From assembly GCA_965198065.1 (NCBI GenBank), contig CBDAON010000004.1:1536001-1600000 (forward strand): 64,000 nucleotides of DNA. Reading direction: 5' to 3'. The notes under the pieces are model-generated. The model worked only from the letters and a program-made list of their open reading frames with translations, was not told the DNA's origin and did not search any database. Below, in pieces: positions 1 to 64,000 of the stretch. The stretch comes from Longimicrobiales bacterium. Lineage in GTDB: Bacteria > Gemmatimonadota > Gemmatimonadetes > Longimicrobiales > Gaopeijiaceae. A program made the position numbers and the translations under genes. Each line of letters opens with the position of its first letter. Position 1 is the first letter of the stretch.

Positions 1-320
1 TTCAGCTTGAAGTAGGATCGACCGCATCGCAGCTCGATCTGCTCGCCACGTGTACTGATCTCGACGGGCTCTTCGGGAAGCTCCCGAGTGATCTCCCGAA
101 GTTTCTTTCCAGGCGCCGTCAGATCTCCCTCTTCTCCGACATCGACTGCCACATGAATACGAACCGCGACATCCAGATCCGTTCCACTAAACCTCACCCC
201 ATCAGCCGTCGTCTCGATTAGAATGTTGGACAGGACCGGAAGAGTTGTCTTCGATGGGAGGCTGGCGGAAACAGCACTGAGCCCCTGATGCAGGTTCTGA
301 CGCGTGATCTTGAATCTCAT
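1..320 (-). CDS. dnaN: DNA polymerase III beta clamp (5' part; runs off window)
   Basis: Not in the ORF track. Manual minus-strand translation from ATG at 320 gives MRFKITRQNLHQGLSAVSASLPSKTTLPVLSNILIE...GTDLDVAV, a typical DnaN N-terminus; lies downstream of dnaA. Confidence 0.95.
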   Translation of the reverse strand, partial: MRFKITRQNLHQGLSAVSASLPSKTTLPVLSNILIETTADGVRFSGTDLDVAVRIHVAVDVGEEGDLTAPGKKLREITRELPEEPVEISTRGEQIELRCGRSYFKL

Positions 321-672
321 CCGGTCCTCGAACGGGTGGCCAGGATCTTCCACGGGAACTACTACTACTATGTCTCTAATATAGACCTAGTAGTAGTAGT
401 AGTAGTATGCGTGGATCTGTGGACTCTCACGCTACAGGATATCCGAATCTAGAGCCGTACACCACCATAGGAGATTGCGCTTGAGAGTGGAACTGAGGTG
501 GATGATCACTATCACCTTTCCACTTCCTCCAACTCTCGAACGTGATAGTTAACACCTTCCCACATCTCTCACACTGCTCCCGACTAGTTTTCCACTCTCT
601 ATACGAGCTAATGTACAGTCTCGCGGTGAGTACGATGGGAAGGACAGCACGAGACCGAGGCGGCTCGCTCTC
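321..672. other. oriC: Chromosomal replication origin oriC (dnaA-dnaN intergenic)
   Basis: Lower-GC intergenic region with several DnaA-box-like 9-mers (346-354, 410-418, 418-426, 486-494, 497-505, 516-524, 556-564, 588-596) and DnaA-trio-like (ACT)4 at 358-369 and (TAG)6 at 388-405. Confidence 0.88.
358..405. repeat. Inverted trinucleotide arrays (ACT)4 ... (TAG)6, DnaA-trio-like
   Basis: Read directly: act act act act atgtctctaatatagacc tag tag tag tag tag tag. Confidence 0.85.
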
Positions 673-2085
673 TCAGCGGGGTAAGTCCAGTCTCTCGCGG
701 ATCAGCTTTACGCGTGAAGCAAAGCTTGGGTCACCGTTTATCTGAGCCTGAACCTTGCGGATCGAGTGGATCACTGTCGAGTGGTCCCGACCTCCGAACG
801 TCTGCCCGATCCGAACCAGGGGTTCGTCCAGGATCTCCTTGATCAAGTACATGGCGACTTGCCGTGGTACGGTGACGTCGCGTGTGCGCTTCTTGGAAAT
901 GAGACCATCCGGTCTAACATTCCAGCTTCGGGCAACTTCATCCCGGATATGCTCTGCACTGAGTGATATCCGGTCGCGGTGCTCCCGCCCCCGGATGACA
1001 CTCTGGAGCGCGGTACGGGTAAGCTCGAGCGTGATTTCCTCGTTTCGGAGCGACGAGTATGCGAGGAGCTTGATGATGGCCCCCTCCATCTCCCGGACAG
1101 ACGACGTGCATGAGCGCGCGACGAAGTCGATGGTCTCCATGTCGATCACGAGGCCGTCGTCGTTTGCCTTCTTCTGGATGATCGCCACGCGCGTCTCGTA
1201 GTCGGGTGGCTTGATGTCGGCCACGAGCCCCCACTCAAACCGGGATACAAGCCGCTCTTCCACGCCCGGCAGCTCCTTCGGGGGCCGGTCGCTTGTGACG
1301 ACGATCTGTTTGCTCGCGTCATAGAGAGCATTGAAGGTGTGGAAGAACTCTTCCTGCGTGCTCTCTTTCTGCTCGAGAAATTGCACGTCGTCGACCAGGA
1401 GCACATCGATCTCGCGAAAGCGACGCCGGAACGCGGGAGTGGTCCCCCGTTGGATGGCGTTCACGAGCTCATTCATGAAGCGCTCCGTCGTCACGTACGC
1501 GACACTCACACTCTGCTGGCTCCCCAGGATCGCGTGCCCAAGTGCGTGCATAAGGTGCGTCTTCCCGAGGCCGACCCCGCCGTAAAGGAAGAGCGGGTTG
1601 TAGATCTTCGCGGGGCGCTCGGCGACCGCGTGTCCTGCGGCAACCGCGAGCTGATTGTTGCTGCCGACGACGAAGCGGTCGAAGGTGTAGCGGTCGTTCA
1701 GGTTGGCCCCGCGCCCGGGGTCGCCACCCAATGGCGGCTCTCCGCGCGACCGGGCCAAGTGGGGAAGCGGGACGGTGCCCTGCGGCTCGGTTCGCGGCGC
1801 GATGTCGGCCGAGGGTATCCGCGGCTGCGCCACGGGAGCCGAGCAGCGAAACGCGAGCCGAAGAGGGCGGCCCAGCGTCTCCCGGACCAGCTCCGAGAGC
1901 AGAGTGCCGTACTTATCCTCGACCCACTCCACATGGAACTCGCTCGGGGCCTCGACGATCAACTCGTCTTCGGAGAGGCCTACGGCTTGGCTACCGGCCA
2001 ACCAGGTCCGAAAGCTCTGCTCCGGAACCCGCGTCTTCACGGATGCGAGGACTCGGGACCAGAGCTCGGACGCAGTGAACTCCAT
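673..2085 (-). CDS. dnaA: Chromosomal replication initiator DnaA
   Basis: YTFDRFVVG, Walker A GGVGLGKTHL, LLVDDVQF, QEEFFHTFN, RDHSTVIHS motifs. Confidence 0.99.
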   Translation of the reverse strand: MEFTASELWSRVLASVKTRVPEQSFRTWLAGSQAVGLSEDELIVEAPSEFHVEWVEDKYGTLLSELVRETLGRPLRLAFRCSAPVAQPRIPSADIAPRTEPQGTVPLPHLARSRGEPPLGGDPGRGANLNDRYTFDRFVVGSNNQLAVAAGHAVAERPAKIYNPLFLYGGVGLGKTHLMHALGHAILGSQQSVSVAYVTTERFMNELVNAIQRGTTPAFRRRFREIDVLLVDDVQFLEQKESTQEEFFHTFNALYDASKQIVVTSDRPPKELPGVEERLVSRFEWGLVADIKPPDYETRVAIIQKKANDDGLVIDMETIDFVARSCTSSVREMEGAIIKLLAYSSLRNEEITLELTRTALQSVIRGREHRDRISLSAEHIRDEVARSWNVRPDGLISKKRTRDVTVPRQVAMYLIKEILDEPLVRIGQTFGGRDHSTVIHSIRKVQAQINGDPSFASRVKLIRERLDLPR

Positions 2086-2277
2086 CTGGCGGTCGCGAAA
2101 ATGACGGTCGATTCGGCTGGGAAGATGCGAGTACGCACCCGGAACGGGGCATCGTAATCGCGACGATGCGGAGAAGTCAATTCCGCGAGGTCACCTTGAC
2201 TCTCCTCTGCGGCTCCGGGTAGGTTTTCCCGCCCGAAAGGCGTCCTGCTGCCGGACCACGAGAGAGGTGGGAAGGGG

Positions 2278-2427
2278 ATGAAGCCGACGTACAGGCCGCG
2301 GAACCGCAAGCGCATCAACAAGCACGGTTTCCGCGCCCGCATGAAGACTCGCGGGGGGCGGAGGGTTCTTTCTCGCCGTCGCCGGCGCGGGCGTGCCCGA
2401 CTTACTGTGAAGCTGGGATCGAAGTAA
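2278..2427 (+). CDS. rpmH: 50S ribosomal protein L34
   Basis: Manual translation [49 protein letters not shown]; divergent from dnaA. Confidence 0.97.
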
Positions 2428-2521
2428 CCGTTGGGTTCGGCGCGCGGACCCGGGCGCCTCGTCGCGGGTCCCGGCGCGCTCCTTCGTTTCGGACCTCCTG
2501 GCTTCACTGAGGTCCCCGGCA

Positions 2522-2989
2522 ATGATACCACACTTCCCGATCGCGATGCCTCGCCCGACCGATCCCCACGGCTCGGAAGAGGACGAGACCCGACCCACGA
2601 ACGACCGGCCTGCGGACGGGGAAGGCCTCCCGAGAACGCTCAGGATCCGGTTGGGCGGCGAGATCCGGAGCCTCCTACGCAACGGCGCACGCCACAGGGA
2701 TCCGCTGCTCGAGGTGTTCAGCTTGAGTTCGTCCGTCGTGGGTCGGCCCCGTCTCGGCGTTATCGTACCCCGGCACGGCCGGACGATCGTGGAGCGAAAT
2801 CTGCTTCGAAGACGACTCCGCGAGATCGGGCGACGCGATGTCCTGCCACACCTGAGGAGGGAAGGGTGCCATGCCGACGTGCTCGTCCGCTCTCGCCCCG
2901 AGGCGTACGACGCGACCTTCTCCGTCCTGAGGGAAGCGCTCATCCGATCCACGGAGCGACTTTGTTCCGACAGCTCGCCCTCCGCCTGA
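2522..2989 (+). CDS. rnpA: Ribonuclease P protein component
   Basis: [25 protein letters not shown] (RNR motif); position after rpmH. Start codon uncertain (2522 or a later ATG). Confidence 0.9.
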
Positions 2990-3201
2990 TCGACCTGTAC
3001 CGGAAGGGGATCTCGCCGCTCGCTCCCCCGTCGTGCCGGTTCGTTCCGAGCTGCTCCGCGTACGCCCGCGAGGCCGTGGAACGACACGGCGTCGCGCGCG
3101 GAGCATGGCTCTTCGCCAAGCGCTTGTCGCGTTGCCACCCGCTCGGCCGGTACGGATACGACCCGGTACCGCCCGGGGTCGGGAAAGCTCCTGAACGGTG
3201 A
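2962..3201 (+). CDS. yidD: Membrane protein insertion efficiency factor YidD
   Basis: [31 protein letters not shown]...RCHP...YDPVP; likely TTG start at 2962. Confidence 0.93.
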
Positions 3202-4943
3202 GCGTAGAGGCTCGCTTCGTCCTCGCCATCGTGCTCATGATGGCGGTCCTCGTGGGAGGAAATCTCATCTTCCCGCGCGGTTCGAGAGCGCCCGGTGAGG
3301 CTCCGGGGGACAGCGCGAGCGCGGCCGGCGCGGAGGGTGTCGGGGCCGGGGCAACCGGTGGGCCCGCCGATGCGGCTCCTCTACCTACCGCGGGCGCTCC
3401 GGGCCCAACCGATCCGGGCGCCGTCGTCCCTTCGATCGCCGACACGTTGGCGCCTCCTGCCGAAGTGATCCCCGCGGAGCCCGAGAGCGAGATTCGGGTG
3501 GAGGGGCCGCTTTACACGGTGACCTTCTCGAACGTGGGTGGGCGGATCGTTTCGGTCCTCCTCCCCGGGTTCGAGTCCTTCACCCGGGATGGGGCGGTCG
3601 AGCTCATCGAGGAGGGAGACCCGGGCCTTCTGGGCGCCCGGCTCGTCGTGGGAGCAGATACGGTGGACCTGCGTTCGATCGCCATGCAGGCCACGCCGGC
3701 CGAGGGGCTACGGCTCGAAGCGGGTGGAGACTCCGGGGTCCTCTCGTTGCGAGCCACCGATCCGTCGAGCGGAATTGGCTACGAGGTCGCGTACACGTTC
3801 GACCCCGATACATACATCGTGGAAGTGAGCGGGAGCCTAACGGGTTCGGGCCGCGCCATCCTCATGACGGACCTGGGTTGGGGGGTCGCGTACAACGAGG
3901 TGGACGAGTCCACGGAGGCCCGGGAGATGGCCTACGTGGTGAACCACCTCCAGCAGGGGATCCAGGCGACGCAGCTCTCGGACGTGGAGGCCCCCGGGGC
4001 GGAGGACGGTCCGTTCCTGTGGACGGCGAGCAAGAGCCGGTACTTCGTCGTAGGGCTCCTCCCTCCGGCCGGCGGCGCCGGCGAGTACCTGGGAGGGCTG
4101 GTGGCGACGCCCGCTCCCGAGCGCGAGGATCGGGCACGGGTGGCGGTGACCCAGGCTGTCGGGGACCAGGGATTCGACTTCCGGCTGTATGTCGGACCGC
4201 AGGACTACGCCCTGCTCTCCGCCGTGGGAAGCGAGTTCCAGGAGGTGAGCCCCGTCGGTTGGGAATGGCTCCGCCCGGTCCTTCGGCCGATCGTCGCGGC
4301 CATCATGTGGGTGCTCGTGTTCTTCCACGAAAACCTCGCGATCGGCTACGGGTGGGTTCTGATCCTGATGGGCGTGCTCATGCGGATCGTGCTCTTCCCA
4401 CTGAACCACAAGGCCATGCGCGCGCAGCTCAAGAACATGGCCGTGCAGCCGCTCCTGAAGGACATCCAGACGAGGTACAAGGATCAGCCCGAGCGGATGC
4501 AAGCGGAGCTCATGAAGCTCTACAAGGAGCACGGCTTCAATCCGCTCGGGGGATGCTGGCCGATCCTCCTGCCGTGGCCGATCCTCATCGCGCTCTTCTT
4601 CGTCTTTCGGAACACGATCGAGCTCCGAGGCGTCCCCTTCGCCTGGCTTCCGGACCTTGCGGCGAAGGACCCCATCTACGTGCTCCCCCTGCTGCTCGGG
4701 GTCTCCATGTTCGTGATCCAGTGGATCTCGATGCGCGCGGTGGCGGACACGAATCCCCAGATGAAGATGATGCTCTGGTTCATGCCCATCTTCATGGTGG
4801 TGATCTTCGTGAACTTTCCATCGGGGCTGAACCTCTACTACCTGAGCCAGAACGTCGCGACGCTGCCGCAGTCGTGGTGGATCGCCAAGGAGCGGGAGAA
4901 GGTCCAGCTCAAGCAGCCCCCGGCACCGGCGGCGAAACGTTGA
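3198..4943 (+). CDS. yidC: Membrane protein insertase YidC
   Basis: N-terminal TM, periplasmic domain, [32 protein letters not shown] motifs. Confidence 0.97.
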
Positions 4944-5031
4944 AGGCTGCCCGGGGCCAACCTGGCCGCTCGCCGTCCAAGGGGGCGTGCGACGCATGGG
5001 GTGAGGGGCTCCGGGAAGGAGGGCGGAGACT

Positions 5032-6411
5032 CTGGATACGATCGCTGCGATCGCGACGCCCCCCGGGCGGGGAGCCCTCGCAATCGTCCGCGTCTCCGGG
5101 CCGGCGACGGGCGGCCTGATCCTCAGACTGGTCCCGTTCCTCGGGGGGCGTCTTCCCGAGCCTCGGACCGCGCGCCTCCTCTCCCTGAAGGACCCCGACA
5201 CGGACGAGCTCCTGGACCGGGGGCTCCTGACGTGGTACCCGGGGCCGGCCTCGTACACGGGCGAGGACGCGGCCGAGCTCTCCGTCCACGGCGGAGTACT
5301 CGTTCCCGCGCTGGTGCTAGACGCCCTGCTCCGCGCGGGCGCACGGCTCGCGCGCCCCGGGGAGTTCACGGAGCGGGCGTACCTCCATGGGAAGCTTGAC
5401 CTGGTGCAGGCGGAAGGCGTCGGTGACCTGGTGGAGGCGGGAAGCGAGGCGGCCCGACGGGCGGCGCTCTCGCAGACCGAGGGGGGCCTGTCCAGACGGA
5501 TCGGCGAGCTGCGGGATGGAATCGTCGGCCTGGAAGCGCTCCTGGTCTACCATGTGGACTTCCCCGAAGAGGACGAGCCGCCGGTCCCTCTGGATCGCAT
5601 CGTGCGGGAGGCGGGGGCGCTGGAGGAGCGGCTCTCGGTGCTGCTGGCGACGGCCCCGGAGGGGGAGCTCCTCCGGGACGGGGCCCTCACTGTCCTGGCG
5701 GGGCGACCGAACTCCGGCAAGTCGTCCCTCTTCAACGCGCTCCTCGGGGAGGCGCGAGCCATCGTCACCGCCGAGCCCGGAACCACCAGGGACGCGATTG
5801 AGGCCCGCATCTCGCTGGGCGGCTTTCCGTTTCGGCTGGTGGACACGGCGGGGCTTCGTCCGAGGCCTGGCGAGATCGAAAGGCTGGGGATCGAGGTCGC
5901 GCGCCGGTACGTGGGTCACGCGAGCCTTCTCGTTCTTTGCGTCCCGAGCGACGAGGAGTGGGGCGAGGCGGAAGCGGAGTTCGTGGCCGGGGCGCCAGTG
6001 TCCACCCCGATCGTCGTGCTCCGGACGATGCGGGACCGGCCCGCGCGGAACGGGGGCGAGCCGCTCCCCCTACCCGGGGGGGTTCGGGCCGCCGCGGTGA
6101 TCGAGGTCTCGGTGGAGGACGGCGCCGGCCTGGAGGAAGTCCGGAACGTCCTTCCCGGATTGGTGTTCCGGGGTCTCGCCGCCGTAGGAGGGGAGGTCCC
6201 GGTGCTCACGAGGCGTCGGCAGCGGAGCGCGGTAGCCCGGGCCCGGGAAGAGGTGGGCAAGTTCCGCGATGCGCTCGCCGAGGGGATCGCCGCCGAGGTG
6301 GCCTCGACCCACCTGCGCTCCGCGGAGACCGCGCTCGAGGAGCTGATCGGCGTGATCCCGGGGGATGAGGTGATGGATCGGGTGTTCGGCGAGTTCTGTA
6401 TCGGGAAGTGA
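5032..6411 (+). CDS. mnmE: tRNA modification GTPase MnmE (TrmE), probable CTG start
   Basis: Frame of ORF 5314-6411 extends upstream to DTIAAIATPPGRGALAIVRVSG; SYTGED, GRPNSGKSS, PGTTRD, DTAG and C-terminal FCIGK motifs. Confidence 0.96.
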   Translation: MDTIAAIATPPGRGALAIVRVSGPATGGLILRLVPFLGGRLPEPRTARLLSLKDPDTDELLDRGLLTWYPGPASYTGEDAAELSVHGGVLVPALVLDALLRAGARLARPGEFTERAYLHGKLDLVQAEGVGDLVEAGSEAARRAALSQTEGGLSRRIGELRDGIVGLEALLVYHVDFPEEDEPPVPLDRIVREAGALEERLSVLLATAPEGELLRDGALTVLAGRPNSGKSSLFNALLGEARAIVTAEPGTTRDAIEARISLGGFPFRLVDTAGLRPRPGEIERLGIEVARRYVGHASLLVLCVPSDEEWGEAEAEFVAGAPVSTPIVVLRTMRDRPARNGGEPLPLPGGVRAAAVIEVSVEDGAGLEEVRNVLPGLVFRGLAAVGGEVPVLTRRRQRSAVARAREEVGKFRDALAEGIAAEVASTHLRSAETALEELIGVIPGDEVMDRVFGEFCIGK

Positions 6412-6734
6412 GGCGGGCGCGCCGCCCGCAAGGGGGAGGTGTGGCTCAGGACCAGGGCCCTGTTGAGGAAGCCCGAGGGTTCCGTATCGAGGGGCGTGTC
6501 CAGGGCGTGGGGTTCCGATGGTGGACCGTTCGGACGGCCCACTTCCTCGGCCTCCGCGGATGGGTGATGAACCTGCCGGACGGTGCGGTGGAGGCGCACG
6601 CGTCGGGGTCAGCCGAGGCCCTGGCCCGCATGCGCGAGCAACTCGGCCTCGGGCCGTTCGGTAGCCGGGTGGACGGAGTGGCCGACGTTCCCGCCTCGGG
6701 CGACCTGCCCCCGAGCGGGTTCGAGATCCGCTGA
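6408..6734 (+). CDS. acyP: Acylphosphatase
   Basis: IEGRVQGVGFR...GWVMNLPDGAVE signature; start may be GTG near 6441. Confidence 0.92.
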   Translation: MRRARRPQGGGVAQDQGPVEEARGFRIEGRVQGVGFRWWTVRTAHFLGLRGWVMNLPDGAVEAHASGSAEALARMREQLGLGPFGSRVDGVADVPASGDLPPSGFEIR

Positions 6735-6766
6735 GGGAGGGCTGGGCTTTCAGGGAAGGGAAGGCG

Positions 6767-8650
6767 ATGACGCGAAGCTACGACGTGGTGGTCGTCGGCG
6801 GTGGGCACGCCGGGGCCGAGGCCGCCGCTGCCTCGGCCCGGCTCGGCGCGGGGACCCTGCTTCTCACGCCCGACCTCTCTCGGATTGGCCAGATGAGCTG
6901 TAACCCAGCTATCGGGGGGGTGGCGAAGGGCGTCGTGGCGCGTGAGATCGACGCCCTCGGGGGCGTGATGGGCCGCGCCACGGACGCGGCGCGGATCCAC
7001 TTCCGGATGCTCAACCGATCGAAGGGGCCGGCCGTCTGGAGCCCTCGAGCGCAGTGCGACCGTGGGCTCTATCCGCGGGGGGTGCGGCGCATTCTGGATG
7101 GGTTGGAGAACCTTGATCTCTTCCAGGATATGGTCACGGGTATGTGGTTGGAGGATAACGGTTTGCGAGGGGTAGTCACGAGGGGTGGGGTGCGCTTTGC
7201 AGCCGGTGCGGTCGTTGTGACGGCCGGGACGTTCCTTCGAGGCCGCATTCATGTGGGCGGTGACGGGGGTGTGCCCGCGGGGCGCGCGGGCGAGGCCCCC
7301 TCGATCGAGCTAGCGGAGGCCCTGGAAGCCCGCGGCCTCGAGATTGCCCGGTTCAAGACGGGCACCCCGCCGCGCGTGGACGGCCGGACCGTGGATTTCT
7401 CACGCCTCGAGGTCCAGCCCGGAGACGAAGACGACTACCGGTTCTCGGCCTACACGGAGGAGACGATCCCGGAGCAGCGCGTATGCTGGATCACGTGGAC
7501 GGGCGACGGCCTGAAGAAGGTCGTTCAGAAGAACCTGAGTAGGAGCGCGCTCTACGGTGGCGCGATCTCGGGGAGGGGCCCCCGCTACTGTCCTTCGATC
7601 GAAGACAAGATCGTCAAATTTCCGGAAGCACGGAGGCATCAGGTCTTCCTGGAGCCGGAGGGGCTCGAGACGACGGAGCTGTACGTGAACGGGCTCTCGA
7701 CGTCGCTCCCGGCCGACGTACAGGAGGCCTTCGTCCACACCGTTACGGGCCTCGAGGATGCCCGGATCACGAAGCTCGGATACGCGATCGAGTACGACTA
7801 CTTTCCGCCTTATCAGCTCCGGCACACGCTCGAGGTGCGCTCGCTCCCGGGGCTCTTCTTTGCGGGGCAGATCAACGGCACGACCGGGTACGAGGAGGCC
7901 GCCGGCCAGGGCCTGGTAGCAGGAGCGAACGCGGCCCTCCAGGTGCAGGGTCGGGAGCCCCTCGTGCTCGAGCGGGACCAGGCGTACATCGGCGTTCTGG
8001 TGGACGATCTCGTGACCAAGGGCGTGGACGAGCCCTACCGTCTCTTCACCTCCCGGGCCGAGTTCCGACTCTTGCTCCGGCAAGACAACGCGCCAGAGCG
8101 TCTCGGTCCGGTCTCGGCCGGACTCGGGCTGCTCGACCCGAATCAGCTCGCCGCCCTGGAAGCCCGCCGGAAGAAGTGGTTCCGTGTGCGGGAGTGGTTC
8201 CGTTCCGAGGTGCTAGAGCCGGGCGCTGCGAATCCGGTTCTCCGGGAGGCCCGGAGCGCAGAGGTGGACCGGCCAGTACGGGCCGAGGAGCTCCTGCGGA
8301 GGCCGGGGGTTCGAGGGTTGCGCCTGGCGAGGGCAGGTGCGGCGCCCTTCGAGGTCGACCGGGAGCTCATTGCAGCGGTCGAGCTGGAGGTGAAGTACGA
8401 GGGATACGTGCGCCGTGAAGAGGAGCGGGCGCGCAGGCTCCGGGATCAGGCCGGCTTCCTTCTCCCCGAGGACCTCCCCTACAACGACTTCGTCACTCTT
8501 TCGCGGGAAGCACGTGACCAGCTGACGCGGGTGCGGCCGGGAAATCTGGCCCAGGCGGGCCGCATCCCGGGCGTTTCACCCGCGGATCTCCAAAATCTCG
8601 TTCTAGAGGTCCGGCGGCTGCGATCTAGCGTAACTCGTAGTACGACTTAG
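6767..8650 (+). CDS. mnmG: tRNA uridine 5-carboxymethylaminomethyl modification enzyme MnmG (GidA)
   Basis: GGGHAGAEAA, MSCNPAIGG, FKTGTPPR, GPRYCPSIEDK, GQINGTTGYEEAA. Confidence 0.99.
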   Translation: MTRSYDVVVVGGGHAGAEAAAASARLGAGTLLLTPDLSRIGQMSCNPAIGGVAKGVVAREIDALGGVMGRATDAARIHFRMLNRSKGPAVWSPRAQCDRGLYPRGVRRILDGLENLDLFQDMVTGMWLEDNGLRGVVTRGGVRFAAGAVVVTAGTFLRGRIHVGGDGGVPAGRAGEAPSIELAEALEARGLEIARFKTGTPPRVDGRTVDFSRLEVQPGDEDDYRFSAYTEETIPEQRVCWITWTGDGLKKVVQKNLSRSALYGGAISGRGPRYCPSIEDKIVKFPEARRHQVFLEPEGLETTELYVNGLSTSLPADVQEAFVHTVTGLEDARITKLGYAIEYDYFPPYQLRHTLEVRSLPGLFFAGQINGTTGYEEAAGQGLVAGANAALQVQGREPLVLERDQAYIGVLVDDLVTKGVDEPYRLFTSRAEFRLLLRQDNAPERLGPVSAGLGLLDPNQLAALEARRKKWFRVREWFRSEVLEPGAANPVLREARSAEVDRPVRAEELLRRPGVRGLRLARAGAAPFEVDRELIAAVELEVKYEGYVRREEERARRLRDQAGFLLPEDLPYNDFVTLSREARDQLTRVRPGNLAQAGRIPGVSPADLQNLVLEVRRLRSSVTRSTT

Positions 8651-8671
8651 TCTTACGCTTCACGCTCCCGG

Positions 8672-8687
8672 CGTTCCACGTGGAACG
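8672..8687. promoter_or_regulatory. parS: parS centromere site 1
   Basis: CGTTCCACGTGGAACG palindrome (extends 8668-8691) matches the parS consensus TGTT(T/C)CACGTG(A/G)AACA; upstream of parA. Confidence 0.9.
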
Positions 8688-8729
8688 CCGGCCGGCCGAG
8701 CGCAGCGTGGCTCCCCCACCGCCGGGTGT

Positions 8730-8745
8730 GGTTCCACGTGGAACA
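8730..8745. promoter_or_regulatory. parS: parS centromere site 2
   Basis: GGTTCCACGTGGAACA. Confidence 0.9.
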
Positions 8746-8838
8746 CTGGACCCAAACCGCCCCGTTTCCCGCCCGCATCGAGAGTCCTTATATTGGCGGC
8801 TCGCCGGGGGTCCCTGAATCACCCCAACATGACCGCTC

Positions 8839-9633
8839 ATGGGCCGGGTCGTCGCCATCGCCAACCAGAAGGGCGGAGTGGGGAAGACCACGACCGCCAT
8901 TAGTCTGGGCGCGTCCCTCGCCGTCGCCGAGCAGCACACGTTGGTTATCGACATCGACCCCCAGGGGAACGCGACCTCGGGGCTGGGCGTCGAAAAGGGC
9001 GATTCCCTCCCAACGATCTACGACGTGCTGATCGACGGGAGGGATCCGGCAGAGTGCATTGTGAGGGGCGTACATTTCCCCTTCCTCGATCTCCTGCCCT
9101 CGAACCGGGACCTGGTCGGCGCCGAGATCGAGCTCGTGGACCGACAGGAGCGCGAGCGGGTCCTGGCCAAGGCGCTGAAGGACGTACGAGGTGCGTACGA
9201 CTACGTTCTCGTGGACTGTCCGCCGTCTCTGGGGCTCCTAACCCTAAACACGCTCGCCGCCGCGGATAGCGTGCTCATCCCGATTCAGTGCGAGTTCTAT
9301 GCCCTCGAGGGCCTGTCCCAGCTTCTGAACACGGTGCGGTTCGTGCAACGGGGTCTGAATCCTCGCCTCGAGATCGAGGGAGTACTTCTCACCATGTACG
9401 ACCGGAGGCTGAACCTCTCGCGACAGGTTGCCGAGGAGGCTCGGGACTATTTTGGCGGGAAGGTCTTCGAGACGACGATCCCGAGGAACGTGCGACTGGC
9501 CGAGGCCCCGAGCTTCGGGCAGCCCATCGCGACCTACGACGTGCTTTCGGCCGGCGCCCAGAGCTACCTGGCTCTGGCCCGCGAGGTCCTCAAGGGGAGC
9601 GGCAAGACCGGAAAGACCAGGATAAGGGGGTAG
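8839..9633 (+). CDS. parA: Chromosome partitioning ATPase ParA/Soj
   Basis: NQKGGVGKTT, DIDPQGNAT, DCPPSLG, IPRNVRLAEAPSFG. Confidence 0.98.
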   Translation: MGRVVAIANQKGGVGKTTTAISLGASLAVAEQHTLVIDIDPQGNATSGLGVEKGDSLPTIYDVLIDGRDPAECIVRGVHFPFLDLLPSNRDLVGAEIELVDRQERERVLAKALKDVRGAYDYVLVDCPPSLGLLTLNTLAAADSVLIPIQCEFYALEGLSQLLNTVRFVQRGLNPRLEIEGVLLTMYDRRLNLSRQVAEEARDYFGGKVFETTIPRNVRLAEAPSFGQPIATYDVLSAGAQSYLALAREVLKGSGKTGKTRIRG

Positions 9634-9634
9634 G

Positions 9635-10552
9635 GTGACCGAGAATCGCGAGCGGCGGCAGCGCCTGGGTCGGGGGTTGGGAGCCCTTCTCGGGGAGGAC
9701 TACTTCGGGCCCCCTAGCCGGGGAGAGGAGGTCACGCTCCTCCCGGTGGCGACAGTCGATCCCAACCCCTTCCAGCCTCGGAGGGAGTTTCGCGAGGAGG
9801 AGCTGCGGGAGCTCGCGAAGTCCATTAGCGAGAACGGGCTCCTCCAGCCGCTGATCGTGCGGCCCGCGCCGGGGCCTGCCACGGATCGGTACCAGCTGGT
9901 GGCCGGAGAGCGCCGACTGCGTGCCGTACGGGAGCTGGGCTGGCAGGAAGTCGCCGTCCAGGTTCGTAAGGTGGAGGATCGCACCCTGCTCGTCCTCGCC
10001 CTCGTCGAGAACCTGCAGCGGGAGGCCCTCAGCCCGCTTGAGGAGGCGCAGGGTTACCAGCACCTGGCCAACGAGTTCGGGCTCACGCAGGGAGAGATCG
10101 CCGAGTCGGTCGGAAAGAATCGGGCCACGGTTGCGAACATTCTACGGCTCTTGCGTCTGCCCGACTCTGTTCGGGCCCTGTTGGCCAGGGGCGCCTTGTC
10201 CATGGGTCACGCAAGGGCCCTTCTGGCCGTGGAGGATTCGGGACGCCTGGCCGAGCTTGCGAGGCAGGCCGCCCGGCACGGATGGTCGGTGCGCGAGGTC
10301 GAATCGCGCGTCCGGGGAGAGGGCGATCGTGACGCCTCCCCGAGGAGAGCCTCTTCATCACGGGCGTCCCGGCTTTCGGCTGCCGCCCGGGCCTATCAGG
10401 AGGCGCTCGCCGAGGCCTTGGGTACCCGGGTTCGCCTCCGGCAAAAGAAGGGTGGAGCGGGGACGATCGAGGTCTCGTTTGCTTCGGCGGCGGACTTCGA
10501 GCGAGTCTTCGAGCTCATGGCCCGACGCGACCACTCGGAGATTGCGGATTGA
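9635..10552 (+). CDS. parB: Chromosome partitioning protein ParB/Spo0J
   Basis: LGRGLGALL, PNPFQPR, LVAGERRLRA, ENLQRE, HTH and GHARALL. Confidence 0.98.
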   Translation: MTENRERRQRLGRGLGALLGEDYFGPPSRGEEVTLLPVATVDPNPFQPRREFREEELRELAKSISENGLLQPLIVRPAPGPATDRYQLVAGERRLRAVRELGWQEVAVQVRKVEDRTLLVLALVENLQREALSPLEEAQGYQHLANEFGLTQGEIAESVGKNRATVANILRLLRLPDSVRALLARGALSMGHARALLAVEDSGRLAELARQAARHGWSVREVESRVRGEGDRDASPRRASSSRASRLSAAARAYQEALAEALGTRVRLRQKKGGAGTIEVSFASAADFERVFELMARRDHSEIAD

Positions 10553-11343
10553 GCAAGGAGAGTCATGACCGACACGGGCACGGGTACGTCACTGTGCTCT
10601 TCATTCCGGATGGCCCCTCGGGTACCCGGAGCATCAAGCTGTCTGTGCGGCGGCTTCGCTGGCTCGTGGTAGGCGCCGTGGGAGTTCTGGCCCTCCTCTG
10701 CGTGGCCGTCGGGAGTTGGTGGTACCTCGTCGGCCGCGCGAGACAGGCCCAGGCCCTGGAGGAGCAGGTGGCGGAGCTCCTGGACCGGGAGGCCCGGGTG
10801 ATGGAGCTCGCACGCACCTTAGAGGAGGTAGAGGCCGGGTACGAGGCCATCCGGTCGCTGTTCGGCGGCGGAGCGGCCGGCGCGGCCAGCGAGCTCTGGC
10901 TTCCTCCGGCCACCGGGCGACTCGCCGGGCCGGGAAGCTCGACCCCTCAGGACAACGTTCCCGCGAGCTGGCCCCTCACGGAAAGGGGCTTCGTGACGCA
11001 GATGCTCCTGGAGGCCACCGCCGCTGAGGCGCCATCGCACCCCGGAATCGACATCGCGATTCCGGCCGGCTCGTACATCCGGGCCGCGGGGAGCGGTACC
11101 GTGCTCGAGGCTGGGGAGGACCCCGTCTACGGGAACTATCTGGTCCTGGAGCATGGGGACGGATACCGTTCCCTGTACGCTCACGCCTCGATGATCTTTG
11201 CGGAGGCGGGGGACGCCGTGCGCGGGAGTGAGGTCATCGCGCTCAGCGGATCGAGCGGGCGCTCGACGGCCCCGCACCTGCACTTCGAGATCCAACGAGA
11301 TGGCGAGGCGGTGGACCCTCTCTCGATGGTGGCGCCGCCCTGA
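10549..11343 (+). CDS. M23 family metallopeptidase
   Basis: N-terminal TM plus coiled coil; HPGIDIA, YAH, STAPHLHFE motifs. Confidence 0.92.
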   Translation: MSKESHDRHGHGYVTVLFIPDGPSGTRSIKLSVRRLRWLVVGAVGVLALLCVAVGSWWYLVGRARQAQALEEQVAELLDREARVMELARTLEEVEAGYEAIRSLFGGGAAGAASELWLPPATGRLAGPGSSTPQDNVPASWPLTERGFVTQMLLEATAAEAPSHPGIDIAIPAGSYIRAAGSGTVLEAGEDPVYGNYLVLEHGDGYRSLYAHASMIFAEAGDAVRGSEVIALSGSSGRSTAPHLHFEIQRDGEAVDPLSMVAPP

Positions 11344-11408
11344 GCAGCGGCGGCGCCGCCGGCGCCCGTCGGACGCCGTACAGTCCACTAGGTCAGGGAG
11401 ACATCGGA

Positions 11409-11855
11409 ATGGCTCGAGGAAGGGAGCAGGAAGAGAGTGGGGCCCCGCCGATGATCTCGATCATCGGTCCCGGAATGCACGTGTACGGGGATTGCGTAGC
11501 GGACGGCACGATCCGGATCGAGGGGGCGGTGACGGGGACCGTGTACGGTGGAAAAGCCGTGGTGGTGGGACCGGAGGGGGTCGTGGTGGGGGACGTCCGG
11601 ACGCAGGACGCGGTGATCTCGGGCGTGGTAACCGGCACGGTCACGGCCGCTTCGCGCCTCGAGGTCCAGGCGACGGCCAGAATCGAGGGCGAGGTGCACA
11701 CGAGGAGACTCCAGCTCGAGGAGGGTGCCATCCTGAACGGCGAGGTCCGGATGGGAGAGGTGGATCTGGGTCCGCCGCCCTCGGCGGAGCACGGGGAGCC
11801 CGCGGGCGAGGTTCCGCATCCGGTCCCGGAGGAGGCAGACGCCGCCTTGCTGTGA
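11409..11855 (+). CDS. Bactofilin (polymer-forming cytoskeletal protein)
   Basis: SIIGPGMHVYGD...IRIEG...G V beta-helix repeats, LQLEEGAILNG; usual partner of M23 after parB. Confidence 0.9.
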   Translation: MARGREQEESGAPPMISIIGPGMHVYGDCVADGTIRIEGAVTGTVYGGKAVVVGPEGVVVGDVRTQDAVISGVVTGTVTAASRLEVQATARIEGEVHTRRLQLEEGAILNGEVRMGEVDLGPPPSAEHGEPAGEVPHPVPEEADAALL

Positions 11856-11974
11856 CCGGCACACGTGCTTTTCCACTTTAGTGGGTATCGTCATAACATG
11901 TTGTGTTACAACATCTTACCATTCCATCTCCCACTCGTTCTGGAGGTTTTCTACACCCGGGTGTGGAAGCAGGT

Positions 11975-12748
11975 GTGAGCGTGGCCCAGTCCCCCGTCGA
12001 ATTAGAACGCATCCTCCAGTTCCTCGATCGAACGCTGTCGATCGCTGAGTTTCCGGACTACGACGGGGCCTTGAACGGGCTCCAGTTGGAGGCCGACGGA
12101 CCGGTACGCCACCTGGGGGCGGCCGTGGACGCGAGCGTCGAGGTCGCGGAGGCTTCGGTGGAGCGCGACGTGGACCTCCTGCTCGTCCATCACGGCCTGT
12201 TCTGGGACGGGCTCCAGCCCCTGACGGGGCGCCTGTACCGGCGGGTCGCTCCTCTCGTGAGGAACGGGATCGCCCTCTATGCGGCCCACCTCCCGCTGGA
12301 CGCGCATCCGGAGCTCGGCAACGCGACGGGGCTCATCCGCGCGCTCGGTCTCGAGCCCGGGGAGCGCTTTGGGCGGTTCCGGGAGGCGGAGGTGGGCTTC
12401 GTGGTGCACGCCGACCACGACCGGGAGGCGTTGCGAGCCGCCGTAGCTGAAGTCGTCGGCGGACCCGTTCGGCTGATCCCGGGTGGGCCGGCACGAGCCG
12501 AGCGCGTAGGAGTCGTGACGGGAAGTGGCGGCTCGTTCATTCGGGCGGCGGCGGAAGCGGGGCTCGATACGCTGCTCACGGGAGAGGGCTTGCACCACAC
12601 CTACCTGGACGCCATGGAGCTCGGAGTGAACGTCCTCTACGCCGGCCACTACGCTACGGAAACCTGGGGCGTGAAGGCGTTGGCCGAACGGGTTGCCGGA
12701 GAGTTCGGGATCTCCTGGGAGTTCCTGGATTTTCCCACCGGCCTCTAA
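11975..12748 (+). CDS. Nif3-like dinuclear metal center protein (YbgI family)
   Basis: NGLQL, LLVHHGLFW, HLPLDAHPELGN, GHYATE motifs; start uncertain. Confidence 0.93.
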   Translation: MSVAQSPVELERILQFLDRTLSIAEFPDYDGALNGLQLEADGPVRHLGAAVDASVEVAEASVERDVDLLLVHHGLFWDGLQPLTGRLYRRVAPLVRNGIALYAAHLPLDAHPELGNATGLIRALGLEPGERFGRFREAEVGFVVHADHDREALRAAVAEVVGGPVRLIPGGPARAERVGVVTGSGGSFIRAAAEAGLDTLLTGEGLHHTYLDAMELGVNVLYAGHYATETWGVKALAERVAGEFGISWEFLDFPTGL

Positions 12749-12777
12749 AGATCCGGGTCGCGGTCGCGCCCCCCGAT

Positions 12778-14351
12778 TCAGAAGAGGCCGTCCAGGTAGG
12801 CGTCGAGACGCCAGTCCCGCTCACCCCTGAGGTTCCGCGCGACGTCCAGCCGCATCAGCCCCTTCATGATCGAAACACCGGCGCCCACCGCCACGAGTGT
12901 TTCCACCTCCCCGAGTCGGTCCCGTGGTCCGACGGCCATCCAGTCCGCGAACGTGACCAGGCTGGAGTCGGTGGATCGGCTGGCGCCCTCCCCCTCCAGA
13001 GCGGCTCGCGGTCGGAGAGGCCGAGCCGGGCCTCGCCATGAAGCGCAAAGAGGGACGGGAGAGCGAGCCAAGCACCAATCCCGGTGGACAGACCCTCGAC
13101 CCGGTTGTAGCGGGTGACGCCGGACCGGCGACCGAACGTGACCCGGAACCTCGCGGCCGGGGAGAGCTGGAGGAGCGTGCGCCGCAGATCTTCGAGCTCC
13201 TCCTCCCGAAAGGCAGAGGGAGCCGTACCCCCCCGGCTCGACAGCTCGGGCGATGTGGCCAGTTGGGTGGCAGGCGGGACGACGACGGTGACCCGTAGCG
13301 GCCGGTCGTCTCTCTCGAGCTTGACCTCGCGGAGGATCCATCCGTCCGGCGCGACCTCGGGCACGAGGGCCGTCGCCTCGTTCACCCGCATGTCGTCCAA
13401 CGTCCACTCGATGTGAATGGGGAATGCGGCCCTGGTTCCGACCGTCGCCTCGCCGTCGAAAGCGAATCGCCGTGGGATCCACCACCGGAGGTCGTACAGC
13501 CCGTGGTCGATCGACACATAACGGATCTCGGCACGTATGGGTCCCAGAAATTCGGGCACGTCGCCGTCCCCGTCGATTGCCATATCGAAGGGGCGGGCCG
13601 GCCGGTAGCCGGCCCGAACCAGCGATCCGTCGGCCGTGTCGAACCAGAGCGAGGCAGACACGAGCCGGAACTCGGCGCGCCGAGGCTCGACGCGAACCTC
13701 CGCCAGCACGACCCCTCGGTCCGTGCCTGGCAGGGTGATACGGAGCGTGTCGCCGCTAGAGTACCGGTAGTGGTAGACGGCGCTGTCCGCGAGCGGGTTC
13801 AGCGCCCAGTCGCCGCCGAATGCGATCCGGTCGCTCGCGGGATCGAACGACAGCGGCGGCGGGAGGTATGGATCCACGAGTGTCGTGTCGGATCTCACGC
13901 CGGAGAGATCCTGCCGGATGCGGTCGGCCACGTCCCTGCCGACCCCGGCTTCGGTCGTGGACGAAATGCCGAGCGCCTCGCTCTCGCGACGTGCGCCCTC
14001 CCATCGCACGATGCGGGTTCCATCGCTGGCCCAGCGCACCCGCGCGACCCGCTCGTCCTCGAGGAGGCCGCGCTCCCTTCGGAAGGCGGGGCCGGCGACC
14101 CCCAGATACAAGTGCTCCCACATGCGGCCCTCGTAGCTCAGGAGCCCCTCCGCCACCCGGCTTCGCGCTGCTCGCGCCAGGGCGAGGATCCGCTCGGCGG
14201 CGAGGTCCTGGTACGCATCCGCAGGTGCCTCCGTAGGACGGGTGCCGGGAGCGACGGGCTGCTGACGGGCCTCACCCGCAGACGGTCTCGCGCACGAGAG
14301 ACCGAGGATCAGGATCGGAAGCAGGGCGCGGAAAGGGCCGCGTGATTCCAT
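12778..14351 (-). pseudogene. Large exported/outer-membrane protein, internally deleted or frameshifted
   Basis: Signal-like N-terminus (LLPILILGLSC) in ORF 12864-14417. The plausible beta-barrel C-terminus (RLDVAR...WRLDAYLDGLF) is in a different frame (ORF ending 12778); switch at about 12960-13000. Confidence 0.6.
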
Positions 14352-14481
14352 TGAAGGAGCCGATCCGGCGGTGGAACGAGGTGCCGGCACGGGGTGCGGA
14401 GCCCGAAACACCGTCATTATACTAAGCCTTTACCTCGCCGGTCGTTGTTGGTGGGGCCGGAGGTTTCGTGCGCCTAGGAGG

Positions 14482-15306
14482 ATGAGACCATTGAGCGCTC
14501 GCTGCAAGCAGTGTGGGGCCCGAGGGGAGGGCCGATTCTGCGCGTCCTGCGGGGCCCCCTTGAAGCCCCTGGCCTGTAGGAAGTGCGGAACCTCACTCGA
14601 GGCCGGGACGCGCTTCTGCACCCAGTGCGGGACCGCGACGGGGGGTGGGGCTGCGGCAAAGGTGGGGCGGGGTGCCGCCCCGGAACCGCGGGTGGCCGCG
14701 CCAGTCTCCGAGCGCGCCCGGAACTCGGTCTGGTGGGTCTCCGGCGGGCTTCTCGCCGTGGTCGCAGCCGTCGTGCTCGTCACCGAGTTTTCCCGCGCGG
14801 CCTCGGACGCGCCCGTTGTCCCGTCCACCGTGGTCACGTCGACGCCCGGAGCCGGGCCTCCGGACCTGGCGTCCATGACCCCTCGCGAGGCCGCCGATCG
14901 GCTCTTCGACCGCGTGATGGGCGCGCTAGAGGGGAACGACACGCTTCAGGCCACGAGCTTCCTCCCCATGGCCCTTCAGGCCTATGGGCTCGCGGAGTCC
15001 CTCGACGAGGACGGCCTCTTCCACCGCTCTCTGCTCGAGGCGGCGGCCGGTGAGCTGGAGGCCGCGCTCGCGACCGCCGAGGAGGGCCTCGCGAGAAACC
15101 CGGATCACCTCCTCAATCTCTACGCGGCGGCGCAGGCTGCCCAAGCAGCCGGACAGGTCGAGGCGGCTCGGGAGCATTACGCGAGGATGCTCGCGGCCTG
15201 GTCCACCGAGGTCGTGGCGGGCCGGACGGAATACGACGAGCACTTGCAGCTGCTTCCTGTGATGCGGGACCAGGCGGAGGGATTCCTCTCCGGAGCGGGC
15301 CCCTGA
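14482..15306 (+). CDS. Double zinc-ribbon membrane protein with TPR-like C-terminus
   Basis: CKQC..FCASC..CRKC..FCTQC, one TM segment, helical repeat C-terminus. Confidence 0.75.
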   Translation: MRPLSARCKQCGARGEGRFCASCGAPLKPLACRKCGTSLEAGTRFCTQCGTATGGGAAAKVGRGAAPEPRVAAPVSERARNSVWWVSGGLLAVVAAVVLVTEFSRAASDAPVVPSTVVTSTPGAGPPDLASMTPREAADRLFDRVMGALEGNDTLQATSFLPMALQAYGLAESLDEDGLFHRSLLEAAAGELEAALATAEEGLARNPDHLLNLYAAAQAAQAAGQVEAAREHYARMLAAWSTEVVAGRTEYDEHLQLLPVMRDQAEGFLSGAGP

Positions 15307-15338
15307 GCGCAGCGAATCCACCACCCTCGCGGGGCGTC

Positions 15339-16367
15339 GTGTTTCTCACGGGCGGCACGGGGCTCGTGGGCTCCCACGTCGCCGAGGCCCTCCGCCGGCA
15401 GGGCCGACCGGTTCGCGCGCTCCACCGGGGCGGCTCGCCCCTCGACCACCTCCGAAGCGTCGAGTGCGAGCTTGTGGAGCTCTCGCTCCCGGGCGGCGAG
15501 CAGGCGCTCCGGGAGGCGATGGCGGGGTGCAGCGCGTTGGTCCACGCGGCGGCCCTGATCTACACCGATCTTCCGTGGCCCCGGGTCCGAGCGGTGAACG
15601 TCCAGGGGACCGGGAACGTCTTCCGTGCAGCAGCGAGCGAGGGCGTGGCCACGGCGGTTTTCCTCTCGTCGGTAGCTGCGTACGGGGACCCGTACGACAT
15701 GGTGGACGAGGACGCTCCGCTGGACAGACCCCTTCGCCCCTGGGAGAGATACGCGCGCTCCAAGCGGGAAGGGGAGCGGGTGGTTCAAGAGATCGCGACC
15801 CAGACGGGCATGTCTGTGACCGTGCTCCGACCGTGCGCGATCTACGGAGAGCGGGATCGGCTCTTCACCCCGAAAATCGCGACCGCCCTCCGGCTGCCGG
15901 TACATCCGATGCTCGGGGGCGGCCGGACCGCCATGGCCGCCGTGTACGCGGGCAACGTGGCGTCGGCCGTGCTGGCCGGCCTCGGCGGGGGCCGGCCCCC
16001 GGGGGCCAGGGCGTACAACGTCGCCGAGGATTACGGGCTATCCCAGCGGGAGCTCTACGCAGGCCTCGCGGCGGAGCTCCGGATCCCGTTTCGACCGGTG
16101 TCCATCCCGCGCTCGATCGTGCTCGGCGGAGCCGCGCTCGGCGAGGCCCTGGGGGGCCGCATCCCCGGGGCCGAGGAGCTGCCCCTTCGGAGGGCGGCCC
16201 ATTTGGCCGTCCGTCCCAACCCGTATCGCTCCCGGCGGATCAGGGAGGAGCTTGGATGGGCGCCGACCGCTTCATGCGAGGAAGCTCTGCGAAGGACGGC
16301 CGAGTGGATCGCGGGCACCTGGGAGGCGCGTCGCGACCGCCCGGCGTTCCGAACACAATCTCCGTGA
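15339..16367 (+). CDS. NAD-dependent epimerase/dehydratase (extended SDR)
   Basis: TGGTGLVG, HAAA, NVQGT, YARSK catalytic motif, LRPCAIYG. Confidence 0.9.
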   Translation: MFLTGGTGLVGSHVAEALRRQGRPVRALHRGGSPLDHLRSVECELVELSLPGGEQALREAMAGCSALVHAAALIYTDLPWPRVRAVNVQGTGNVFRAAASEGVATAVFLSSVAAYGDPYDMVDEDAPLDRPLRPWERYARSKREGERVVQEIATQTGMSVTVLRPCAIYGERDRLFTPKIATALRLPVHPMLGGGRTAMAAVYAGNVASAVLAGLGGGRPPGARAYNVAEDYGLSQRELYAGLAAELRIPFRPVSIPRSIVLGGAALGEALGGRIPGAEELPLRRAAHLAVRPNPYRSRRIREELGWAPTASCEEALRRTAEWIAGTWEARRDRPAFRTQSP

Positions 16368-16524
16368 CCGCCCTGGGCCGACGCGCACGGTGGCGGAAGG
16401 GTACGATGAGTCGGAGCGGCGCCCCGTGCTCCTGCGGGATGGGCTCGTCGCTCCTCAGCCAGGCGAGCATCACCTGAGGATGGAGCAGGGTCGGCACGTC
16501 CTCGTCCACGTAGTGTCAGTATAG
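16340..16524 (-). pseudogene. C-terminal remnant of a molybdopterin-dependent oxidoreductase (MsrP/sulfite oxidase family)
   Basis: LLHPQVMLAW...PIPQEHGAPLRLIVP resembles the family HG(A/F)PLRL motif; no N-terminal part. Confidence 0.55.
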
Positions 16525-16836
16525 TGTCGGTCTCTGGACACGATGCGGCCTAATGCGCGTTCGGGAGGAGACCAATTCGGCTAGCGAAATCTCTGAACCG
16601 CAGGCCCGTCCACTTGCAGAGCTCGGATCGGTCGCTACAGTTGATCCGTCACGGTCGCCCGCTGATTGCCACCCCCGATTGCGTCGTGCTACGATGGTCA
16701 GTTGACCGAGCGGGATCGAGGACACGCTCACCGGCGACCGGATCCTGACGGGGATGGATGGCCCGTACCGAGCTCCCCGCGTACGAAGCGAGGGAGCATT
16801 TTAATTGGGGATTACATCCAATCGTAACCAAATCGC

Positions 16837-16865
16837 TTGACTTCGGCCAGTCAGAATGTTACTAT
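16837..16865 (+). promoter_or_regulatory. Putative sigma70 promoter of the transposase
   Basis: TTGACT-17 bp-TACTAT, followed by inverted repeat AGTCTG..CAGACT and an AGGAG RBS before ATG 16894. Confidence 0.65.
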
Positions 16866-16893
16866 TAGTCTGTAAATCAGACTAGGAGAAACG

Positions 16894-17835
16894 ATGGCTA
16901 AGTCAGGACCCGGCAAGAACTTTAGGAAGGGGCTTTCACTCATTCAGGTTATGCGAATGTTCCCAGACGACGCGACGGCTGAGCGGTGGATCGCTCAGTG
17001 CCGGTGGGACGGCAAGCCCGCTTGCCCGCACTGTGGGGGCGAGAACGTACAGGTAGGCGCGAAGCATCCGAGCCAGCCTTACCGTTGCCGCGAGAAGGGT
17101 TGCCGGAAGTTCTTCAGCGTGAAGACGGGCACCGCAATGGCCGGAAGCAATCTCGGCTATCAGGTGTGGGCGATCGCTTCCTACCTGCTCGCGACTGGTC
17201 TGAAGGGTCAAGCCTCCATGAAGCTGCACCGGGATCTAGAGATCGGGCAGAAGGCCGCGTGGTTCCTAGCACACCGGCTCCGGGAGACGTGGGAGACGCA
17301 GCAGGCTCCGTTCGAGGGTCCGGTGGAGATTGATGAGACCTACGTAGGTGGGCTGGAGAAGAACAAGCACGCAGGCAAGAAGGCGAACCTGGGCCGGGGT
17401 CCGGTGGGCAAGGCAGCCGTCGTCGGTGCGAAGGACCGGGAGACGAATCGGGTGGCTGCTCGCGTGGTCGAAGCTACCGACAGGCCGACGCTCCAGGGTT
17501 TCGTGCGAGGCCAGGTCGCGGATGGGGCCAGGGTGTACACGGACGAAGCGAGGGCGTATGATGGCCTCGCCAATCGGGAGACCGTGAAACACTCGGTGTC
17601 AGAGTACGTGAACGGCCAGGCCCACACGAACGGCGTGGAGTCCTTCTGGTCGATGCTCAAGCGCGGCTACCACGGCACCTACCACAAGATGTCCCCGAAG
17701 CACCTCCAGCGCTACGTCAACGAGTTCTCCGGCCGCCATAATATCCGACCGCTCGACACCATCCAGCAGATGCGGGCTATCGTCCGGGGGCTGGAGGGCA
17801 AGCGGCTACGCTACCGGGACCTGGTGGCGAATTGA
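16894..17835 (+). CDS. IS1595-family DDE transposase
   Basis: Zn finger CPHCG...CREKGC, VEIDETYVGG, VYTDE, HTNGVESFWS, YVNEFSGRHN. Confidence 0.96.
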   Translation: MAKSGPGKNFRKGLSLIQVMRMFPDDATAERWIAQCRWDGKPACPHCGGENVQVGAKHPSQPYRCREKGCRKFFSVKTGTAMAGSNLGYQVWAIASYLLATGLKGQASMKLHRDLEIGQKAAWFLAHRLRETWETQQAPFEGPVEIDETYVGGLEKNKHAGKKANLGRGPVGKAAVVGAKDRETNRVAARVVEATDRPTLQGFVRGQVADGARVYTDEARAYDGLANRETVKHSVSEYVNGQAHTNGVESFWSMLKRGYHGTYHKMSPKHLQRYVNEFSGRHNIRPLDTIQQMRAIVRGLEGKRLRYRDLVAN

Positions 17836-17960
17836 GGATTTCGACCAGCCCCGTCCGAAACCCCAAATTTTAACAGTAAGCAAAGTATTAAAATAATGAG
17901 TTGATGATTATACTTTTTCGGCTTAAGAGTAAAGCCTTTCGTCGTAGGGGGTGGTAAGTA

Positions 17961-19115
17961 TTGAACCCATCAGAGTTTACAGACGACAAGCCCGGTCTTT
18001 TGGTGCCTCTGTCGAATACGTCGACGGACGTTTCTCACGCTTTTATTCCGGACTCTTTACCTCCGCGGGCCTGGAAGCTTCCGAATGACATCTGGCAGAC
18101 GCTAGTAGAAGCTAGGGCAAGCATCGCTGGCTTGGATGGGGTTGGAAAGCATTTGCCTAATCCTAAGATATTGCTTCGTCCGATCCAGCATCTAGAAGCG
18201 CAACGGTCGTCTCAACTCGAAGGGACGTTCACGGACCCACAGAAGCAGGCACTCTTTCAGGCTGACCCGAGATACCCGGCATCTGTGGGCGATCCGCTGA
18301 ATCCTTACCGAGAAGTATTCAACTACGGCCGAGCGTTGCAACTCCGACAGCAGAGCGGCCTCCCGCTGTCGAAACGCCTAATCCAAAATCTGCACGAAGT
18401 TCTGATGGATGGTGTCCGCGGCTACGGAGAACAGCCTGGAGAGTTTCGGACGATCCAAAACCAGATTGGGTACCCGGCTAGGTTTGTTCCGCCGCCGCCA
18501 GAGAACGTCATAACAGCCATGAACGACCTGGAAATGTTCATGAACACCCCAGGCGACCTTGACCCGCTCGTACGCGCCTTCCTAACTCACTACCAGTTTG
18601 AAACGATTCACCCGTTCCAAGATGGTAACGGGCGTGTCGGTCGATTACTGCTGGCGCTGACCATCGCTGAATGGTGCGGCTTGTCAAGCCAGTGGCTCTA
18701 TATGAGTGCCTACTTCGAGCGTTACAAGAAGCAGTACATGGACTTAATGCTCTTGGTTAGCACGCACGGAGACTGGGATCGTTGGGTTAAATTCTGCTTA
18801 GAGGGAGCTATCGAACAAGCCAATGACACCGAACGCCGTTGCGATAAGCTACTCGACCTTCATCGCGGCTTCCAGTCGCGTCTCAAAGGCGGAAGCGTGC
18901 GGCTCTCAACACTCATCGATGGTCTGTTCGAGAATCCAGTCGTGACTGTGGTGAGAGTGAAGGAAACATTTAACGTGACTTATCCGACGGCGAGATCAGA
19001 TTTGAAAAAACTTGAAAGTCTCGGGATTTTGCAGCGGCTGCCAGACGCGACTCGGATCACGTATTACTGTGAATCCATCTACAGAGTCACATACCAGAAC
19101 ACTAACGACCTTTAG
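17961..19115 (+). CDS. Fic family protein (AMP-transferase) with C-terminal wHTH-like region
   Basis: Canonical HPFQDGNGRVGR Fic motif; N-terminal SSQLEG inhibitory motif; lower GC than the host. Confidence 0.93.
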   Translation: MNPSEFTDDKPGLLVPLSNTSTDVSHAFIPDSLPPRAWKLPNDIWQTLVEARASIAGLDGVGKHLPNPKILLRPIQHLEAQRSSQLEGTFTDPQKQALFQADPRYPASVGDPLNPYREVFNYGRALQLRQQSGLPLSKRLIQNLHEVLMDGVRGYGEQPGEFRTIQNQIGYPARFVPPPPENVITAMNDLEMFMNTPGDLDPLVRAFLTHYQFETIHPFQDGNGRVGRLLLALTIAEWCGLSSQWLYMSAYFERYKKQYMDLMLLVSTHGDWDRWVKFCLEGAIEQANDTERRCDKLLDLHRGFQSRLKGGSVRLSTLIDGLFENPVVTVVRVKETFNVTYPTARSDLKKLESLGILQRLPDATRITYYCESIYRVTYQNTNDL

Positions 19116-19159
19116 TCCGTGGCTTCTTATGGACCGTCACCGGAGGCGATGAGAAACCC

Positions 19160-19351
19160 ATGACACCCAACGATAAGCCATCAAAGCCCACCGGAACGAA
19201 GCAGCCCCGTGGCCGTCCGGTGAAGTACCCGCTACCGGAGCCGATCCCTGACACGCCCGCGAACATCATGAAGGCGTTCATCAAGACGCCGCCGAAGAAG
19301 CGCGGGGAGTGGAAATTCGTGCAGAAGCAGGACAAGAAACAGGCCCCGTAG
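19160..19351 (+). CDS. Small basic hypothetical protein at IS right end
   Basis: 63 aa with GAG-containing upstream region; RGRPVK AT-hook-like motif; followed by GC hairpin 19342-19361 and the right inverted repeat. Confidence 0.55.
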   Translation: MTPNDKPSKPTGTKQPRGRPVKYPLPEPIPDTPANIMKAFIKTPPKKRGEWKFVQKQDKKQAP

Positions 19352-19449
19352 CACCGGGGCCGTGGTTACGATTGGATGTAATCCCCTTTTTTTAATTCCC
19401 CCGTGAGCGACTGTCGGGGAAGGGGGTGGGGCCAGTGAGAGGAGGTGGG

Positions 19450-20550
19450 ATGACTGGGACGGCGACCGTCGCCCCGGGAGGCTACCACCCGGGGCCGAAG
19501 GATACCGGAGTCGTGAGGCCCAAGGGGACCTCGAGGATCCCCAGCCACGCGGGGCTGGAGACCATCCCGGGTCGGGATCGGAAGCCCGGGTGGCTCAAGG
19601 TGCGCTCCCCCGGCGGCCCGAACTACCGGAGCCTCCAGCGGCTGATGGGGTCCCAGGGCCTCCACACCGTGTGCGAGGAGGCCGGGTGTCCCAACATCGG
19701 GGAGTGCTGGGAGGCCGGCACCGCTACCTTCATGATTCTGGGCGACGTGTGCACCCGCGCCTGCAAGTACTGCGCGGTGGCACACGGGATGCCCACGGAG
19801 TTGGACCGGGACGAGCCTCGCAGGCTAGCGGATACGGTCGCGGCGATGGAGCTCGAGCACGTCGTGATCACGTCCGTGAATCGGGACGACCTCCCTGACG
19901 GGGGGGCGGGGATCTATGCCGCGTCGATCCGGAAGATCCGATCCCGGCTCCGGCAGTGCTCGGTAGAAGTCCTGATTCCGGACTTCAAGGGTGACGAGCA
20001 AGCGCTCCAGGTCGTGGTGGACGCGAGGCCGGCGATCCTCGGGCACAACCTGGAAACGGTCGCGCGCCTGCACCCTCAGGTACGGCCGGGGGGGCGGTAC
20101 TGGCGGTCGATCTCGTTCCTCGGGGCGGCGAAACGGATCGACCCGACGATCCTGACGAAGACCGGGATCATCCTCGGGATGGGGGAGCGAGCGCACGAGA
20201 TCCGGGAGGCGATGGTGGACCTGCGCGATGCGTCGGTCGACATCCTCACGCTGGGACAGTACCTGAGGCCGTCCGAGGCCCACATTCCGGTGGCGCGGTG
20301 GGTGACCCCGGACGAGTTCCGGGCCTGGAAGCGCGTCGGGGAGCAGGAGCTCGGATTTCGACACGTCGAATCGGGCCCCCTCGTGCGCTCGTCCTACCAC
20401 GCCAAGGAGCAGGCCCGGGAGGTCGAAGCCGGGGGTGCGGGGAGGGTCCGCGAGGTGATGGAGGCGGACGTTCCCGCTCCGGCCGAGCGAGGTGACCTAC
20501 GTCTCGTGCAGCTCAAGGTGGGGCGCCCGCCAGGCAACGGAAACGGGTGA
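19450..20550 (+). CDS. lipA: Lipoyl synthase
   Basis: KPGWLK, CEEAGCPNIGEC, CTRACKYC radical-SAM motif, LVRSSYHA; start 19426 or 19450. Confidence 0.97.
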   Translation: MTGTATVAPGGYHPGPKDTGVVRPKGTSRIPSHAGLETIPGRDRKPGWLKVRSPGGPNYRSLQRLMGSQGLHTVCEEAGCPNIGECWEAGTATFMILGDVCTRACKYCAVAHGMPTELDRDEPRRLADTVAAMELEHVVITSVNRDDLPDGGAGIYAASIRKIRSRLRQCSVEVLIPDFKGDEQALQVVVDARPAILGHNLETVARLHPQVRPGGRYWRSISFLGAAKRIDPTILTKTGIILGMGERAHEIREAMVDLRDASVDILTLGQYLRPSEAHIPVARWVTPDEFRAWKRVGEQELGFRHVESGPLVRSSYHAKEQAREVEAGGAGRVREVMEADVPAPAERGDLRLVQLKVGRPPGNGNG

Positions 20551-21256
20551 GCGACATGGCCTGGACCAGGTGATCGACGGTGCCCAGGGGTCCCGATTCC
20601 TCCAGACATTGAAAGCCATCCTGGAAGAGCCGGTGGCCGCGCCCGTCGCCTCGCGCCGCGTGCTCAATCAGCTCGATCATCTGCTCTCCCCCTTCCCTGA
20701 CCCACTCCCGATACTGGTCCGTGGGCGGCTGGTGCCTGCGCAGGTACCGGAGTAACGGATCCAAGTCGAAGTCCGACTGGTATATACCTGCCCCAGCCGC
20801 CTCGGTCTCGGAGGCGTTCCATGCCTGCTCCACGTGCCTCGGAGTGGGGACGACCATGACCGGCTTCCCGAGCCAGAGCGCCTCCGCCACGGATTAGAAC
20901 CCGGCCGTGCCCACGAACCCGCGGCAGGTCCTCATCATATCGAGGAATCGCGTGTCCGAGAGCCGGTGGAAGATCAGGTTCGGGTGGACTTCCGCCCGCT
21001 CCGCCACGTCCTCACGGCTCCAGAAGCAGTGGAGGACGACGTCCCGGTTTCGCTCGTGCCACCGGGCGATCGTCTCCGCGAACCCCGGGTGCAGGATGTA
21101 AGCGAGGATGTGCTCCCCGGTCTCGGGCGTGGCGTCGAGCACGGCTCGCCGAAGGAGCGGCGGGACCACGCGTGTCCGGCCTCCCTCCCCGTCGGGGAGC
21201 TTCCTGAGGGAAAGGGCAAGGCGCAGGGTCTCACCGGGGGCGGACACGCGGTTCAA
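20513..21256 (-). pseudogene. Glycosyltransferase (GT-B, MJ1255-like) C-terminal remnant with nonsense codon
   Basis: LALS..VVPPLLR..ILAY..FLDMMRTC..GTAGF*SVAEALWLGKP..PTPRHVEQAWNA; in-frame TAA at 20894-20896 where Glu is expected; N-terminus missing. Confidence 0.75.
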
Positions 21257-21675
21257 GAGCCGGAAAACGGCTCCGTGGATCGGGTTCCCCGGCGCCGTGC
21301 GAGAGCCGGCACCGTCCCCACGTTGGCGAGGTATCCGGCGGGAAAGACGATCGCGTCCTCTTTGCTGAAGAAGTCAGCGAGGCGCTCCTCCAGCTCCAGG
21401 TGGAGCCTCATCGTCCCATTCAGCAGGCGGCTTCCGGTGAGCCCCGTGCCGAAACGACGGGTCGCCTCCCGGTTCGCCTCCAGGACGCGGGGATGGTGGG
21501 TGAGACCCAGATAGTTGTTCGAGCCCGCCATGATGCGCGTCCGGCCGTCCACGAGCACCCGCGTGACTCCGACCTCCTCCATGACTCGGAAGAACGGATA
21601 CACGCCCCGCTCGACGGCCTCCTCGGGGTCGCGGTATTCGCGGGTGCGCCGGAGGATGGGTGGAAGCTCGGTCAT
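21253..21675 (-). pseudogene. Serine palmitoyltransferase / AONS-family PLP enzyme, N-terminal third only
   Basis: GVYPFFR...MAGSNNYLGLTHHP...FGTGLTGSRLLNGT...GYLANVG; truncated before the PLP lysine. Confidence 0.8.
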
Positions 21676-22841
21676 GCTGCGCCTTCGTAGATCCGCCAGC
21701 GCCGGTAAGGACGCAGCCCCAATCGCTCGAGCGGCCGAGTCATGGGCTCGTTGTCTTCGACGATCCAGGACGCTTCGGCCATGACGGCCCCGTAGGCGCG
21801 GCCCCGGCGAAACGCCTCGGCGGCAAACAGGGCGAAGATGCCCCGCGAACGATGCTCCTTCTTGATCCCGAGCGCCATGAGCCGGCCCGTCCGGAGCCGG
21901 CTCTTCCCCAGGAGCAGCTTCAGGAAGCCGAAGGGGAGGAGCCGGCCGCTCGGGATCTCCTTCAGGATCCGATTGAAGTCGGGGACGATGAGGAGGACGC
22001 CCACCGGTTCCCCCCGGACCTCGGCCAGGAACGCGAACTGGGGAATGAGCAGGGGCTTGAGCTCCCGGCCCAGGTGGAAGAACTCCTCTCGCGTCATGGG
22101 CACGAAGCCCCAGTTGGGTTCCCACGCCGCCTGGTAGATCTCCCAGATCCGCTCGAGCTCCCCATCGACGTCCGACAGGTTCACGTCACGGAAGGTGAGG
22201 CCGCTCGTGCGGCGTGCCCTCTCGGCCTGCTCGAAGAAGGAGGCGGGGAGCTCGAATCCCGAGCCCATGGGGATCGGATAGGCAAGGAGCTCTTTCACGC
22301 CGTGGAGTCCGGTCCCCTCCAAGAGGCCGGCGTAATAGGGCGGGTTCCAGGGCGTCAGAAACAGGGGATGGCGCCCGAACCCCTTCACGAGGAGCCCGCA
22401 TTCGTGGTTTGTGGACGGGCTCACGGGTCCGCGGATGCGCTCCAGCCCCCTGCTCGCGCTCCACTCGCGCGCCGCGTCCACGAGTGCCTCAGCCGTCTCG
22501 GGGTCCTCGCGGCACTCGAAGAATCCGAAGAACCCGACCCGGTCAGCGTGGAACTCGTTGTGCGCCGGGTTCTGGATCGCGGCAATCCGACCGACCGGGT
22601 GTCCATCGCGCTCCGCCAGGAGGAGCTCGCGCGTCATGCGCTTCCAGATCGGGTTCGAGCCGTCCAGCAGGCCCCGGACTTGGATCCTGAGCGGTGGGAT
22701 CCACTGCGCGTGGAGCGTGCGGTCGCAGACCGACCAGGGGACCCCGATGAACCGGGTGAGATCCCTCCGGCTTTCCACCCTTCGAACCGTGAGGACGCCG
22801 GGCCGGGGGGCCGAGCTCACGGGGCCCCGGCGTTCGCTCAA
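21672..22841 (-). CDS. Tandem GNAT N-acyltransferase, bacterial ceramide synthase-like
   Basis: C-terminal part of ORF 21672-25085: WIPPL..GRIAAI.N..GFFGFFEC..RGP..STNHECGLLV.GF..PWNPPYY..AWEPNWGFVP..EASWIVEDN; directly upstream of the SPT remnant. Confidence 0.75.
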   Translation of the reverse strand: MSERRGPVSSAPRPGVLTVRRVESRRDLTRFIGVPWSVCDRTLHAQWIPPLRIQVRGLLDGSNPIWKRMTRELLLAERDGHPVGRIAAIQNPAHNEFHADRVGFFGFFECREDPETAEALVDAAREWSASRGLERIRGPVSPSTNHECGLLVKGFGRHPLFLTPWNPPYYAGLLEGTGLHGVKELLAYPIPMGSGFELPASFFEQAERARRTSGLTFRDVNLSDVDGELERIWEIYQAAWEPNWGFVPMTREEFFHLGRELKPLLIPQFAFLAEVRGEPVGVLLIVPDFNRILKEIPSGRLLPFGFLKLLLGKSRLRTGRLMALGIKKEHRSRGIFALFAAEAFRRGRAYGAVMAEASWIVEDNEPMTRPLERLGLRPYRRWRIYEGAA

Positions 22842-23410
22842 TGGGTGGCCTCTCCCTCGGAGAAGCGTACCTGTGGAGCCGCACGTTCGGCCTCGCCGAT
22901 CTCGAAGAACTCCCGGGCCCGGAAGCCGAACGCGGTCGCCACCAGGTTCGTGGGGACCTGTCTGGTGCTCGTGTTGTAGTCGCGCACGTACGTGTTGTAC
23001 GTGCTGCGCGCTCGCTGGATGTGGTCCTCCAGGCTCGCGAGGGAGTCCTGGAGCTGCCGGAAGTTCTGATTCGCCTTCAGGTCCGGGTACGCCTCGGAGA
23101 GGGCGAAGATGGACCGGAGCGAGTTCGCGAGGGCGCCCTCCGCCCGGCCCTGCTCGTCCGGTCCCCGTGCGGTCATCGCGGCGTTCCTGGCCTGGATCAC
23201 ACGCTCGAGCGTGTCGCGCTCGTGGGTCGCGTATCCCTTCACCGTCTCGACGAGATTGGGGATGAGGTCGTGACGGCGCTTCAACTGCACGTCGATGTCC
23301 GCCCAGAAGGCATCGACTCGCTCCCGCATCTGCACGAGCCGGTTGTAGAGCACGACGGCCCCAGCGAGAACCGCCAGTACCACCAGGAGAATCCACATGG
23401 TCGAGGTCAC
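22838..23410 (-). CDS. lemA: LemA family protein
   Basis: YNRLV...IDVQLKRRHDLIPNLVETVKGYA..EAYPDLKANQNF. Confidence 0.95.
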   Translation of the reverse strand: MTSTMWILLVVLAVLAGAVVLYNRLVQMRERVDAFWADIDVQLKRRHDLIPNLVETVKGYATHERDTLERVIQARNAAMTARGPDEQGRAEGALANSLRSIFALSEAYPDLKANQNFRQLQDSLASLEDHIQRARSTYNTYVRDYNTSTRQVPTNLVATAFGFRAREFFEIGEAERAAPQVRFSEGEATH

Positions 23411-23678
23411 TCCCGAGCTGGGTCGCGGGGCGCCGCGACGGGATCGATGGAGCCGCCCTCACCGGAAACCATGATAGGGACCTGCGCGTTCGCATGTAAA
23501 GCCGGCGAAAGCCCCGATCCCGGGCCCGGGGCGGGCCGGAAGCGGGGTAGCAACGGGCTGGTCCCCCCTCTAACTTAGCGCTCGCAGCGACGCGCCCCTC
23601 CGTGCTTTTCGAGCGCCCTGCCAGCTGCGCGCGCCGACCCTGGGCGCGACCCCAACCATCGAGAACCCGGAGTCCAGT

Positions 23679-25091
23679 GTGGTGGGAAACGACAAGAGCA
23701 GCTTCGATCTGCTCGTGGTCGGAGCCGGCCCCGGCGGGTACGTCGCGGCCATTCGAGCGAGCCAGCTCGGGATGTCCGTGGCGTGCATCGAGGCGGACCG
23801 TCTGGGAGGCGTCTGCCTCAACATCGGATGCATTCCGACGAAGGCGCTCCTTAGGTCCGCGCTGATGGTGAAGGAGGTGCGCGAGGCGGGGAAGCACGGG
23901 ATCTCGACCGGGCAAATCGCCGTGGACCTCGGGCCTGCACAGGAGCGGAGCCGCGCCGTCGCGGACCAGATGGCAAGGGGGGTCGAGTACCTCTTCAAGG
24001 AGAAGAAGGTGACCCACATCGACGGTTTCGGTCGATTGGTGGGACAGGGGAGAGTCGAGGTCGAGGACCGGGGCGGCGCGACGACGACTTATTCGGCGCC
24101 TCACATTCTCTTCGCGACGGGATCCCGCCCCCGGAACCTCCCGTTCCTCGAGATCGACGGGGAGCACATCTGGTCGTCGGATCATGCCCTCTTCCAGAAG
24201 AGAGCCCCGAAGACGCTCCTCATCGTGGGTGCGGGCGCGATCGGGATGGAGTTCGCGGACGTGTTCGACGCCTACGGGTCCGAGGTGACGATTGTCGAGG
24301 CGCTCGATCGGCTCCTCCCGATCGAGGACGAGGACATCTCCGCTCACATTGAGAAGGCGTACAAGAAGCGGGGGATGACGATCCACACCGGGGCTCGCCT
24401 GGAGCTGGCCGAGCCCGCGAAGGGTGGGGTCACGGTCAAGTTCAAGGACAGGGAAGGCAAGGATCACTCGGTCACGGTCGAGAAGATCCTCTCCGCTGTC
24501 GGGCGGGTACCCAACACCTCCGACCTGGGGCTCGAAGAGGCAGGCGTCGTGACCGACAAGGGCGGCTTCGTCGAAGTCGATGAGTGGATGCGGACGAGCG
24601 TTCCCGGCGTGTACGCGATCGGCGACTGCGCCGGCGGCGCGCTCCTGGCCCACAAGGCCTCGCACGAGGGGATCGCCTGCGTGGAGCATATTGCGGGGCA
24701 GGCGCACGGCCCGGTGGACTATGGCAACGTCCCGAACTGCACATACTGCCATCCCGAGGTCGCATCCGTCGGGATGACCGAGCGGCAGGCCAGGGATGCC
24801 GGCTACGAGGTCGAGATCGGCCGCTTCCCGTTCGTCGGGAACGGACGCGCCGTCGCCATGGGCGACGCGGCGGGGTTCCTGAAGGTCGTGCGGGACAGGA
24901 AGTACTCGGAGGTCCTGGGGGCCCATATCGTCGGACCACACGCGACCGAGCTGATCGCCGAGTTCGTCCTCGGGAGGCACCTCGAGTCGACGGCCGAGGA
25001 GATGGAGAAGGCCATGCACCCGCACCCGACCCTGTCCGAGACGGTGGCGGAGGCGGCGCTCGCGTCGGTTGGGCGGCCGATCCACATCTAG
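23679..25091 (+). CDS. lpdA: Dihydrolipoamide dehydrogenase
   Basis: GAGPGGY, GGVCLNIGCIPTK, GAGAIGME, HPHPTLSE. Confidence 0.97.
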   Translation: MVGNDKSSFDLLVVGAGPGGYVAAIRASQLGMSVACIEADRLGGVCLNIGCIPTKALLRSALMVKEVREAGKHGISTGQIAVDLGPAQERSRAVADQMARGVEYLFKEKKVTHIDGFGRLVGQGRVEVEDRGGATTTYSAPHILFATGSRPRNLPFLEIDGEHIWSSDHALFQKRAPKTLLIVGAGAIGMEFADVFDAYGSEVTIVEALDRLLPIEDEDISAHIEKAYKKRGMTIHTGARLELAEPAKGGVTVKFKDREGKDHSVTVEKILSAVGRVPNTSDLGLEEAGVVTDKGGFVEVDEWMRTSVPGVYAIGDCAGGALLAHKASHEGIACVEHIAGQAHGPVDYGNVPNCTYCHPEVASVGMTERQARDAGYEVEIGRFPFVGNGRAVAMGDAAGFLKVVRDRKYSEVLGAHIVGPHATELIAEFVLGRHLESTAEEMEKAMHPHPTLSETVAEAALASVGRPIHI

Positions 25092-25458
25092 GTGCGTTCG
25101 CTCGCCTCTTCCCTGAGGCTCCTAGGCAGGTAGCGGGCCCCCGGCCCCATCCGAGCCGCTCGATCTCCCGGGTTCGAGACCCGACACCCGTCGAGTGACA
25201 GGCATCCGCACCCGATGCAGGCGTCCAGCCCGTCTCGGAGCGCCGTGAGCGCCTCGATCTGCTCTTCCAGGCGGCCGCGCCATCCTCGGGACAGCCTGCT
25301 CCAGTCCGCGCGGGTGGGTGTGCGCCCGCCCGGGAGCCTCTCTAGCTCGCTCCGGATCTCATCCAGAGTAACGCCGACGTTTACCGCGGCCCGGATGAAC
25401 GCGAGCCGACGAAGCGCGTCGCGACCTCGCCGATCGTGAGGAGATCCGACGGGTCCAT
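25088..25458 (-). pseudogene. soxR: SoxR (MerR-family 2Fe-2S regulator) with HTH deleted
   Basis: ATG at 25458 gives MDPSDLLTIGEVATR, then an out-of-frame jump to DALRRLAFIRAA...CIGCGCLSLDGC (SoxR cluster motif). Confidence 0.85.
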
Positions 25459-25467
25459 GGATGACTC

Positions 25468-25498
25468 TTGACTTAAAGTACGCTTTAACTTCTAAAGT
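25468..25498 (+). promoter_or_regulatory. SoxR/MerR-type promoter with dyad operator
   Basis: TTGACT-19 bp-TAAAGT with dyad TTAAAG-tacg-CTTTAA (25473-25488) in the spacer. Confidence 0.8.
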
Positions 25499-25508
25499 AG
25501 TGGATAGG

Positions 25509-26251
25509 ATGTCCCTGAACGGTCGGCGATCTTGCCCCGGGGGAGCGGATCGCGCTCCCAGCCGGGGCCGAGGCCGTGGTCGCGGGGCCGTATCGGGCCT
25601 CCGCATCGGCACCCGCGAGGCTCTGGAGAGCCACGATCGCCGGGGGGGGAGTTTCTAGAGATCCTCCGCCGACACGGCCGGCCGATACGGTACGCGTACG
25701 TGGAGGGACGGTGGCCGGTCTCGGCCTATCAGACCGTGTTCGCCCGCCATCCGGGAAGCGCCGAGATGCCGAGCGCCGGCCGCCCGTTCACCGGCCGACT
25801 CGTTCGGGAGCTCGTGGCTCGCGGCGTAAAGCTCGCGCCCATCACGCTCCACACCGGGGTGTCGTCGCTCGAGCCCGGTGAGCCTCCGTACCCCGAGCGT
25901 TTCCGGGTATCGCGCGGCACGGCGGATCAGATGAACCGGACGCGGGCCGGCGGCAATCGGGTAGTCGCGGTGGGCACGACCGCGGCACGGGCCATCGAGA
26001 GCGTGGCGAGCTCATCTGGGAGGCTTGAGGCGCGGGAGGGCTGGACGGATCTCGTCCTCGGCCCTGATCGACCCGCTCGTGCGACGTTGGGGATCGTGAC
26101 GGGCTGGCACGCGGGCGGCGGGTCGCACCTCCGGCTGCTCGAGGCCGTGGCCGGCCCGGAGCTCGTGGAGCGGGCGTATTGGGAAGCTCGGGCGAGCGGA
26201 TACCTCTGGCACGAATTCGGGGATTCGTGTTTGCTCTTGTCGGAGGGGTGA
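25509..26251 (+). pseudogene. QueA-like (SAM:tRNA ribosyltransferase-isomerase family) gene, N-terminal half deleted
   Basis: RHGRPIRYAY..AYQTVFARHPGSAEMPSAGRPFT..LHTGVSS..AVGTT..YLWHEFGD; N-terminal domain absent. Confidence 0.75.
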
Positions 26252-26278
26252 GGCTACCGGAGGCCTCCGGCGCGCCCC

Positions 26279-27535
26279 TCAGGCCAGCGGGAGCCTCCGG
26301 CCCGGCTTCGTCGACGGCAGCTCTTCGGGGGCGAGTCCACGGATGCGGAGCACCCGTACGACGGCGTCCCCGATCTTGTTGTTGGGCGTGGACGCCCCCG
26401 CCGTGATCCCCAGCTCGAAGGGGGCTCGGGGGAGCCAGTCACGCTCGGTGCACTCCTGGGCGTGCACGCCCGGCTCGGGCTTGTGACGGATGGAGCCGGC
26501 CTCCACGTCGATGCACGACGAGTCCTCGACGTGGAAGGTTGTCGTGTACTGCCGGCACAGACGTGCCAGGTGATTGGTGTTCGACGAGTTGTAGCCGCCG
26601 ATCACGATCATGACGTCGGGGGGAGCCACCATCATCATCTCGACGGCGTCCTGCCGCTCCTGCGTGGCCGAGCAGATGGTTCCGAACGACCTGTAATTCT
26701 CCTTCGCGCACGTCGCCCCTCCCGCCTCGACGAGCGCCTCCTCCAGCCGCACCCCGATGGCCAGCGACTCCTTCGCGAGCATCGTCGTTTGGTTCGCAAC
26801 GCCGAGGCGCTGGAGGTCGGCGTCCGGGTCGAACCCCTCCGAAGCGCGGTCGCGAAACCGATCGGCGAGGGCCTCTTTGGTGAGGTGTCCCGGACGCTTC
26901 GCGATGTAGTCGGCCACGAGCAGCGCCTCTTCCATGTCCCTTACGATCAAGTACTTGGCTCCCGGGTGCTTCTGGACCTGCGAGGCGGTGGCGCGACTCT
27001 CCTCGTGCGTGTATTTCCCGTGGATTACGGAGGTGAACCCGTCCTGCGCGTAACCCTCGACCCGCTTCCACACGAGCAGGACGGAGCCGCACGTCGTGTC
27101 CACGAGCACGCAACCGATCGCCTGGAGCTCCGCGAAGGCTTGGATTGTCACGCCGAAAGCGGGGAGGATGACGACGTCGTCCGGCGTGACAAGCGAGAAG
27201 TCGAAGCGCCCCGTCTCGTTGGGGTAGAGGAACCGGATCCCCATCTCCCGCATCCTCTTATTCACATGGGGGTTGTGGATGATCTCCCCGACGAGATATA
27301 CGGTGCGGTCGGGGAACTTCTTCCGCGTCTCGTACGCGTAATCGACCGCCCGGTCCACCCCGTAGCAGAAGCCGAACTCCTCAGCCAACCGGACGGTGAC
27401 GTCTCCGAAGGTCTCCGTGTACCCACGCGCCCGGATCCGCTCGACGAGGGCCGAGTGGTACTCGGCCTCGATGAGGGGGCGCACGTCGTCCTTGAGCCCG
27501 AACCCCCGGCGGAAGTAAGTCTGCTCGATGCTCAT
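26279..27535 (-). CDS. ispH: 4-hydroxy-3-methylbut-2-enyl diphosphate reductase
   Basis: FGFCYGVDRA, EIIHNPHV, DTTC, NQTT, TICSATQERQ, GGYNSSNT, TAGASTP; true start ATG 27535. Confidence 0.96.
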   Translation of the reverse strand: MSIEQTYFRRGFGLKDDVRPLIEAEYHSALVERIRARGYTETFGDVTVRLAEEFGFCYGVDRAVDYAYETRKKFPDRTVYLVGEIIHNPHVNKRMREMGIRFLYPNETGRFDFSLVTPDDVVILPAFGVTIQAFAELQAIGCVLVDTTCGSVLLVWKRVEGYAQDGFTSVIHGKYTHEESRATASQVQKHPGAKYLIVRDMEEALLVADYIAKRPGHLTKEALADRFRDRASEGFDPDADLQRLGVANQTTMLAKESLAIGVRLEEALVEAGGATCAKENYRSFGTICSATQERQDAVEMMMVAPPDVMIVIGGYNSSNTNHLARLCRQYTTTFHVEDSSCIDVEAGSIRHKPEPGVHAQECTERDWLPRAPFELGITAGASTPNNKIGDAVVRVLRIRGLAPEELPSTKPGRRLPLA

Positions 27536-27597
27536 ACGGACAATCTGCCACGAACCGCGCGAGGGGTCCAATCGGGACGGGGCCGAAGGGAACCCCG

Positions 27598-28587
27598 TCA
27601 GGGCACGAGGACGAGCGCGCCCCGCGCCTCCCCCTCGCGGATCCTCCGGAGCGCCTCGTTCGCCTCCTCCAGCGGAAGCGCCTGCGCCTCCGCCCGGACC
27701 GGTACCTGTGGGGCCCTGTCCAAGGAACTCCTCCGCGTCCCTTCTGGTGAGGTTGGCCACCGAGCGGACTACCCGCTCCTTCCAGAGGATCTCGTACGGG
27801 AATGCCGGAACGTCGCTCATGTGGATACCCGCACAAACGACGGTTCCCCCGGGCCGCACGGCGCGGAGGGCGGTGGGGACGAGGGCTCCGACCGGCGCGA
27901 AGATGATCGCCGCGTCGAGGGGGTCGGGAGGGGCCGAGTCCGACCCACCCGCCCACACGGCTCCCAGCGACCTGGCGAAGGCCTGGCCGTCCTCGTCCCC
28001 CGCCCTCGTGAAGGCGTAGACCTCGCGACCCTCGAAGCGCGCCACTTGGGCAATGAGGTGCGCCGCCGCGCCGAAGCCGTAGAGCCCAATCCGTGGCCCC
28101 TCGCCGGCGTGCCGGTAGGCTCTATACCCGATGAGCCCTGCGCAGAGGAGGGGCGCCGCCTCCACGTCCCCGAACACCGCCGGGATCGGAAACGCGTATC
28201 GGCTGTCGGCGACCGCGTACTCGGCGTACCCGCCGTCGTGGGAGTATCCGGTGAAGCGTGCCCGTTCGCAGAGGTTCTCCTTGCCGGCGCGGCAATAGTC
28301 ACATGCGCTGCACGTCCATCCTAGCCAGGGGATCCTCACGCGCTCCCCGACGGCCCGTCCTTCCACGGCGGACCCGAGCGCCTCCACTCGCCCGACGATT
28401 TCGTGCCCCGGGGTCAGCGGGAGCTGGGGATCCGGAAGCTCGCCGTCCACGATGTGGACGTCGGTGCGACAGACCGCGCACTACACGCGAGGACGCGGAC
28501 CAGGACGTCGTGGGGGCCTGGCCGGGGCATAGGGACGTCCCTCCCCACAAGGGCCGATCCCGAGCGCTCGAGGACCATGGCTCGCAT
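27598..28587 (-). pseudogene. Zn-dependent alcohol dehydrogenase with two frameshifts
   Basis: MRAMVL..VLAC / VCRTDVHIVDGEL..PGHE..CSACDYC..ENLC..LCAGLIGYR; frameshifts near 28480 and 27720. Confidence 0.8.
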
Positions 28588-28766
28588 GGGGGAGTCAGTG
28601 GGGGAATCCATGTGCCAATCGTAGAGCGGTCGCGCGGGGTTGGCCAACGCGCCTCGGGACCGACCCGTCGCCCCCGGTGTACCGGTCTCCACCTCCGCGT
28701 CCGCCGGCGGGACCGGGCTAGCCTGGCGCCGGCCTCTGTCAGGGACACGTCCCCTCGAGCGCAACC

Positions 28767-30650
28767 ATGCGACCGAATCGCCCAGCGTTTCCTCCATCGA
28801 CGGTTTCTACGTCCCTCCTCCTTTCCGCTCTCGCGGCTTCGGCCTGTGTCCTCTGCTTCGCCCCGCACGGGGCCGCGGCGCAGGCGCCGCCGGTGTCCCG
28901 CGCCGACTCGTCCCGGTTGGTGGATGAAGCGGAGGACCTTCAGCGCGATTTCGAGCGGTTCCGCGGAAGCCGGATTCCGGTCACGGGCCTCGGGTCGGGT
29001 GGCCGGTGCGACGAGCGGATCGGACGGATCTGCATCTGGTTCGGCGGCGACGACGAGACGGATTTTCCGCCAGAGCCCCCGGAGACGACTCGGGCGCGCT
29101 TTGAGCTGATCGCCTCTCTTTTTCAGGCCGACGCGCAGATCGGGGATCCGTGGATCCTGGGGCAGCTCGTCCGCTATCTGACGGAGGCCGGCAATTACGG
29201 GAGAGCGGTCGAGGTCGCAACGGAGTGCGGTCTCGTCGAGACGTGGTGGTGTGGGGCGCTCCACGGGTACACGCTTCACGTGATGGGGGAGTTCGTCGAG
29301 TCCGAGGCGGCCTTCCGAGCCGCGATTGCCGGGCTTCCGGAAGACGAACGAGAGTGGTGGACGACGCCGGGTCGCCTCTTCACGGAAGACGGCGAGGAGG
29401 ACTTCGAGCGTGCCGACGCGAGCGAGCAAGCCCGGCTCTGGGAGCGCCTCTGGCGCTTCTCTGATCCGCTCTTCCTTCTCGAAGGAAACGACCGCCTCAC
29501 CGACCATTTTGCGAGGCTGGTCGAGGCGCGCAACACCGAGGATGCCGAGGATCCGCAGGGGCTCGGGTGGGACGACGATCTGGAGGAAACGCTGATCCGC
29601 TATGGGAGGATCATGGGGTGGAGCCGCACGCGCCCCACGCCCTCGAACCTGTTTGGCGGGGGCGGGATCCGGGACGATCGGCAGGTGGTCGGGCACCATC
29701 ACCCGCGGAGCCGGGGGTACGTCTTCCCGGAGGAGTTCATCACGGCTCCGGCCGACATCCTTCCCGAGAGCTGGATCACGGCACCCCGCGAATCGAGGAC
29801 GTGGTACGCCCCGCCGTACGCTCCTGATTTCGGCGGGCTCGAGACGCAGGTCGGACGATTCCGGAGGACGGACGAGATGCTGGTCGTCGGGGCTTATTCA
29901 CCCGCCCCGGCGGGGTTAGGGGGCCTCCGGGCTGCCCCGCCCGCCCAGAACGCGCGGCCGGACCCCTTCGACCCGTTCGGCCGGAGCCGAGCGGCTCCGG
30001 CGGCTGCCCCGACGACCACCACCAACCGGGGATCGGTCGAGAGCGGGCTGTTCCTGGTTCCCGAGGACGGAGGGGAGAGCGTCGAGATTCGGGGAAGCGA
30101 GGCCGAGGGGGTGTTCACGCTCCTGGCTCCGCCCGGGCGGTACGTGAGCAGCATAGAGGTCCTCGAGCCCGCGGCGGCGAGGGCGTGGAGGGCCCGCCAG
30201 GGGGTGGTGCAGGCCCCGGTGGTGCGGGGGGTCGTGAGCGTCTCGGATCTGGTGATCCTGAGGGAGGATGCTCCGTTTCCCACCAGCCTGGACGAGGCGA
30301 TCCCGAACGTGCGAACGGGGGTGCGGGTCCGGGGCGACGAGCGGTTCACGGTGGTGTGGGAGGTCTACGGCCTCCAGATCCAGGAACGGGTAGAGGTGAC
30401 CCTGGGGTTCACTCTCGGCCGGCCCGGCTTTCTCCAGCGGGTCGGGGAGCTTCTCGGCGTGCTGGAGCCCGATCGCCCGGTCGAGGTGACCTTCGGGGAC
30501 GCGGGTCCCGACCGGGTCCAAACCGCGTTCCGGGCGGTGGCGATCGAGCTGCCCGATCTCGACCCCGGCGAGTACACGCTCCATCTTCGGCTGGACCTCC
30601 CCGGCAGGGAGCCCGTGATCGCGAGCCGGCCGATCACCGTGGACTCGTAG
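28767..30650 (+). CDS. Exported hypothetical protein, GWxTD-domain-like
   Basis: Signal peptide; W..SDPLFL...NDR..DH.AR and GWDDDLEETLIRYG segments resemble GWxTD-type proteins. Confidence 0.6.
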   Translation: MRPNRPAFPPSTVSTSLLLSALAASACVLCFAPHGAAAQAPPVSRADSSRLVDEAEDLQRDFERFRGSRIPVTGLGSGGRCDERIGRICIWFGGDDETDFPPEPPETTRARFELIASLFQADAQIGDPWILGQLVRYLTEAGNYGRAVEVATECGLVETWWCGALHGYTLHVMGEFVESEAAFRAAIAGLPEDEREWWTTPGRLFTEDGEEDFERADASEQARLWERLWRFSDPLFLLEGNDRLTDHFARLVEARNTEDAEDPQGLGWDDDLEETLIRYGRIMGWSRTRPTPSNLFGGGGIRDDRQVVGHHHPRSRGYVFPEEFITAPADILPESWITAPRESRTWYAPPYAPDFGGLETQVGRFRRTDEMLVVGAYSPAPAGLGGLRAAPPAQNARPDPFDPFGRSRAAPAAAPTTTTNRGSVESGLFLVPEDGGESVEIRGSEAEGVFTLLAPPGRYVSSIEVLEPAAARAWRARQGVVQAPVVRGVVSVSDLVILREDAPFPTSLDEAIPNVRTGVRVRGDERFTVVWEVYGLQIQERVEVTLGFTLGRPGFLQRVGELLGVLEPDRPVEVTFGDAGPDRVQTAFRAVAIELPDLDPGEYTLHLRLDLPGREPVIASRPITVDS

Positions 30651-30701
30651 CCTCGCCACCAGCGGGGCGGAAGGGGTCGGGCCACGGGGGAACGCGGAGT
30701 C

Positions 30702-31616
30702 ATGAGCGAGCCGTCGGTCAAGATCGGGCTGGTGCAGCTCCCTGTGGGCGAGGACCGGGAGGTGGGGGTCCGCGCGCACGAAGAGGCCATCCGTGAGGCC
30801 GCGGCGAAGGGAGCGCGCATCGTTTGCCTCCAGGAGCTCTTCGACGCCCCCTACTTCTGCAAGGTCACGGACGCCGACCGCTTCGACCTGGCCGAGCCCA
30901 TCCCGGGGCCGACCGTCGAGCGGATGCAGCGGCTGGCCGCGGGCCTGGAGGTCGCCCTCATCGTACCGATGTTCGAGAGAAGGGGGGCCGGAGTCTACCA
31001 CAACTCGGCGGCGGTGCTGGACGCCGACGGGTCCCTGCTCGGCGTGTATCGCAAGATGCACATCCCGGACGATCCGCTTTACCACGAGAAGTACTACTTC
31101 ACTCCGGGGGAGATATACCACCACGGAGCGTCTCCCAGCGGCGCCGCCGGATTCCGCGTATTCGACACGCGCTTCGCACGGATCGGGGTGCTCATCTGCT
31201 GGGACCAGTGGTATCCGGAGGCCGCGCGGATCACGGCTCTCATGGGAGCCCAGGTGCTCTTTTATCCAACTGCGATCGGATGGCACCCGTCCGAAAAGGC
31301 GGAGTGGGGCACGGCGCAAGCCGACGCCTGGAGGACGATCCAGCGGGGCCACGCGATCGCCAACGGTGTCTACGTGGCGGCGGCGAACCGGATCGGACAC
31401 GAGCCGGAGCCCGGGACGGACGGGCTCGAGTTCTTCGGGCATTCCTTCGTGTCGGATCCCTTCGGCAGGGTGATCGCCGAGGCCGGGACGGAGCCGGCCG
31501 TTCTGGTGGCCGAGTGCGATCCCGCGCTGATCGAGCACACCCGCCGGAACTGGCCGTTTCTCCGCGACCGCCGAATCGACGCGTACGGCGGAATATTGAG
31601 CCGTTACCTATCCTGA
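30702..31616 (+). CDS. aguB: N-carbamoylputrescine amidase (carbon-nitrogen hydrolase)
   Basis: CLQELF, YRKMHIPDDP..EKYYF, ICWDQWYPE, YPTAIGW; adjacent to agmatine deiminase. Confidence 0.88.
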   Translation: MSEPSVKIGLVQLPVGEDREVGVRAHEEAIREAAAKGARIVCLQELFDAPYFCKVTDADRFDLAEPIPGPTVERMQRLAAGLEVALIVPMFERRGAGVYHNSAAVLDADGSLLGVYRKMHIPDDPLYHEKYYFTPGEIYHHGASPSGAAGFRVFDTRFARIGVLICWDQWYPEAARITALMGAQVLFYPTAIGWHPSEKAEWGTAQADAWRTIQRGHAIANGVYVAAANRIGHEPEPGTDGLEFFGHSFVSDPFGRVIAEAGTEPAVLVAECDPALIEHTRRNWPFLRDRRIDAYGGILSRYLS

Positions 31617-31629
31617 TGGGCTCGTCGTA

Positions 31630-32736
31630 GTGGGCTCGCCGACGGAGCGGCGCGTCCGTCGAGCGTCGGGAACAAGCGTGAGCCCGCCCGTGAGCTCGAT
31701 GACGCGCCGCTGGCCGGCGGAGTGGGAGCCGCACGAGGCCACGTGGATCGCGTGGCCCCACCACGTCTCCGACTGGCCCGGGAAGTTCGAGACGATCCCC
31801 TGGGTCTACGCCGAGATCGTACGAGCACTCCACCGGCGGGAGCCCGTCCGGATCCTCAGCCCAGACAGCGCGACGGAGGCCTCGGCCCGTGAGACCCTCG
31901 TTGCGCACGGCACGGACCTTGGACGCTGCTCGTTCCACCTGGTGCCCACTGATCGGTCTTGGCTCAGGGACTCGGCGCCGACCGGAGTGCTGGGGGCGGG
32001 CGGCGTCGAGTGGATCGGCTGGGCGTTCAACGCCTGGGCAAAGTATGAGAACTTCGAGCGAGATACCCTCGTTCCGGTGGCCGTCGCCGATCTGACGGGC
32101 CGCCCGCTCGTTCGCGCCGAGCGCCCCGACACCGGGGGCGCGCTCGTGCTCGAGGGCGGCGGGATAGAGACGGACGGTCGGGGCGGCCTCCTCGTCACGG
32201 AGGAGTGGCTCCTCTCGAGCGTGCAGGTCCGAAACCCGGGGATGACTCGCGAAGCGTACGAAGCGGCCTTCCAGGAGTACCTGGGCACGGAGCGCACGAT
32301 CTGGCTCGGCGAGGGGGCGGTGGGCGACGACACGCACGGTCACGTGGACGACGTCGCCCGGTTCGTGGAGTCCCACACGGTGGTCGTGGCCCACGAGGCC
32401 GATCCGTCCGACGAGAATCACCGACGGACGGCCGACAACCTCCGGCGCCTGGAGCTGGCCGGGAGGACGTGGCCGGGGGGGCTCGAGGTCGTGACGCTCC
32501 CCTTCCCCGAGCCCGTGATCGTGGACGGGGAGCGGCTACCGGCGAGCTACGCCAACTTCTACGTCGCGAACGGGCTCGTGCTGGTCCCTACCTTCGACGA
32601 CCCGGCCGATCGCGTCGCGCTCGCGACGCTCTCGGAGCTCTTCCCGGAGCGCTCAGTCGTGGGGATCCACTCCGTGGATCTGGTGTGGGGACTCGGGGCC
32701 CTGCACTGCGTCACTCAGCAGCAGCCGGCGGCGTAA
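31630..32736 (+). CDS. aguA: Agmatine deiminase
   Basis: PAEWEPH, WLRDS, LEGGGIETDG, DDTHGHVD, ASYANFY, GALHCVTQQQP. Confidence 0.93.
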   Translation: MGSPTERRVRRASGTSVSPPVSSMTRRWPAEWEPHEATWIAWPHHVSDWPGKFETIPWVYAEIVRALHRREPVRILSPDSATEASARETLVAHGTDLGRCSFHLVPTDRSWLRDSAPTGVLGAGGVEWIGWAFNAWAKYENFERDTLVPVAVADLTGRPLVRAERPDTGGALVLEGGGIETDGRGGLLVTEEWLLSSVQVRNPGMTREAYEAAFQEYLGTERTIWLGEGAVGDDTHGHVDDVARFVESHTVVVAHEADPSDENHRRTADNLRRLELAGRTWPGGLEVVTLPFPEPVIVDGERLPASYANFYVANGLVLVPTFDDPADRVALATLSELFPERSVVGIHSVDLVWGLGALHCVTQQQPAA

Positions 32737-34277
32737 CGCGGGACGACAAGCCGCCCCCCAGGAACCTCAGGAACGCGACGTTGTCGGACTCGATCACGTA
32801 GGGGTGGCCAAGAGTGTCCAGAAAGGTGCGGAACTCCCCTCGCTCCTCCTCGGGCACCTCGAACGCGGCGAGCACGCGCCCGCAATCCGCGCCATGGTTC
32901 CGGTAGTGGAAGAGCGAGATGTTCCATCGCCCGCTCAGCATGTCGAGAAAGGTCATGAGGGCGCCCGGCCGCTCCGGAAACTCGAAGCGACACGCGATCT
33001 CGCTCGTCACGTCTAGGGGGGCATGACCGCCCACCATGTACCGCACGTGGAGCTTCGCGAGCTCGTTCTCGGTGAGGTCCTCGGCCCTGTAGCCCGCTTC
33101 GTTCAGCCGCCGACTCAGGTCCGCCGCGTCCTGGTGGGACTCAACGTTCAGGCCCACGAACACCTGCGCCGCTTCACGGCTGGAGAGGCGATAGTTGAAC
33201 TCCGTGATCACCTTGCGGCCGATTTTCGAGCAAAACTCGCGGAAGGCTCCCGGCCGCTCCGGGATCGTCACCGCGAAGAGCCGCTCCCGAGTCTCGCCCA
33301 GCTCCGCTCGCTCCACGACGTAGCGGAGCCGGTCGAAGTTCATGTTTGCGCCGCTGAGGATTGCGACCAGACGCTTTCCCCGTGATCCTGTCGCCTCGAT
33401 CCACCGCTTCATTCCCGCGACCGCCAGTGCTCCGGCGGGCTCCATGATCGAGCGCGTCTGGTGGAACACGTCCCTGATGGCCGCGCAGATCTCGTCGTTG
33501 GTCACGAACAACCTCGTGCACGGTGGCTTGGGCAATCTCGAAGCAGAGCTCGCCCACCTCCTGCACCGCGACGCCGTCGGCGAAGATGCCGACGTGGTCG
33601 AGTCTCACGCGCCTTCCGGCCTCGAGGGACCGATAGAGCGCGTCCGCCTCGAAGGGCTGGACGCCTACGATCTTCACGGACGGCGCAAGGTGTTGGAAGT
33701 AGCTCCCGATCCCGGCGATCAGCCCGCCCCCGCCGACCGGAACGAAGATCGCGTGGAGGTCGCCGCCGTAGCGGAGGATCTCGATGGCGATCGTGCCCTG
33801 TCCCGCGATCACGAGCGGGTCGTCGAACGGGTGGATGAAGGTGAGGCCGCTCTCTGACCGAAGCTCGTCACACTTCGCCTTGGCCTCGGGAAAGGCGTCT
33901 CCCGCCAGAACAACGTCGGCCCTCATTTCCCGAACGGCTTCGACCTTGATCCGCGGCGTGGTCTCGGGCATCACGATCGTGGCCCCGATCCCCAGGTGCC
34001 GCGCGGAGTAGGCCACACCCTGCGCGTGGTTGCCAGCGCTCGCTGCGATGACCCCCCGCGCTCGCTCTTCGGGCCCCAGCCTGGCCATCCGGTTGTACGC
34101 CCCACGGAGCTTGAAGCTGAACACGGGCTGGAGATCCTCCCGCTTGAGCAGAACGGCGCTCCCGGTCGAGGCGGAGAGACGCGGCGCGTCGTCGAGAGGG
34201 GTCTCTCGAGCGACCTCGTAGACGCGGCTCGTCAGGATCTCCCGGAAGAGATCCGTCGCTGTGCTCGGCGGGGTCAT
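32711..34277 (-). pseudogene. ilvA: Biosynthetic threonine dehydratase, frameshifted
   Basis: KREDLQPVFSFKLRGAYN, ASAGNHAQG, PVGGGG in one frame; VTNDEICAAI..EPAGAL..SGANMNF..ACT domains in another; shift near 33505. Confidence 0.85.
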
Positions 34278-34387
34278 CGGCCTCCTTCGGGGGTACTCGC
34301 CCGGATGGGGGCGAGGACCAAACATAGGGGGAGAACCATCAAGCGCCCATCAGGCGCGCGTTACTTCCGCCAGCGTTCGGGGGGCCG

Positions 34388-34864
34388 GTGATTTTCCGCC
34401 TCGGCTGCCTGTTCGTTCTCATCCCGCTGCTGGAGTTGGTGATCCTGATTCGGATCGGCCAGGGCGTGGGCCTCCTCCCGACGGTCGCGCTCGTGGCCGG
34501 CACAGGTTTCGTCGGGGCCTTCTTGGCACGGCGGGAGGGGCTCCGGGTGATCCGAGCAGTCCAGGGCGAGCTCGCCTCCGGAAAGCTTCCCACCCGGTCG
34601 CTTCTGCACGCGGCGGCCGTCCTCGTCGGGGGTGCGCTGCTCCTCACGCCCGGGATCGTCACGGACCTGGCCGGTCTGGGCCTTCTCCTGCCCCCGACGC
34701 GGCGCTTGTTTTCCTCCTGGGTACGGTCGAGAATGGCGCGGGCCCTGGAGAGCGGGACGCTCCGCGTCAACGTGTGGGAGCCGGGCGGGCGGCGTTCCGG
34801 GGCCGATCCGGGGCCGCCCGATTCGGCGACCGGCCCGAGGAAGGGGGAGATCATACAGGAGTAG
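34388..34864 (+). CDS. fxsA: FxsA family membrane protein
   Basis: FVLIPLLEL..IG..G...REG...GGALLLTPGIVTD. Confidence 0.9.
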   Translation: MIFRLGCLFVLIPLLELVILIRIGQGVGLLPTVALVAGTGFVGAFLARREGLRVIRAVQGELASGKLPTRSLLHAAAVLVGGALLLTPGIVTDLAGLGLLLPPTRRLFSSWVRSRMARALESGTLRVNVWEPGGRRSGADPGPPDSATGPRKGEIIQE

Positions 34865-34918
34865 TGGTTCCGGGTGGGCCGGCGGGCCCACGCTCATCAG
34901 CGATGGAGGGAGGCGGCG

Positions 34919-35989
34919 ATGGGAGATCGGGTGGAGTTTCTGGAGAGGCTGCTCGAGGCACCCGGACCCTCGGGCTTCGAGTCCCGCCCTGCCCGCGTCT
35001 GGCGAACGGAGGCCGCCTCCTTTGCCGAGCCCGTCTGGGCCGATGTGCACGGCAACTCCTTCGCGGCGGTGGGCTGGGAGCGGAGGCCGAGGGTCATGCT
35101 GGCCGGCCACGTGGACGAGATCGGTCTCCAGGTGACCCACGTGGACGAGAAGGGATTCGTGTTCCTGGACACGATCGGGGGGTGGGATCCCCAGGTGCTA
35201 GTAGGTCAGCGCGTGCGGATCCTGGGCCGGAAGGGAGACGTGCCGGCAGTGGTGGGCAAGAAGCCGATCCATCTGATCAAGCCCGAGGACCGGAAGAAGG
35301 TGACCGAGATCCAGGAGGTATGGCTGGACCTGGGCGCTTCGTCGGCGGAGGAAGTGGCATCGCTCGGCGTCCGGGTGGGGGATCCGATGGTCCTAGACGC
35401 GCCCTTTCTGCGGCTCCATGGTGACCGCATCGCGTCCCGGGCCATCGACGACCGGGTCGGCGCTTACGTCGTGCTCGAGGCCTTGAGGCTCCTGGCCGAG
35501 GATCCGGCGCCCCACGCCGGCGCGGTGGCCGTCGCCACGGTTCAGGAAGAGATCGGTTACACCGGCGGCGGTGCGCGGAGCTCGGCCTTCCAGCTCGAGC
35601 CGGATGCGGCGGTGGTCGTGGACGTCACGTTCTCCACGGACGTACCCGATGCGAGCAAAAAGGAGCACGGAGAGCACACGGTCGGGGGCGGCCCGGTCCT
35701 CAGCCGGGGGTCGGCCATTCACCCGTTGGTCTTTGATCGGCTGATCGAGGTGGGAGAGAGCGAGAAGATCCCGTGCACGATTCAGGCCGCGCCTCGTGCC
35801 AGCCGTACGGACGCCGACGGGATCTTCCTCGTCCGGGCCGGCGTCCCCACGGGGCTCGTTTCCATTCCGAACCGCTACATGCACTCGCCCAACGAGGTCG
35901 TATCCATCGAGGATCTGCGGCGAGCGGCTCTTCTCCTCGCGGGATTCGTTCGCAGCCTGAAGGCCGATCACAGCTTCGTTCAGGACTGA
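34919..35989 (+). CDS. M42 family metallo-aminopeptidase
   Basis: GPSGFE, AGHVDEIG, IGGWDP, AIDDRVG, TVQEEIG, TDAD, RYMHSPNE. Confidence 0.93.
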   Translation: MGDRVEFLERLLEAPGPSGFESRPARVWRTEAASFAEPVWADVHGNSFAAVGWERRPRVMLAGHVDEIGLQVTHVDEKGFVFLDTIGGWDPQVLVGQRVRILGRKGDVPAVVGKKPIHLIKPEDRKKVTEIQEVWLDLGASSAEEVASLGVRVGDPMVLDAPFLRLHGDRIASRAIDDRVGAYVVLEALRLLAEDPAPHAGAVAVATVQEEIGYTGGGARSSAFQLEPDAAVVVDVTFSTDVPDASKKEHGEHTVGGGPVLSRGSAIHPLVFDRLIEVGESEKIPCTIQAAPRASRTDADGIFLVRAGVPTGLVSIPNRYMHSPNEVVSIEDLRRAALLLAGFVRSLKADHSFVQD

Positions 35990-36056
35990 TCGCTGCCCCG
36001 TGGCGTGCACCTGGAGTGGGCTGCCGGCGGCCGACCCGGATGCTTCGGCGGGGTCT

Positions 36057-37040
36057 CTATTCGGCAAGCGCTCCACGAGAGACGGGGCGCGAGGAGGCCT
36101 CCACGAGCCTCGACGCGCCCAGGAAGATGACACCGAGCCACAGGAGGTCGGCCAGGAAGAGGTGGAGAAGACGGAGCTGCACGGGCTGCAGCAGGAGGAT
36201 CGTGAGCGGTCCGATCACGAGCTGGGCCACGGCGAGCGCGCTCACGCCCGAGGCGATTGCCGACGTGGCCCGATCGGGAGCGCTTCGGCGGGCCGCGACC
36301 GCGAGTCGGAACAGCAGGTAGACCGCCCCGATCGCCACCGCGGGATGGAATATCCTTAGATAGATAAGCACGTGCTCCGGATCGACGTATTGCCCCGCAC
36401 CCTCCGAGAGGCTCTCGGCCGGGAACGCAGTCGTGGCGAGCCCCACCCAGGTGCCGCTCCAGGCGAGCGCGAGCACGGCGAGGCCGGCCAGGACCACCGG
36501 GCGGGCGCGGGGCTCCCAGAGCGACATGGCCCGGGCGACCCCGAGGTGGGCCCACCAGGCGGTGAGCCCCAGGGCGGCCATCAAGAGGAAGGTGTTCGTC
36601 ACGTGGAAGGGGCGGATCATGAGCCTCGCGGTCGAGACATCCGCCGCGACCAGGCCGAAGACCACGAGCACCGCCCCGAACGCGGACTCCGTTAGCGTGA
36701 AGAGTAAGGACCAGCCGGCAGCGCGACGAACCAGATGCCCCCGCGGATGCACGCGGAAGGCCCACACGGCCATGGCGGCGACAAGGACGAGAACGAGCCC
36801 CGAGGAGACGCGATGTCCGAACTCGACCCAGGTGGGAAAGGCCGCTCCCAAGGGAAGGGCTCCGCCGTTGCAGAGCGGCCAGTCCGTGCCGCATCCGTCC
36901 CCTGATTCTGAGAGGCGTAGGAAATACCCCCACAGGATCACGACCAGGGAGTACGCCAGAACGCCCCAGGCGAAACGGGGGAAGCCCCGGTCGCCCGAGC
37001 GCCGGAAGGGGGCAAGATCTCGCGTTGACGCTGTCTCCAA
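36057..37040 (-). CDS. ctaA: Heme A synthase (COX15/CtaA family)
   Basis: SGDGCGTDWPLCNG, EFGHR, multiple TMs, HLFLAD. Confidence 0.85.
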   Translation of the reverse strand: METASTRDLAPFRRSGDRGFPRFAWGVLAYSLVVILWGYFLRLSESGDGCGTDWPLCNGGALPLGAAFPTWVEFGHRVSSGLVLVLVAAMAVWAFRVHPRGHLVRRAAGWSLLFTLTESAFGAVLVVFGLVAADVSTARLMIRPFHVTNTFLLMAALGLTAWWAHLGVARAMSLWEPRARPVVLAGLAVLALAWSGTWVGLATTAFPAESLSEGAGQYVDPEHVLIYLRIFHPAVAIGAVYLLFRLAVAARRSAPDRATSAIASGVSALAVAQLVIGPLTILLLQPVQLRLLHLFLADLLWLGVIFLGASRLVEASSRPVSRGALAE

Positions 37041-37152
37041 GGGACGGTTAAACTAACGATTCCCGCGCGTCCCCGACCAGGTGAGGGTAGGGGCGCTTGG
37101 CCCGTCCTCGGCGGTGCCTGCCTCCCCGCAAACCGGCAACGGGATCCATCGA

Positions 37153-37623
37153 ATGGTCGAGGCCAAAGAGCTCGTGAAGGACCTTCAGGAGATGCGCGAC
37201 CAGGGCTACCTCGCGGACGCCCTCCTGCGCAAGGCGGTCACGACGATCGCGGCGGCGGACGATCGCTACGACTGGGTTGGCGCGTATCTGCTCCGCGAGG
37301 ACGGACAGTCGCTCTGGCTCCACAACTACGTCGGGCCCGCCGCCGAGCACTCGGAGATATCAGTGGGACAGGGAGTGTGCGGGACGGCGATCGAAGAGCG
37401 TGAGAACCAGAACGTGCCCGACGTCTCCGTGGTGGAGAACTATCTCCCGTGCAGCCCCGACGTTCAGTCCGAGCTGGTCGTGCTCATCCGGGCCGGTGAC
37501 GACGTTCTGGGCGAGCTCGACGTCAACAGCGAGCATCTCGCGGCCTTTGAGGCCGAGGACGAGTCGGCGCTCCAGGCCGTCGCGGACAAGCTCGCCGAGC
37601 AGCTCGCCGCAGAGCGCCGCTGA
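37153..37623 (+). CDS. GAF-domain protein (free methionine-R-sulfoxide reductase-like)
   Basis: DWVGAY, GQGVCGTA, VPDV..NYLPC...SELVV..ELDVNS. Confidence 0.85.
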   Translation: MVEAKELVKDLQEMRDQGYLADALLRKAVTTIAAADDRYDWVGAYLLREDGQSLWLHNYVGPAAEHSEISVGQGVCGTAIEERENQNVPDVSVVENYLPCSPDVQSELVVLIRAGDDVLGELDVNSEHLAAFEAEDESALQAVADKLAEQLAAERR

Positions 37624-37645
37624 CGGGCCTCCCGTCCAACCCCAG

Positions 37646-39142
37646 GTGACTCCCATCGCAGCACCCGCACACACCCTGGACGCATCTCTCGTCCGGCGGC
37701 TACGCGCAGTCGTCGGGGGGGAGGGGGTATTCGTGGACCGGGATCGGCTCCTGGTCTACGAGTCGGATGGCCTCACGCAGTATCGTCACCCGCCTTCCGC
37801 GGTGGTACTTCCCCGCACGACCGACGAGCTGAGCCGCGTCTTGGCTCTCCTCCATGCCGAGGGCCGGGTCTTCGTGGCGCGGGGGTCGGGCACGGGACTG
37901 AGTGGCGGAGCACTCGCGATCGAGGGGGCGGTGCTCGTCGGGACCGCGCGCATGAACCGGATCCTCGAGATCGACCCGGAGAACCGGAGGGCGCGCGTTC
38001 AGCCGGGCGTCATAAACTCGGAGCTCACCCAGGCCACGCTTCCCCAGGGGCTCATTTACGCCCCGGATCCCTCGTCCCAGACCGCCTGCACGCTGGGGGG
38101 GAACGTCGCCGAGAACTCCGGCGGACCACACTGCCTGAAGTACGGCGTCACGAGCCGGTACGTGACGGGCCTCACTGTCGTGCTCCCCGACGGGGAGGTC
38201 GTCGAGCTCGGGGGTTTGGAGAGCGAAGAGGATGGGCTCGACCTCGTCGGCCCTTTCGTGGGCTCGGAGGGGTGCTTTGGGATGGCGGCGGAGATCGAGC
38301 TCGCGCTCATACCGGAGGCGGAGGGGGTCCGCACCTTGCTCGGGATCTTCGACTCGATGGAAGCGGCCGGGCGGGCCGTGACGGACATCATGGCCCGGGG
38401 GCTCCTCCCCGCGGCCCTCGAGATCGTGGACGCCGCGACGATCCGCGCGGTCGAGGCGTCGATCTTTGCTGCGGGATATCCGACGGACGCGGCCGCGGCC
38501 CTCGTGGTGGAGGTGGACGGCGTGGACGCGGCGTTGGACGAGGAGGTCCGGATCGCCGATTCCTGCTGCCACGCCGCCGGGGGGCGCGAGGTCAGGATCG
38601 CCGCGAACACGGAGGAGCGCCTGGCTCTCTGGAGGGGGAGGAAGAAGGCGTTCGGCGCGATGGGGAGGCTCGCCCCCGACCTCCTGGTCCAAGATGCGAC
38701 CGTGCCTCGAACCCGCCTTCCCGAGGTGCTCGGGCAGGTCGCCGAGATCGGTGAGAGGTACGGGATCCTCGTTGCGAACGTCTTCCACGCCGGGGACGGA
38801 AATCTCCACCCTAACTTCCTCTTCGATCGACGGGATCCAGAGCAGCTGAAGCGGGTCGAGGCCGCGTCGAAGGAGATCATGGAAATCTGCGTCCGTGCGG
38901 GGGGGACGATCACCGGGGAGCACGGCGTGGGGGTGGACAAGCGGCGATACATGCCTCTCGTGTGCTCGCCCGAGGTGCTCGAGGCGATGGCCCGCGTGAA
39001 GGAGGCGTTCGATCCGCTCGGGCGCTCGAACCCCGGGAAGGTCCTGCCGGACGGGTATGGCCCCGTCCGGCCGGGGCCGGCCCCCGCCGTGGCCACCACC
39101 GACACGCCCGCACGGCAGGAAGCGACCCGGAGCACGAGGTGA
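37646..39142 (+). CDS. glcD: FAD-linked oxidase, glycolate oxidase subunit GlcD-like
   Basis: RGSGTGLSGG, APDPSSQ, AENSGGPHCLKYG, GSEG, HAGDGNLH, GEHGVG. Confidence 0.9.
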   Translation: MTPIAAPAHTLDASLVRRLRAVVGGEGVFVDRDRLLVYESDGLTQYRHPPSAVVLPRTTDELSRVLALLHAEGRVFVARGSGTGLSGGALAIEGAVLVGTARMNRILEIDPENRRARVQPGVINSELTQATLPQGLIYAPDPSSQTACTLGGNVAENSGGPHCLKYGVTSRYVTGLTVVLPDGEVVELGGLESEEDGLDLVGPFVGSEGCFGMAAEIELALIPEAEGVRTLLGIFDSMEAAGRAVTDIMARGLLPAALEIVDAATIRAVEASIFAAGYPTDAAAALVVEVDGVDAALDEEVRIADSCCHAAGGREVRIAANTEERLALWRGRKKAFGAMGRLAPDLLVQDATVPRTRLPEVLGQVAEIGERYGILVANVFHAGDGNLHPNFLFDRRDPEQLKRVEAASKEIMEICVRAGGTITGEHGVGVDKRRYMPLVCSPEVLEAMARVKEAFDPLGRSNPGKVLPDGYGPVRPGPAPAVATTDTPARQEATRSTR

Positions 39143-40458
39143 ACCCGGCCCCGGAGCCCGCCGATCCCGGCTCAGTTCTCGAGCGCGTGCGCGAGGTCCT
39201 GGGGGCGGGCGCGGCGGTCGTGGAGGGGGGCCCGGTGACCGCGACTCCACGCTCGGACGAGGAAACCGCCGCACTACTCCGCGCGGCCCGCGAGCGGCAG
39301 TGGCGGGTGCTTCCCCGGGGAGCGGGGATCGGTTGGGAGACGCTCGGGGGTGCTCCGGACCTGATCGTCTCGACCCTCGGGATGTCGGGGCTCCTCGAGC
39401 ACGGGCCGGCCGACCTGATCTGCCGAAGCCGGGCCGGCCTTACGCTGTCCGCCCTCCAGGACGACCTCGCCGCCGAGCGGCAGTGGCTCGCCCTGGATCC
39501 GCCCGGCGGGCCGGGGATCACACTGGGAGGCATCGTCGCCACCGGGGCAGCGGGCCCCCTCCAGCTCCAGTACGGGCGCCCCCGAGACCAGCTCCTGGGG
39601 ATCACTCTCGTGGATGGGGAGGGCCGGATCCTCCGCCTGGGCGGTCGGGTCGTCAAGAACGTGGCGGGGTTCGACCTCGTTCGACTCACGACGGGCAGCC
39701 GGGGGACGATAGGGGTGATCACGGAGGTGACGTTCCGGGTGTACCCCCTGCCGGAAGAGGACCGGACCCTCGTCTGGTCTTGGGAGGAGCTCGAGGAAGC
39801 CTGGACGATGGGACGGAAGCTCGCGAACCTCCCGCTGCCGCTCGCCGCGGCCGAGCTCGTCGGCGGCATCTGGGCGCCGCCGCTGGACGACTCGGGGTAC
39901 CGCGTGATGATCCGGATCACAGGGTCTAAGACGGCTGTTGAGCGGATCTTCGACGTCTTCATGGACGAGTTGGGGCATCCCCTTCGGGAGCTCAAGGGAG
40001 ATGCGTCCCGGACGGCCGCGCGGGTGCTGTCGGAGGGGGACGGCATGGCTGCCGCCTCGTTCCGCGCGCACACGCTCCCGTCGCGGGGACGTGGGCTCCT
40101 CCAGCCCCTGGCCAGCCTGCCCCTCGAGAGGTGGGCACTCCACCTGAGCTCCGGGACGTTTCGCGGGACGCTCCACACCGCGTCCGCCGCCGACGTGTCG
40201 TCGGCGGGTGACGCGGCATCGGTGGGCCGGTCATCCACGGGCGACGCCGGCTGGGTAGAGGACACGATCCGGGCTCTGCGCGGGCCCTTGAACCACGCGG
40301 GCGGCACCCTGCGCTTGCGGAACGCGGCCGGGCTCGCCTCGGGGGTCGAGCGCACCGCCGCCAAACGCCTCGCTTCGAGGATCGTGCGCGGGTTCGATCC
40401 CGCAGGCACTCTGCCCGGCCGGTGGGGGGGCGGGACGCTGACGCGGGAGGCGGATTGA
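39139..40458 (+). CDS. glcE: FAD-binding glycolate oxidase subunit GlcE-like
   Basis: LALDPP..TLGG..YGRPRD..GGRVVKNVAGFDL; coupled to glcD (GTGA overlap). Confidence 0.85.
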   Translation: MNPAPEPADPGSVLERVREVLGAGAAVVEGGPVTATPRSDEETAALLRAARERQWRVLPRGAGIGWETLGGAPDLIVSTLGMSGLLEHGPADLICRSRAGLTLSALQDDLAAERQWLALDPPGGPGITLGGIVATGAAGPLQLQYGRPRDQLLGITLVDGEGRILRLGGRVVKNVAGFDLVRLTTGSRGTIGVITEVTFRVYPLPEEDRTLVWSWEELEEAWTMGRKLANLPLPLAAAELVGGIWAPPLDDSGYRVMIRITGSKTAVERIFDVFMDELGHPLRELKGDASRTAARVLSEGDGMAAASFRAHTLPSRGRGLLQPLASLPLERWALHLSSGTFRGTLHTASAADVSSAGDAASVGRSSTGDAGWVEDTIRALRGPLNHAGGTLRLRNAAGLASGVERTAAKRLASRIVRGFDPAGTLPGRWGGGTLTREAD

Positions 40459-41903
40459 GCGGGGGAAGCGCGGCTCGGGAAGGGCTCCGCACTGCGCTGG
40501 CGGCTCATCACGACCGCCTCTCGAACTGCGTGCACTGTGGGTTCTGCCTTCCTGCGTGTCCCACCTACGTGCGGCTTCACGACGAGGCAGACTCGCCCCG
40601 CGGGAGGCTCTATCTCATGGGCGCTGTCGTGGAGGGGAGACTCGATCCCGCGTCGGACGCGTTCCAGCGGCACATTGACCGCTGCCTGGGATGCCGCGCG
40701 TGCGAGACGGTCTGTCCCTCCGGCGTCGAGTACGGGTTCCTGTTCGAGCGGGCGAGGGGGGTGGCCGCGACGGCCCGGGAGCCATCCGCCTTCGCCCGCG
40801 CCCTGCTCGGCGCCATCGCGCGGCCAGCCCTGTTCCGGGTCTGGATGGGAGCGAGCCGCTTCCTCCGGTGGACTCGCGTTCCCTCGATCCTGGCCCGGCT
40901 GTTGCCGATCAGGGGTCCTGCGGCCACGCTCCGCTTCGGCATGGCGATGCTCGGCGCATCGGGGCCGTGGCGCCCCCCGGGGAACGGACGGGGGAGAGGC
41001 CGATCGGTTGCGGTCGCGAAGGAGGCGAGACGCACCACCGGGACGACAACGACCATGTCGGCCGGGCCGGCAGACGCTGACGCAACGGTCGAGGAGCGGG
41101 GCCGCGTCGCGTTCCTCGACGGATGCGTCCAGGCCCACTTGTTCCGGCGCGTGAACGAGGCCACCGCCCGGGTCCTTGCGATCAACGGCTGGGAGGTCGT
41201 CCACGTCCCCGGCCAGGGATGCTGCGGCGCGCTGCATGCCCACGGTGGGCGTCTTTCCGAGGCAGGCGAGATGGCTCGCCGGAACGTGAGAGCCTTTCGT
41301 ACCTCGGGCGTGGACTGGGTCGTCGCGAACGCCGCAGGGTGTGGAGCCACCATGCGGGAGTACGGTCACCTCGTGGGGGCCGAAGATGGCGAGGCTCCGG
41401 CCGAGGGCGGCGGATCGCACCCGGCGGGCGGCGTCCGGGGGGAGGACGGTGCGGCGTCCCGATGGTTCGCCGAGCGAGTTCGGGACGTCTCGGAGATCTT
41501 AGCTGGCGACGGGCGATCGGCGCGGCTCGGTGGGCCGCTTCCCGTTCGGGTCGCGTACGATCCGCCCTGCCACCTGCTCCACGGCCAGCGGGTGCGGACG
41601 CCTCCGCTCGCGCTCCTGGCCTCCATTCCAGAGCTCACCGTGATCCCCGTCCCAAACGGGGACGAGTGCTGCGGTGGTGCGGGGATCTACGGGATCACCC
41701 ATCCGGATCTGGGCGGCCGCATCGGCCGAGACAAGGTCACGGCCGTGCTCGAGACGGGCGCCGAGGTGCTGGCTACGGGGAACCCCGGTTGCGCAATGCA
41801 GATCGGGGCGGGGCTTCGCATGAGAGGATCCCGAGTGCAGGTTGCCCACCCCGTGGAGATTCTGGACGAGAGCTACCGGAGGGGAGGGTTATATGAGGAG
41901 TGA
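40455..41903 (+). CDS. glcF: Glycolate oxidase iron-sulfur subunit GlcF-like
   Basis: CVHCGFCLPACPTY, CLGCRACETVCPSG, two CCG domains. Confidence 0.9.
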   Translation: MSGGSAAREGLRTALAAHHDRLSNCVHCGFCLPACPTYVRLHDEADSPRGRLYLMGAVVEGRLDPASDAFQRHIDRCLGCRACETVCPSGVEYGFLFERARGVAATAREPSAFARALLGAIARPALFRVWMGASRFLRWTRVPSILARLLPIRGPAATLRFGMAMLGASGPWRPPGNGRGRGRSVAVAKEARRTTGTTTTMSAGPADADATVEERGRVAFLDGCVQAHLFRRVNEATARVLAINGWEVVHVPGQGCCGALHAHGGRLSEAGEMARRNVRAFRTSGVDWVVANAAGCGATMREYGHLVGAEDGEAPAEGGGSHPAGGVRGEDGAASRWFAERVRDVSEILAGDGRSARLGGPLPVRVAYDPPCHLLHGQRVRTPPLALLASIPELTVIPVPNGDECCGGAGIYGITHPDLGGRIGRDKVTAVLETGAEVLATGNPGCAMQIGAGLRMRGSRVQVAHPVEILDESYRRGGLYEE

Positions 41904-42571
41904 AGCTGAAAGGGAGCCTGCCGCGTCCGGCGGTGAGCTGAGACCAAGACGGGATCCCCCCGCTCCCCACGAGGGGGAGAAGCCGGGCGCAGCGTGGGTG
42001 GAGCTGGCGGTCGATCGGCCCGTCTGGGAGCGGTTCTTTCTTCCCTTCCCACTGGTGCTGATCGGGAGGAAGGAGGGCGAGGGCTTCGACCTCGCGCGGA
42101 AGCACGTGGCGATGCCGATCGGTTGGGAGAACCACTTCGACTTCGTGTGCACGCCCCGGCATGGGACCTATCACAACGTGAAGCGCGACGGCTCGTTCGC
42201 CGTGAGCTTCCCCCGGCCGAGCCAACTGGTCGTAGCCAGCCTCGCTGCCAAGGCCAGGGGACCATCCGGAAAAACGGGGCTCGAGTTTCTCCCCACGGAG
42301 CCGGCGCGGGCTGTCGAGGGGGTCCTCCTCAGCGATGCCTAGTCTACAAATGGAGTGCGAGCTGCACCGGGTCATCGACGGATTCGGGGTCGACAGCCTA
42401 GTCGTAGGTACGGTCATTGCCGCGCGGGTGAGGGCCGGTTCGCTCCGTGAGTCGGAAGCAGACGAGGCCGGCCTGCTGGAACGCTTCCCTCTCGTGTATC
42501 TGCACCCTGGGCGGTTCGCCGAGATCTCGGCCTCCAGGCCCTTCCCCTTTCCCGCGGATTTCCGTTTGTGA
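41893..42571 (+). pseudogene. Flavin reductase-like (DIM6/NTAB) protein, frameshifted
   Basis: PLVLIG..KHVAMPIGW..HGTYHNVKRDGSF in one frame; LQMECELHRVIDGFG..LVVG in the next; extra base near 42341. Confidence 0.7.
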
Positions 42572-42578
42572 CCGAGCC

Positions 42579-43820
42579 TTGGTGACGCACGGCACGGAAA
42601 CGAGGGGACCGGCAGGAGCGGAGGCTGGCCGGGCCACCCGGATCCTGGAGGCGGTCCGGGCGAGACGGGGCGAGTGGGTGAGCTACCTGACACGCCTCGC
42701 GGCTCTAGAGTCTCCTACAAGGGAGCCGGCTGCACAGAGACCCCTCCAGGACCTCCTCTCCAGACGCCTGAGGGAGCTGGACTTCAAGGTTCGCCGGATC
42801 GCGGGGAACTCCAGTGGGGGGATGATCGTGGCGGTCGCCACCCGCCGGCCGCGAACCTGCTTTCAGCTCCTCGTGGGGCATACCGACACCGTGTGGCCAC
42901 GCGGCACTCTCGAGACAATGCGGGTCGAGGTGGAGGGGTCGATCCTCCGGGGCCCGGGTGTCTTCGACATGAAGGCAGGGCTCGCGAACGTGGTCACTGC
43001 GCTCGGGGTCCTCAGGGACCTCGGCCTCGAGCCGGCAGTGGCTCCCGTGGTGCTGTTCAACTCGGACGAGGAGACGGGAAGCCGGGACTCGACCCGGCAC
43101 ATTAGGCGGATCGGGAGCCGGGCGTCCCGGGTCTTCGTGCTCGAGCCGGCCCTGGGGCTCGAGGGAAAGATCAAGACAGCCCGGAAGGGGACGGGTGGGT
43201 TCAGCATCCGGATTCTCGGTCGCAGCGCGCACGCTGGAATGGAGCCGGAGAGGGGAGCGAGCGCCATTCAGGAGCTGGCCCTTCTGGTTCAGAGCCTCCA
43301 CGAGATGACCGATCCGGCGCGCGGGATCGTTGTGAACGTCGGTGAGATCCAGGGCGGTGTCGGACCGAACGTGGTGGCGGACGAGGCCCGAGCCGAGGTG
43401 GACTTCCGGGTGGACTCGGTCGAGCAGGGGCTCTGGGTTGCCGAGCGGATCCGAAGGCTCGAGCCCCGCGTCCCGGGGTGCCGGCTGGAGATCCGTGGGG
43501 GAGTGGTAAAGCCGCCGCTCGAGCGAACGCAGGGGAATCGCAGGCTCTGGAGAGAGGCTCGTCGAGTCGCGCTGGCGATGGGACTCCAACTGGAGGAGGG
43601 CCGGTCGGGGGGCGCGTCCGACGGAAACACGACGAGCCTCAGGACCCCGACGCTGGACGGACTGGGGGCCGTCGGGGACGGGGCCCACGCGTTGCACGAG
43701 TACGTCGACATCGACAGGTCGCTCGATCGATGCGCGCTCCTCGCCGGCCTGCTTCTCCTTGCGCCGATGCACGGCGCCGATCCGGTGGACGACCTCGGTG
43801 GGCCCGGACACGATGTGTGA
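42579..43820 (+). CDS. M20 family peptidase (glutamate carboxypeptidase-like)
   Basis: GHTDTVW, GPGVFDMKAG, SDEETGS, AHAG, GGASDGN, GAHALHE. Confidence 0.9.
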   Translation: MVTHGTETRGPAGAEAGRATRILEAVRARRGEWVSYLTRLAALESPTREPAAQRPLQDLLSRRLRELDFKVRRIAGNSSGGMIVAVATRRPRTCFQLLVGHTDTVWPRGTLETMRVEVEGSILRGPGVFDMKAGLANVVTALGVLRDLGLEPAVAPVVLFNSDEETGSRDSTRHIRRIGSRASRVFVLEPALGLEGKIKTARKGTGGFSIRILGRSAHAGMEPERGASAIQELALLVQSLHEMTDPARGIVVNVGEIQGGVGPNVVADEARAEVDFRVDSVEQGLWVAERIRRLEPRVPGCRLEIRGGVVKPPLERTQGNRRLWREARRVALAMGLQLEEGRSGGASDGNTTSLRTPTLDGLGAVGDGAHALHEYVDIDRSLDRCALLAGLLLLAPMHGADPVDDLGGPGHDV

Positions 43821-44159
43821 CACGGCTCCGCTCGGTGAGCCTAGGCGCTTCGGACCGAACGAGAACTGGATCGAAAGCTCACTCACGCGCATCTGGCGGC
43901 CCAGCGGCCCAGCGGAGCGGCGATCACGGCGGAGCGTCTCGGAGGGGAGGGATGGGCGAGCGGGGATTACGTGCTGGCCGAGGTCATCGGTGATCCCGGG
44001 GGGCGGGGAGTCGAGCTGCCCAACGGACGTCTCGTGGAGTTGGCCGAGGGCGACCCTGTCATCGGTGCCCTGGGGAGTCGGTTTGCCCCGCTCGTGGCGA
44101 CGGGATCGTGGGAGGATGTCGGAGGCGACGGTCTGATGCATCTCCTCCGGTCGAAGTGA
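43813..44159 (+). pseudogene. DUF1611-like protein, N-terminal remnant
   Basis: SLTRI / GDYVLAEV..ELPNGRL..GD.VIGALG.R..GSW..G.DG.M across two frames, then truncated. Confidence 0.5.
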
Positions 44160-44166
44160 GGATGGC

Positions 44167-45285
44167 ATGAGAGTCCGCGGGGCGGAGCTCTCCGAGATCC
44201 GGCTCCCGCTGAGGGAGGCCTTCACCACGAGCAGGTCGGGGACGCGGCGCGGGCGGCGAGTCCTACTGGTGCGGGTGGTGGGGGAGGATGGGCTCGAGGG
44301 GTGGGGAGAGTGTGTGGCTGGAGAGGACCCGTCGTATTCGTACGAGACGACGGACACGGCCTGGGAGATCCTGACCCGCTTCCTTCTTCCCCACCTTCCG
44401 GGGCACGAGATCCCGGCTCCCGGGGACATCCTCGCGTCCTCAGGGTGGGTGCGCGGTCACCCGATGGCGAAGGCGGCCGTCGAGATGGCGGCCTGGGATC
44501 TTGAGGCCAAGGCACAGGGCGTGCCGCTCTGGGAGCTCCTGGGCGGCTCGGGCGAGCCAGTCCCCGTCGGCGTCGTCGTCGGGCTCGAGGCCGACGACGA
44601 CGCCCTCCTCTGCCGGGTGGAGGGCTACGTCTCGAGCGGGTATGCCCGAATCAAGCTCAAGATCGGCCCCGGGCGTGACGTCGGGATGGTTCGGGCCGTG
44701 CGCGATCGGTTTCCGGAGACGGCTCTGTCCGTGGACGGGAACGCCGCCTACTCGCTAGCGGACGAGGCCGTCTTCATCGAGCTGGACGAGCTGGGTTTGG
44801 TCATGATTGAGCAGCCGCTCGGCTCGGAGGACCTCCTCGACCACGCCCGGCTCCAGTCGCGGGTGCGCACGCCTGTGTGCCTCGACGAGTCGATCCGCTC
44901 GCCGGGCGACGCCGGGCTCGCGCTCGGGCTCGGCGCCTGCCGGATCGTGAACGTGAAGCCGGGGAGAGTTGGGGGGCACGCCTTGGCACGACAGGTCCAC
45001 GAGGTGTGCCGCGCCGTCGGAGCTCCGGTCTGGTGCGGGGGAATGCTCGAGACCGGAATCGGCCGTGCGCACAACCTGGCGCTCGCTACCCTTCCCGGCT
45101 TCACGCTCCCCGGGGACATCTCGGAATCGCGGCGCTATTGGACGCGGGACATCGTGACGCCGGAGCTCCGCATGGAGGAGGGCCGGATGGGGCCGACGTC
45201 CGCGCCGGGGATCGGGGTCGATCCGGATCGGGAACGGATCCTCGAGCTCACGGTTCGTGCGGCGAGCTTCGGATCGCTGGACTGA
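44167..45285 (+). CDS. menC: o-succinylbenzoate synthase / N-acylamino acid racemase (enolase superfamily)
   Basis: GWGE..PSYSYET, KLKIGPG, VDGN, IEQPL, CLDESI, NVKPGRVGG, WCGGMLETGIGRA. Confidence 0.85.
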   Translation: MRVRGAELSEIRLPLREAFTTSRSGTRRGRRVLLVRVVGEDGLEGWGECVAGEDPSYSYETTDTAWEILTRFLLPHLPGHEIPAPGDILASSGWVRGHPMAKAAVEMAAWDLEAKAQGVPLWELLGGSGEPVPVGVVVGLEADDDALLCRVEGYVSSGYARIKLKIGPGRDVGMVRAVRDRFPETALSVDGNAAYSLADEAVFIELDELGLVMIEQPLGSEDLLDHARLQSRVRTPVCLDESIRSPGDAGLALGLGACRIVNVKPGRVGGHALARQVHEVCRAVGAPVWCGGMLETGIGRAHNLALATLPGFTLPGDISESRRYWTRDIVTPELRMEEGRMGPTSAPGIGVDPDRERILELTVRAASFGSLD

Positions 45286-45344
45286 CCCCCGGATGCGGGA
45301 CCTCGGAGGAGCCGGCGAGGCTCCGTGGCGGCACGAGAGCCGCC

Positions 45345-45986
45345 TTACCTCTCCCAGTCGAAGGCGGGGGTCCGCGCCTGGAACCGCTGGATGGGCAGCC
45401 CCAGGACCCGGACGAAGATCCGCCTGAGCCCGCGTCCCAGGGCGCTCCCTACCTCCGCGTCCCGGTCCATCGATGGAGCGAGGTCACCTTGGAGCCACCG
45501 CTCCAGCTCCTCCAGGTCCGAGAGCGCGAGCGTCTCCACCTCCAAGCGGGCGAGGTAGTAGTACCGGCCGGGATCGACGGGCGCCAGGGGAATGCGAACG
45601 GATCGAGAGAGGAGCCCGTCAGCCTCTTCCAGGGATGCGGCTTGGGCGATCGCCCCCTCCGTGGTCTCGACCCGATAGCTGTCGGCCAGGGGGTCGTGCC
45701 GGATCGTGGCTCGCCACTCGTACCGGCTCACCTGTGCGTCGAAGAAGCGGTCGCGCCAGAGCTCTGCGACGAAGAGAAGCCGAACCGGGAGCCCGGTTTC
45801 GAGCGAGCCTCGAATCCGGGGGCCGAGGAGGATCCCCGCCAGGTCCACCTGTGCTGTCCCGTCTGAGCTTCCCACGGTCATCCGAAGGGGCGCGTCCCCT
45901 TGGGCGCGGAGCGAGCACGGCGTCGCCAGGAGCAGGAGGAGCGCCACGAGCCCGAGAGGACCCGTGAGGGGGGGCCGGTGCCTCAC
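45345..45986 (-). CDS. Exported protein, DUF4390-like
   Basis: Signal peptide; SLETGLPVRL.F..ELWR.R.FD..IRHDPL; neighbour of an NtrY/NtrX-like pair. Confidence 0.55.
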   Translation of the reverse strand: MRHRPPLTGPLGLVALLLLLATPCSLRAQGDAPLRMTVGSSDGTAQVDLAGILLGPRIRGSLETGLPVRLLFVAELWRDRFFDAQVSRYEWRATIRHDPLADSYRVETTEGAIAQAASLEEADGLLSRSVRIPLAPVDPGRYYYLARLEVETLALSDLEELERWLQGDLAPSMDRDAEVGSALGRGLRRIFVRVLGLPIQRFQARTPAFDWER

Positions 45987-45994
45987 GGATCCGA

Positions 45995-47731
45995 TCAGAG
46001 CCGCTGTTCGAGCCTGACGAAGAAGTTCAGGCCGCGATCGCGCTGGTTCAGCGGATACGACCAGTAGAGCCTGAGCGGCCCGACGAAGAGCCCCACCCCC
46101 ACGTCGGCGCGTGTGGGGCTGTCAACTCGGGCGAGCCCGCTCAGGATCGAGCCTCGAGACCACCCCCGGCCCGCATCGAAGAAGACGGACCAGACAGGCC
46201 GCAGATCGAGCAGGGTAGCGAGCTCCGAGCCCTCCCACTCCGCGGGCAACGGGCGCCAGGAGAACGGGAGGAACCCCTGGACCTCGGCCTGAAAGAGGAC
46301 CGTACGGTCACATCCATAGGCAGGGAGCACCTCCACCCGCCCGGTGCCCCCATCCGCGTCCGCGGAGCTCGCGACGTAACGGCCCTCACGCGCTCCGCAG
46401 TCGATCGCGTACCTCCGATGGCCCGGGAGGCTTCCCTCGCCTCCCAAAGCGGTCTGGAGCTGGGGGGGGAGCGGCCCGTCGGAGAGGTTTCCCCTGGCCG
46501 CGGCGCGCAGGATCAGGCGCACGGTGGGGCCGACACGGGCGTAGCGGCGGACGTCGATGGCCCCGTGGGTGAAGCGGGGAATCGGATCTCCCTCGACCAG
46601 CGGGGGGGAGGACCCGCCTTCGGGGGGTGCCGGGGCGGAGGGGGGGAGCCGGAGCTCGCCCCCGACCTGGCGGGTCACCTCCAGGGAAAGCAGCCAGCCG
46701 TCCGACGGCTGGACGGGATCGTTCTGGGAGTTCCATGAGAGTGAGGCCCCGGCGCTTCGGAGCGGTCCCGTAGCCGCGAGCGGCATCGGACTCCACTCCT
46801 CCTCTCCCTCCCGAAGGGCCCACGGGCCTCGAACGGGGGCGGTGTCGTGCTCCTCGTAGGAGTACGTGAACATGGCCTGGAGAGGCGCCCGCGCGGGACG
46901 GACCTCGAAGAAGGCGGCCCAGCCCCTGCGGTCGTAGTGGTCCCGCACGTCCCGCCGGAGGAGGAAGGTCGATAGCGACGCCTCCAGGTCGCCGAGCCCC
47001 TGGTCCTCGATCGGGCTCGTGTCGTCCCAGGCCTCGGCTCCGATGAAGAGGTTGCCGCCGCCACCGACCGCTTGCCGCAGTCGGAACCAATAGCCCAGCT
47101 CCTCGGACTTCACGTGCAGCCCGGAGACGGATCGCCAGATCGCGAACGTCTCGAGTGAGAGCGGATTCGATCCGCCTGTGCGGATCATGGGACCCACGTG
47201 CACGGGCAGCCCTTCCACCCGGTTGTACGCGGCGGCCGCGCGGAGCCCCAGTCGGGCCTGCCCGAACCCCAGGTCGGCCAAGAGGAATCCGGACGGCAGG
47301 GCGTCATCCGGGCGCGCCTCGATCCGGCCCTCCTGGACGCGGTAGCTCAGGGGCGTGGTGTACATGCGGACGGCGCCGATCACCGCGGCCTGGTCCTCGC
47401 CGGAGAGCGCCCCTCCGACCACCAGCACGTTGCCCTCCACCCGCGCGCTCGGCGAGAGCCCGAGGTCACCGTTCACGACGAGGAGCGAGCCGGCGACGGT
47501 CCCGGCAACCTGAATGGATCCCGCGAGCACGGCGATGTCGCCGTCGATGCGGGATCCGGCCGGCACCCTCGCGGCACCCGAGAGGCGGAGCACGTCGGGC
47601 CCATTCAGGATGTCCAGAACTTCCTGGAGGACCTGCGGGGGGAGCGGCCCCTCGACGGCGGCAACCTGCCCCTGGATGGGCCGGGCCGCGAGGAAGAGCA
47701 GGAGAGAGGCGGCGACGGCGCGAGAGGACAC
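45995..47731 (-). CDS. Outer-membrane beta-barrel (Omp85/TamA-like) with N-terminal bactofilin-like repeats
   Basis: Signal peptide, G-D/V-G-G beta-helix repeats, YNRVEGL, C-terminal FFDAGRGW..DVGVG..FFVRLEQRL. Confidence 0.6.
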   Translation of the reverse strand: MSSRAVAASLLLFLAARPIQGQVAAVEGPLPPQVLQEVLDILNGPDVLRLSGAARVPAGSRIDGDIAVLAGSIQVAGTVAGSLLVVNGDLGLSPSARVEGNVLVVGGALSGEDQAAVIGAVRMYTTPLSYRVQEGRIEARPDDALPSGFLLADLGFGQARLGLRAAAAYNRVEGLPVHVGPMIRTGGSNPLSLETFAIWRSVSGLHVKSEELGYWFRLRQAVGGGGNLFIGAEAWDDTSPIEDQGLGDLEASLSTFLLRRDVRDHYDRRGWAAFFEVRPARAPLQAMFTYSYEEHDTAPVRGPWALREGEEEWSPMPLAATGPLRSAGASLSWNSQNDPVQPSDGWLLSLEVTRQVGGELRLPPSAPAPPEGGSSPPLVEGDPIPRFTHGAIDVRRYARVGPTVRLILRAAARGNLSDGPLPPQLQTALGGEGSLPGHRRYAIDCGAREGRYVASSADADGGTGRVEVLPAYGCDRTVLFQAEVQGFLPFSWRPLPAEWEGSELATLLDLRPVWSVFFDAGRGWSRGSILSGLARVDSPTRADVGVGLFVGPLRLYWSYPLNQRDRGLNFFVRLEQRL

Positions 47732-47839
47732 GACTGGCCTCCGGACTGCGGTGAGCGCGCTAACGCGTGAGCGAGTGTACCAGATTAGCTACGGAAGCGC
47801 TGCGTGTGTACGGTGCTCCGGGCCTCACAGGATCTCCAC

Positions 47840-49201
47840 CTAGTCCCGCGCTCGGATCCCCAACCGCCTCAGGCGGCGGTAGAGGTTGGCGCGGTCGGTC
47901 CGGAGCCTGCGGGCGGCCTCGGCCACGTTTCCGCTTGAGGCGTCGAGGGCGTCTCGGATCAGGCCGGCCTCGAATTCGTCCAGTCGGTCGGTCAGGGACC
48001 CGGTCTCCCTGGAGGGCCTCGGGGCTGGCGGGGCGCTCGTCTTGGTGGTGTCGAGGGTGCGGCGGATGCCCCCGGCTTCCACGGGGCGCCCTGCGTGGAG
48101 GATCGAGAGGCGCTCGAGAAGGTTGATGAGCTCGCGGACGTTTCCCGGCCAGGAGTGAGCCGCGAGCTCCGCGACCGCTGCCTCGGTGAGCTCGGGGGGG
48201 GTGAGGCCGTCTCTTTGTCGCAGCCGCTGCCCGATGTGGTCCACGAGGAGCGGCAGGTCCTCGGGCCGCTCCCTGAGTGGCGGCATCCGAAGGGGAACGA
48301 CGTCGAGTCGGAAGAGGAGGTCCTCCCGGAACCGCCCCGACCCGACGTCGGCGGGGAGGTCCCGGTTCGTGGCGGCGATCACCCTCACGTCCACCCGGAT
48401 CGGATCTCGTCCGCCGAGCCGCTCGAGCGCTCCGCTCTCGAGCACGCGAAGGAGCTTTCCCTGGGCCTCCGCGCCGAGATCCCCCACCTCGTCTAGGAAC
48501 AGCGTTCCCCGGTGCGCCAGCTCGAAGCGCCCGAGGCGCCGCGACGTGGCCCCCGTGAAGGCTCCCCGCTCGTGCCCGAACATCTCGCTCTCCACCAGGT
48601 CCCTCGGGATCGCCGCGCTGTTCACGCGCACGAACGGGCCGCCCGCCCTGGCCGACAACTCGTGTATCGCGGTGGCGGCGAGCTCCTTTCCCGTCCCGCT
48701 CTCGCCGACGATCAGGACGCGCGCCTCCGTCGGAGCCACCTTGGCGATCGTGTCGCGGACGCTCCGCATGGCGGGGCTGGACCCGACCAGGAGCTCGCCG
48801 GGGGCGGTCTCGTCCCGTAGGACCCGGGAGAGGGCCCGGGCGCGGCTCACCTCGAGGGCGCCCCGGAGGGTCACGAGGAGGGCTTCGGCCGAGAGGGGCT
48901 TCTCGAGGAAGTGGAACGCCCCCTCGCGGGTGGCTCGGACGGCGTGGGCCAGGGTGGCCTCGCCACTCATCATCACGATGGGTGTGCCCGGGAGCGCGTC
49001 CCTGAACCGGGGGAGGCTCTCGAGCCCCGAGGCTCCCGGGAGGACCAGGTCCAGCAGCACCGCCTCGGGGCGATGCTCCGCGAGAAGGCTAAGGCCCTTC
49101 TCGGCGCTTCCCGCCTCGACGACCGCGAACCCATTTTCCTCGAGGAGCGACCGGACCATCCGCCGGAGGTTCGCCTCGTCGTCGACGACCAGAATCTTCA
49201 C
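47840..49201 (-). CDS. Sigma54-dependent response regulator (NtrC/NtrX family)
   Basis: ILVVDDE receiver, GESGTGKE, GAFTGA, LFLDEVG, WPGNVREL, C-terminal Fis HTH; GTG start overlaps the kinase stop. Confidence 0.93.
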   Translation of the reverse strand: MKILVVDDEANLRRMVRSLLEENGFAVVEAGSAEKGLSLLAEHRPEAVLLDLVLPGASGLESLPRFRDALPGTPIVMMSGEATLAHAVRATREGAFHFLEKPLSAEALLVTLRGALEVSRARALSRVLRDETAPGELLVGSSPAMRSVRDTIAKVAPTEARVLIVGESGTGKELAATAIHELSARAGGPFVRVNSAAIPRDLVESEMFGHERGAFTGATSRRLGRFELAHRGTLFLDEVGDLGAEAQGKLLRVLESGALERLGGRDPIRVDVRVIAATNRDLPADVGSGRFREDLLFRLDVVPLRMPPLRERPEDLPLLVDHIGQRLRQRDGLTPPELTEAAVAELAAHSWPGNVRELINLLERLSILHAGRPVEAGGIRRTLDTTKTSAPPAPRPSRETGSLTDRLDEFEAGLIRDALDASSGNVAEAARRLRTDRANLYRRLRRLGIRARD

Positions 49202-50589
49202 GACGGGGATCGGCCGGAAGGGGAGCCATCCTTCCACCGTCCGCTCTCCGGAGGCGCGTTATCCCCCGCTCCGGGGGCGTCGAACGGAAGCCGAACCACG
49301 AACCCCGAGCCCCCACCGTCCCTGTTGAACGCCCAGACGACGCCGCCATGCGCCTGAACGGCCTTCCGCACCAACGGAAGGCCGAGCCCGGTCCCCCGCC
49401 GCTTGGAGGTGAACTCGGGCTCCCACATGCGATCGAGAACCGGAGGTTGCATGCCGGGGCCCCGGTCGAGCACGCGGATCTCGGCCCCCGCCTCGAGCGA
49501 CCGGAGCGTCAGCCGAACGGAACGGCCGGCGCCGCTCTCTGTGGTGGCCTCCTGCGCGTTGGCGAGGAGGTTCCGCACGACGCGCTCGAGAGAGTCAAGA
49601 TATCCCAGCACCTCCACCGGACCCTGCGGCGCGTCCAGGTCGATCGGCACCTCGGGGGTCGAGAGCTTCCGAGCTAGCGATGTCACGAGCTCGGTCAGAT
49701 CGACGCGCGCCGGAGGCCCCTCGACGGGGCGACCGAAGTGGGCGAACGCTCGGGCTAGGGTCTCCAACCGCACGATCTCCTCGCGAAGGACATCCCCCGC
49801 CTCGGCGATCGGGGGCTCGCTCGAACGAGCCACCCGCTCGGCGGCGAGGCGCATGGGGGTGAGCGGATTCTTGAGCTCGTGGGCCACTCCTCTGGCCATC
49901 TCCGCCCAGCTCCGCGTACGGATCCGATCGGCCTCGCGGAGCCGCGCCTCCGCGAGACGCTCGGCTGTGGTGCGGAGCGCGCTCTTGAGGACGCCAAACT
50001 CCCGGATCTCCCTTCGCTCCGCTGCCTCATCAGGGAGAGGGAGCGGCTCACCGGCCCCCAGCGCGCGGGTCCAGCCGACGATCTCCTCGACCGGGCGAGA
50101 GAGCCTCTTCGAGAACCAGGTCGCGGTAACCAGGGCGAGGGCCGCAACGAGGAGGAGGAGGCCCGCGCTCAGAACCGGGACCAGCGACAGGAGCCGTCCT
50201 CCCAGAAAGCCGTAGAGCCTCGAGAACTGCACCGATTGGGCGAGCTCATCCCTGTGACGCTCAGCGACCGCCACGAGATCGGACGGGACGTCCTCCAGAG
50301 CCGAGAGCCCGTCGAGCAGTGCCTGGCCCGTGCGGCCGACTTGCTCCCAGGCGCCGGCGCTTCCCGTGGACCGGACCACCTCGCGGAGGCCGAACGCCCC
50401 CGCGCCGAGCAGGAGGACCGTCGGAACGAGCGCGACGAGCAGGAGGACGAGGAAGGTCTGCGTCCGGAACCCCCGGGAGCGGGTGGAATGCGACAGGACC
50501 GGAGCGCCGCCGGATCGGGCATCAGATCCTGGGCTGCTCCGTCCTTCTCGGGGCTGCGGGATGGGCCGGAAGGACGACGGTCCTGGCAT
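49198..50589 (-). CDS. Sensor histidine kinase (NtrY-like)
   Basis: Two TMs, HAMP, WAEMARGVAHELKNPLTP, NLLANA, DRGPG, GTGLGL; start uncertain. Confidence 0.9.
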   Translation of the reverse strand: MPGPSSFRPIPQPREGRSSPGSDARSGGAPVLSHSTRSRGFRTQTFLVLLLVALVPTVLLLGAGAFGLREVVRSTGSAGAWEQVGRTGQALLDGLSALEDVPSDLVAVAERHRDELAQSVQFSRLYGFLGGRLLSLVPVLSAGLLLLVAALALVTATWFSKRLSRPVEEIVGWTRALGAGEPLPLPDEAAERREIREFGVLKSALRTTAERLAEARLREADRIRTRSWAEMARGVAHELKNPLTPMRLAAERVARSSEPPIAEAGDVLREEIVRLETLARAFAHFGRPVEGPPARVDLTELVTSLARKLSTPEVPIDLDAPQGPVEVLGYLDSLERVVRNLLANAQEATTESGAGRSVRLTLRSLEAGAEIRVLDRGPGMQPPVLDRMWEPEFTSKRRGTGLGLPLVRKAVQAHGGVVWAFNRDGGGSGFVVRLPFDAPGAGDNAPPESGRWKDGSPSGRSPS

Positions 50590-50826
50590 GAGACATCCGC
50601 CGGAATCGGGGGCGTCGGGCGGGGCAAGAAAGGTAGGACTCGCCTGCGGCAGCGGGCAAGAAAGCGAAACGACGGCGGAGCGCGACGCCTCGGGACTGCT
50701 CCTCGGTGAGGGTTGCGCTGAACCGGCTGGCCGACTGCCGTCTCCGGCTGAGGGAAGGAAACCCGGTGGAGCGGCGGCTTCGCGACGGGACGTGGGGGAG
50801 GTTCCCGCGCGCGTGACGGAGCCGGT

Positions 50827-52171
50827 TCAGGGATCGGGCGGAGCCCTCCGCAGGCATTCGGGGCAGTAGCGCCAGCCGCGCCTCAGGACCCGACCGCAGA
50901 TACACGCCTGCACCCTGCACCATCCGCAGTAGGGGCAGCCCCGACCGTCTCTCGGTACGCTCCCTCCGCAGCGTACGCAGGGAAGCGACTCGCCGGGATC
51001 CTCCCGGAGCACGCGTGCCACCTCGTGAAGCGTCGTGACCCCCTCGGACACCTTCCGCCGGGCGTTCTCGGCCATTGTGGCCATTCCGGCTTCCTCGGCC
51101 AGGCGCCGAAGCTCCCCGCCGGCCGCGCCTCTCGCGATGGCGTCCCGAATGCCCTCCGTGATGGTGAGCACCTGGAAGACCCCGATCCGGCCCCGATATC
51201 CATGATGACAGGCGGGGCACCCGGCGGGGTGCCCGTCGCAGCGGCGGCGGCTGCGCCGGATCAGCCGTTGGGCGACGATGCCCGAGAGCCCTCCGGCCAG
51301 GAGGTGCGGCTAGACCCCCATCTGGAGCAGGCGGGTGATCCCCGAGGGAGCGTCGATCGTGTGGACGGTCGACAGCACGAGGTGGCCCGTGACGGCCGCG
51401 GCCATCGCGATCTCGGCGGTCTCCCGATCGCGGATCTCCCCAATCATGATCACGTCCGGATCCTGCCGAAGCACGGAGCGGAGCGCCGAGGCGAACGTCA
51501 GACCCGAAGCCGGATTCATCTGCACCTGGTTCACGCCGGGGACGCGGTACTCGACCGGGTCCTCCAGCGTGACGACGTTCGAGGCCACGCGGTCGACCTC
51601 GCCGAGGGCGCCGAATAGGGTTGAGCTCTTCCCGCTTCCCGTGGGGCCGGCGGTGAGGACAACGCCCCGTCCGCCGCCAACCAGGGCGCGTACGCGGGAG
51701 AGGTCCTCCGGGGAGAACCCGAGGTCGGAGAGGTTCGCTGGAACCGCGCGCGGGTCGAGGAAGCGTAGGACCGCCTTCTCGCCTCCCTCGGCGGGGAGGG
51801 TCGAGACGCGGATGCTCAGGGACCGCCCCCCGTGAACGAACGGGAGCCCCCCGTCCTGGGGGCGTCGCTTGACCGAGATGTCCATCCCGGCCAGAACCTT
51901 GATGTGGGAGAGCACGGAGGCTCGCGCCCCCACGGGAAGGTCGGCCACCTTCTGGAGGACGCCGTCGATCCGCTCTCGCACGACGAGCTCTCCGGGGCCG
52001 TGCTCGACGTGCAGGTCGCTGGCGCCCGCGTCCACGGCGCGCCGGAGAAGGAGATCCACGACGCGAACCACAGGGGCGCCGGTAGGGTTGTCGTAACGGG
52101 CCTCCGGCTTCGCCGCTGAGGCCGTGCGGTCGGGACCGGAGGGAAGGGCGCGAGCTAGATCGGTCACCTCG
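50827..52171 (-). pseudogene. PilB/GspE ATPase, 3' part (ATPase plus C-terminal zinc ribbons), with nonsense codon
   Basis: ASDLHVE, RIDGVL, PQDG, GPTGSGKSSTL, TLEDPVE, LRQDPDVIMIGEIRD, TGHLVLSTVH; in-frame TAG at 51310-51312 (MGV*PHLL); C-terminal CxxC ribbons. Confidence 0.88.
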
Positions 52172-52180
52172 CTGACCGGG

Positions 52181-52546
52181 ATGGCACCGACCGCAGCCCT
52201 CTCGCCTGGCCGCTTCGGGAAACTGTTTCGTGGCGGCATGAGTGGCGGCGGCATGGGCGCCGGTGTCGTGAGTCCGACGATCGTGGGGAACACCGCGACC
52301 GCCGAGAACCTCTTTCCCGGCGCCGGCGTTCGGGCCGAGGGTCCCGGGGGCGGCGGGTTCTTCGACGGGATGAACGAGCTCGAGAAGGCATTCCTTCTCA
52401 CGGCGGGGCTGGGCACCATAGCCGACATCGGCGGCGGCATCTACGACCGCGTGAAGCAAAGCAAAGACGAGAAGCGGGAGCGCGAGCGAAAGGACCGGGC
52501 TGGCCGGTCCATATCAGCCGTCCTCAGCCGGCCGAGGAGCTACTAG
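52181..52546 (+). CDS. Gly-rich small phage protein (ejection protein-like), possibly 5'-truncated
   Basis: Gly-rich N-part, hydrophobic helix AFLLTAGLGTIADIGGG, charged tail; stop followed by AGGAG RBS of the next gene. Confidence 0.55.
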   Translation: MAPTAALSPGRFGKLFRGGMSGGGMGAGVVSPTIVGNTATAENLFPGAGVRAEGPGGGGFFDGMNELEKAFLLTAGLGTIADIGGGIYDRVKQSKDEKRERERKDRAGRSISAVLSRPRSY

Positions 52547-52549
52547 GAG

Positions 52550-53398
52550 ATGGGTATCGGGGCGGTGCTGGGCGGCGCGGCCGAGGGAGCCGGGCCGGGA
52601 CTCGGCCGGTTCTCGAACGCCCTCCTCCAGGTGATGGGCTCTCAGCAGCAACGCCGCGGCATGGAGGAGCAGCGGGAGTTCAGGGCCTCCGAATCCGCGT
52701 ACCGCCGGCATCGTGACCAGGTCAGCGACGCGGCCAGCCGTGAGGCCCTCGATCTCCAGGAGCGCACCCTCGAGGCGAGGACGAGGGATGCGGACCGGAG
52801 CTTCGCTCATGCTCTCCGAGCGGGTGGTTGGGATTTCGACTATCACCCCGAGGGGGCGCCCGCCCCGGCGTCCTCCATGACGATCGGCCCCCCGCGTCCC
52901 ATCGTCGGCCCCGGGGGAGGACCGGCTGCGGAGCCGGCGGCCGCGGGCGAAGGCATGAAGTTCGAGCTCCCCCCCCGCCAGGGCGTGGGCGACCGAATCT
53001 CGCGCCGGTTCACGGTCGGAGACTACAACCCCGACCAGGACCCAGCCCTGCAACGCCGGCTTCGAGAGATCGAGGCGACCGCGGCCGCGAGGCCCGGGCC
53101 CGCAGGCCCGACGATGTCCGTCGGAGGGATGACGGCGCCGACCACCCCGGCGGGCCGCGCCACCATCGAGGACCACATGAACTGGCGGTCGTCCCTGCCC
53201 GGCCAGACGCCGGCCGGAGCTCGGGACCCCGCGCGGGATCAGCTCCTCATCGGTGGAGCTCTCGCCCGGATGCAGGGTGAAGACGGTGAGATCGACTATC
53301 TGCGCCTCGAGTCCGTCCTCGACGAGCTCCGCCGGCGTCCCGGCGTGACGAACGACGACCTGGACCTGATTCGGGATCGCTTCACCCGGCAGTACTGA
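52550..53398 (+). CDS. Phage hypothetical protein (ejection protein-like)
   Basis: RBS AGGAG, N-terminal MGIGAVLGGAAEG plus Q/R/E coiled coil; TGATG overlap with the next gene. Confidence 0.7.
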   Translation: MGIGAVLGGAAEGAGPGLGRFSNALLQVMGSQQQRRGMEEQREFRASESAYRRHRDQVSDAASREALDLQERTLEARTRDADRSFAHALRAGGWDFDYHPEGAPAPASSMTIGPPRPIVGPGGGPAAEPAAAGEGMKFELPPRQGVGDRISRRFTVGDYNPDQDPALQRRLREIEATAAARPGPAGPTMSVGGMTAPTTPAGRATIEDHMNWRSSLPGQTPAGARDPARDQLLIGGALARMQGEDGEIDYLRLESVLDELRRRPGVTNDDLDLIRDRFTRQY

Positions 53399-56300
53399 TG
53401 GCCTCGCACGACCCTTGGGACGCGCTCTTCGGAGCGGGAGAGCTGGGCGAGCCCGGAGCTCCCACGGCCACCGCTCCTCCCGCCGGCTCTCCGGACCCCT
53501 GGGACGATCTCTTCGGAGCTCCCGCCTACGCCCCGCCGCCGGCCGCGCCCGAAGAGCCCCGCATGTCCATCGGCGCGCGGATCTCCGCGCCGTTCAGAGC
53601 AGGCTGGGAAGGGCTCAGGCGCGGTAGTGTCGCAACGGTGCCCGAGCTCGCGGGCAACGTGCTCGAGCAGTTCGGAGCGGAGGAGCTCGGTGGCCGCATA
53701 GAGGCGGGCGCCGAGCGGCGCGGGTCACGGTTGGCCGAACAGTGGGAGAGCCCGCAGTTCCGTGACGCCCCCGTCTCGTGGCTGGCCGAGAACCTCGGAC
53801 AAGCACTGCCCACGACGGTCCCGTCGATCGCCGGCGCAGCCGTCGGCTCCTTGCTCGGTCCGGCCGGCACGATCGCCGGCGCCGCCATCCCCGCCTACCT
53901 GATGGGTGTCGGCGACATCCGGGGCGAGCTCGAGGACGCGGGCATGGAAGAGGGCGCCGGCATGAGTGCCCTCACCCTGGGGGGAGCCGTCCCCTACGCG
54001 GCGGCCGACATCCTCATGCCCGCCCGTGTCGGGCGCGCGCTGGCGAGCGGCGGGGCCAAACGTGGATTCGGGGCGATGTTCCGCGCCGCGATGCGCGGCG
54101 GCGCCGAGGAGACGTTCGCGGAGGGTGCGCAGTCCCTCGTATCGCAGGGCGCGGCCGCGGTCGGCACCGGCCAGGAGATCGACCTCCGCCGGATCGGTGA
54201 GGAAGCGGTGCGCGGCGGCGCTGCGGGCGTCTTCCTCGGTGGCGGCGGCCAGGCGGCGGCATCCGTGCTCCCTGCCCGCGATACCGCCGACCCGTCAGCA
54301 GACCCGGGGGCCGCCCCCACCGCGCCCCAGAGAGACGAGGACCCGTGGGACTCCCTACCCGGCCACCCCGGCGGTCCCGGAGGCCGTACAGGACGACGTC
54401 GTGGCTCCGCCGGCGGCTCCCGAAACGGAGCTTATGCCAGAGGAGGCCGCACAGAATCTTCCGCCTGTAACTGAATCTGAAACAGAAACAGGCCCTGCAG
54501 TTTCTGAAACGCCCACGTGGGCCCGGGAGTCGATCGTCGACGAGGATCCGGACCAGGCTCCGGCTCCCCCCGAGCGCCGACAGCGTTCGATCTTTCCCGG
54601 GGACGACCGGAAGGTCGAGACCGAGTACACCGTGGTCGAGGCGGACCGGCTCAAGGCCAGTCACACGGCGAATTACGCGCAGCGGGCGCCCGAGGAGTTC
54701 CCGGCCGAGATCCAGGGCCGTGCCTATCACGGGCAGCGCGGCCGCCAGGCGCGCGAGCACACCGAGCAGATCGTGTCCGGCTTCGATCCGGACCGGGCGC
54801 TGGACCGGACGTCGTCGGCTGCCGAGGGCCCGCCGATCGTGACGCCGTCCGGGGTCGCGGTGGCAGGCAACGGCCGGATTATCGCGCAGCAGCGCCTCTA
54901 CGAGAGCGCCCCCGAGAGGGGAACCGAGCTGAAGGGTGCGCTCCAGGAGCGGGCGGCGGACTTCGGGCTCGATCCTGCCCAGGTCGCCGGTATGGAGCGG
55001 CCCGTCCTCGTCCGGCGGATCGTGGACCCCGAGGTGGACGTCACGAACGTCGAGCAGCTCCGCGAGCTCAACGCGAGCTCGGACCAGCCCATCGGGAAGA
55101 CGAAGGATCCGCTCTCGGAGGCGCAGGGGAAGGCGGCGCAGTTCCGCGAAGCCCGGGGGGCTCTCGACCACTTCGCGGCCACGGCCGATCCGGACGCGAC
55201 GATCCGGTCCTACCTGGGGACCGGGTCGGGGCGCGACTTCCTGGGCGAGCTCGTCGACGACGGGGTCATTTCCAAGGGGGAGCGGGCCCGATTCGCGGAC
55301 GCGACGACGGGGGTGGCCACCGAGGAGGGGCGCCAGCTCATCGAGCGGATGTTCTACGTGGCGGCGATCGGGGACCCGGATGTGATCTCGCGCGCGCCGC
55401 CGGCCGTGCTCCGCAAGCTGGACACCTCCCTACCGGCGATCATCCGCGCGGACCGGATCGGTGGCGGCTGGGAGATCGGGCCGCTCGTGAGGGAGTCGCT
55501 CGACCTTCTGGCGGGGGCGAGGGCGGGCGACATGAATCTCGACGACCTGGTCGCTCAGCGCGACTTCACCCGCCCGGCTCCCGACGAGCACGTGGTCGAG
55601 ATGGCCCGGTTCCTCGAGAGCGGGAAGGCCAACGTCCGCGACGCCTTCCGGGCCTACGCGAACCAGGCGGAAGCGTTCACCCGGGGCACCGCGTCCGACG
55701 ATCTCTTCGGGTTCGAGCCGGCGGGCCCCGAGGAGTCTCAGTCCATCTTCGGGAAGGCCGCGCTCGCGCCACGTGGCGATCCGCGTACGGCGCTCAGGCA
55801 GATGCTTTCCTTGCCGGGCGAGCCCTCCCAGGGGTCGGCGGCCGAGCCCGAGCGGATCTTCGGCCGGCGGGAGGAACGGGAACGCCAGGAGTGGGAACGG
55901 CTCGGCGAGGGCCTGTCCGAAGAGGATGCGGCCACCAGAGAGCGGATGTTCCCGTTCATCGCCAAGGCGCGGGAGAACCAGAAGCTGCAGTTCAGCGAGG
56001 AGGAGCTCGCGGCGGCCGCCGGCCGGGAGCAGCGCAGCCCCTACGATTTCCTAGAGACCAGGGCTGCGCGTGAGCGGGCCGCCAACGCTCCGCAGGACAC
56101 GTACCTGATAGACACTCCGGAGCGGCTCACGCTGCGCCGTAAGATCGCCGACCTGCTCTACAACACCCGCATCGCGGCGCGGAAGCGGGAGAAGCGGGCG
56201 TTTGTGGTCATCGGGCCCGCCGGCGCCGGCAAGACCCGGGTCGTCTCCGGCCGGCTCATCGACGAGCATGGCGCCCTCGAGATCGACGCCGACCTGGCCA

Positions 56301-56632
56301 AGCCTCACCTGCCGGAGTACGAGGGCGGCATCAACGCCAAGGGCGTCCACGTCGAGTCTTCCCTGATTGCGGAGGAGCGCGTGATGTCCCAGGCACTGGC
56401 GGCCGGCGACAATATCGTGCTGTCGAAGATCGGTAAGAACACCGCCTCCATGAAACCCATCCTCGACCAGCTCAGGGAAGCCGGGTACGTCACGGATCTC
56501 TACCTGGTCGATCTCGACCCCATGCTGGCCGCCGGTCGGGCGCTGACACGCTTCTACGAGGGTGGCCGGTTCGTCGACCCGGTCTATGGGATCGAGGATG
56601 TCGGCCGGAAGCCCCAGCAGACGTTCGTCGAC

Positions 56633-56661
56633 TTGAAGAGCGATCCGGCTGTCAGTAGATT
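56633..56661 (+). promoter_or_regulatory. Putative internal sigma70 promoter for the nested ORF
   Basis: TTGAAG (56633-56638), 17 bp, TAGATT (56656-56661) in an AT-enriched patch of an otherwise GC3-rich gene. Confidence 0.5.
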
Positions 56662-56723
56662 TACTTGGTTTGACAACGATGTGGAGAGGGGGCAACCGCC
56701 CCGCCTTGTAGAGGAAGGAAAGA

Positions 56724-56891
56724 ATGGCCAAGCGCGATCCGATGGACTTCTCTTTCGCGAAGGGCCTCAAGCGGGAGGACTTCGAGAGGGACGGGATCCT
56801 GGACCTGGAGGGTATGGCCGACGCGGCCGCGGAGCTCGGGAGGAAGGCGGACCGGGCCGACGCGGCGAAGGAGAAGGCGGCACAGCAGTAG
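56724..56891 (+). CDS. Nested overlapping 55-aa protein, candidate antitoxin/immunity protein of the zeta-like domain
   Basis: ATG preceded by GAGGAAGGAAAGA; MAKRDPMDFSFAKGLKREDFERDGILDLEGMADAAAELGRKADRADAAKEKAAQQ*; codons nearly all GC3 in this frame, while the host frame becomes G/R/E low-complexity over the same span. Confidence 0.65.
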   Translation: MAKRDPMDFSFAKGLKREDFERDGILDLEGMADAAAELGRKADRADAAKEKAAQQ

Positions 56892-59800
56892 GTCCGTCCG
56901 CAGTACATCCGCTGGCCCCCACCGCCGAGGTATCCGAGCAGCTCCGTAGCGCCGGCACGTTCGCCGAGGGCACATCGATGGAGGCGCCCAAGGCCACGGC
57001 CATCGTGCGCGATCTCCAGAAGGTCCTGCACGTGCAGCTCGAGGGCCTGAAGGTCTCCGAGGGCAAGCTCCAGAAGCGGGGCATCTTCCGCCGGGCTCTC
57101 GCACAGGTGGACCCCCGGGCCCAGGTCGTACGCGCCGTCTCCCTCTCCGACGTCGCCTCGATCGGCCACGAGTACGGCCACCTCATGCAGAAGCTCCTCC
57201 TGGGCGCCTCGGAGGCCGGGGGGATCGACAACGCCACGCTCGCGCGCCTCCCGGGGGCCGTGCGCGGCGAGCTCCAGGACCTTGCCCAGGGGATCAGCAA
57301 CGAATCGCTCACCGAGGGATGGGCCGAGTTCTGGCGGATCTACCTGGACAACCCCGACACCCTCGGGACCGAGGCGCCCAACGTGCTCAACCACGTCGAG
57401 GGCCTCCTCGAGACCCACCCGGCCGTCAGGAACGCATGGACGGACGCCCGTGAGCAATGGAAGCTGCACCGCGACGCCTCGCCCCAGGCCAGGGTCCGGA
57501 GCCACATATCGGTCGGAGAGGGCGATCCGGACGCGCTCTCGATCGACGGTAAGTGGATGCGGTTCCGAACGAACGTGCTGGACGACTTCGAGGCGATCCG
57601 GAAGGTGGTCGCCCATGTGCGGGAGCGGACCGGCGACGAGCTCACCATCGCGGAGGACGTGGAGACGCTCGCCAGGCTGTCGCGCGGTGCGTCCGGGATC
57701 GCCGACATGTTCATCGGCGAGAAGCAGGGCGACCGCTTCATCGGCGGTCAGGTGGACTTCGGGACGCTCGAGCGGAGGCGGAAGAGCCTGACCGAGATCC
57801 TAGACCCCGTGGAGGACCAGCTCGACGACTTCCGCGATTACATCGTGGCCAGGCGCGCGCAGGAGCTCCACGGACGCGATCTCCTCACCGGGATCCGGGA
57901 CGAGGACGTCAAGTGGACGATCCGTCACCTCGAGGACCGCTACGGCGAGAGCTTCAAGCCGGCCTTCGACGAGCTTCAGGAGTACAACAAGGCGCTGCTT
58001 CGGTTCCTCGTCGACTCGGGTGTGATTTCAGAGGAGACCTTCGACCAGATCGTCGAGGTGAATCAGAATCACGTGCCGTTCTACCGGGTCCGCGAAGGGG
58101 GAGGCGGAGCCCTCGGCGCCGGATCCGGGTTCGGGACGCTCTGGAGCCCGGTCAAGCGGTTCAAGGGCAGCGGCCGGGACATCATCGACCCGCTCGAGAG
58201 CATCCTCAAGAACACGTACAACTACGTCCAGGTCGCACAGAACCAGCGAGTCTCGACCGCCCTCGCGAGCCTGGCCGAGAAGCCGGGCGTCGGCGACCTC
58301 TTCGAGCAGCTCCTCACGCCGATGAAGCGGCAACAATTCACCGTCGGGGAGATCGAGAAGGACCTGAAGGAATCCGTTCCCGGCTACGAGCAGCTCCTCG
58401 AGAAGCTCGAGAAGGCCGGCGTCGACCCGAGCTCGGAGCTCTTCGCCGTCTTCCGGCCGGGTGACTACCACGGGAAGGAGAACACGATCTCCGTCCTGGA
58501 GGAGGGGAAGCGGAAGTGGTTCGAGGTCGACCCCGAGCTCTACAAGGCGCTCGAGGGCCTGAACACCGAACAGCGTGACGCTTGGGTGCGGGCGATGTCC
58601 GCGCCGGCGCGCTGGCTTCGGGCCGGCGCCACGCTCAACCCCGCCTTCATGATCCGTAACTTCATACGCGATCAGCGCATGGCGTTCGTCCAGAGCGAGC
58701 ACGGGTACCGACCCGTCTGGGATTTCGCGCTCGGGGTCTTCGAGGCGGTCAAGAAGGGCGAGACGTACGAACAGTTCATGGTTTCCGGCGCGCACCGCGG
58801 GACCATGCTCGGTCTCGACCGGGATTCGCAGCAGCGCAACCTGCAGAAGCTCTTGAAGAGCGACGGTGTGCCGAACGTCCTCAAGAATCCGCTCGACATC
58901 CTGCGGGCCTTGTCCGAGCTGTCCGAGACGGGCACACGGATGGGCGAGTTCATGCGGGCCCGGGAGAAGCTCGGGGAATCGGGGGAGGCGCTCCAGAAGA
59001 GCGGTGCGGCCGCCCGGGAGGTGTCAGTCGACTTCGCCAGGCACGGTGCTAAGACGACCGCGCTTAGGGGGATGGCGGCTTTCTGGAACGCGCGGATGCA
59101 GGGCTACGACCGTTTGGGGCGCGCGGTGAAGAAGAGTCCCGTGAAGTTCATGGCGACGACGTTCGGTGCGGTGACGCTCCCCTCCATGCTCCTCTACTTC
59201 GTCAACCGTGACGAGCCGGAGTTTTGGGAGATTCCGCAGTGGCGGCGCGATCTCTTCGACATGGTGAAGGTGAACGACACCTGGCTCAGCATCCCGAAGC
59301 CGTTCGAGCTGGGGCTCTTGTTCGGGACGCTCCCGGTCCGCGTGCTCTCGGCGATCGAGAACACTCCCGGCGGTTCGGAGGAGCTCCGGAGGTTCTTCGA
59401 GGACACGCTCTCGAAGGAGCTGACCTCGATCGGGCCGGCGCCGACGGCCGTCATGCCGCTCATCGAGAACCTCACGAACTGGAGCTTTTTCCTCCAGCGG
59501 CCGATCGTGCCACGGAGCGAGGAGAACGTCCGCGACCGCGAGCAGGGGAACGAGCGGACTTCCGAGATCGCGAAGCTCCTGGCCCGGTGGTCGCCGGGCC
59601 CCGAGGGGATTTCTCCCCGCTCGATCGACAACCTCCTCTATTCGTGGACGGGAGGACTCGGCCGCCTCGCAAGCCGTGGGGTGGACCTGGGCGTCGACGT
59701 CGCTACGGGGAAGCCCCCCGGGCCGACCAGGCAGGCTGCGGACTATCCGGGGATCCGGGGCGTCACCATCCGCACACCCGGGCTCTCGTCAGAGTCCGTC

Positions 59801-59938
59801 GAGCGCCTCTACCGGGAGCTCGCGAAGGCTCGCACCGCTCGGGCCACGCTGCGCCACTTCGAGCGCGAGGGCCGCACGGAGGACTTCGAGCGTGAGGCCA
59901 GGGACCCCGAACAGGCGGAGCTCCGGGCACAGGCAACC

Positions 59939-60418
59939 CCTCGTGTACGCTGCCCGGAGGCCCTCCTGGAGCGCCGACGGCGTAGCTACGGCCGCTGCGA
60001 CCCTACGGCCGCTCTGGAACTGGAGGTCGTCCACAGTCGAGAGGTCGAGCGGGTCCTCCATGGCGACGAGGAGCGAGCGCCCGGTGAGGCGCAGGGGGAG
60101 TACCCTTCGCCTGCGCGCGAACCCGGCGTTGACGAGCCTCAAGGCTTCGGCCCCGGGCCGGAGGGGCCCGGCCTCGAACGGAAGCCCGAGCTGCCTGGCC
60201 AGGGTGCTGGCGACCTCGTCCTCGCCAGCGACCCCGAGCCGGGCAATCACCGCGCCGAGCCGCTCTCCGGATTCGCGTTGCGCCGCGAGCGCCCGCTCGA
60301 GGTCGCGGGGCCGGAGTGTCCCCTCCTCGACGAGGAGCGCGCCCAGCACGCGCGTTTTCGAGTCGGCGGCGTCGGGGAGGGCGGTCCTGGGGGCCACGCC
60401 GGACGATAAGGACGCCAC
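59939..60418 (-). pseudogene. PilB/GspE ATPase, 5' part (MshEN / T2SSE_N domain)
   Basis: VLGALLVEEGTL...LERALAAQRESGERLGAVIARLG...LARQLG...VLPL...LVAMEDPLD..DDLQF.SGR..V..AT...LRAAY. Confidence 0.85.
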
Positions 60419-60569
60419 CGGAGCGGAAGGATGGGTCGATGGGTCGGTGGCGCTCCGGTCGGCGGTGTCCCCTGGGGGCGACGAGCCGGCTACGCCCGTC
60501 CAATCTCCGCCAGAACGCCGTCCCGACGTCGCCGCCCTGGAGTGGAGCTCGCGGGGCCGTCCGAGGGTG

Positions 60570-61127
60570 CTAGCTGGCCGGCCGCAGATCTATCGCAACG
60601 CGGACCGTAATGTGCCCGACATCGGCGCGCTCCCTCACCGCGTCCCGAAGTCGCTGCTCCATCTTCTTGTATGCTCCCATCACCCCGGAGCGGAGGTCTC
60701 CCCGGAGGATACGCAGAGCGTTGGCGTCCGGGCTGCTCGTCTTCGAGACCTTCCGGGTTTCGTCCAGACGGTCGGGCCGAATCTCGAACGGGCTGAGCCC
60801 GACGTCGTCGGGCCGATCATGGTCCAGGTACGAGACCGTGACGCTCACGTCTCCACGAGCGTGGTGGCTCGAGATGTCTCCAACGGTCTGGAACCTCTGT
60901 GCGAGGCGCCGCATCTCTAGACCGGACGCCGTTGCCACGTACGCCTTCTCGATGAGCCCGAAGATCCTGCGCAGGCGCTCGGCCGGCGTGGCGTCACCCG
61001 TCGGCACCTCCGTGCCGAGCTCGCGAGCCGCGGCCTCCCGCGCGAAGTCGTCTCGGCCCTCATCGTCCCGGCTGCGCTGGCGGTCGATGTGCTCGAGAAT
61101 GCGGTCCGGGTTCGTGCGAAAGCTCAT
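60570..61127 (-). CDS. Conserved hypothetical protein
   Basis: GGAG-like RBS and ATG 61127 (MSFRTNPDRILEHIDR...); coding-like composition; no family recognised. Confidence 0.7.
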   Translation of the reverse strand: MSFRTNPDRILEHIDRQRSRDDEGRDDFAREAAARELGTEVPTGDATPAERLRRIFGLIEKAYVATASGLEMRRLAQRFQTVGDISSHHARGDVSVTVSYLDHDRPDDVGLSPFEIRPDRLDETRKVSKTSSPDANALRILRGDLRSGVMGAYKKMEQRLRDAVRERADVGHITVRVAIDLRPAS

Positions 61128-61459
61128 GTACGACTCCACGCGGGCATGAGGGACGGGAGTGGGGTGGTGGAGGATAACCGCGCGTGCGGGAGGGGCCAAG
61201 AGCGCCGTGCCCGTGCCCCTGCTGAGCCCACGGGGCCGCCAACTCGGAGCTGCGGGAAGTGGGTCTTCCGGCGGAGACGCGGCCGACGGGTGGTCGGGCC
61301 TACCGGCCCCTTCCCGTCCGGGTCGTCAAGATCCTGGTGCTCCGGGTCCGCGCTTTCGAGCGCTGCGCGAGAGCCCGGCGGCATGGGTGCTGCGGCCCTG
61401 TTGTTCCTGGTCATCCCGGCGCTGATGCCCAAGAGCCAGGGCCACCCATGGTGAGCGGA

Positions 61460-61948
61460 TCAGCGTGGGCCGAAGATCAGGCTCGCCCGGCTGCCCTCCC
61501 CGATTCCCCTTGAGGAAAACCATGCCCGCGGGACCTCCAACGCGAACATTGCGGGGCGATCGGAAAAGTGGAAGTACTCCGACTGCGGGTCCATCTGGCT
61601 GATGTTGATGACCGTGAACGCCCGATCGAGGAACGCCACGTCGAGCGGGATCAACGTGTCCTTCATCCAGAACGAGCGAATGGCCTCGTCGGTCCAGACG
61701 AAGAGCATCCCCTCCCCTTCCGCCAACTGCTCGCGGTACATGAGGCCCTGCTGCCTCGCGTCCTCAGTGTCCGCCACCTCAGCCGTGACGGTGTCCGCGC
61801 CGAAGGCGACCCAGGCGTACCCCTGAGGTGGGAACGCGCCCGCGCCGTCGGTACCGGACGGCCCGTCGTCGCCGGCACAGGCGAGGACGGTGAGCGAGAG
61901 CAGGTGAGTGAAGAGCACGGAGCGTATCGGCACGGTCGCAGCCTCCAT
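61460..61948 (-). CDS. DUF192 family lipoprotein
   Basis: Lipobox VLAC; EVADT..RQQGLMYR..GMLFV..FWMKDTLIPLDVAF..ALEV. Confidence 0.9.
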   Translation of the reverse strand: MEAATVPIRSVLFTHLLSLTVLACAGDDGPSGTDGAGAFPPQGYAWVAFGADTVTAEVADTEDARQQGLMYREQLAEGEGMLFVWTDEAIRSFWMKDTLIPLDVAFLDRAFTVINISQMDPQSEYFHFSDRPAMFALEVPRAWFSSRGIGEGSRASLIFGPR

Positions 61949-62058
61949 GGGTTAATGCTAAGTTAGCCGGGCCGTACTGCAACTCGGCTCTGGGGCCCAT
62001 CCGCCCCCGGGTCTCCAGGTGACCGCGTGGCGGTTGACAGCGAAATGGGGTCTTCAAG

Positions 62059-62316
62059 ATGCTGGATCCGGAGCTCCTGGAAATCCTGGTTTGCCCGGAA
62101 ACAAAGGCCCGGGTGCACCTGGCGGACGACGCTCTCGTCGAGCGGGTCAACGGCGCGATCGACGGAGGCAACCTGACGAACCGAGGCGGTCTCAAGGTGG
62201 GGCAGCGGATCGATGGCGGCCTCGTCCGCGAAGATCGCAAGCTTCTCTACCCGATCATCGATGGGATCCCGGTGATGCTCATCGACCAGGCCCTGCCCCT
62301 CGAGGGCCTCGTCTAG
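62059..62316 (+). CDS. Trm112-like protein
   Basis: LLEILVCPETK...YPIIDGIPVML. Confidence 0.85.
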   Translation: MLDPELLEILVCPETKARVHLADDALVERVNGAIDGGNLTNRGGLKVGQRIDGGLVREDRKLLYPIIDGIPVMLIDQALPLEGLV

Positions 62317-62437
62317 CTACCTGCTGAAGCACGCGACGTTCCGGCACGCCCAGCGGAACGTTCGCCGTGGAGGGCAGCGGGCCGATGGTCGGTTCCGATC
62401 CTTCTCCTCACTCACCATCGGCGGGTGCTCCAGGAAC

Positions 62438-62566
62438 GGGGCCCTCATCATGTGGATCCCCGGTACGTTCGTTTTCTGGATGGCCATGACCGTCGTATTC
62501 TTCCGGTGGACGAAAGACGCGTACCGATCCTGGAAGGCCGACCCCGAAGCTCCGGCGCCCCTATGA
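62438..62566 (+). pseudogene. C-terminal remnant of caa3 assembly factor CtaG-like gene
   Basis: Manual translation GALIMWIPGTFVFWMAMTVVFFRW...* resembles the CtaG G.IMW.PG motif; stop overlaps the next ATG. Confidence 0.5.
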
Positions 62567-62778
62567 TGTCTCTCATCGTCTTTCACCGCGGCCTCATCGC
62601 GACGGCGATCGTCTTCTGCTTCGGCTACGCCGGTTGGGAGATCCTGTCGTTTACGCGGGGGGGCGGGGCGCTCCCGCTCGTGATCGGGTGTATCTTCGCA
62701 ATTCTCGGTGGGGCGCTCGGGTACTATCTGGCGCGTCTCACGTACTTCCTGGGATACGACTCGCGGGACGAGGGGTAG
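62563..62778 (+). CDS. Small two-TM membrane protein
   Basis: MMSLIVFHRGLIATAIVFCFGYAGW...YYLARL; hydrophobic. Confidence 0.6.
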   Translation: MMSLIVFHRGLIATAIVFCFGYAGWEILSFTRGGGALPLVIGCIFAILGGALGYYLARLTYFLGYDSRDEG

Positions 62779-62929
62779 CGCTCAAACGGTACGGTCGAAG
62801 GGATCGGTGGTGGGGGCCCATCACGGTCAGGCCGGCGATGAGGTTTTCGGCGAGCACCTCCACCGGCCCGAGGTGATCCCGCTCACCCAGGGCGCTGCGA
62901 AGCGATCGGCACCTGGGGCTCCGGGGTTC

Positions 62930-63139
62930 CTAGCTTGTTCGGTCGCGTGGCTCCTGACGGCGGGCGTTGAGATAGCGACGCAGCACGAAAATCCCGATCC
63001 CGACCGACAGTAGGATCGGAACGGCGGCCATCAGGAGACCGCCCCAGAACATGCCGGTCATCAGCGCGGCGTCCGCTTGCACGGCCTGGTCCACTGGTCC
63101 TCTCAGACTCCGGCCCGTCTGGCGTGCCGACCATCGCAA
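62930..63139 (-). CDS. Small membrane protein downstream of the cox genes (5' end uncertain)
   Basis: One TM (GMFWGGLLMAAVPILLSVGIGIFV). Confidence 0.4.
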   Translation of the reverse strand: MRWSARQTGRSLRGPVDQAVQADAALMTGMFWGGLLMAAVPILLSVGIGIFVLRRYLNARRQEPRDRTS

Positions 63140-63161
63140 TACGCGCCTGAGCGCTGGAAGG

Positions 63162-63437
63162 TCAGCGGAACTCCTGCATGACCACGAGGATCAGGATCGC
63201 GATCAGGGGGATCGGGACCGCAGCCAGGAGCCAGAGTCGCTTCTGCTCGAAGCGCAAGTGCATGTAGTAGAGTGCGACGAGGAGCGCGCTCGTTATCGAG
63301 ATGATCACGAGCAGCACGATGGCGAGCCACTTGAGCCCGATCGCAAGAGAGACCACAACCTTCCCCGCCATCAGGACCGCCAGAACCCCGAAGATGAGCA
63401 TGTAGGGCGGATGAACCGTCTTTTCACCCGTTTGCAT
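63162..63437 (-). CDS. ctaF: Cytochrome c oxidase subunit IV (prokaryotic)
   Basis: YMLIFGVLAVL...LVALYYMHLRFE; follows subunit III. Confidence 0.85.
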   Translation of the reverse strand: MQTGEKTVHPPYMLIFGVLAVLMAGKVVVSLAIGLKWLAIVLLVIISITSALLVALYYMHLRFEQKRLWLLAAVPIPLIAILILVVMQEFR

Positions 63438-63450
63438 GTGAGCTCCCCTC

Positions 63451-64000
63451 CTAGATCAGGTAGACGATGGTGAAGAGCACGATCCACACCAAGTCCACGA
63501 AGTGCCAATATAATCCCACGATCTCCACGGGGCCCAGCTTCCCCGAGCTGAATGCCCCCGTCCGGGCGCGAAGCAGCACCCCGGTCAGCGCGAACACGCC
63601 GATCGTCACGTGCGTCCCGTGGAAGCTCGTCATGAGGTAGAACGTGGAGCCGTACAACGGCCCGCCCTCCGCCGCGTATAGATCGACGACCGGAACGAAG
63701 CCCTCGCGTGCTAGGCCGACGTACTCGTACAGCTGGATCCCCACGAAGGCCGAGCCCATGATGATCGTAGCCAGGAGCCAGAACTGAAGCCCCTTCTGGT
63801 CGTCCTGCTGGATCGCGGCGTACGCCTTCACCATCGTCACCGAGGAGCAAATCAGCATGAAGGTGTTGAACGCCGTGAGCTCGATGGAGAGGACTGCCCC
63901 GGGCTCCGGGAACTGATCCGGGTGGGCGAAGCGCAGGATGATGTACGCCCCGATGAGGGAGGTGAAGAACATCACCTCGGACAAAAGGAAGATCCACATC
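63451..64000 (-). CDS. ctaE: Cytochrome c oxidase subunit III (5' end outside the window)
   Basis: MWIFLLSEVMFF, NTFMLICSS, TSFHGTHV, GLYWHFVDLVW. Confidence 0.95.
   Translation of the reverse strand, partial: MWIFLLSEVMFFTSLIGAYIILRFAHPDQFPEPGAVLSIELTAFNTFMLICSSVTMVKAYAAIQQDDQKGLQFWLLATIIMGSAFVGIQLYEYVGLAREGFVPVVDLYAAEGGPLYGSTFYLMTSFHGTHVTIGVFALTGVLLRARTGAFSSGKLGPVEIVGLYWHFVDLVWIVLFTIVYLI

Follow-up and report, generated by a model that had tools for sequence, protein, structure and literature searches.

Organization of the locus

The window, i.e., the whole stretch of 64,000 nucleotides that was analyzed (G000:C4:1536001-1600000), contains a phage polyvalent protein gene located within an interrupted host gene. 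The following features of the window are referred to below.

51310-52190, - strand: C-terminal half (T2SSE) of the interrupted gspE/pilB gene, assigned by Pfam and by comparison with the same-genus genome G001
52124-53398, + strand: two small phage-like ORFs (52124-52546 and 52550-53398), the second with a weak match to a DNA-ejection pilot protein (phrog_11693, E 0.028)
53398-59940, + strand: polyvalent protein gene with ddrB-ParB (54602-55021), zeta and LPD38 (59216-59752) domains, a frameshift near 54360 and a 3' end lost near 59940
56020-56863, + strand: exchangeable cassette (kinase and nested ORF), replaced in frame by another allele in another strain
56078-56719, + strand: zeta-toxin-like P-loop kinase domain with Walker A motif GPAGAGKT and the catalytic D in IDAD (PF06414, E 5.5e-11)
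56633-56661, + strand: sigma70-like motif TTGAAG-17-TAGATT, a predicted internal promoter inside the zeta C-terminal codons
56711-56718, + strand: Shine-Dalgarno (SD) sequence GAGGAAGG, within main-frame E-E-G codons, anti-SD duplex -8.2 kcal/mol
56724-56891, + strand: nested +1-frame gene of 55 aa, marked by a codon flip and with homologs 3' of zeta C-termini; candidate partner or inhibitor of the zeta-like kinase
59940-60418, - strand: N-terminal half (MshEN) of the host gspE/pilB ATPase gene, joined to the C-half in G001

In addition to the zeta domain, the polyvalent frame matches LPD38 (PF18857, E 2.9e-35) and ddrB-ParB (PF18763, E 5.6e-18). The gene truly begins at 53398 and not at 53966, where the long plus-strand frame (53966-60409) opens, and a one-base frameshift at 54355-54362 splits the N-terminal ORF starting at 53398 from the main frame. 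X1 contigs agree with the window at this point, the strains of runs X3 and X4 have one base fewer, and the allele P0004 is an intact polyvalent protein of 2349 aa with no frameshift. Past approximately 59940 the frame continues through antisense host pilB to 60409, so that the C-terminus of the polyvalent protein is missing from this copy. A second strain-variable patch of low GC3 is located at 54420-54512, where 91 nt are replaced by 103 nt in X3 and X4.

The host gspE/pilB gene (51310-60418, - strand) is split by a 7.7-kb phage fragment (52190-59940) and is uninterrupted in G001. Misassembly at the two junctions was ruled out: the X1 contigs, possibly from the source sample, are identical across both, and the X3 strain, from a second study, carries the same insertion, in which the phage part is a few percent divergent. 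The two junctions share no attachment-type repeat of more than 7 nt, no integrase was found in the 7.7-kb fragment, and Terminase_6N was not found in the G000 genome, which is 88% complete. Weak PHROG hints within this same fragment may point to a virion or late-gene context for the window copy. It can be concluded from the frameshift, the truncation, the location within pilB and the failure to find Terminase_6N that the window copy is a decayed phage fragment, which may therefore itself be silent. The protection of lysogens that the preliminary description of this DNA attributed to the pair consequently cannot apply as such to this copy.

The zeta-like kinase domain

The kinase domain was modelled by AF2 with a pLDDT of 91.9, and the closest solved folds in Foldseek were zeta (1gvn), AvrRxo1 (4z8q) and PezT (2p5t), with E about 1e-8, TM 0.68-0.75 and 17-21% identity. 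The extent given earlier for the domain, about 56190-56700, required adjustment, since the Pfam match covers 56177-56587 and the folded domain 56078-56719; the nested ATG indeed follows the domain end, by 7 nt. Zeta residue numbers were mapped onto the kinase by alignment to 1gvn. Among 69 representatives the Walker A lysine is kept in all and the catalytic aspartate in 68. The site of zeta Thr118 is occupied by Ile in the window and by Val or Ile in 60/69 relatives, Thr being present in 7/69; the Arg120 site is Lys in the window, and the Glu116 site is Pro in 59 of the 69 representatives. According to the accessible text of PMC3062530, Thr118 contacts UNAG and a Thr-to-Val PezT is non-toxic. 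As judged from the sequence, the domain thus resembles a small-molecule kinase of the zeta family yet appears to fall outside the UNAG-kinase toxin-antitoxin family. In comparison with epsilon/zeta, the replacement of Thr118 by Ile or Val and of Glu116 by Ser or Pro indicates that the substrate may differ from UDP-GlcNAc. The mechanism originally put forward, phosphorylation of UDP-GlcNAc, is therefore not retained, and the presence of the pair in archaeal viruses also speaks against it.

The nested reading frame behind the kinase

Relative to the long plus-strand frame, the ORF at 56724-56891 is in frame +1. Its coordinates, its 55 codons and the sequence of its product were exact in the preliminary description, as were its strong ribosome-binding site and its GC3-rich codons. 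Read in the +1 frame, 51/55 codons of the span end in G or C (GC3); read in the main frame, 23/55 do. Outside the span, main-frame GC3 is 0.90 (1709 codons), and the drop over the span has a binomial p of 2e-18 (z -7.9); +1-frame GC3 outside is 0.69 and its rise over the span has p 2e-5. The openness of the +1 frame in the window is predicted with probability 0.97 from the linker residues alone and is therefore uninformative by itself, and the collapse of main-frame codon preference is the informative signal at this locus. A second +1 ATG of equal SD strength occurs within the gene at 57615 and opens 58 codons, over which main-frame GC3 remains 0.95; the codon flip is therefore specific to 56724.

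That a disordered G/R/E linker is free of +1 stops through composition alone would suffice for the open frame. Composition cannot explain the drop in GC3, however, nor the excess of SD-bearing ATG starts, the shifted substitution pattern and the homologous peptides behind a closed main frame that are presented below, and chance is accordingly a hardly credible origin.

Compared with 40 synonymous recodings of the same codons, the promoter-like motif upstream scores z about 7, and it is retained with an identical spacer in two homologous cassettes, that of L003 and one of those in L004. It matches only 8 of 12 consensus letters, for which reason a standard promoter scan of 52000-60500 omits it (0 sites listed), and it is absent from three other homologous copies. 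The motif reported earlier is present as described.

No Pfam match was obtained for the nested peptide at E<=0.1, the best PHROG was phrog_6724 at E 0.064, a search of the ESM Atlas with the peptide returned no usable match, and a single-sequence scan of viral sequences returned none. Taking all coding signals together, the nested gene itself is very probably genuine.

Conservation among zeta-domain genes

A total of 198 kinase loci from viral, genome and metagenome contigs formed 112 clusters at 70% identity, of which 11 were dropped because the domain end or flank was incomplete. Among the 101 representatives kept, 23 end at most 45 codons past the domain and 78 read through, so that the domain is internal as in the window; 76 of these 78, with a host frame of at least 300 codons, made up the tested set. 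In 61/76 clusters no stop interrupts the +1 frame over 30 codons, against 37.5 expected under synonymous recoding; for the +2 frame the count is 16/76 against 16.8. The preliminary description had proposed looking for an alternate-frame ORF with a ribosome-binding site behind the zeta domain of homologs, and such ORFs are indeed widespread: a +1 ATG whose frame extends beyond +75 nt is found at the zeta end in 63 clusters (25.2 expected), and in 50 (11.0 expected) it is preceded by an SD of -5 kcal/mol or better, a combination seen in 54/1609 control windows.

The nested start is located 62 or 56 nt ahead of the domain end in 47 of the 63 clusters. Codon choice at the nested ATG is T-ending in a ratio of 55:22 against a background of 480:282 (p 0.17), and the ATG at -62/-56 arises in part from conserved D-G/Y-x codons. 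Of the 23 zeta-terminal genes, 7 have the same -62/-56 +1 ORF as an ordinary overlapping downstream gene. In four others (L192, L195, L198 and L203) the zeta-terminal gene is followed by a different family of small genes with a CxxC...C..IP motif, an alternative partner family.

It can be observed that the +1 frame is frequently open already 60-80 nt before the zeta end, as would be expected if programmed frameshifting at the end of the kinase yielded a short isoform of the giant protein with a helical tail. Such an isoform would have no need of the dedicated SD and ATG found in 50/76 clusters or of promoter-like motifs upstream of them, and in the window a stop interrupts the +1 frame 8 nt ahead of the zeta end, and the nested ORF has a start of its own. 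Frameshifting is therefore very improbable as an account of the locus.

Upstream of the 50 SD-bearing nested starts, the promoter-like score, calculated with approximate sigma-70 weights, has a median z of 1.13 against 0.24 in 49 control windows (p 6e-4); since the clusters share ancestry and are not independent, this and the other p-values among them overstate significance. In L084 a perfect TTGACA-17-TATAAT precedes the nested start. On this comparative evidence an internal promoter is likely, and the independent transcription proposed for the small gene can be maintained as a prediction.

Across 17 close pairs, the substitutions at codon positions 1/2/3 of the main frame number 67/30/49 in the overlap and 105/59/301 in the zeta core (p 2e-10); within the overlap the most variable position moves to the +1 wobble position. 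Frame-specific selection, a further point proposed for examination, is supported as far as this shift is concerned; purifying selection on the peptides themselves is weak, with 65 of 108 changed codons altering the residue, indicating fast evolution. By the fixed rule 13/76 clusters have no nested ATG-ORF, and about 8 of these look truly devoid of one, their kinase motifs being intact.

The window peptide has no significant similarity to peptides of distant clades, since 99/500 and 458/500 shuffles score equally high. The claim for the family is therefore positional and does not concern one protein family. A single shared peptide motif family was considered and dropped because profile tests failed to join the window peptide to those of distant clades; four weak A3 matches (L209-L212, E 0.001-0.008) have no zeta domain upstream and were judged to be due to chance. 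Eleven annotated phage records contain the domain, and three were examined. The cultured haloarchaeal viruses HVTV-1 and HCTV-1 carry homologous, acidic +1 ORFs of 39 aa (22/34 identical) that are unannotated, at 69727-69846 of KC117377.1 and 72114-72233 of KC292029.1, respectively, and cyanophage P-SS2 has no nested ATG-ORF after its zeta-like domain.

Exchange of the cassette and orphan copies

The kinase and the nested gene were found to be exchanged together. An X3 contig equals the window as far as 56019 and resumes the match at 56864; between these points 871 other letters replace 844, in frame, with a single 52-nt island shared with the window. P0004 is 89-95% identical to the window protein over the aligned halves and 57% in the zeta domain, and has a different linker that is 10 residues longer; reading back from the protein, its +1 frame probably holds another small ORF. 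The peptides diverge along with the kinase allele, as cognate immunity proteins diverge with their toxins.

Orphan copies are present elsewhere. A second locus of the same genome (C4:1486196-1487350, i.e., L004:1235-2380) carries orphan zeta ends with peptides. The TGA that stops one of these zeta ends overlaps the ATG with which a homologous peptide begins; behind another lies a visibly degenerate homolog. The nested homolog of G004 lies in an open main frame and is accompanied by a second, broken copy. In G540 the zeta frame closes after 34 codons and the peptide frame remains open. The peptides of these three loci are 35-36% identical to the window peptide, and identity in the +1 frame exceeds that in the main frame in 7/7 pairs, in alignments that were built on the +1 peptides; the local score favours the main frame in 1/7. 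The movement of both parts as one in-frame cassette, anticipated in the preliminary description, is thus borne out by the X3 replacement and by the orphan cassettes of G000, G004 and G540.

The L004 array also includes a natural fusion of 257 codons between a peptide and a zeta domain. The single-chain fold of this fusion (L004:1309-2079), in which the peptide precedes a non-cognate zeta domain, gave a peptide pLDDT of 59-71 and a pTM of 0.75, with no control and with three misaligned rows, an uninformative result. Judging from the translations, the array truncates what is presumably a DUF1501-like gene and precedes an ORF that we take to be a Cas3-like helicase. The G004 remnant (L003:390-951 and 2629-3259; G004:C13) lies between what we take, from the translations, to be two RelB/DinJ-YafQ-like toxin-antitoxin pairs and an integrase fragment.

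The degenerate orphan, the weak purifying selection and the position of the window copy in a frameshifted, truncated fragment would also fit a fossil, i.e., a captured toxin-antitoxin cassette whose old antitoxin frame is still undecayed and has no present function. The start, the SD, the open frame and the promoter-like motif are nevertheless kept in archaeal viruses, in genomes whose GC ranges over 30-70%, and across kinases that share only 30-45% identity, and a neutral linker would soon lose them. A fossil is thus improbable.

Proposed role of the nested gene

The sequence signals, their conservation throughout the family and the exchange of the cassette are established. The reading preferred here, with a probability of about 0.6, is that the 55-codon frame is a conserved nested gene that encodes the cognate inhibitor (immunity protein) of the upstream zeta-like kinase.

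A nested gene that is expressed but is not an antitoxin would fit all of the coding evidence equally well. Its product might serve the giant protein as a chaperone or as a packaging or processing factor, might activate the kinase, or might be a small effector in its own right that moves together with the domain. Several clusters have an intact kinase and no nested ORF, the kinase is without the residue required for PezT toxicity, and nested +1 ORFs are found elsewhere in polyvalent genes as well; as these lie away from zeta in some genes, nesting need not mean immunity. Such a partner is nonetheless considered unlikely, since the strict position 3' of a toxin-family domain, the free-standing downstream versions behind C-terminal zeta domains, and the co-exchange with the kinase allele together with orphan cassettes are all hallmarks of toxin-immunity pairs.

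If the nested gene encodes an inhibitor, giant virion polyvalent genes would have taken up, in their interior, a kinase and small-gene module of the polymorphic-toxin type, a module that other phages still carry with the kinase at the C-terminus. Once the kinase stop codon was lost, the giant frame would have continued across the small gene, reading it as a G/R/E-rich linker, and the frame, SD and promoter proper to the small gene would have been retained. In the lysogen or the infected cell, a short internal transcript would then yield a small helical protein that restrains the kinase during synthesis and packaging of the giant protein; once ejected, the kinase would become active in the next cell. 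Transcription, translation, binding, toxicity and substrate all belong to this proposal.

A broader reading of these results is offered tentatively, at slightly less than even odds. Bacterial and archaeal viruses may keep complete toxin-immunity modules in giant virion proteins by double coding, with the toxin domain fused in frame and the immunity gene placed in the +1 frame of an apparent linker, its own promoter and RBS lying in the last codons of the toxin. In that case, many of the 'disordered linkers' in polyvalent proteins would correspond to immunity genes that annotation has missed and that point to the toxic domains, and this clade of kinases would have a new substrate.

Comparison with known systems

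Nested genes on the same strand are exemplified by lambda Rz1 in Rz, phiX174 E in D, and B. subtilis comS in srfAB, all of which resemble the present case as out-of-frame genes with their own translation signals inside a larger gene. None of Rz1, E and comS is known to be the partner of a toxin domain in a multidomain virion effector or to move as an exchangeable cassette. In Rpn systems the toxin gene itself encodes a small inhibitor, expressed from a promoter and RBS within the gene (Zhong et al. 2023, PMC10327210, accessible sections). The Rpn product, as far as these sections describe it, is the same-frame C-terminal part of the toxin, whereas here the sequence is different, the frame is +1 and the gene is viral.

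The analysis of polyvalent proteins by Iyer et al. (2017, PMC5512222), in the part accessible, names zeta-like kinases and describes orphan cassettes near the primary locus. The same domain set (zeta-toxin-like kinase, ddrB-ParB and LPD38) is shared with the window, and the phage late-gene context may be. That part assumes phosphorylation of cell-wall precursors and makes no mention of a nested or overlapping gene. For MuF polymorphic toxins, Jamet et al. (2017, PMC5576092, portions available) report a small ORF behind 89.4% of 191 toxin genes. As in that system, a toxin-like domain of a presumed virion protein is followed directly 3' by a small ORF, in the classic position of immunity, and the allelic exchange of domain plus small gene and the orphan cassettes of MuF-type modules are both found here. 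The difference is that MuF toxins are C-terminal and followed by a separate small gene, whereas the present domain is internal and its small gene is nested out of frame.

With epsilon/zeta, PezAT and EzeT the kinase shares the fold, the Walker A Lys, the catalytic Asp67, the lid arginines and a small partner, as can be judged from the accessible text of PMC3062530 and PMC10532202. An antitoxin of the epsilon/PezA type, which the preliminary description had implied, is not supported: the peptide has no sequence similarity to epsilon or PezA and no significant Pfam or PHROG match, and the partner gene is 3' and nested, not upstream. AvrRxo1/ORF2 is equally close to the kinase in fold and also includes a small partner protein; AvrRxo1 reportedly phosphorylates NAD.

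A full-text literature search, in which subscription papers were thinly covered and phrase matching was brittle, returned no description of a gene lying out of frame behind a zeta domain or within a polyvalent gene. Immunity ORFs downstream of toxins, intragenic antitoxins and nested genes are familiar one by one; their combination appears to be new. In the passages available, the role of viral zeta toxins is stated to be unknown (PMC4284463), and many zeta homologs are described as 'orphans' when partners are sought upstream (PMC10532202). A nested 3' partner is a concrete candidate for such orphans, including those of two cultured viruses, and explains how a toxin-like domain can become internal to a virion protein of several domains and still keep the small gene that accompanies it. 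Furthermore, annotation pipelines systematically overlook such genes, as is apparent from HVTV-1 and HCTV-1, where none is annotated.

Further nested frames in polyvalent genes

Other +1 ORFs were observed in the same genes. Four clusters share a second conserved one, of 61-77 aa and with a strong SD, some 1.1 kb ahead of the zeta end, and no Pfam match was obtained for the two of the four that were scanned. Its positions are as follows.

L138:2417-2605: second conserved upstream +1 ORF
L141:2432-2662: second conserved upstream +1 ORF
L144:2405-2593: second conserved upstream +1 ORF
L191:2480-2662: second conserved upstream +1 ORF

Nested +1 ORFs with a strong SD and a codon anomaly are also located at L084:4484-4834 (117 aa) and L167:3881-4267 (129 aa); the product of the former, which has no Pfam match, presumably resembles TnpV. 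A further +1 ORF of 46 aa lies late in HVTV-1 gp115 (L216:6667-6807), with an SD of -6.4 and a GC3 of 0.72 against 0.35 in the main frame.
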